From Eledone cirrhosa (taxonomy: Eukaryota): DNA of 64,000 nucleotides. The DNA is taken from the NCBI GenBank assembly GCA_964016885.1, contig OZ024740.1, positions 298,964,001 to 299,028,000 on the forward strand, in the 5' to 3' direction. Below are positions 1 to 64,000 of this stretch, piece by piece. The notes beneath the pieces were generated by a model. The model saw only the letters and a list, made by a program, of their open reading frames with translations. It was not told where the DNA came from and did not search any database. Positions within the stretch are counted from its first letter, which is position 1. Each line of letters starts with the position of its first letter. The position numbers were made by a program, and so were the translations under genes.

Positions 1-61
1 AGTATTGTTATAATTCTGGTTCAGTATCATCATCATCATCTTCATTGTTATTATTATTATT

Positions 62-200
62 AGTATTCAAATCCTGCCGAGGTTAACTTTGCCTTTCATC
101 CTTACAGGGTCAATAAAATAAAGTACCAGTCACACACTGCGGTCAATTTAAGCAACTTTCCTTTCCCCCCAAATTTCTGGCCTTGTGCCTATAAGTAGAA
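62..200 (+). mobile_element. tRNA-derived SINE (family A, Nin/Deu-like central domain), partial
   Basis: B-box-like TTCAAATCC followed by GCCTTTCATCCTTACAGGGTCAATAAAATAAAGTACCAG; repeated more than 10 times in the window. Confidence 0.75.
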
Positions 201-204
201 ATCA

Positions 205-310
205 TTGCCGAGGTTAACTTTGCCTTTCATCCGTACAGGGTCGATAAAATAAAGTACCAGTAATGCACTGGGTAATTGCTGGCCTTGTGCCAAAAGTAGA
301 AACAATTATT
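205..310 (+). mobile_element. SINE family A, 5'-truncated
   Basis: GCCGAGGTTAACTTTGCCTTTCATCC...GGCCTTGTGCCAAAAGTAGAAACAATTATT matches the other copies. Confidence 0.75.
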
Positions 311-316
311 ATAAGG

Positions 317-540
317 GCAGTAGATTAGCAGTATCGGTAGACCATTGGACAAAATGCTTTACAGCATAGAGATACAGCCCTTTATGTTCTGAGTTCTAAT
401 CTTGCCAAGGTGAGCTTTGCATTTCATCCTTATAGGGTCGATAATATAATGTATCAGTCATGCACTGTAGTCGATTTAAGTAACTTTCCCCTCCTCTAAA
501 ATTGCTGACGTTGTGCCTAAATCAGAAACCTTTATTATTA
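317..540 (+). mobile_element. SINE family A, older near full-length copy
   Basis: GGCAGTAGATTAGCAGTATCGGTAGA head, GAGTTCTAATC B box, same core and (ATT)n tail. Confidence 0.7.
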
Positions 541-1424
541 TTATAGGGTAGTAGATTGTCAGAATTGTTAGCTTGTTAGCAGCATTTAGTTACAGCCCTT
601 TCCATTTTTATTTGAAATCCTACTGAAATCAACTTTTCCTTTTATCTTCCGGATGTCCATAAAGTACCAGGCAGGTTCTGGAGTCAATATAATTGATTTT
701 CCCTTCCCCCAAATGAATGAAAGACCACAGGATACAAAAGGGTTGAAATGATTTATACCAATAAGAAGTTGACAGGAGCATGGCCAAGAAAGAAAGTGTC
801 TGATATCAATGCATTCAACTTTGTCTACTGTATTTTTTTTTTTTTTTTTTTCCAAAGCCACCAGACAGAGAAAAATGTCTGCCCATTCTGATTAAAAGAA
901 GTTGGCATAGCAATCGATTTAGCTAATACTGTTTGATATATCTCTGCAAGTTACCAATATTTGAACAGTCAACAAGTACTTGCTGAACAGTTTTGTCACC
1001 TAGTGTTATTAATAATCTTCATTGTCTATTGCCAACTCTACCTTAATAAAAAAAGATTTATGTTCAAATATGTACCAGCTATCATCATCCCATCTTTTTT
1101 AAATGTAGTTTAACTGGGTTTTATTGTCCAATGTGTCCCTTTATTAAGATAGAAGCCTGTGTATTTCAAATGAAATTTGGCTACTATTTCTAGCTTGTCA
1201 AGCAAACATGTAGATGCTCTCTCATTGGCCTGTACAAATATTGATTTCTAACATAACTAGACAACCACAAATTGTGAGAGAGGGAATGTAGCCAATTAAA
1301 TTGACCCACTATTATTTCATGAATAATATTAATAATGAATTCTTTCCCAAGGCCACAAATTTGTTTGGACAGGTAATATAGTTGATTGATTTTTCTTCTA
1401 TATATTACTGGTATTTATTTTATA

Positions 1425-1690
1425 GGTGCAGGCATGGCTGTGTATTAAGAAATTCACATCACAATCACATAGTTTTGGGTTCAGTATGACCAAAGCCTTG
1501 TAAGAGAATTTCAAAGATGGAAATAGTAAGAAATCTGTTGTGGGTATATATAAATGTGTAAATGTAGTTGGTGTTAGGAAGGGCATCTAGCTGTAAAAGA
1601 CCTGCCAGAGACACTTCCTGCATCAAATGGAACAAAACTGGAACAAATCCATGCTAGCATAGAAGATGGACGTTAAACGACGATGATGAT
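1425..1690 (+). mobile_element. SINE with RTE-derived 3' tail
   Basis: tRNA-like head, then GTTGGTGTTAGGAAGGGCATC...CCATGCTAGCAT...GGACGTTAAACGACGATGATGAT, matching the 3' UTR end of the RTE LINEs. Confidence 0.65.
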
Positions 1691-3650
1691 ATATATATAT
1701 TGAGGTTAAATAGTGAGTCTTGTTACTCTGGAGTTTCACTTGTTTTGAATACTCTTTTCTCTCAGCTGTCAACCACATACGGATATATATATATATAGGG
1801 AGAGAGAAAGAGGGAGAGATATAGATAGATGGATAATAGACAAAGACATCATAAAAAGACAGGAGTAAATGGTTAAAACAGAATTCAAAGAAAAAAAAAA
1901 AGAAAAAAAGAAGAAATCATATTGTTAACAAAATATGTGCATATTTATATGAACAATGTGTCAGCAGTGGAAATATGATTGTCTAAGAGAAGGAGTATGG
2001 ATCTGATGTTTCAGGTTAAACTCTTTATCAAAGTAAAGTAAGAAAAGAATAAGAAATAAGAAAAAGTGTTAGAATGATACCAAATTGATGAGCAGATGTA
2101 TGTATGTACTTATGTATGTACGTATGTATGTACGTATGTATGTACAACATTGTTAAAAAAAAACAGCGGTTACAGTTGTTTATGTCCTCCATAAACAATA
2201 TATTCTTCATATGTGTGTGTGTTTTTCCTCTGGTTTTATTTGCATTTGCCGTTATATAGTACTATAAATACAGTAAATGGTACCAATTTATCAAGACACT
2301 TTCTTTATAAACCATCGTCAACTTAATAACGTCTTAGTTAACTCAATTACATCTTCGTCAACATCCAAAACATAAACATACACATACCGACCATAATTAA
2401 ATATGGAATGATACGCGGTCAGAAGGCGTTTCCCCGGGGGACGACAAGGGAGACGCAGTTTTACAAATAGTAGTATTATACAAAACATACTTAAAATAAA
2501 ATGTGTTGGCATCAGAAAGGGCATCCAACAGTAAAAAATGTTCCTCAAAAAGTCTCTGCCTAACCTATGCAAACAGAAAAAGCATGAACATAAAAACAAC
2601 AATAATGATGATGGTAATAGAAAGCTGCATTTTTTTTTTTTTTTTTTTTTTTTCTGTATTTCTTGATTCAAATCCTGCTGGGGTTCACTTTGCATTTCAT
2701 CAATCTGGAGTTGATAAAATACAAAGGAGAGGGGGGTGTTGAACCAATCTAGTATTGCCTCATATGCAAGGTGTACCAATGGAATTCAAGAAATAACTGT
2801 ACCCAGCATATAAAGAGTTGATTCAGTTGACTCCATCCTATCCTTATAAATTCATAGGTTTGTCATGATAAACAACTCTTAATTTTCCACTGAACTGACA
2901 TAGACTTTAGATCAACAGATAGAATACCTTATAGCATTTGTTCCTGATCTTTGTAATCTGCACTGAGTTCAAATCCTGCCATGGTCACTTTTGGGATGCT
3001 CTAACAATTTTGAGTTGGTAAATTAAGTAACAGTCCATCACAATGTATTGTCAAAATTGTTAGTGTCCAAAAAGATGCTTTGTGATATCTGTTCTGGCTC
3101 TTTGTATTTAAAGTTCAAATTCTCCATCTTACTGGAGATATAAAAAAAGAGGACCACCTAGAAAATCAGGTTTGAGTTCATTAGAGTTCTATGTAATTTA
3201 GAGAGTGCAGTACAATTGTTATCTTTATGCTAGAGTCTATTGCTTGGTTTTTAGGCAGTAGATGGCAGAAACAGTTGAGTATTGGACTAAAAACCTTAAC
3301 TTGTTTAGCAACATCCTTTTACATCTTGCTCAAATCCTATCAGAGTGTAAATTGATTTGTCTCCTCACAAAATAAATACTTGTAATGTGCTGCTATTGAC
3401 TCAATCAACCATATCTCTTTTCTACAAGTGTGTGGCTTGTGCCAATATAAGAAATCATTATGTTTTGGTTGCTGTGATAGTGATTATATTCTTTATATTA
3501 TTATTCATATCTATTTGCTAAGCGAACCATTTATTTTAGAATAAGATAAGTGTGTATGTTGCCAGGATAGGTAACCTCTGATATTCTCGACTATCTTCAT
3601 ACTGCAGAAACTTATCTTGTTTTAAGAAATTTTATCAAATGTTTTTTTTC

Positions 3651-3682
<32 letters not shown>

Positions 3683-4076
3683 TATAACTAGTTTGGTTTG
3701 ATTCCATATTTTTCTTATTTGTCATATATTTCATGATCATATTGATAAAAGAAAATACTAAATGGTATTCATTGAAAAAATGTTTTTTTTTTTTAAAATA
3801 AAATATTGAAAAACCATATTGATGTCTGTTATTCAATTATGCTATTCCTGCTTCTATAAAAAATGCTAAACATTGCCTGTCAATGACATATGGGCACTAA
3901 ATGGGGGAGATTTACAAATGCTGGAGAGAAGAGATCAGTGTAATCAGTTTGATTTGTAATACCTTGTATAAATGGTGAAGCACATGCACACATATACACA
4001 CACCTCATTACATCTTTCAATTTAACTTTATGTAATACTCACAGAATTTCAATTCTCAACAGTAAGCTAAAATAAT

Positions 4077-4250
4077 TGTTTCTACTTTTGGCACAAGGCC
4101 AGCAATTAACCAGTACATTACTGGTACTTTATTTTATTGACCCCGTAAGGATGAAAGGAAAAGTTAAAATCGGCGGGATTTGAACTCAGATCATAAAGGG
4201 ATGTAACTATGCTGGAAAGCATGTTCGACCCCCTACCGATACTGCCATCT
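4077..4250 (-). mobile_element. SINE family A with 15-bp target site duplication
   Basis: Reverse complement of family A; TSD GTAAGCTAAAATAAT at 4062-4076 and 4251-4265. Confidence 0.85.
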
Positions 4251-4669
4251 GTAAGCTAAAATAATGTTATCTAATTTTGTTTTTTACTTTTTTGGTTTCA
4301 CATTTTGCTTCTAAATGATTTTATCATGTTACTAAAATAGGATAAAAAAACAAAGTTTTGTAAATAATGTAATATTTTTGTAAATATACTATCTATAATT
4401 TTTAATTTAATTTTTATAACCATCATTAAACTATTCAGTGGATGAGTAAAAAGCTGTCATATTTTATGGCTCAAATATCTATGTGCTTATATATCATTGT
4501 GAAACAACTTTTGGCAAGTGGCATGTACTATCCCATTTATAAATTTTGATCTCAACCTTTTGACCGATATTAAAGTGTAATATTTTACTATTAAATACAA
4601 AGTTTGAAGTCATTAAGGGATTAATCAATTGTTTAAAAAAACTGCCATTTTTCATGACATGAGTCTAAA

Positions 4670-4926
4670 GTCTGTCTTAAGCCAGAAGGCTTGTTAGGAT
4701 GGTTCCATGTCTTGAAGTGACTGAGAGTGCAAGATTCCTCCCTGGACAGAATGCCAGTCCATCACAAGATTAAACCCCAGCTATTGCTGATACTCATTTT
4801 CAGCTGAGTATACTGGAGCAACATGTAATGAAGTGTTTAGCTCAAGAACACAACCCAGCCCAGGAATCAAACCCATGACATTATGATTGTAAGCCCAACA
4901 CCCTTACCACTAGGCCATGCACTTCC
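4670..4926 (-). mobile_element. tRNA-derived SINE family B (CORE-like region)
   Basis: Minus strand GCATGGCCTAGTGGTAAGGGTG...GGTTTGATTCCTGG...GTGTTCTTGAGCTAAACACTT...GCTCCAGT..ACTCAGCTG; related copies near 14320, 16160, 28245, 30060 and 52375. Confidence 0.65.
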
Positions 4927-5438
4927 ATGACATGAGTACACTAATGAAAATATAATAACAATTTACCTCAGAGCACTATTAAATTCCTAATTTTTAAACT
5001 GGTAAAGCCCTTTCTATGTATAAAACATTATACATAAGTGCCTCAACAAAAAGCTCCCAGTCCACCCTGTAAAGTGGTTGTGCTGAAACACCCTGTAAAG
5101 TAGTTGTAATTTTGCTATGCCAAAAAGCACACAGTCCCTGTTGTAATGTGGTATTGTTGGTGCCAGAAAAAAGCTCCCAGAATATGTTGTAATGATTTCA
5201 GCTGACTCAGCTATTCTCGTAACGTGACAACCCCTGTAAGGCATAGAAAATAAACGTTAAATGGTGATAATTATAATGATGAAGAGGATGTGTGTATAGC
5301 ATATTCCATACTTGTTCATAAGATTCAATCACCAAGCAGCAACAAAGAATAGTATAGAAACAGCCTTATTAAATTATCACAAACAACTTAGAATATCTCT
5401 GAGCTGTATGTAAAAGATTGTTCTATGTTCACGACTCT

Positions 5439-5495
5439 TTACTCTACTGATGAGTTTGAGTTAACAATTGAAGCATAGTGCTGTATCTGGAGTAA
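5439..5495 (+). ncRNA. Degenerate type I hammerhead ribozyme
   Basis: TTACTCTA-CTGATGA-...-GAAG(C)ATAGTGCTGT-ATC-TGGAGTAA; 8-bp stem I is present but GAAA and stem II/III are mutated. Confidence 0.45.
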
Positions 5496-5613
5496 ATTGG
5501 GAATTGTTTTAATGCTATATCCATACATTCGTGTATTTTGCATGCATGTGTGTGTGTATGTGTGTATATATACACATGCAAACGGTAAAGAGAAATAACA
5601 AGAATAACAAAAC

Positions 5614-5886
5614 AAACAGTGATATTGTCGGGGAGAAGTGTGTCCTAAATGATGATGGTGTACTTGCCATCACTGACGCTGATAAGAAGGTAGCTTGGAA
5701 GTGTCACTACAAAAGGCTACTAAATGAGGAGAATAATTGGGAGAAAGACAGTCTCCCCCACATCGACCCAATAGAGGGACCAGCAGTGCAAGTTGAAGGT
5801 AGTATAATAAGTAAGGCGATCAAAGACATGAAGACGGGAAAGGCGGCCGGGCCTTCGGAAATAGTTGGCGAAATGCTGAAAGCATC
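5614..5886 (+). pseudogene. RTE LINE internal fragment
   Basis: Translates to [14 protein letters not shown]...[15 protein letters not shown], closely matching the RTE ORF. Confidence 0.9.
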
Positions 5887-6106
5887 GTTCACTGAATTTA
5901 AATTCGTAGAAATTTGGGACTTGACTCCTTCTTCCTCACTTTTCGTTGCTTCACCATTTTTGTTTGTTTACACTTGTGTCCCCTTTATTTATGGGTCCCA
6001 ACGACTTTTTTTAGCCGTTGCTCGCACCAACCGGAGGTATATGGTCTTTAAAGCGATGAAATACCAATGATGGTTGGAAGATCACTGATGAAGGACTAAC
6101 TTTATT

Positions 6107-6135
6107 CATATATATATATATATATATATATGTGC

Positions 6136-6220
<85 letters not shown>

Positions 6221-6294
6221 TATGTATGTATATATATATATGTATATATATATATATGTATGTATATATATATATGTATGTATATATATATATG

Positions 6295-6325
<31 letters not shown>

Positions 6326-6356
6326 GTATGTATATATATGTATATATATATATATG

Positions 6357-6403
<47 letters not shown>

Positions 6404-6404
6404 G

Positions 6405-6485
<81 letters not shown>

Positions 6486-6518
6486 ATATATATTTATATA
6501 TATATATGTATATATATG

Positions 6519-6549
<31 letters not shown>

Positions 6550-6589
6550 ATATATATTTATATATATATATGTATATATATATGTATGT

Positions 6590-6621
<32 letters not shown>

Positions 6622-6663
6622 ATATATATATATATATATATGTATGTATATATATATGTATGT

Positions 6664-6695
<32 letters not shown>

Positions 6696-6722
6696 ATATA
6701 TATATATATATATATGTATGTG

Positions 6723-6779
<57 letters not shown>

Positions 6780-6805
6780 GTATATATATATGTATGTATA
6801 TATAT
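6107..6805. repeat. (TA)n/(TATG)n microsatellite
   Basis: Direct reading. Confidence 0.97.
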
Positions 6806-9661
6806 ATCATCATCATCATCATCATCGTTTAACATCCATATTCCACGCTTGCATGGGTTTGGACGGGAGTTTTCCCACTTGAGGCAAGAGTGGTTGTCTT
6901 GCTCGCATAGGACTGTCTGGCGGGTTTTCTACGGCTGGATGCCCTTCCTAATACCAACCACATTTACAGTGTGGAACTGGGAGGTTTTTACCGTGTTACC
7001 TACACGGCCACATTACACCGTGGACTTTGTGTTTTTTTTTGTCGGGACACCTACACAACCTCATTTGCTTCGGGCTGGATGTTGTGGTACCAACATAACT
7101 TTACATTGAAAGGGGTGGTGTGGATGAGGTGGGGGTAGTGGGACGGGGGGTGTATTTTGTTAGAGGTGCCTACTGACTGTAGTAGGTTTCACTTTGTACT
7201 TAGGTAAGGCGGGTCTTCTCTATTACTGTGTAGCGCCAAAGCTCTTGGTCCAGTGACATTGTCTTGGAGAGGTGTAAGTGTGTGAGGTCGGAATTTATCA
7301 AGTTGTCCTAGGTTTTTCTGGGTCTGCCTACTCCGTGGCTACCGTCTATTTTTATTGCCCTGCACTTTTTTATACAGCTGTCGTCTTTCATGCGCATCAC
7401 GTGACCATACCAACGTAGCCTTCTCTTGAGTAAACAACATCTGATCCCTCTTATTTCTAATTTTTCCCTTAGTTCGTTTATGCTTTGCTGTTCACGTATA
7501 TTACTATTACACATCCAGCGGAGCATGCAAGCTTCGTTCCTCTCCAGTCTGCGTATATCCTCTGCACACAATGCCCAGGTCTCACTGCCATGCAACATTG
7601 TTGTTCGTATGCAGGTATCATACAGCCTGCCTTTCATTTTTAGGGAGAACCCTTTAGCGGCCAATAGTGGTATAAGCTCTCTGAACTTTTTCCATCCAGT
7701 TCTGACTCTAGCTACTGTACTTTTAGAGCACCCTCCCCCACTGCTGATTTTGTCACGCAGGTAACGGAAGCTGTCCACTATTTCTATAGAACCATCTGTG
7801 CAATGGAATGAGCTAGTATTTTGTGGGCACTTGCTGCTACTTATTGCACCAGAGCACCGGCCACATATAAAACCTATGTTCTTAGTTAGTTTACCTGTGA
7901 TCCCACTACATCTTTTATGCACCCATACTTTGCATTTGGGACATAAAATGGAGTTTCTACCTACTCCTTTCCTACACACTGAGCATGGCCATTTCCCGGA
8001 TGGGACCGGCGCCCTATTTTCCTTCCTACAAACTAGAACTTTAGTCTTAGACAGCTTAATTTTAAGGCCTTTTGATTCTGGGCCATGCTTCGATGTTTGG
8101 AATTTCTTCTCTAGTTCGGCCATTGATTCAGCTATGAGCATTAGATCATCTGCGTATAGGAGTTCCCACAGGCAGCCGGTCTTGAACTCCACTGTTATAG
8201 CCTGAAGGGCGATAATAAATAGTAGGGGGTCTAAGAACGGAGCCCTAATGAACACCAACTTTTACGCTAAACTCTTCACTATATTCGTTGTTAATTCTAA
8301 CCTTGCTAACTATTTCTTTATACATGGCTTGTATAGCTCTCACAAGCCATTCATCAACACCTAGTTTTCTAAGAGCCCACCAGATAATGGAACGGGGGAC
8401 TCTGTCGAAGGCTTTCTCCAAGTCGACAAAAGCTAAGTATAGGGGTTTACTATAAGCTAGGTACTTCTCCTGTAGTTGTCGTACAATGAAAAGAGCGTCT
8501 GTGGTACTTTTGCCTGACACAAACCCGAACTGCATTTCATCTAGATCAATTCTCTCTCTGATTAGTTGCGCTATTACTTTTTCTGTGACCTTCATAACCT
8601 GGTCGATTAATTTAATGCCTCTATAGTTACCCCTATCTAGGGCATCTCCTTTACCCTTGTAGCAGTTAATGATGATGCTGCTATGCCAGTCCTTCGGAAC
8701 GACCCCATTCTGTATGACTTGGTTTACTATCCGGGTGACCATAGTGTGTCCCACCGTTCCAGATGCTTTCAGCATTTCGGCAACTATTTCCGAAGGCCCA
8801 GCCGCCTTACCCGTCTTCATATCTTTGATTGCCTTACTTATTATACTACCTTCGACTAGCACTGCTGGTCCCTCTATTGGATCGATGTGGGGGAGACTGT
8901 CTTTCTCCCATTTATTCTCCTCATTTAGTAGCCTTTTGTAGTGACACTTCCAAGCTACCTTCTTATCAGCGTCAGTGATGGCAAGTACACCATCATCATT
9001 AAGGACACACTTCTCCCCGACAATATCACTGTTTTCCTTGACACATTGCCTAGCAATCCTGAACACCTCACGTTTTTGGTCCTCGCGTTGTAGAACATGC
9101 TTGAACTTTCTTTCCTCTGCTTCCCTTCTTGCGAAGTACACTTGTCTCCTAGCTTCCCTCCTGGCCACTTGATAGTCTTCTCTACTTCCCCCATCCCGAC
9201 ATGCTTTCCAAGCCTGCTTTTTGGCCTTGATTGACCTCTCCACCTTACTGTTCCACCACCAAGTTACTCTCCTCCTGCCTATAGGCCTGCTCCAGCCACA
9301 GGTTTCATCTGTCACCTTCAGCAGGTTAGCTTTCAGGAATTTCCACTGTTCCTCTATATTGTACGACTCTAATTGCTCTTCCTTACTATCAAAAGCATCA
9401 ACTAATATGCTTTTAAATTTATGACTGGCTGTGGGGTCCTTTAATTTCCATATTTTTCTCCTGAGGATAGTCCTCTTCTGTTGTCGAATACGTTTCGTCC
9501 TGACTATGAGGTCGCTGATTATGATCTATGTTGAGACGTGCATTCTTCATGGGGGCGGGATTTAGTATTTACAACAGACACTCTGTCACGTCTCCTGGTA
9601 AGGATATAATCTACCTGGCTTGTGTGTTCCCCCGATCTATAGGTGATCAAGTGATTGTCTC

Positions 9662-9666
<5 letters not shown>
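6806..9666 (-). mobile_element. RTE-clade LINE, 5'-truncated and disrupted
   Basis: RT ORF pieces 8245-9315 and 7308-8258 (YADD), premature TAG stops and a frameshift, (GAT)n tail; both ends in (TA)n. Confidence 0.95.
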
Positions 9667-9706
<40 letters not shown>

Positions 9707-9837
9707 GTCAGGTTTTTTTTACAAAATGAAAAATAACCGAGGTGTCCTACACGAGTGAAAGTATAAAGAAAAAAAGATGAAATCGAAAATGCAACTGGAG
9801 TCTTATTTTTTTAAAAATATATATATTTATTTGGTTC

Positions 9838-9870
9838 CTTTACCAGTTTCGCAGTTCTGCTTTTCAAAAG
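9838..9870 (-). ncRNA. Minimal hammerhead variant (U3-A8 core UUGAAAA)
   Basis: CTT-TTGAAAA-GCAGAACTGC-GAAA-CTGG-TA-AAG; homologous degenerate copy at 13655-13690 (+). Confidence 0.5.
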
Positions 9871-10247
9871 TAGAGTTGAGATGGAGGGTCTGTGGTTTTT
9901 CTCACATATATATATCTACATATATATATATACATATATATATATGGTGGCTGCCAGCTGGCTTTCGAGTACGGCCACTACTTTATATCCATGTAGGAGA
10001 ACCCCTACCGATGCACTGAACAATTGTGACTTTTTAGACCAGCCAACGACTTGAAAACTCTGGTACAAATGCTACACTTGTGACAATTATTGACACATAG
10101 TGCTGGGCCCATGGTACCATGTGATGACAAGTGCAGAGAGATCTCCAGATATAAAGCAATGCCTGTGCCGTGAAGCTTTTATAGTGAGCAAAGGCACTGC
10201 ACAATGCCAGTCCCACATGTCATATATATATATACATATATATATAC

Positions 10248-10278
<31 letters not shown>

Positions 10279-10335
10279 CATATATATATACATATATATA
10301 TATAAATATATATATACATATATATATATACATAT

Positions 10336-11195
10336 ATCATCATCATCATCAACGTTTAACGTCCGTGTTCCACGCTTGCATGGGTTTGGACGGGGGTAGT
10401 CCCACTTGAGGCAAGAGTGATTGTCTTGCTCGCATAGGACTGTCTGGCAGGTTTTCTACAGTTGGATGCCCTTCCTAACACCAACCAGATTTACAGTGTG
10501 GGTCTGGGAGGTTTTTACCGTGTTGCCTACACGGCCACATTACAGCGTGGACTGTGTGTTTTTTTGTCGTGACACCTACACGATCTCATTTGTTTCGGCC
10601 TGGATGGCGTGGCACCAACATAACTTTACATAGAACGGGGTGGTGTGGATGGGGTGGGGGTGGTGGTGGTGGACCGGGGTGTATTTTGTTAGAGATGCCT
10701 ACTGGCTGGAGTAGGTTTTACTATATATTTAGGTAAGGCGGGTCTTCTCTGTTACTGAGTACCGCCAAAGGTCTCGGTCCAGTGACATTGTCTTGGAGAG
10801 GTGTAAGTGTGTGATGTCGGAGTTTATCAGCTCGTCCCAGGTTTTTCTAGGTCTGCCTATTCCGTGACTACCGTCTATCTTTATTGCCCTGCACTTTGTT
10901 ATACAGCTATCGACTTTCATGCGCATCACATGTCCATACCAACGTAGCCTTCTCTCGAGTAAACAACATCTGATCCCTCTTATCTCTAATTTTTTCCTTA
11001 GTTCGTTTATGCTTTGCCGTTCACGTATATTACTGTTACACATCCAGCGGAGCATGCAAGCTTCGTTCCTCTCTAGTCTGCGTATATCCTCTGCACACAA
11101 TGCCCAGGTCTCACTGCCATGCAACATTGCTGTTCGTATGCAGGCATCGTACAACCTGCCTTTCATTTTTAGGGAGAACCCTTTAGCAGCTAATA
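10336..11195 (-). mobile_element. RTE LINE 3' fragment
   Basis: C-terminal ORF ([15 protein letters not shown]...EKTRLT), 3' UTR and (GAT)n tail; near-identical to the 3' end of the adjacent + copy. Confidence 0.95.
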
Positions 11196-11230
11196 TATAT
11201 ATACATATATATATATACATATATATATGT

Positions 11231-13538
11231 AAAGTTCAAGCATGTTCTACAACGCGATGACCAAAAACGTGAGGTGTTCAGGATTGCTAGGCAATGCGTC
11301 AAGGAAAACCGTGATATTGTCGGGGAGAAGTGTGTACTAAACGACGATGGCACACTTGCCATCACCGACGCTGATAAGAAGGTAGCTTGGAAGTGTCACT
11401 ATGAAAGGCTCCTAAATGAGGAGCATAATTGGGAGAAAGGCAGTCTCCCCCATATCGACCCAATAGAGGGACCAGCAGTGTTAGTCGAGGGGAGTATAAT
11501 AAGTAAGGCAATCAAGGATATGAAGACTGGTAAGGCGGCTGGGCCTTCGGAAATAGTTGCTGAGATGCTGAAGGCATCTGGCACGGTGGGACACACCATG
11601 GTCACCCGCATAGTTAACCAAGTCGTACAGAACGGGGTTGTTCCGAAGGACTGGCATAGCAGCATCATCGTTAACTGTTATAAGGGTAAAGGAGACGCCC
11701 TAGATAGGAGTAACTATAGAGGCATTAAATTAATCGACCAGGTCATGAAGGTCACGGAAAGAGTAATAGCGCAACTAATCAGAGAGAGAATTGACCTAGA
11801 TGAAATGCAGTTCGGGTTTGTGTCAGGCAAAAGTACCACAGACGCTCTTTTCATAGTACGACAACTACAGGAGAAGTACCTAGCTAAAGGTAAACCCCTC
11901 TACTTAGCTTTTGTCGACTTGGAGAAAGCCTTCGACAGAGTCCCCCGCTCCATTATCTGGTGGGCTCTTAGAAAACTAGGCGTTGACGAATGGCTTGTGA
12001 GGGCTATACAAGCCATGTATAAAGAAACAGTCAGCAAGGTTAGAATTAACAACGAATATAGTGAAGAGTTTAGCGTAAAAGTCGGCGTCCATCAGGGCTC
12101 TGTTCTCAGTCCACTACTATTTATTATTGCCCTTCAGGCTATAACAGAGGAGTTCAAGACAGGCTGCCCATGGGAACTCCTATACGCAGACGACCTGACA
12201 CTCATAGCGGAATCAATGGCCGAGCTAGAGAAGAAATTCCAAACATGGAAGCACGGCCTAGAGTCAAAAGGACTTAAAATTAACCTGGCTAAGACCAAAG
12301 TACTAGTTTGTAGGAAAGAAAACAAGGCGGCGGTCCCTTCTGGGAAATGGTCGTGCTCGGTGTGTAGGAAAGGCGTAGGTAGAAACTCCATTTTATGTGC
12401 TAAATGCAAAGTATGGGTGCATAAAAGATGTAGTGGGATCACAGGTAAGCTAACTAAGAACATAGATTTTACATGTGGCCGGTGCTCTGGTGCAATAAGT
12501 AGCAGCAAGTGCCCACAAACTACTAGCTCTTTCAATTGCGCAGAGGGTTCTATAGAAATAGTGGACAGCTTCCGTTACCTGGGCGATAAAATCAGCAGTG
12601 GGGGAGGGTGCTCTGAAAGTACTGTAGCTAGAGTCAGAACTGGTTGGAAAAAGTTCAGAGAGCTTATACCACTATTAGCTGCTAAAGGGTTCTCACTAAA
12701 AATGAAAGGCAGGTTGTACGATGCCTGCATACGAACAGCAATGCTGCATGGCGGTGAGACCTGGGCATTGTGTGCAGAGGATATACGCAGACTAGAGAGG
12801 AACGAAGCTTGCATGCTCCGCTGGATGTGTAACAGTAATATACGTGAACGGCAAAGCATAAACGAACTAAGGAATAAATTAGAGATAAGAGGGATCAGAT
12901 GTTGTTTACTCGAGAGAAGGCTACGTTGGTATGGACACGTGATGCGCATGAAAGTCGATAGCTGTATAACAAAGTGCAGGGCAATAAAGATAGACGGTAG
13001 TCACGGAATAGGCAGACCTAGAAAAACCTGGGACGAGCTGATAAACTCCGACATCACACACTTACACCTCTCCAAGACAATGTCACTGGACCGAGACCTT
13101 TGGCGGTACTCAGTAACAGAGAAGACCCGTCTTACCTAAATATATAGTAAAACCTACTCCAGCCAGTAGGCATCTCTAACAAAATACACCCCGTCCCACC
13201 ACCCCCACCCCCACCCAATCCACACCACCCCGTTCTATGTAAAGTTATGTTGGTGCCGCGCCATCGAGGCCGAAACAAATGAGATCGTGTAGGTGTCACG
13301 ACAAAAAAACACACAGTCCACGCTGTAATGTGGCCGTGTAGGCAACACGGTAAAAACCTCCCAGACCCACACTGTAAATGTGGTTGGTGTTAGGAAGGGC
13401 ATCCAACTGTAGAAAACCTGCCAGACAGTCCTATGCGAGCAAGACAATCACTCTTGCCTCAAGTGGGACTACCCCCGTCCAAACCCATGCAAGCGTGGAA
13501 CACGGACGTTAAACGTTGATGATGATGATGATGATGAT
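11231..13538 (+). mobile_element. RTE LINE, 5'-truncated, RT portion intact
   Basis: 621-aa open frame 11274-13139 with RT motifs ([30 protein letters not shown]); (GAT)n tail into (TA)n. Confidence 0.95.
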
Positions 13539-13573
<35 letters not shown>

Positions 13574-13801
13574 CATGTATATATACATATATTTATATAC
13601 ATATATATATATATACATCAGAGCAAACATCACGGACGCTCTATCTCAAAATTACTTTTGAAAAGCATTAGAAATGTGCAACCGGTAAAACTTAAAACCA
13701 AAACTGAATACTAACCAATACTATTACTAATTCTCACGTATTCCTAATTAAACTATTTTTCACTGTGAACAATTTGTCAGCATTTTCTTTTCCGTTTACC
13801 A

Positions 13802-13802
<1 letters not shown>

Positions 13803-13858
<56 letters not shown>

Positions 13859-13993
13859 AAATACATATACATATATACATATACATATATACATATATAT
13901 ATATACATACATATATATATATACATACATATATATATATACACACACATATATATATATATACATACATCACATATATATATATATACACAC

Positions 13994-14049
<56 letters not shown>

Positions 14050-14050
14050 G

Positions 14051-14084
<34 letters not shown>

Positions 14085-14089
14085 TCGAC

Positions 14090-14120
<31 letters not shown>

Positions 14121-14122
14121 TC

Positions 14123-14177
<55 letters not shown>

Positions 14178-14225
14178 CTATATATACATATATACATATA
14201 TCGACATATATATAAACATATATCG
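13803..14225. repeat. (TA)n/(TACA)n microsatellite
   Basis: Direct reading. Confidence 0.95.
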
Positions 14226-14456
14226 ACAGTCGATCGATATTCGTAAAATCGGACCGAGGAAACAATGTTTCCATTGGTCTTTCCAATTGCTAATACTCTC
14301 TATCAGTCACAATTCCAGGTAGATGGAGCAATGTGAAATAAAGTGTCTTGCCCAAGGACATAACGCATTGCCCTGTCCGGGAATCTACCTCATGATTGCG
14401 AATCTAATTCTCTAACCACTCAGCCATGCACCTTCACTATATATATATATATATAT

Positions 14457-14634
14457 ATAGGAACGAGTAGGACCTCAACGGCTGAGCTCAAGCCGTTTCG
14501 ACGGAATTAGCCGACGAAACGGCTTGAGAACAGCCGTCGGGGTCCTACTCGTTCCTATTACCCACTCTACTACCCTAAGTATTGAGTACTTTGGTGCGTT
14601 ATGGTCCACCTGGTTCCTTACCACATTTCCTTCG

Positions 14635-14636
<2 letters not shown>
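14457..14636 (+). mobile_element. Fold-back hairpin element built from a hammerhead 3' half
   Basis: Inverted arms ATAGGAACGAGTAGGACC.../...GGTCCTACTCGTTCCTAT plus ~80-nt tail shared with 24917-25123; flanked by (TA)n. Confidence 0.75.
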
Positions 14637-14670
<34 letters not shown>

Positions 14671-14676
14671 TGTATT

Positions 14677-15720
14677 AAGTTGAACAAAGAATGCAACAAG
14701 AAGTCAACATTATTGAAAAGTATACTCAACAGGGACATGAAACAGAACTTTGAAATTTTAATTGACTAAAAATTAAATACACATAGGTGTGTGAGCCTGA
14801 TATCTAGTAGCTATGCTGAGATTGATAGATATATTTTGGCCTTATTAGATTTCCTCAGCAAAGCATAGTCAACATACAATAACCATATATATATATATAT
14901 ATATATTCATTAAATTAGTTTAGAGGAAGGGATTTGATATCTTGAGATAGTGCTAATTAGAATATATAGTTAAACATCTAAATATATTGAAACAATATAA
15001 TCCATACATACAGGTATAAGATAAACAATGTAGCCTTATGTTGATATTTATCTTAATATCTGTAGATACAGATCATGTTGTTTCCAGTATATATAGGTGT
15101 TTAACAACACACACATATATGTAATCCAATTTAATTTACTTGCAAGAATATACTCACAAAATACATATACTAGGAATTGCTAATCTCATCAGTGAAAAAA
15201 AATAATGGTATACAGCTTTGGGCCATTTAATGGCAGTAGTGTTGAGGTGGTAAAGCTGCTGTTTTATGCACTCAATTTATGAATAAGATTATACGTAAGT
15301 TATGTAGATGTGGAAAATTCCATTCTTCCCTCTCAAATCCATAAAATGCTGGTAAAAGAAATGATGGGGTTGTGATGTGAATGATCTTTTTTGTCTTCTT
15401 CATGGATCCAATTGAGAGAGAGGTAGGAAAAATAAACACAAGTACATGGTTGCTGCTTTATCTGAATGAAAGGTAAAGTTGGTCTTGGCAGAATTTCAAC
15501 TTGTAATACAGACAAGTTGAACAAAGAATGCAATGAGAAGTCAACATTATTGAAAAGTATACTCAACTGGGACAGGGAACAGAACTATGACATTTTAATT
15601 GACTAGAAATTAAATGCACATAGGTGGGTGAGCCTAATATCTAGTAGCTATGTTGAGATTGATAGATATATTTTGGTCTTATTAGATTTCCTCAGCAAAG
15701 CATAGTCAACATACAATAAC
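14677..15720. repeat. ~205-bp direct repeat pair (14677-14883 and 15514-15720)
   Basis: AAGTTGAACAAAGAATGCAA...CATAGTCAACATACAATAAC occurs twice, 837 bp apart. Confidence 0.85.
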
Positions 15721-15983
15721 AAAGACTACAGAGTATTTAGAAGAATACATATTTTTAGTATGAAAATAATTCACTGATTAGGCAATTTAAAACGAACTCA
15801 TTGGAAATAATCGGTTTATCACTCAGCTACTTATGACATGGAACACCTCAAAGCTGTATTGAAAATTCTGCTGATGAGATTGTGTTTATAATTGAAACAC
15901 AGTCCTATTTTATTTGATATATATATATATATATATATAAATATATGTGTGTGTGTAAATATATATTCATATCTATACTTGGG

Positions 15984-16016
<33 letters not shown>

Positions 16017-16510
16017 CCATAAGTATGTGAAAGTATGTCATTACATGTATATTATGTTCTAATATTTTCAATGCAGTTTAGAATATTGTGTTTATTCTAT
16101 ATTGAAATATATTTTGCAAATTGTTGTTGTTGAATCTTCATCAGTTGCAATGTAAAGTTCCAGTTTGAACAACGGGACAGCCTGTTCATGAAACCAATAT
16201 GCAAGTGGTGAGGATTCCACAGACATGTGCACCCTTATCATTATTTTCAGAGATTCAGTGTGGCATAGTATGTAACAAAGCAGAGTGGACTAGAGCAATG
16301 TTGAATAAAATGTTTTGCTCAAGGATGCAGTGTATTACTGAGAATTGAACTCAAGATCTTATGATCGTGAGTGGAACCATCTAGCTACTAAGTCACATGC
16401 ATTTGAGAATTACATATACATATGCACATACACCATACATACAAATTTAAATGTAAATCAGGGGTAAAATTTGAATTAGATTTTTCCTTCCCTTTTAAAG
16501 CATAAGCACG

Positions 16511-16599
<89 letters not shown>

Positions 16600-17491
16600 A
16601 TATTTTAAAACCATATTCTCTAAACCTATGAGGGAAGACTGGAAAATTAGATTGGGTGAGGTGATACATTACATAATAAATCATGTATGACATATATGAT
16701 GTTGGTAAAATTCTCTTTATCATCGAGAGAGAGTGAAATTGGGTGTGATGATGGCAGTATTTAAGAGGGAGGAATAAGTTATTACAAAACTAAATATCTG
16801 TAAGTTCTTACAGGAAATTAACAGGGGTCACCACAAAGTATGTTATGTCATTTGAAATGTGCCATCATTGGAAACGATTGAAAAAATCCTACAGCTTGTG
16901 TCGGTCAGTGACTCTGGCTCTCAGTGGTAATTTGTATATAATGTTTAGAGTTGTGAGACTTGAAGAAATAAAACAAACAACATGATATAAAAACAACAAA
17001 AACAATAAATGGAATAGATATAAAAACAATCACACGCTATCATTTAGTCAACTAATGAGTTAATAATGACTTCTACAAGCTTGCTAGCCACTGTGGACAT
17101 ACCATCAACATTCTCACAAGATTAGACCCAACATAATCAACTAAAAAACTCTTATCACCACTACTAGACAGATTTATAGTTGTCACGGAAGAAAATAAAA
17201 CCAAAATAAAGCATCAGAGTTAGCTATTCTGTTCTTGACGAAATTGATTGTTACATTTAGACTTTAAACAATAAACACCATCCTATTAGCTGAATAGCCG
17301 TAGCCAGCTAAATATAGTTAACTTCAAAAGGGGAAACTAGATTAAATTCTTCTTATATAGAGAGAAATAGAGAATTGACAGCACCTTTTTGTTTGTTTGT
17401 CTTTTTTAGCTTGCTTCAATACCATTTCCTCCTATTAAATGTATTATTTACCTAGATTCGAAATGGGTTTTATATATATATATCTGTGTGT

Positions 17492-17629
<138 letters not shown>

Positions 17630-17993
17630 GTGTGTGTGTATATATATATATATAAATATATATATACGATCACTGGCACCATCCACCACCACCACCATCA
17701 CCATCAATCACCATCACCAGCGATCAGGCCTTAAAAACAACTATAATAATTGTTTCTACTTTTAGCACAAGGCCAACAATTACCCAGTACATTACTGAAT
17801 ACTAAATAACTATTCTGTTCTTGGAACGGGGCAGCATCTGTCCCAACGCATTGCTGGTGCCTTGTTTTTTTGGGGGCCCGGAGAGTGGAGAGCTGTAAAG
17901 CAAACAATTATTATTATTATATAAAAACAACTGGAAAAGTCAACATTGACATGATTTTGAGTTTGTATCAGTACTGACGGTAATATATATATA

Positions 17994-18453
17994 TAATTTA
18001 TTAACCTGCCATTGAACCACATTGGCATATGGTTGGACAATACATGTGTCCCTTAGCGCTTTGTGCGTGTAGGAACACATATCCTATTATTACTATACTC
18101 CTCTATGTTGAGAAAAAATTTGGTCGACTGCTGCTAGTGATAGTGGTGGCCGATTGACCTACCTCCCTCTGCCTCTATCTTTACTTTCGGCCCTTGAAAA
18201 AATTGATTCCACTTCATTTACTCTCATCTCGGGAAGAGTTTTGGATAGCGCTAGTTCGTAATTTAAATTCAAGAATTTTATATTCTTCGAATGAAAAGAA
18301 CCTTCTGACGAGAATCTTTCTTTGCAACGAAGGCCGTATGGTCTCCGTTTATTTTTGAGATTCGAAACCGATTCAGTAAAGGTAACTATAGTAAGTAAAG
18401 TCAATTTTTTAAAATTTATTTTGAAACTTTTTCATTATTTGCTAAACCTGATT
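17994..18453 (+). mobile_element. Retrozyme-like non-coding element, copy A (about one monomer)
   Basis: Homologous along its length to 43828-44391; contains a hammerhead; TA repeats on both sides. Confidence 0.75.
18300..18383 (+). ncRNA. Type I hammerhead ribozyme
   Basis: ACCTT-CTGACGA-GAATCT...AGATTC-GAAA-CCGATTCAG-TA-AAGGT; stems I and II pair, GUA cleavage triplet. Confidence 0.8.
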
Positions 18454-18744
18454 ATATATATATATATATGTGTGTGTGTGAGTGGTGTGTGTGTTTGCAT
18501 GCATGAGTGTTGGTGTGTGAGTGGCGTGTGTGTTTGTATGCATGAGTGTTGGTGTGTGAGTGGCGTGTGTGTTTGTATGTATGAGTGTTGGTGTGTGAGT
18601 GGCGTGTGTGTTTGTATATATGAGTGTTGGTGTGTGAGTGAGTGTGTGTGTGTGTGTGCGGGAGTGTCAATAAGTGTTTTTTTTTATGACCATGCTGTAA
18701 AATGGAGGGGTAGAGAGGGGCCATGAGTCCAGTAAGACATCCTC

Positions 18745-20590
18745 TCTAGTGCTGGTGGCACAAATAAAAGCACCCAGTCCATGCTGTAAAGTGGCGCTGG
18801 TGTTAGGAAGGGCATCCAACCAGTGTATCAATGCCAAAACGATTATAAGCACAGAAACAAGTACATAAGAACAACAAAATATGAAGACGTCGCATCTCAG
18901 AGTTGCAACACTTAATGTTGGCATTCTCACAGGTAGATCTGCTGAAATACCGGAGATGCTGGAAAGAAGGCATGTGGATGTGTGCTGGAGAGGTGCATCT
19001 GCAAGACTAGTCGCAGGCAAACATCTTAGCTATAAGCTTTTCTGGGTAGGTAAGGATGATGGGTTAGAGGGAGTAGGCATTTTCCTGGCTGAGAAATGGA
19101 TCAATAAGGCCATAGAGGTAGTTCGAGTTAGTAATCGAATAATTAAGCTTAGATTAGTTGTAGGAAGGAGACTACTGACAATCATCTCTGCGTATGTTCC
19201 CCAAGCAGGCCTAGGCAAAGAAGAGAAAGACTGCTTTTACGAGCAACTTTTACAAACAACCGCAATGACAGAGGACGGAGACATCGTTATGCTAGCAGGG
19301 GACTTCAATGGTCATGTTGGACAGCTCCAGGATGGTTACACTGGGGTACATGGTGGGCTCAGTTACGGCTCAAGAAATGAAGAAGGAGTGAGACTTCTTG
19401 AATTTTGTGATGCAAGTACACTGACTATTTGCAACACTAACTTCCAGAAATCTGCCAACCACCTAATAACCTACAAATCAGGCGAGCACATAAGCCAGAT
19501 TGACTTCTTACTAGTTAGGCAGCAGGACAGGCAGATGGTGTCTAATACAAAGGCATACCCTGGGGAAGAATATACCCCACAGCATAGGATAGTCGTTAGT
19601 GATATCTCAGTAAGCAAGAGATGGAATGAGACATACAGGAAGGTGTAGAGAATAAAGGTCTGGAGGCTAAAAAATAAAGGTCTGGAGGCTAAAAGACCTT
19701 TCACTAAAATACAAATTTAGGAAAGCCCTTCAAGATGTGTATGACGAAAAAGAAGACGATTTAGAGACGTATGACATAGATAATAACTGGAATTTCTTAC
19801 GTGACAATTTACTGCAGGCTACTGATGAAACTTGTGGCTGAAGCAGAGCTCCAACCAGACAGAGAGTGACCTGGTGGTGAAACAGCACAGTAGATAAGGC
19901 CATTAGAGACAAAATACTAGCATGGAAGGCTTGGAAAAGGGGTGGGAGTAGAGAAGCTAGACGTCAGGTGTACTTGGCACACAGGGAGGCTGAGAGTAGG
20001 AGGTTTGCCAATGTTCTGCGACGGGAAGATCAGAGGCATGCGGTGTTCCACATTGCAAGGCAGTGTGTCAATGCAAATCAGGATGTTGTTGGAGATAAAT
20101 GTGTCCGGAATGATGCCGGTGTACTTAGTGTCACAAATGATCAGAAAAAGGAGGCTGATGAATGTGGAGAACGAATGGGAGAGATAGAAATTACCCCCAG
20201 TAGATCTGACAGAGGGACCAGCTATTGAGATTGACGAATATAGGGTCCAAGAGGCGATTAAGGAAATGAAAATGGTAAGGCTACTGGACCATCGGAGATA
20301 GTTGCTGAGATGCTGAAGGCATCAGGGGACGTAGGCACTAAACTGGTTGCATGCATCATCAATCAGGCTATTTATGGTGGTGTCATACCCAAAGACTGGT
20401 GCAGGAGTATTCTCATAAATTGCTACAAAGGTAAAGGGGATGCTCTGGAGAGGAGAAATTATAGGGGTATAAAACTGATGAATCAGGTTATGAAAGTGGC
20501 AGAAAGGATATTAGCACAACTAATTAGAGAAAGGGTCAAACTAGATGAGATGCAGTTTGGTTTTGTGCCTGGGAAGAGTACAATAGATGC
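18745..20590 (+). mobile_element. Older RTE LINE subfamily, decayed APE plus RT N-terminus
   Basis: ORF 18881-19648 with LRVATLNVG, AGDFNGHVG, SQIDFLL, QHRIVV (APE); RT pieces to QFGFVPGKSTIDA with stops and frameshifts. Confidence 0.9.
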
Positions 20591-20815
20591 ATATCCTCTG
20601 AAGTTGCCACCCATGTCTCACTACCATGCAGCATCGCGCATCTCACACAGGCATCATATAACCATCCTTTCGTATGCAGGTAGAAACCCTTCTTTGTCAA
20701 CAAAGGAAGCAGCTCCCTAAACTTCTTCTAACCCGTCCTTATTCTAGATACTATGGCCTCGGAACACGCCCCTCCCCTGCTAATCTGATCTCCTAGGTAC
20801 CAGAAGTTATAGAAC
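20590..20815 (-). pseudogene. Inverted downstream RT fragment of an older RTE
   Basis: Minus strand reads YLGDQISRGGACSEAIVSRIRTG*KKFRELLPLLTKKG...[17 protein letters not shown]. Confidence 0.8.
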
Positions 20816-20984
20816 CCACCTACATTGGAAAAATTTGTTGAGCTATTTCAAATGTCGAATAAACCTGGCTGCTATTTTTAGTGGTGTAAGTTTGTGAGAC
20901 ACGCTAAGATACCATGTGCATTATTATATATAGCACACTATTCAGTTTTCTTAATATACTTAGAAGTGTCTAGGATACTAATTC

Positions 20985-21064
20985 ATCAGCCACTGATGAG
21001 CAAGAATTGGTATTTCTATTCACAATTAATATTGCGAAACAGCACCAAGAGCTGTCTGGGTGAT
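20985..21064 (+). ncRNA. Type I hammerhead ribozyme
   Basis: ATCAGCCA-CTGATGA-GCAA...TTGC-GAAA-CAGC(ACCAAGA)GCTG-TC-TGGGTGAT; canonical core, GUC cleavage after 21056. Confidence 0.85.
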
Positions 21065-21354
21065 TGGTAGTTACCACAATTCCGGTTTGTATTTATTTTC
21101 TTGATTTTTTCTTAAATTGAGACAGGCGAACCCTATTGTCTATAGTTAGTATTCTTTTCACCTTAGCGAATCTGGTCCCTTGCGATTTGAACACATATAT
21201 GTATATATCTGTGTTCGTTTTTCTTTTATATTCAATTATTATATATATATATAAGTATTGAAGTTTCCGTTGAAAATTGAAAAAGTCATAGGAGTGAAGA
21301 GTGCTCTATGTAAGTACCAGAGCTAAATTTAATGTATAATAAACAATACAATAT

Positions 21355-21432
21355 AATTACCTCATTTCCAGAGGTTTCCTGAATAAAAGGAATACGAAAA
21401 ACGTCCTCATTCGTTCATCGGACAAGGCAATT
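21355..21432 (-). ncRNA. Type I hammerhead (CCGAUGA core) in left pLTR arm
   Basis: AATTGCCTTGT-CCGATGA-ACGAATGAGGA...TCCTTTTATTCAG-GAAA-CCTCTGG-AA-ATGAGGTAATT; U16.1 mutated. Confidence 0.65.
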
Positions 21433-22566
21433 TAAGTCATAGTGAAATATTTGAAAAATCTCCTCAAGAAAGGCAAGTGTTTAACGGGCAAAAAAAAATA
21501 TAAAGCAAGAGATATATAAAAATAAGGAAATATAGTTAGGGTATGTGTATAAATGTGTATATATTCACTCACAAATGTACATATGTGTGTATGTACAAAT
21601 GCATGTGTATAGTGAAAATGTGTGTGTGCGTAAGAACGTATATGAGGGCAAGCATAATAGTTTATATAATATAAGTTGAAAAATAATGTACATCCAGATT
21701 TAGGTATTAAATATATACACATACAAGTATGAAAGCACGCGTATAAACACACACGCACGATCATTTATATGCGGAAGATAAAAAGGGAAGGGAGTGTATT
21801 AGTCAAAAAGAGTGTCATATTCGATACATATAAAAATGAAACAATATATGAGAAAGAAAAAAAATTTGTTTAAATCAAAGAGAAAGTAAGAGAGAGGGGT
21901 TATCAATTATAAATTAACACGAGAGAAAAAGAAAACAAATATAGGTTCGCACGTACGCACACATACATATAAAAATATATATATATATGAATACGTACAG
22001 GCAAAAGCGCATGCATACGTACATACATACACACGAAGCACACATCTATATATACATATATCGCAGCACTTATATCTAAGTACACGTACGTACGCGACTA
22101 TATACATACATATATGCATACACACATACATACATATACATATACATATATATATACATATACTTATACACATACGTTCACCCACTCGTAAAAATATAGA
22201 TATAAAAACACACATGCTCACACATATAGACACACACACGCAGGCGCATGCACACTCACACGCATAGATACAAAATATAGACCAGCCATATGAAAAAAAA
22301 AAATACAAATATAAAAGCGGCTGCGAAACAACAGAATATATCTGGAGTTGAAAACGCAAGTGAAATGTGATATCAGGTAATGAAAGAAAATGGGGAAGTA
22401 AAGTATGGAATGTGAAGATATTAGGTGAGTGAATCAAAAAGTAGGGGGGGGGGGGGTCACTGGTGGATGTGAAGTGAAAATAAAAATGAAAATAAAGTTA
22501 AAATGAAAGTAAATCAGAAAGAGAATCTGTAAAGAGGATAATTTAAGGAAAGTGAAGAACAAGAGT

Positions 22567-22900
22567 TTATGGAGGATAAGTATCAGAAAGTGAGTTAAGT
22601 TTATATGAGCTGGAAAGCAAGTGTGATTTCATGTGTGGGCAACTGGTGAAAATATCTGTTTTTGTATTTAGGCAGGTTTTTGGTGATTTAAGGTTCTGTA
22701 AAATCCAATATTTTTCACTTATGCAGAGTGTGCTTCTTCTTGCATATTCTTTAGATTGGTTCAAAATTGACCAATCCAATTTATATTGGATATCTTGGTC
22801 TTTCAAATCCCATATTCTGCTAGCCAGAGCTGTTGTAAATCTTTTTTCTGGGTGTCGGAAAGATGCGACATGTGAGTAATAACGCGTTTTGAATTTGAGT
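22567..22900 (-). pseudogene. GIY-YIG endonuclease C-terminal part of a Penelope-like ORF
   Basis: FKTRYYSHVASFRH..TALASRIWDLKD..YKLDWSIL..LCISEKYWIL..LNTKTDIFTSCPH matches the PLE endonuclease C-terminal pattern. Confidence 0.8.
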
Positions 22901-24106
22901 GATAACGCGTTGTTACTTGAATTTGAGTGAAAACGCCTTGTGAGTAATAACGCGTTTTGAATGTGAGTAATAACGTTTTGAATGTGAGTAATAACGCGTT
23001 TTGAAAGATGCGACATGTGAGTAATAACGCGTTTTGAATTTCATTTTTAACTTTATTTTCATTTTTATTTTCACTTCACATCCACCAATGACCCCCCCCC
23101 CTACTTTTTGATTCACTCACCTAATATCTTCACATTCCATACTTTACTTCCCCATTTTCTTTCATTACCTGATATCACATTTCACTTGCGTTTTCAACTC
23201 CAGATATATTCTGTTGTTTCGCAGCCGCTTTTATATTTGTATTTCTTTTTTTCATATGGCTGGTCTATATTTTGTATCTATGCGTGTGAGTGTGCATGCG
23301 CCTGCGTGTGTGTGTCTATATGTGTGAGCATGTGTGTTTTTATATCTATATTTTTACGAGTGGGTGAACGTATGTGTATAAGTATATGTATATATATATG
23401 TATATGTATATGTATGTATGTGTGTATGCATATATGTATGTATATAGTCGCGTACGTACGTGTACTTAGATATAAGTGCTGCGATATATGTATATATATA
23501 TGTGTGCTTCGTGTGTATGTATGTACGTATGCATGCGCTTTTGCCTGTACGTATTCATATATATATATTTCTATATGTATGTGTGCGTACGTGCGAACCT
23601 ATATTTGTTTTCTTTTTCTCTAGTGTTAATTTATAATTGATAACCCCTCTCTCTTACTTTCTCTTTGATTTAAACAAATTTTTTTTCTTTCTCATATATT
23701 GTTTCATTTATATATGTATCGAATATGACACTCTTTTTGACTAATACACTCCCTTCCCTTTTTATCTTCCGCATATAAATGATCGTGCGTGTGTGTTTAT
23801 ACGCGTGCTTTCATACTTGTATGTGTATATATTTAATACCTAAATCTGGATGTACATTATTTTTCAACTTATATTATATAAACTATTATGCTTGCCCTCA
23901 TATACGTTCTTACGCACACACACATTTTCACTATACACATGCATTTGTACATACACACATATGTACATTTCTGAGTGAATATATACACATTTATACACAT
24001 ACCCTAACTATATTTCCTTATTTTTATATATCTCTTGCTTTATATTTTTGTTGCCCGTTAAACACTTGCCTTTCTTGAGGAGACTTTTCAATATTTCACT
24101 GTTTTA

Positions 24107-24167
24107 AATTGCCTTGTCCGATGAACGTATTCGTATTATTCGGGAAACCTCTGGTAATGAGATAATT
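24107..24167 (+). ncRNA. Type I hammerhead (CCGAUGA core) in right pLTR arm
   Basis: AATTGCCTTGT-CCGATGA-...-GAAA-CCTCTGG-TA-ATGAGATAATT; stem II partly deleted. Confidence 0.65.
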
Positions 24168-24297
24168 ATATTGTATTGTTTATTATACATTAAATTTAGC
24201 TCTGGTACTTACATAGAGCACTCTTCACTCCTATGACTTTTTCAATTTTCAACGGAAACTTCAATACTTATACAGCTCCCAAGGGAATGATCGTAGC

Positions 24298-24440
24298 AGT
24301 GCATTACTGGTACTTTATTTTATCGACCCCGTAAGGATGAAAGGCAAAGTCAACCTCGGCGGGATTTGAACTCAGACCGTTAAGGGACGTAACTATGCTG
24401 GAAAGCATGGCGTCCGACCCTCTACCGATACTGCCAATCC
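24298..24440 (-). mobile_element. SINE family A
   Basis: Reverse complement of the family A core and head. Confidence 0.8.
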
Positions 24441-24529
24441 AATGGAAACTATATTTATAAAACCATATTTATTTCATTATACATATTTCAAGCGCTGTCG
24501 AGCGCTTTATATTATAACTGAAAAATAAT

Positions 24530-24708
24530 TGTTTCTACTTTAGGCACAAGGCCAGCAAATCACCCAGTGCATTACTGGTACTTTATTTTATCGACCCCGT
24601 AAGGATGAAAGGCAAAGTAAACCTCGGCGGGATTTGAACTCAGACCGTAAAGGGACGTAACTATGCTGGAAAACATGGCGTCCGACTCTCTACCGATACT
24701 GCCAATCC
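24530..24708 (-). mobile_element. SINE family A with TSD
   Basis: TSD ACTGAAAAATAAT at 24517-24529 and 24709-24721. Confidence 0.85.
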
Positions 24709-24874
24709 ACTGAAAAATAATGTTGAAATATGTATAATGAAATAAATATGGTTTTATAAATATAGTTTCCATTTATTAATATATTGTATTTTTACTCCAA
24801 AAATTTGTTGAGTGCTTTATATCAGTTATAAAAATATTTGCTTGTTGTATCCCAACAAATTAAATATATCTTCT

Positions 24875-24916
<42 letters not shown>

Positions 24917-24921
<5 letters not shown>

Positions 24922-25123
24922 AACGAGTAGGACCCCGACGGCTGAGCTCAAGCCGTTTCGACGGCTAATTCTGGACTAAATTTTAGTCCAGAATTAGCCG
25001 TCGAAACGGCTTGAGCTCAGCCGTCGGGGTCCTACTCGTTCCTATTACACACTCTACTACCCTAAGTATTGAGTACTTTGGTGCGTTATGGTCCACCTGG
25101 TTCCTTACCACATTTCCTTCGTT
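24917..25123 (+). mobile_element. Fold-back hairpin element (129-bp palindrome plus tail) built from a hammerhead 3' half
   Basis: 64-bp perfect arms 24917-24980 and 24982-25045; right arm contains GAAA-CGGCT..AGCCG-TC-GGGGT; flanked by (TA)n. Confidence 0.8.
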
Positions 25124-25592
25124 ATATATATATATATATATATAAATGTTTATATATAATAAAGAGGGTGTGGTAAGATACCAGGTGTAGAGTGGGTAAT
25201 ATGAAAAGATTCAGGACCCAGGTGGCTGAACTCCGGCCGTTTTGACAGCTAGATCTGAACCAATCGTGTTTTTGCATCCCTGTGTTTATGTTAACATTTC
25301 TTTAACTATATATATATATGTACACACATACATATATATATGTATACACACACACACACACATATACATATACATATATATAGATATATACATGTGTATG
25401 GGTGTGAATGTTTCTATGTTCCAAGAAATAATACATTTTTTTTTCAAATTTGTTTGAATGTTCACAGCTAGGGTTATAAACTGTAGTTACACGTATGTGA
25501 AATTTATCTTATTTTCTCATATATGCTGTGATGTACATAAATATTCATTATCTTATGTATATATATTATATATATATATATCCATGTATATA

Positions 25593-25670
25593 GAGGGTGT
25601 CCCCAAAATATGTACACATACTTCAACAGCATTCCAATCAAAGTTTGCATACATTTTTTGGGAAACCCTG
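25593..25670. mobile_element. Tc1/mariner-type MITE
   Basis: TA-GAGGGTGTCCCCAAAATATGTA...TGCATACATTTTTTGGGAAACCCTG-TA; imperfect TIRs with TA flanks. Confidence 0.6.
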
Positions 25671-53459: not shown

Positions 53460-53720
53460 CGGGTAGAGGCACTCTTCTCTGAAATGAGAGATCACAGCTC
53501 CGATACTATGGCCATGGGGTTAGAATGTCTCAGGAAAGAATCGTGGGACAGATTTTCTGTGCAAAACCAAGGGGGTTGAACCCGAGCAAGATGGTTTAAT
53601 AACATCCATGAGCTTGGCTGTTCTCGCTTGGGTATCCAGCCGGATCAGTTGGAAAGGGTTGCTTCACAGGACCCGCTAGAGGGAGTGTTTGAGGACTCTG
53701 CCCCCACGACCCTCTCAGAA
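53460..53720 (+). pseudogene. Expander/Rex3-like RTE 3' fragment
   Basis: Homologous to 56045-56270. Confidence 0.75.
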
Positions 53721-54043
53721 ATAGGTGGGCGAAGAAAAAGAAGAAGAGAAGAGAGGAATATATTACGTATTCTGTGTATAACAATACAACAGGTGTATGT
53801 ATCGCACGTTTTTCAACTGACTTTTCATAATCAATTTAATTTTAATGACTATAATCAGCTGTATGAAACAATAAGGACACAAGTTGGCGAGTGAGTTTCT
53901 AACAACACACACATGCACACATACACATGCACACAGACATACACTCACACCCACACACATGCACACGCACACGCACGCATGCACACACACATGCACACTG
54001 GATGGAGGTGCATGGCCACCGGCTTATCACAATGATTGCTTAA

Positions 54044-54092
54044 GAGTCTGACGAAGTCACATGAATAACCATGTAACAGAAATATATATAAT
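54044..54092 (+). ncRNA. Degenerate hammerhead-like motif
   Basis: CTGACGA-AGTCACATG(AATAAC)CATGTAACA-GAAA-TATATA-TA; stem I does not pair well. Confidence 0.3.
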
Positions 54093-54139
54093 GCACTAAA
54101 CAATTATGGTGATTTAATCCCATCTTAGCCACCAGCATT

Positions 54140-54240
<101 letters not shown>

Positions 54241-54263
54241 AGCCTTCATTACGTTTATTGATT

Positions 54264-54348
54264 GGTGACGCGCGTTTCGCTATTGATTAGCTCATGGTTC
54301 GATCTGTATCGATCTGGCCCGACTCTGGAATCAAAAGCTCATCGGACC
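54264..54348 (-). ncRNA. Type I hammerhead with palindromic stem III (CCGAUGA core)
   Basis: GGT-CCGATGA-GCTTTTGATT...AATCAATAGC-GAAA-CGCGCG-TC-ACC. Confidence 0.75.
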
Positions 54349-54408
54349 TCTGCTGTATATATATATATATATACAGCAGAGGTTAATCACCTGTTTAGAC
54401 ATTCTCTA

Positions 54409-54455
54409 TGCTCCGATGATTCCAGACTTCCCTCTGGAAGAAACAAATGTCAGCA
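54409..54455 (+). ncRNA. Minimal type I hammerhead (CCGAUGA core)
   Basis: TGCT-CCGATGA-TTCCAGA(CTTCCC)TCTGGAA-GAAA-CAAATG-TC-AGCA. Confidence 0.75.
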
Positions 54456-54495
54456 AATAAATGTATTAAATTAAGATTTGATTGCTTTAACACTT

Positions 54496-54544
<49 letters not shown>

Positions 54545-54834
54545 TAAAAAAGTTTCATACACTTAACATGTGCGACCATTGGTTTCTGAGTCCAGTTATG
54601 GCCACTGCTGTATATTAGAGGAGGCACCTTTAAACTGATATCTAATCTACACACACACACACACATTAACATTGTGTTTAAGGCTTGTAAAATGTACTGT
54701 CAATTATTATGGGTGTATACATGTTCTTCACAGACCCCTTTCTTTTCTTTTTACAATGCTGTGTACAATGTTCAGTAGTGTTGGAAATGAAATCAAACCA
54801 CAGGAAAACTATCCCTTTATAAAGTAGGAGGGTT

Positions 54835-54904
<70 letters not shown>

Positions 54905-55341
54905 TTACTGTGTATGTGTATCTGTTTGTGAATCTTTGTGTGTGTAAGTATGCATTTGTGTATAAGTATGCTTGATACTGATTCCTGTCCAAGTACTTAG
55001 AAAATATTGATGGCTGTTTCCACATGCCAGTAAGCACTTCACTGCAATTCTCGAGGACAATATATTTAAGCACAACAGTTGTTGCATACGAGGATTCTCT
55101 CGCTTAATCGCAACCAATTTATCACGGTGTATCTCTCTGGCACTCAAAGACAGGTGACTGATTTATCTCGTGTTTACTCAACTTTCCTGTTAAAATAGAC
55201 TAAATATGCTAGAATTTCAACAAGGTAGATATTGTACAATCTTCTTTTATTAGCAGGACGCTGAACTTGTAGATTTGGTAGAATGTCTAACAAAATACCT
55301 TTCAGTATTCAGCTGTACCATATTATTTTCTGAGTTTAGAG

Positions 55342-55440
55342 CAGATATGGGGAACCTGCAGCCTTAAGGCGACATGCCGCCTTTTATTTCATTCTGTGAA
55401 AGAATAAAAATGTCCAACAAATTCTTGCATTTTATTAATG
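55342..55440 (+). mobile_element. hAT/Charlie-like terminal fragment
   Basis: CAGATATGGGGAACCTGCAGCC resembles hAT TIR starts. Confidence 0.35.
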
Positions 55441-55467
55441 TTTTTGTCTATTTCTTATTTGCAACAT

Positions 55468-55606
55468 AGAGTTGCGGCTCTTTACTGTTTAAGTTCAAAT
55501 CCCGCTGAGGTTAACTTTGCCTTTCATCCTTACGGGGTCGATAAAATAAAGTACCAGTAATGCACTGGGTAATTGCTGGCCTTGTGCCAAAAGTAGAAAC
55601 AATTAT
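55468..55606 (+). mobile_element. SINE family A, truncated
   Basis: Same core and tail. Confidence 0.85.
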
Positions 55607-55669
55607 TTCAAATTAACCGATAAGAGGATTATGGGATCTATGGCTAGCTTCTGCTGCCCTGATGTCTCT

Positions 55670-56280
55670 ATACAAATGCCCGAGTATTTGTGTTGTAAAT
55701 GGTGCGAAATCGAGACAGATGGAGAAGTTCAAGTATCTCGGGGTCGTGTTCACGAGTGATGGAAGGCAGGAGGCTGAATTGAATGCATGAATTGCAGGAG
55801 CTGGTACAGTTATGCGCCAGCTTCAGCATTCGGTAATCGGAAGAAGGGGGATAGGTGTAAAAGCCAAACACGCTATCTTCAGTTCAGTATTCGTGCCAAA
55901 CCTTGCCTATGGGCATAAATCTTGGGTAATGACCGAAAGAATACGATTGCGAATACAAGCAGCCGAAATGGGGTTACTCCGGAGGGTCTTTTGAGTAACG
56001 TTACTTGATAGAGTGCGTAGCTAGGATATTAGAGTGTCACTCCAGGTGGAGCCGCTACTTCTTCGAATTGCGAGATCACAGCTCCGATACTATGGGCATG
56101 TGGTTAGAATGTCTCAGGAAAGAATCACTGGACAGATTTTACATGCAAAACCAATCGACAGGAAATCCAGGGGTAGACCCCGAACAAGATGGTTGGATAA
56201 CATCCATGAGCTTGGCTGCTCTCACTTGGGAATCCAGCTGGATCAGTTGGAGACAGTTGCTTCTGACAGGATCCACTGAA
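55670..56280 (+). pseudogene. Expander/Rex3-like RTE LINE 3' ORF fragment
   Basis: EKFKYLGVVFTSDGR..YGHKSWVMTERIRLRIQAAEMG..SQLRYYGHVVRM..RGRPRTRW. Confidence 0.9.
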
Positions 56281-56529
56281 AGAGGGTTTGAGATAACATG
56301 GATGATAAGAGAAAAAGAATTGAGCGAGGAGTCACGAACGTCTGAGTAGAACGAGACCAGTCAGCTCTGAGCTGCAGAAATCACCATATTAACAGTAGAT
56401 GAGACAGAATGAAAAGATATCATTTCTGTAGGCGAAAGGTTGACATAACAATCAACATACGTATCCCATCCACGTGAGAGAGAGAGAAGATATGGTCAAG
56501 TAAATAAGGAACATATACTTGATCAAAAT

Positions 56530-56938
56530 TGGTGCGTGTATATATAAATGTATGTGTGTATATATGTTCATATCTATGTATATATGTACGTATCTATGTA
56601 TATATGTATGTATATATACACACACATATTCATACACATATACATGCATATACACCTGCATACATACATATATACACACATATATAAACATACATACATA
56701 TATATATATACATACATGCCTACATACATACTTACATACATACATGCATACATATATACACATACATAATACATATATACATACGTACGTACATACATAC
56801 ATATATATATACACATACGTATGTATATGCATGCATACGTACGTATATACATGCATACATACATATATACATACATATAAACATATGTACTTACATAAAT
56901 GCATGCAGACATACATGCGTATAAACATGCGTATATAT
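56530..56938. repeat. (TACA)n/(CA)n compound microsatellite
   Basis: Direct reading. Confidence 0.9.
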
Positions 56939-57839
56939 TAACTCCTTGGCGTGATTCTTTCATTTACAATTTTCTTCAACAGATTTAATTTTACTTTCTA
57001 TTTCCAGAACTTTCTATAAAGGTAGCGTGATCTAAGTGAGTGGTTAACGTCCAGAAATACACCTCTTTTACGAAAGAAAAGCAGCAACAACAGAAACGAC
57101 AGCAGTTGAAGCAGAAGTAGCACGAGCATCAAAAACAAAACATCATCATCATTAACTTAACAACAACAACAACAACAACAACAACAGCAGCAAAGAAATA
57201 CTTATGTAAGTCCAGTGAAACACATTCTAAATGTGTGCATGTAGAAATCTCGTGATGTTTTCTTAAAGATTTGCTAACATACATATAAGTTAGAAGAATT
57301 GTTATAAGACTTGAATATAACTCTTGCCAAAGTATCTTATGATGTAGGATGATGATCTAACTAAATTGATTGAATATCTCTCAAATAAAATGTGACAATA
57401 TAGAGACAGAAGTACTGTTAAATTGTAATTTATATCGGCAGGAATCTGTTGGAGGTCAACTACGATGTTAACTTTGTAGTGCCAAGCCTGTATGTAAGAA
57501 ATTCGTGAGTTTGTGTAAGTTCATAGGCTTTAAAGAGAAGAGGTACATGACGATTCTGTCCTAACCCTTCATCTGATAAAGTGAGTGAGAGAGAGAGAGA
57601 GAGAGAGGGGTGCCAAATGGTGTGTGTGTGTATGAGAGAATGGGGGAGAGAAAGCGGGACAGAGGAGAGAGAAAGCGGGACAGAGGAGAGAGAAAGCGGG
57701 ACAGAGGAGAGAGAGAGAGAGAGAGAGAGACAGAAGGAGAGAGTGGGAAGGGGGGATAAAGAGAGAGGGAGAGAGAGAAAATTGTCGGCTTCGTGGTATT
57801 CCGCTTGTCTGAGTATCGGAATGTCGTTTCAGGATTTAG

Positions 57840-58490
57840 GAAACAGCGGCTTCTCAGAGAAAAATTCATACTCTCCAGACCATTACCCAAAAGCGAACAT
57901 GGAAAAGGCCAAATACACTGTCCGGTCCTATACGCTTTCACCTTTAACGTTAAAACTAATGTAGGTATACATTTTATTTGCACTTACAGATATACAATTC
58001 CACCAAATTCTTAACTGCCACACAGTTAAAATAGGACATTCCTTTGTTAGAAATATGGAATCCTGCTTCTTAAATAAACACCCGAGCCCGCAAACATTTG
58101 GAGGCTTACATAAAAGCCAGATACATGCCCGTTTGATCAACTGTGTAATATTTCAGCTGTAATATACGAGGCTGGTGTTACATCAAAAAGAAACCTATAC
58201 ATATGTAGGCATGTTGGAGAGTCGATTTAAAAACCATTTCCTAAATCAGGAAACTACTTTCAGACATTCGATCGAGAGGAAATCCTCGAAGCTGGCAAGC
58301 AAATTATGGAATCTCAAGGGCATAAAATAGAAAATACTCGAAAATTCAAGACTCTATATAAACAGATCGCAACTTGCAATTTACTCACCGATGAAAGGTG
58401 GTTTATCATTCTACCAATAAAAGATTCTTAAACACCCGTCTTAGATGTTTGTATCGTTGTCCTCACGCTTTTAAGTACCTTTTGAAGAGA
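57840..58490 (+). pseudogene. Penelope-like ORF relic: linker plus GIY-YIG endonuclease
   Basis: FNVKTNVG..FHQILNCHTVKIGHS..NM..CPFDQLC..AVIYEA..TYVGML..FKNHFLNQETTFRH..KLASKLWNLK with frameshifts. Confidence 0.75.
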
Positions 58491-58761
58491 TGGCCCACTT
58501 GGATTTTTATCTTTCTGTTATTTACCTATCATCTACCATAGAGTCCTCTCCTTTTTAGAATTACCTCCCTTTATACAGTAAATTATTTCTCTGTAAATTA
58601 AATTCCCTTAAATCCCAGAACTCTCATGTTTTCTTCTACCTGCTTTTCTCCAACCGGAAATTCTCTTTTTCTTTGAAGCACTTCAAGTTGTATAAGTTGA
58701 GTTCGCTCAACGAAACACGTTTCTCCGTATTTTCGTTGCAGTTTGGTAATTTGTATATATA

Positions 58762-58815
<54 letters not shown>

Positions 58816-59041
58816 TGTGTGTGTGTGCGTGCGCGTGTGTGTGTGCGTGCGCGTGTCTGTGTTTACGTTCATTGTTTTTTTTATGTCTTATAACATAGCG
58901 ATTCCACAAAATAAGTTCGATAAAATATACATCAGATTTATGGCCGCAGTGATGAGATAAGTAAAAGAAAAAACTGTACACACACACACATGTATATATA
59001 TATATACATATATATATATGTGTGTGTGTACACAGTTTTTT

Positions 59042-59073
<32 letters not shown>

Positions 59074-59120
59074 CATATATATGTGTGTGTGGATGCATGC
59101 ACGTGTGGGTGTATGTATGT

Positions 59121-59185
<65 letters not shown>

Positions 59186-60284
59186 TCATATGTACAGGTA
59201 TAGACTTATACTGATTCGAAACATACAGTATTGGTATGACCACAAAACTGAAATGATTTGGCACGCAAACATAGATGGGCAGAGATAACTGTCAAAACAA
59301 CCGGATATTGTCCTATAAATTTATGCAAGTATAAAATATACAATGTGATTGTTAAGTCAGATAAATTTCGATCAAATACAGCGAGCAAATTTATAAATAC
59401 ATAAATACAAACATTGAAATAGAAAACACAAAAAGTCCACTTTTACATACACAATAGTAATGCCTATAAAAAAAATTGAAGATATTGATTTCTAGCATTG
59501 ACACCAAGCCGCACAATTTGTGACAGTGTATAGTCAATGATTTTTATCATTATATTTAATGTATAGTCAGGGAGTGACGTGCAGAGCCAATGTCCTCTTT
59601 TCCTTAAACCGGAAGCCTAGTTAGAGTGTTTGCTACAGAGTTGATTCCGTTAAAAACATTCAAGAGCCAGGTGGCTTAAGTCTACCACCCAAGTAGATTT
59701 GAACGCAACAAAACCTGACGAAATATCTCAAGAGGTCTTGTCCGATGTTCTAACAATTCCATTAATCCACTATTCTTGTTTTATCGACACTTATCAGTGC
59801 AACTGTCCTTTACTATAGCCTCATATCGACCCAAGCTTTGTGAGTAAATCTAGGTAGATGGGAACTGTTTGAAAGCCCGTCAAATAGATGATATCAGTGT
59901 CACGCTAATTTGTCCCCATGAACTCCCCTATGGGCACATGTATTTGGGAAATACATAGCCAATTTTATCGTAGTGGTGACTCTGCTTTACACAAGCTCCG
60001 GGTACATTTGGCTGTAGCTGGCAATACCTGAAATATGCTTTTATCCAAGATTATAGATTTCTTTTGATTTTGGAATCCTGGGTTGGGTTCCATTCCATGT
60101 TGCGAAAAGATGAGAAGTGGAAAGCATGGCTAGCAATATTGCCTTCAGTACTCAAATTACTAAAGAATGACGAGTAGATTTAACCGTTCAAAAACAAAGC
60201 AGGGATGTGTCCATGTATCTGCTGATACATATATAAGGATACTAGGTCAAAGCTCAAGGCTCTTCACAGGACAGATCGTTAAGA

Positions 60285-60830
60285 GTGGCTTTTAGAATGT
60301 CTGTAAACTCTTCCAAAGCGAGCGTTTACAATATGTAACACGAGAGATGGCCACCTACTTCATAGACATTCTGGATGTTAGTGAGACACTTTAGATAGGC
60401 ATGGCATGCATCACCAGTGGACATAAAACAGCCTTATATTCTGGCCAGGAAGAACATCATAATCAAGGGGCTGATATCTTGAATGGTAATATAACAAGAA
60501 CGCCGACCAGTGAATTACCGGTTCCTCACAGCGATGTTAAAGACCAGGTGTGTAAAAGTAAGAGTTATGCAGACCTACGCCTTAACAATATTTGCCATAG
60601 AGAAAGATATGGAAGCGGGCTGAATGTCGGTAACATATTCGTCACTCACACGCGTATCCACAAAACTATATGTACTTTACCGAGCTCTAACGCAAATAAC
60701 AAGATCGACTACATCTGCATTAATACTAAAATATGGTTATCCTTGCAAGATATCCATGACTACTGTTGGAGAGACAGCTCAGATTAAAAATTAGGAGGTC
60801 GGATTGATTCATTTGAAACTAAAGAAGATA
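60285..60830 (+). pseudogene. Highly decayed LINE APE endonuclease N-terminus
   Basis: VTREMATYFIDILDVSET..G and NKIDYICIN motifs. Confidence 0.55.
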
Positions 60831-61230
60831 CAGACGGAGAAGACTGTGCGGCCCTACGCAATGGTGGCTCTAAATCAGAGCGAAACTTCGATCAGATACC
60901 TCGGCCTAATGTGCATGTACACTATGGTGGAAGTCACAGCACATACAGGCAAGGTGGACTCGTAATGGAGTAGAAACATAAGAATCAGCTAGTACCTAAC
61001 ACTGATACAGCCCTGATCAGCCATGTCAGGATTGATGAAAACAGAGCAGTATTGTTTCTGCAGTATTCACTCATGGTTTTGGCATTAGAGGACCAACAGT
61101 GGAGACAGTGACGTCTTGTTTTTTCGCAAATGAAAAGAACACTTTAAAGTTGAGTTTGATTTTCTCAATGGCCCATTTCTCCTCACCTGTTTTTTGGTTA
61201 TGATGATGGTCTTCATGCATTGTTGGAGGT

Positions 61231-61284
<54 letters not shown>

Positions 61285-61557
61285 GTGTGTATACATGTAT
61301 GTATATAAATGAAAATAGAGAAATTAATGTAAGCAAGAATCCAACAGTAATTCAGACATATAAGTGACTATTACGTCAAGATGAAAAATATTTAACGTAA
61401 GATATGGGAAAATAATTTAATCCCAATTCAAAGCAAGTCAAGACCATAAATTTTATCCACAGCTTTAGTGTAATTCGGGGAAAAAAACAATAGAATCTTA
61501 ACTGAAAATAAAATTAAGAGTAAATACTTATCCGTCAATTTGGAAAAATCTACAAAT

Positions 61558-61637
61558 GCACTATATAGTCTTAAAAGACTATTTCACGAAACTTTTCAGT
61601 GGGGTTAGTCACGGTTGGAATCGTTCCTCAGTAGTGC
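61558..61637 (-). ncRNA. Type I hammerhead ribozyme, apparently intact
   Basis: GCACTA-CTGAGGA-ACGA...TCGT-GAAA-TAGTCT(TTTA)AGACTA-TA-TAGTGC; 6-bp stem I, 7-bp stem III, AUA triplet. Confidence 0.85.
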
Positions 61638-61939
61638 TCAATACGTTAACTAAGAACACAGCTAAAATATGCCAGAGGGGAATTTAAAAGCAGGCTAGTC
61701 AAACCTCGTGTGGAATTGAATTAATAAACACACATGGAGACAGGGCTAGTGACGTCAGAATGAGACGAATGTCTGTTTACAAGAAACAGCAGTGAAAACA
61801 TTCCGAAAAAAAACTCAACAAAAGATATGGAGTTCAGCATAAAGCAATATTATCGCGTTTTTTTAAATTTTTTTATTTAAAAAAAAACCGGGATTAGTCA
61901 CAAATAATTTTAAGCACTCAAGGAAAAATTTCGAGTATA

Positions 61940-62455
<516 letters not shown>

Positions 62456-62652
62456 AAAAAAATAACCTCCAACAATGCATGAAGACCAAAAAACAGGTGA
62501 GGAGAAATGGGCCATTGAGAAAATCAAACTCAACCTTATATGTATATATATATATATATATAATGGAAAAATTTGAACAGGGACAAAACAGAGAGGCAGT
62601 ACAATAAATGTTTATTAATTTCACGCTCAGGAGAGTGGGGTGTAGGTGGGGG

Positions 62653-62685
62653 ACGACGTTTCGGGCATAAGCCCTTCCTCAGGTG
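62653..62685 (-). ncRNA. Minimal Penelope-type hammerhead
   Basis: CTGAGGA-A-GGGC(TTAT)GCCC-GAAA-CG-TC; minimal ACGT stem III, weak stem I. Confidence 0.6.
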
Positions 62686-62859
62686 AGAAGTGTGTGGGAA
62701 CAGAGTTCAAAAGGTGTGTAGGGGAGTGGTGGAGAGACATATAGCGAAAGGAAACGGTGCGAATGAAAAAATAACAAATAAAGATAAAAATAAAAATAAA
62801 GCATGATCAAAATACAAGGAATGAGATAAATTTAAAAATAAAGGCATGATCAAAATAAA

Positions 62860-64000
62860 CTGAAATTAAAAGGGGGGTAAACAGGTGGTGGAAGGGTGTG
62901 GGGTGAGTAGGGGTGGTGGCGGGTGGAGTGGGGAGAGGGAGACGGGGTGTCCGAGCGTGGAGGGCTGAAGGTGGTGTGTGTGTGTAGGTGTGCGTGTGTG
63001 TGTGTGTATGTGAAAGTAAGGGTTGGGGGAAGAACGGGGTTGCATGTTCAGGAAGAGGTGTGTGTGGGGGGTGTTTCTGTGGGTCGGAGTGTCTGTGCGT
63101 GTGTGGATAGGGGGGTGGGGGAGAGGAATCAGGAGGCTGAGGGTGTAAATATGTGGTGGAAAGCACGTGTGTGTGGGGTTTAAGCGTGTTGTGGGTGTGG
63201 GTGGCGTGTGGAGAAAAAAACTTTTTTTGGGGTGTGTGTGGGTGAGTTATATAGGTGATTACGTAAGAGGATGGTTGAAAAGTTGGTAAATTCCAAGGAT
63301 GTTTAGTGGATTGGTTGTAAGTCAATTTCTGCGTGTGGGTAATCCATGAAGCGGTGGTCGGAAGAGGAGAGATGTGGGGTGCGCGCGCAACAGGAAGTGG
63401 TCAGCAGTGGGAGTGCTGTGGTCTGTTAGTGCTGGGAGGTGGTCAGAGGGCATAGCAGCAGTCGGTGGAATGGTAAGGGGGCGAGGATGGGTAGGTGTGA
63501 AAGTTGGAGTGAGGAGGGTGTGTGTGTGTGTGTGTGTGTGTATTAGTAGGGGTGTGTGGGATGAGTGAGTGTGGAGCGAGGGTGTGGGTGGAGCGGGAAG
63601 AGAAGGGTGTGTGTGGTTCTATGGAGGGAGTGTGGTGTACTGGTGTGTGTGTAGTTTGATGAAGAGGTGTTAGTGGGTGTTAGTATACGGGAGGTGGGGA
63701 GGGGTTGAATGCAGGTGTGAGTGGGGGTTAGTGGTGGTAGGGTGTGTAGGGTTGGTGGTGTACGAGGGTGTGTGGGTACGTGTGCGTGGGGTTGGGGGGT
63801 GTTAGTGATGTTAGTTGCGTGTGGGGTGGGTGGTGTAAGTGGGTGCGTGTGTTCGTGTGCTTGGGGTTAGGGGGTGTTAGTGAGGTTAGTTGCAGGGTGG
63901 GATGGAGTTTTGGGGGTGAGAGGTGTGGGGGTGAGGGTTAGTGGTGGTAGTAGGGTGTGTGTTTAGTGTGAGCGCGTGTATATATGTGCCGGTGGGTGTG
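62860..64000. repeat. GT-rich low-complexity region, possibly the decayed body of a minus-strand Penelope-like element
   Basis: Strong G/T skew; lies upstream, on the minus strand, of the 62653-62685 hammerhead. Confidence 0.6.

Follow-up and report, generated by a model that had tools for sequence, protein, structure and literature searches.

For the metazoan non-LTR retrozymes, a circular RNA template and a Penelope helper have been proposed (Cervera and de la Pena 2020, PMC7229834), and the accessible part of that paper gives predicted folds without a test of selection outside the ribozyme. In vertebrates, Li, Clavereau and Pollet (2026, 10.64898/2026.07.22.740005), who according to their text sampled no mollusc, base the Penelope link on co-occurrence and on resemblance to pLTRs, local tandem expansion being the process they favour. 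As for the Penelope-like elements themselves, insertions with partial tandems, one arm inverted and the tail on a single side were described by Craig et al. (2021, PMC8557442), along with a Hydra clade that combines (TA)n targets with hammerheads, and Frangieh et al. (2024, PMC11167929) report from in vitro work that two internal start sites bound the tail and that both DNA strands are extended, hammerhead cleavage being dispensable for insertion of their element. On the whole, the copying of retrozyme circles by Penelope-like enzymes stands in the accessible literature as a proposal without demonstration. Our literature search, for which most subscription papers were out of reach, found neither cephalopod hammerhead retrozymes (passages of Craig et al. 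included) nor a test of compensatory change in animal retrozymes, the sole match for the latter being a citrus-associated viroid-like RNA.

Here we present a repeat family of the Eledone cirrhosa genome, starting from two copies in a window of 64 kb, that is, the whole stretch of DNA analysed. The unit is 483 bp long, non-coding and furnished with a predicted type-I hammerhead, and at least 1,650 motif matches are present in the genome; it is a new family of the already known non-LTR retrozymes. The two copies, called A (17994-18453) and B (43828-44385) below, align over about one unit, in agreement with the preliminary description, which had also taken copy A for a permuted monomer. This last point is wrong: the TA run upstream of copy A is the genomic target, and the copy is 5'-truncated, without the first 18 unit bases. 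It extends from unit position 19, which is 12 bases past the internal TA run, to the family's main 3' site. In a DNA search of its own genome, copy A shows 96-98% identity to the 40 best copies, and the folding energies of the two window copies lie below those of shuffled sequences (z of -3.4 and -5.1). The features are as follows.

17982..17993, no strand: remnant of the (TA)n target on the 5' side, from the sequence
17994..18453, + strand: copy A, a single 5'-truncated retrozyme unit (483-bp hammerhead repeat), unit positions 19-483, subfamily A
18008..18017, + strand: bulged putative start hairpin of site 1, 3' strand alone, the 5' strand being lost by truncation
18044..18080, + strand: tail hairpin H2, with a two-sided change U-A to C-G in subfamily C
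18081..18097, + strand: site 2, where insertions have their second fixed 3' end, at about unit positions 115-122
18098..18112, + strand: candidate bulged hairpin of site 2, CTCC..GTYGAG, weak fold, motif in 101 of 122 grouped units
18122..18159, + strand: hairpin H3, inner closing pair A-U to G-C in subfamily C2
18199..18242, + strand: hairpin H4, two pairs altered on both sides in subfamily C
18267..18292, + strand: hairpin H5, two-sided change at three pairs
18300..18383, + strand: predicted type-I hammerhead, from core motifs and stems in the sequence
18300-18304/18379-18383, + strand: predicted hammerhead stem I
18305-18311, + strand: hammerhead core CUGACGA
18312-18317/18358-18363, + strand: predicted hammerhead stem II, with a 40-base insert containing an inner hairpin
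18364-18367, + strand: hammerhead core GAAA, followed by a short stem III
18378, + strand: GUA, predicted cleavage after this base, from the sequence
18389..18444, + strand: 3' terminal hairpin H7, immediately 5' of site 1
18447..18470, + strand: site 1, main 3' end of insertions (123 of 181 arms), running into the (TA)n target
43828..44385, + strand: copy B, the sibling insertion, subfamily B, 1.15 units, single hammerhead

Based on the two window copies, a first look at their own genome gave 2,466 and 2,742 candidates, of which 40 each were scored, and exact patterns gave 1,029 matches for the core and 622 for subfamily C, with none for the reversed controls. In all, 150 loci yielded 109 distinct near-full units (350 BLAST hits, 118 of them near-full, 109 distinct and free of N), to which 16 units of subfamily C, reached through loose ends of contigs assembled from four sequencing runs, were added; the resulting 125 units form nine subfamily groups, with three of the 109 outside any group. 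Among the sequencing runs listed for the family, none was an RNA data set. The sampling is biased, 80 loci being the best-scoring hits of the two window copies or of their list and the remaining ones the first matches to exact patterns on one chromosome. The unit tree (109 + 16 units) is a ladder with the order B, B2, M3, M2, M1, A2, A, C1 and C2, and subfamilies A and B are separated by 15% divergence, against a spread within groups of 1.6-3.2%. Head-to-tail tandem units are found at the level of the family, in arrays of up to nine, copy A itself being less than one unit. The GC content of the unit is 0.36, below 45%, the longest stop-free stretch in real tandem arrays is 90 aa, and the reverse transcriptase plus GIY-YIG reading frame of an autonomous Hydra-clade element is absent from the unit.

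The hammerhead was identified by eye from its core motifs, and an Rfam search returned no hammerhead at the gathering score nor at E up to 10. Its core letters are conserved in 107-109 of the 109 units, a sample partly chosen by the core pattern. Both window copies carry private damage adjoining the catalytic core, and in copy A a private G-to-A change (2 of 109 units) leaves a mismatch in stem III. In free circular folds the hammerhead lies 4-5 kcal/mol above the minimum. In subfamily C (loci L183-L190, and L198 at G000:C1:82,116,200-82,120,700) the internal TA run is shorter, the arrays are longer, up to nine units, and a one-base deletion turns stem III into a perfect palindrome (CCGAUCGG); judging from this sequence, a switch of the subfamily to a dimer-dependent ribozyme is possible.

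The ends of the insertions were then compared over 181 arms, after removal of 26 of 207 as duplicates, cut by an edge or shorter than 40 bases. Nearly all arms (170 of 181) end at one of two places: 123 at site 1, with a TA-rich flank in 121 of these, and 47 at site 2, located 115-122 bases beyond site 1, the flank being TA-rich in nearly all cases. Five of 44 inverted pairs are cut by an edge; of the remaining 39 head-to-head pairs, 33 use both sites, one for each arm, and six have one irregular end, with no pair showing two ends alike. The rule is also kept in six of seven inverted pairs of subfamily C, the locus L172 having both arms at site 1. Arms longer than one unit account for 31 of 93 picked by pattern, and one TA-flanked two-armed insertion contains nine hammerhead cores, of which five adjacent units were compared and are identical. 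The family thus displays the Penelope-type combination of partial tandems, an inverted 5' arm and a one-sided tail. Two fixed ends with one for each arm, together with the nine-unit insertion, point to a Penelope footprint on a template which, as far as the insertions alone can tell, was probably a circular RNA. In addition, the 5' ends show a cluster at unit positions 410-418 (14 of 68 second-pass ends), just past the predicted cut at 408, which may come either from cleavage or from TA microhomology at 417.

The window also contains traces of a candidate helper. At 21230-24275 lies a two-armed insertion of a Hydra-type Penelope-like family, with an endonuclease remnant at 22567-23040 on the - strand, a hammerhead-like motif at 24118-24159, for which many copies have CCGAYGA as the core and others CUGACGA, and a bulged hairpin at 24199-24219 in its tail. 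A Penelope-like remnant of the window belongs to a family, with 49,778 first-look candidates, that has a 719-aa frame with RWK, DKT, CxCx5C, CxxC and CxH, which are Hydra features (PMC8557442), followed downstream by a hammerhead-like motif and then by two alternative (TA)n ends; no Pfam family matches the frame. A third Penelope-like family at L174 270-1450 has inverted arms, one of them with a tail, as well as a hammerhead-like end, and shares a TA run with a four-unit retrozyme array; the Penelope frame adjoining that array is a nested insertion of its own within this TA run. Besides these, the window contains several LINE copies, putatively of RTE type, at 6109-9666, 11231-13618, 18869-20720, 32010-34131 and 35885-39142; they carry frames for an endonuclease and a reverse transcriptase, one frame reaching 1085 aa. 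Next to copy B, a short inverted repeat with a GAAAC piece lies in the adjoining TA run (44500-44680), and similar pieces flank the loci L069, L163 and L177; this is possibly the end of a different hammerhead-bearing element.

An autonomous element resembling the unit was not found, the best E being 3.9 against 16 loci of one Penelope-like family, and in sequence the unit was seen to share only a short bulged hairpin with Penelope-like families. It consists of a YUC/GAR stem with a 3' bulge, stands 6-8 bases past site 1 in the unit and in three Penelope-like families, and has C-G versus U-A at one pair across them. Its exact motif occurs in 88 of the 108 units spanning the position, with a nearly invariant helix, and it is complete in copy B from 43902. 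The version at site 2 is weaker, with a folding energy of about -3 kcal/mol, C2 being the one group in which it gives the best fold; an alternative register is no longer present in subfamilies B and C. The motif was defined post hoc, and a relaxed version of the rule is satisfied by 3-8% of positions (8% within the unit). The two bulged hairpins are likely to signal the start of copying to a Penelope-type enzyme.

It is of great interest to discuss the structure outside the ribozyme, for which the preliminary description had claimed selection from three hairpins differing between copies A and B. Two inserted copies cannot by themselves show selection, because decay follows insertion. In our test, one real copy was folded, the hammerhead was excluded, and confident pairs were scored against the fixed differences of another subfamily, with 5,000 permutations preserving base type and CpG class as the null. 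From A to B none of 48 pairs is broken where 7.5 are expected; the figures are 5 of 77 against 13.4 for B2 to A and 8 of 81 against 15.4 for B to A. On the branch to subfamily C, not previously used, A to C2 breaks none of 50 pairs (8.1 expected) and B2 to C2 four of 80 (17.9 expected). Overall, the deficit reaches p<=0.05 in 15 of 18 comparisons of the first set and in all eight of the C branch, comparisons which overlap and share branches and hence are non-independent; three of the 18 miss this level, the short ones via M1 failing at a lax threshold. Stems are also hit below expectation under matched permutations (6 versus 13.0 and 5 versus 12.6), whereas single-copy mutations show no avoidance of stems (161 on 238 paired columns, 140 on 217 unpaired ones). 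Moreover, the ratio of G.U to A.C states is 19:3 at subfamily level versus 96:88 within groups (p=0.0025), and this excess of G.U points to the + strand RNA, and not to DNA palindromes, as the selected form. The suggestion first made from the two copies, that RNA structure is under selection outside the ribozyme core as well, is therefore supported, by the broken pairs and by the G.U bias.

Strict two-sided covariation is by itself marginal. Outside the hammerhead, two-sided changes reach p<=0.05 in 5 of 18 comparisons of the first set and in 4 of 8 of the C branch. In a curated structure drawn from the very sequences tested, 8 of 82 pairs change on both sides among 12 representatives, compared with 5.7 +/- 1.1 in shuffles, 20 of 500 of which reach 8, and with 0-5 in slid controls. 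Substitutions were counted from extant copies alone, with the direction of change left unset. A test of shared versus private pairs (21 of 28 versus 31 of 120 kept) was set aside in favour of the matched permutations because transitions inflate its figure. The RNAalifold hairpin AACC-UGCCA/UGGCA-GGUU was likewise dropped, since changes in subfamily C break its pairs, and the bulged hairpin of site 1 was preferred.

As for the three hairpin examples themselves, the quoted strings are indeed found at 18268-18291, 44197-44220, 18122-18159 and 44045-44087, and those of stem II at 18312-18317/18358-18363 and 44241-44246/44290-44295, where some of the differences are true lineage changes and others are private mutations. 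The example of H5 holds at the level of subfamilies: a U-A pair in 36 of 36 A copies corresponds to C-G in 37 of 40 B copies and a second pair is A-U versus G-C between the two subfamilies; at a further pair, 300-317, the intermediates G-C, A.C and A-U are all visible, subfamily A being in the mismatch state. For stem II, the third pair holds as a lineage difference (A-U in 36 of 36 A copies, G-C in 37 of 40 B copies), but the final G of AGACTG in copy B is private (1 of 109) and breaks the first pair, the family having AGACTC. The hairpin GGTCGA...T(T/C)GACC (H3) does not represent lineage covariation, because its differences are private to single copies, namely the T/C of copy B (2 of 109) and a 5-base deletion in copy A; what remains of this example is the inner stem, which covaries in other subfamilies. 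Copy A also has a private C-to-G change that breaks a pair of H4.

With the family, its target, the two fixed ends, the arm asymmetry, the arrays and the substitution bias demonstrated, we consider it probable that copy A is a truncated and mutated copy of a non-LTR retrozyme whose hairpins were spared because an RNA must fold well to be cleaved, closed into a circle and copied by a Penelope-like enzyme of the Hydra clade. Copies with two hammerheads would be transcribed as donors, and the ribozyme would excise a 483-nt monomer to be ligated into a circle. A Penelope protein would bind the bulged hairpin just 3' of each of the two start sites and cut (TA)n DNA, after which one DNA end would prime at site 1 and the other at site 2, and reverse transcription would proceed backwards round the circle for a variable length. 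The products would be truncated monomers such as copy A, partial tandems, arrays and head-to-head arms, with selection acting on few source RNAs and inserted copies decaying. Here we infer the cleavage, the circle, the identity of the enzyme, the role of the hairpins and the selection among source RNAs. A bolder version, which we put forward tentatively and hold to be somewhat less than an even chance, is that the retrozyme circle evolves like a viroid within the host genome, with a single source lineage and nearly all hairpins selected, and that a Hydra-Penelope dimer starts both DNA ends via the two bulged hairpins. If so, the genome would preserve rolling-circle reverse transcription as a dated record, along with the structural rules for Penelope passengers.

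Among the alternatives, the one nearest to this scheme leaves the element and the selection unchanged and replaces the circle by a linear multimeric or once-cleaved transcript of tandem donors. The 5' ends clustered right after the predicted cut would fit such a template, the arms with two or more hammerheads (27 of 181) are possible donors, and the anole Penelope element is described as using mainly unprocessed RNA (PMC11167929). However, the microhomology at 417 could account for the cluster, the nine units in a single young insertion would require an uncut nine-unit transcript, and the unit length stays at about 483 throughout all subfamilies, so that we regard a linear template as rather unlikely. 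The proposal that the unit is an autonomous Penelope-like element reduced to its truncated 3' end (pLTR), and not an independent retrozyme, is the least credible and very improbable, although a rare coding parent may exist. It draws on the target, arms and tail common to the coding Penelope-like families of this genome and on the derivation of retrozymes from pLTRs in Li et al. 2026 (10.64898/2026.07.22.740005), but the units in mapped loci abut another unit, an inverted arm or mostly TA flank, and the real tandem arrays have no stop-free stretch above the 90 aa given above.

The substitution pattern might also be ascribed to mutation bias instead of selection, A-to-I editing at paired or A.C positions, or palindrome repair during copying, then mimicking compensation. 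Cephalopods are known for heavy RNA editing, about 13 of the 19 G.U states involve an A/G difference, and the two-sided change at pair 67-97 goes via a C.A state. Against this, changes in the opposite direction exist (G-C to A.C to A-U at 300-317, C-G to U-A at 238-259), the stems are hit below expectation, DNA palindrome repair predicts no preference of G.U over A.C, and the hairpins must exist for the editing itself. Editing may add to the excess of G.U without explaining the opposite-direction changes, and as a full account mutation bias is improbable. The selected retrozyme circle thus remains our preferred reading, and the family offers a concrete test set for the Penelope route, with fixed start sites and a candidate binding hairpin common to coding elements, as well as a young subfamily whose arrays are identical and a map showing the hairpins that were kept.

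Compared with the known systems, as far as the accessible text of each source goes, the family is like the metazoan non-LTR retrozymes (PMC7229834) in being a non-coding tandem repeat of low GC (36% here) with a type-I hammerhead and thousands of copies. Its unit of 483 nt differs from their ~170-400 nt, and further differences are the 40-base insert of stem II and the occurrence mostly as dispersed partial tandems and two-armed insertions. The size falls within the 51-972 bp range of the vertebrate retrozymes (10.64898/2026.07.22.740005), with which the family shares monomers, dimers and multimers and the co-occurrence of Penelope-like elements, and by the rule of Li et al. copy A would count as a monomer and not as 'active'; the link to Penelope, however, is here an insertion footprint, with no pLTR similarity to one family in 16 loci. 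The Hydra-clade elements (PMC8557442) are alike in the (TA)n target, the canonical hammerhead, the partial tandems, the inverted 5'-truncated arm and the tail at one end, whereas our unit has no reading frame and a tail of about 115-122 bases versus 30-40 bp. Likewise, Poseidon of Anolis (PMC11167929) has two internal start sites defining the tail, extension of both strands and an AT-rich target, but it is autonomous, used a linear template in vitro and has no strand preference of start sites reported, unlike the near-strict one-each rule found here. To these systems the present family adds a test for selection beyond the ribozyme that was reproduced on a second branch, and an insertion footprint through which the proposed Penelope route can be tested.

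Follow-up and report, generated by a model that had tools for sequence, protein, structure and literature searches.

Minimal hammerhead ribozymes are mostly dispersed single motifs that cleave weakly and as dimers, and in the Penelope-like elements (PLEs) of Schistosoma such motifs are described on opposite strands, 100-700 bp apart (PMC4209133). The Hydra-clade C-terminal EN+ PLEs insert in (TA)n and carry a hammerhead near their 3' end (PMC8557442). PLEs also tend to insert beside earlier copies (PMC6765202), and the experiments reported for a purified PLE protein describe nicking of AT-rich DNA on both strands, with a PLE hammerhead whose cleavage requires the protein and which insertion in vitro does not need (PMC11167929). 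For Penelope of the rotifer Adineta vaga, palindromes (18 and 38 bp) at head-to-head junctions are said to be common and are attributed to self-priming (PMC3846280). Among viroid-like circular RNAs, the symmetric clusters are reported with type III hammerheads and 73-83% pairing (bioRxiv 10.1101/2022.07.19.500677).

The locus considered here lies in a stretch of 64,000 nt from Eledone cirrhosa (GCA_964016885.1, contig OZ024740.1, positions 298,964,001 to 299,028,000), referred to below as the window, which is AT-rich animal DNA heavy in microsatellites. Two hammerhead motifs, A and B, diverge there from a palindromic TA core and are accompanied by two neighbouring units, C and D, which an earlier note on this DNA had overlooked. 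The feature is real and is most likely a local example of known PLE behaviour.

Two hammerhead motifs on opposite strands

A minimal type I hammerhead was defined by the boxes C(U/C)GANGA, GAAA and NUH in this order, together with three stems closing in stem I, and both A and B have the ordered boxes and the three stems, with a U4C core. Hammerhead A (minus strand, 54264-54348; G10.1-C11.1, predicted cut after 54267) has a stem I of 3 bp (GGT/ACC), the core CCGATGA at 54345-54339 and a stem II of 3 bp that, if one mismatch is allowed, reaches ~9 bp and encloses an insert of ~40 nt, followed by GAAA, the palindromic stem III ACGCGCGT at 54275-54268 and GTC. Hammerhead B (plus strand, 54409-54455; U10.1-A11.1, predicted cut after 54451) has a stem I of 4 bp (TGCT/AGCA), the core CCGATGA at 54413-54419, a 7-bp stem II at 54420-54439, GAAA, the stem III ACA/TGT and GTC. 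Within the stem II insert of A, a short sequence duplicated imperfectly in tandem (54305-54324, minus strand) forms a hairpin of its own, and long stem II inserts are also present at 20993, 44234 and 61631.

The two CCGATGA hammerheads are thus present on opposite strands as the earlier note described them, and they make up two of the four matches (A, B, 35326 and 44234) that a strict minimal-hammerhead descriptor, composed after the motifs had been seen, gives in the window, against a mean of 0.013 and a maximum of 1 in 150 block-wise dinucleotide shuffles, of which 0/150 contain a divergent pair within 200 nt. These counts speak against a chance resemblance in AT-rich repetitive DNA, a reading to which the lack of any score from the Rfam hammerhead models and the weak local fold z-scores of the motifs (-0.7 to -1.4) lend something, but which is hardly credible. 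Nothing reaches the gathering score of Rfam across the window, and the 34 matches at E<=10 in 54000-54800 include none to hammerhead families; minimal forms may lie outside the coverage of these models. The miRNA-type matches in Rfam reflect the palindrome only and were rejected.

The monomeric hammerhead fold is the predicted ground state of neither A nor B. The ensemble penalty of the active fold is 9.8 kcal/mol for A and 4.8 kcal/mol for B as isolated units, 3.2 kcal/mol for the core of B alone, and 16.2 (A) and 14.0 (B) kcal/mol in read-through RNAs of 261 nt. The energy of a stem III homodimer is -13.5 kcal/mol in the case of A, where this stem is self-complementary, and a poor -2.1 kcal/mol in that of B. 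The ribozymes would be weak, and in the parent element they might act as dimers or be aided by protein; at this locus they are probably passive.

The U4C variant in both cores, which the earlier note also saw in a pLTR at 21355/24107, is confirmed and is present as well at 21421 (minus strand) and 24118 (plus strand). It is a known natural variant whose activity is lowered in vitro and which is tolerated in a viroid (PMC3088659). It is absent from the Hydra/Chlamys hammerhead table of PMC8557442 and from the supplementary files of PMC4209133 that were searched. In the literature searched, no report was found of U4C in PLE hammerheads or of a CAGCAG-headed unit, and work on dimer-cleaving PLE variants may list U4C. 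Core-variant strings retrieved nothing on PLEs, judged by title or abstract start, the listings on octopus and cephalopod ribozymes held nothing on this motif, and a search for head-to-head inverted hammerhead retrotransposons returned no paper. Three distinct hammerhead sequences within a single window carry U4C, and descriptors fixed on CUGANGA would miss them.

The TA-bounded cluster and its CAGCAG heads

The layout of the cluster is D-> (TA)47 <-A (TA)9 B-> (TA)22 <-C. Units A (54237-54355, minus strand, 119 bp) and B (54374-54497, plus strand, 124 bp) are short CAGCAG-headed elements with a TA tract at both ends and the hammerheads described above. From cut site to TA tract the tail measures 30 nt in A and 46 nt in B, and in both an AATAAA (54254-54259 and 54456-54461, respectively) lies <=15 nt past the predicted cut. 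The (TA)22 tract at 54498-54541 separates the tail of B from that of unit C (54542-54610, minus strand), a decayed third unit with a CAGCAG head and a broken 5' core box, which keeps the 3' half of a hammerhead with GAAA, stem III and GTC intact (54574-54586). On the other side, the (TA)47 tract at 54143-54236 lies between the tails of A and D. Unit D (54040-54142, plus strand) is a possible older hammerhead remnant, picked by eye and not recovered by the scans, with CTGACGA at 54048, a stem II-like hairpin and GAAA; its stem I does not close, it has no CAGCAG head, and it ends at (TA)47. Units C and D miss the definition of a hammerhead in the 5' box or in stem I. In each unit a hammerhead or its remnant is followed by a tail of 30-50 nt and this by (TA)n, and successive units face in opposite directions.

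The palindromic core reported earlier at 54346-54383 was borne out as a perfect palindrome of 38 bp, with a 10-bp arm from the head of A, (TA)9 at 54356-54373 and a 10-bp arm from the head of B. A and B have in common only this 10-nt head and the core words; A also matches stem II of B over 10 nt, which was discounted because 179 of 2350 background windows do as well. Because A and B are not detectably related outside the head and the core words, the palindrome amounts to two identical 10-nt heads and a self-complementary TA tract. It is possible that A and B are inverted pieces of one element carrying two tandem hammerheads, a reading opposed by this background-level likeness and by the third headed unit, C, which adjoins them. 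In bacterial and archaeal genomes, a collection uninformative for an animal repeat, the palindrome had one match (L001 301-342), a terminator-like hairpin whose spacer differs and which lacks a hammerhead core; it was set down to chance.

CAGCAG follows the end of a TA run in 3 of 1992 cases in the window, and all three are A, B and C. The end of the head forms the 5' strand of stem I in A and C and closes a small hairpin in B. This role in stem I or a hairpin suggests that the head may be native to the units, and its confinement to one cluster suggests that it may have been copied across junctions. No second copy of A or B was found in the window by blastn, which gave 7 rows at E 3.1, self included, after rows containing TA runs had been dropped, and no target-site repeat apart from TA surrounds A and B. 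Beyond C, the sequence bears a weak resemblance to the 5' portion of B (p 0.46 in local and 0.028 in end-free global comparison), and a second pair like A and B at C and beyond is not established.

The similarity between B and C bears on a different reading, in which B, (TA)22 and C form one TA-flanked inverted element (fold-back or MITE-like) of ~237 bp with CAGCAG terminal inverted repeats, A having been added later by copying the head. In inverted orientation B and C are weakly similar and possibly related (one of 11 pairs tested; shuffle p 0.003), with a score matched by 13 of 4097 background windows, and their TA-flanked ends starting with CAG recall Tc1/mariner transposons, which duplicate TA and have ends of this kind. 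The terminal match is, however, just 6 contiguous bases, several indels and substitutions separate B from C, and the hammerhead cores and the window-wide pattern of a hammerhead followed by TA would be left unaccounted for, so that this element is decidedly doubtful.

A and B could also belong together as one fixed non-autonomous PLE-derived element, A + (TA)9 + B, with two divergent ribozymes, which moved as a unit and from whose TA core transcription may run in both directions. The heads are identical at 10 of 10 positions, U4C is present in both cores, the window has no headed units outside this cluster, the plus strand folds slightly better than palindrome-keeping shuffles, and a rotifer pLTR is described with a TATATATA box that can be read both ways (PMC3846280). 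On the other hand, C has the head but no partner resembling A or B, and the fixed element would have only TA as a target-site repeat and no second copy in the window; it is regarded as unlikely. That it is, beyond this, a mini-element of ~260 bp transcribed in two directions with both strands cleaved, in other words an ambisense retrozyme, is improbable.

Hammerhead remnants and TA tracts across the window

A tract of (TA)6 or longer lies <=200 nt downstream of the hammerhead remnant in 4 of the 6 cases found by scans and in 10 of 13 when picks made by eye, 7 of the 13 listed, are included. Outside the cluster, 6 of 9 remnants lie <=200 nt upstream of such a tract (p 1.8e-4; background 12% of 4000 positions), and a tract that near is present on the 5' side of 1 of these 9. 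Among the other bare heptamers, 6 of 31 fall within the same 200-nt threshold. A hammerhead near the 3' end abutting (TA)n, which served as the test for a PLE pseudo-LTR, was found in A and B. The output of a repeat finder on the window was dominated by microsatellites, and an inverted-flank count over 364 TA tracts, in which A/T-only repeats dominate, was set aside.

The region 21250-24272 consists of two arms of ~1.26 kb, inverted and 96.6% identical, with a short tandem repeat in the centre, and is a head-to-head PLE-type insertion. The U4C hammerhead remnants at 21421 and 24118 occupy the outer ends of this inverted repeat and face outward, so divergent hammerheads already arise in this window from ordinary inverted insertion.

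Other repeats of the window were recorded alongside these. Two TA-bounded hammerhead units, at 43825-44391 and 17994-18469, are 81% identical over 489 nt, and the 44-kb copy is retrozyme-like, its two ends carrying a direct repeat of 74 nt that begins immediately behind the hammerhead. Hammerhead-like motifs with a U4 core are present at 15871, 20993, 35326, 61631 and 62682, the last of which (minus strand), lying 120 nt from a TA tract, has the look of a typical PLE 3' end. The window also contains several copies of LINEs, recognised by Pfam (RVT_1 and endonuclease), which gave matches in 7 of the 20 frames scanned; in four related copies, at 35885-39142, 32304-35045, 11187-13139 and 7308-9525, the arms are 92-95% identical and the reverse-transcriptase core is immediately followed by a PHD finger. 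A short recurring repeat, for example at 24290-24450, presumably resembles an octopus SINE, and 40000-43500 is ~3.5 kb of almost pure A/T microsatellite with a GC content of 6-8%.

A frameshifted endonuclease (GIY-YIG) remnant at 57.9-58.4 kb resembles Hydra-clade PLEs by eye. Three of its four weak phmmer matches look, again by eye, like a Hydra-like endonuclease (E 1e-4 to 9e-4), and the top match is an unrelated TPR protein; Pfam gave no endonuclease match and a word search was empty. A decayed hammerhead-like stretch near 58700 comes after this remnant (57880-58760). No PLE reading frame (RT and GIY-YIG) adjoins A, B or C, whose parent element may be located elsewhere.

The probable explanation is that A, B, C and, likely, D are separate non-coding PLE pieces gathered in one TA microsatellite, each inserted in turn by a PLE protein acting in trans. 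As to their type, the units would be solo pLTRs, 3' ends or monomeric retrozyme-like copies, of 69-124 bp. A PLE protein with a GIY-YIG endonuclease and a reverse transcriptase, probably Hydra- or Neptune-like, would nick the TA tract, and a hammerhead-bearing RNA end would be copied into the nicked tract, repeatedly. Since a TA tract reads alike on both strands, either orientation of insertion would be accepted, and a head-to-head meeting of two units that share the 10-nt head would create the palindrome. The shared head could be the conserved 5' end of related mini-elements or a fold-back or template-switching copy made during the insertion of A, both of which fit the sequence here. It might be held against serial insertion that a common family might be expected to insert elsewhere too, yet the headed ends are confined to the cluster.

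Comparison with circular RNAs and described elements

From the interpretation given in the earlier note, the hammerheads, the U4C cores and the link to pLTR-type motifs are retained, and the ambisense viroid-like circular RNA, which has neither a second copy nor terminal redundancy here and whose rod-like fold mostly vanishes when the palindrome is controlled for, is not supported. The fold z-score of the plus strand goes from -7.3 to -2.4 with the palindrome held fixed (2/150 shuffles), and with the palindrome so held that of the minus strand is -1.5 (13/150 shuffles). An integrated DNA copy of such an RNA (retroviroid-like), with one hammerhead per polarity, would fit the presence of ribozyme motifs in both polarities, one per strand within 261 nt, the pairing of each hammerhead with the antisense of the other in the predicted fold (36 cross-arm pairs) and the 70% of bases paired when the circle is closed through the TA tracts. 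Outside the palindrome, however, pairing is 60-63%, the arm duplex is within the shuffle range, being equalled by 36 of 300 shuffles, and any two inverted hammerheads cross-pair via their common core words. Moreover, the known symmetric clusters have type III hammerheads whereas A and B are minimal type I, and the neighbours C and D on the same strands are decayed, with mismatched stems. Head-to-tail tandem repeats each with a hammerhead, the test for an active retrozyme, were not found at this locus, and with one intact cut site per strand and no repeated monomer the DNA cannot release a unit-length RNA. The integrated viroid-like copy is very improbable.

Opposite-strand hammerhead pairs in animal DNA can mimic ambisense viroid-like RNAs, and the very short TA-bounded units (69-124 bp) with a common 5' head may be of specialist interest. 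If A and B travel together and both cleave, they would make up an animal element whose DNA encodes ribozymes of both polarities. Such an element, if true, would be relevant to the proposed origin of viroids from retrozymes, and an ambisense retrozyme would be a link between the retrozymes derived from PLEs and the symmetric viroid-like RNAs.

With the symmetric viroid-like RNAs and the retroviroid CarSV, as described in bioRxiv 10.1101/2022.07.19.500677, the locus shares a hammerhead per polarity and a similar total length, and it differs from them in that neither a circle nor a repeated monomer is evident and in a rod fold that depends on the TA palindrome. Like the animal non-LTR retrozymes, of which monomeric copies exist, the units are non-coding and PLE-derived with a type I hammerhead, but they form no tandem repeat, alternate in orientation and measure 69-124 bp compared with monomers of 220-390 bp (PMC7229834; bioRxiv 10.64898/2026.07.22.740005). 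The pLTR junctions of Adineta vaga have the same divergent orientation, junction palindrome and TATA-like core, although the inverted copy there is the same pLTR, whereas A and B differ outside head and core (PMC3846280).

Compared with the PLE pseudo-LTR hammerheads described in PMC4209133, A and B have C4 instead of U4 and a common 10-nt head, B has U10.1-A11.1 where G-C is usual, and no reading frame is attached here; A and B share with these minimal type I hammerheads the short stems I and III and the AU-rich flanks. As for the Hydra clade, its cores listed in PMC8557442 are all U4, no ORF is present at this locus, and by eye there is no match to the octopus family Hydra-1_Obim beyond the stem III motif. 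The (TA)n target, the hammerhead tens of bases from the 3' end, the stem III of 3-4 bp and the T at 10.1, which is common in that clade, are shared, and the stem III of unit C, compared by eye, is letter-identical to that of Hydra-1_Obim (PMC8557442).
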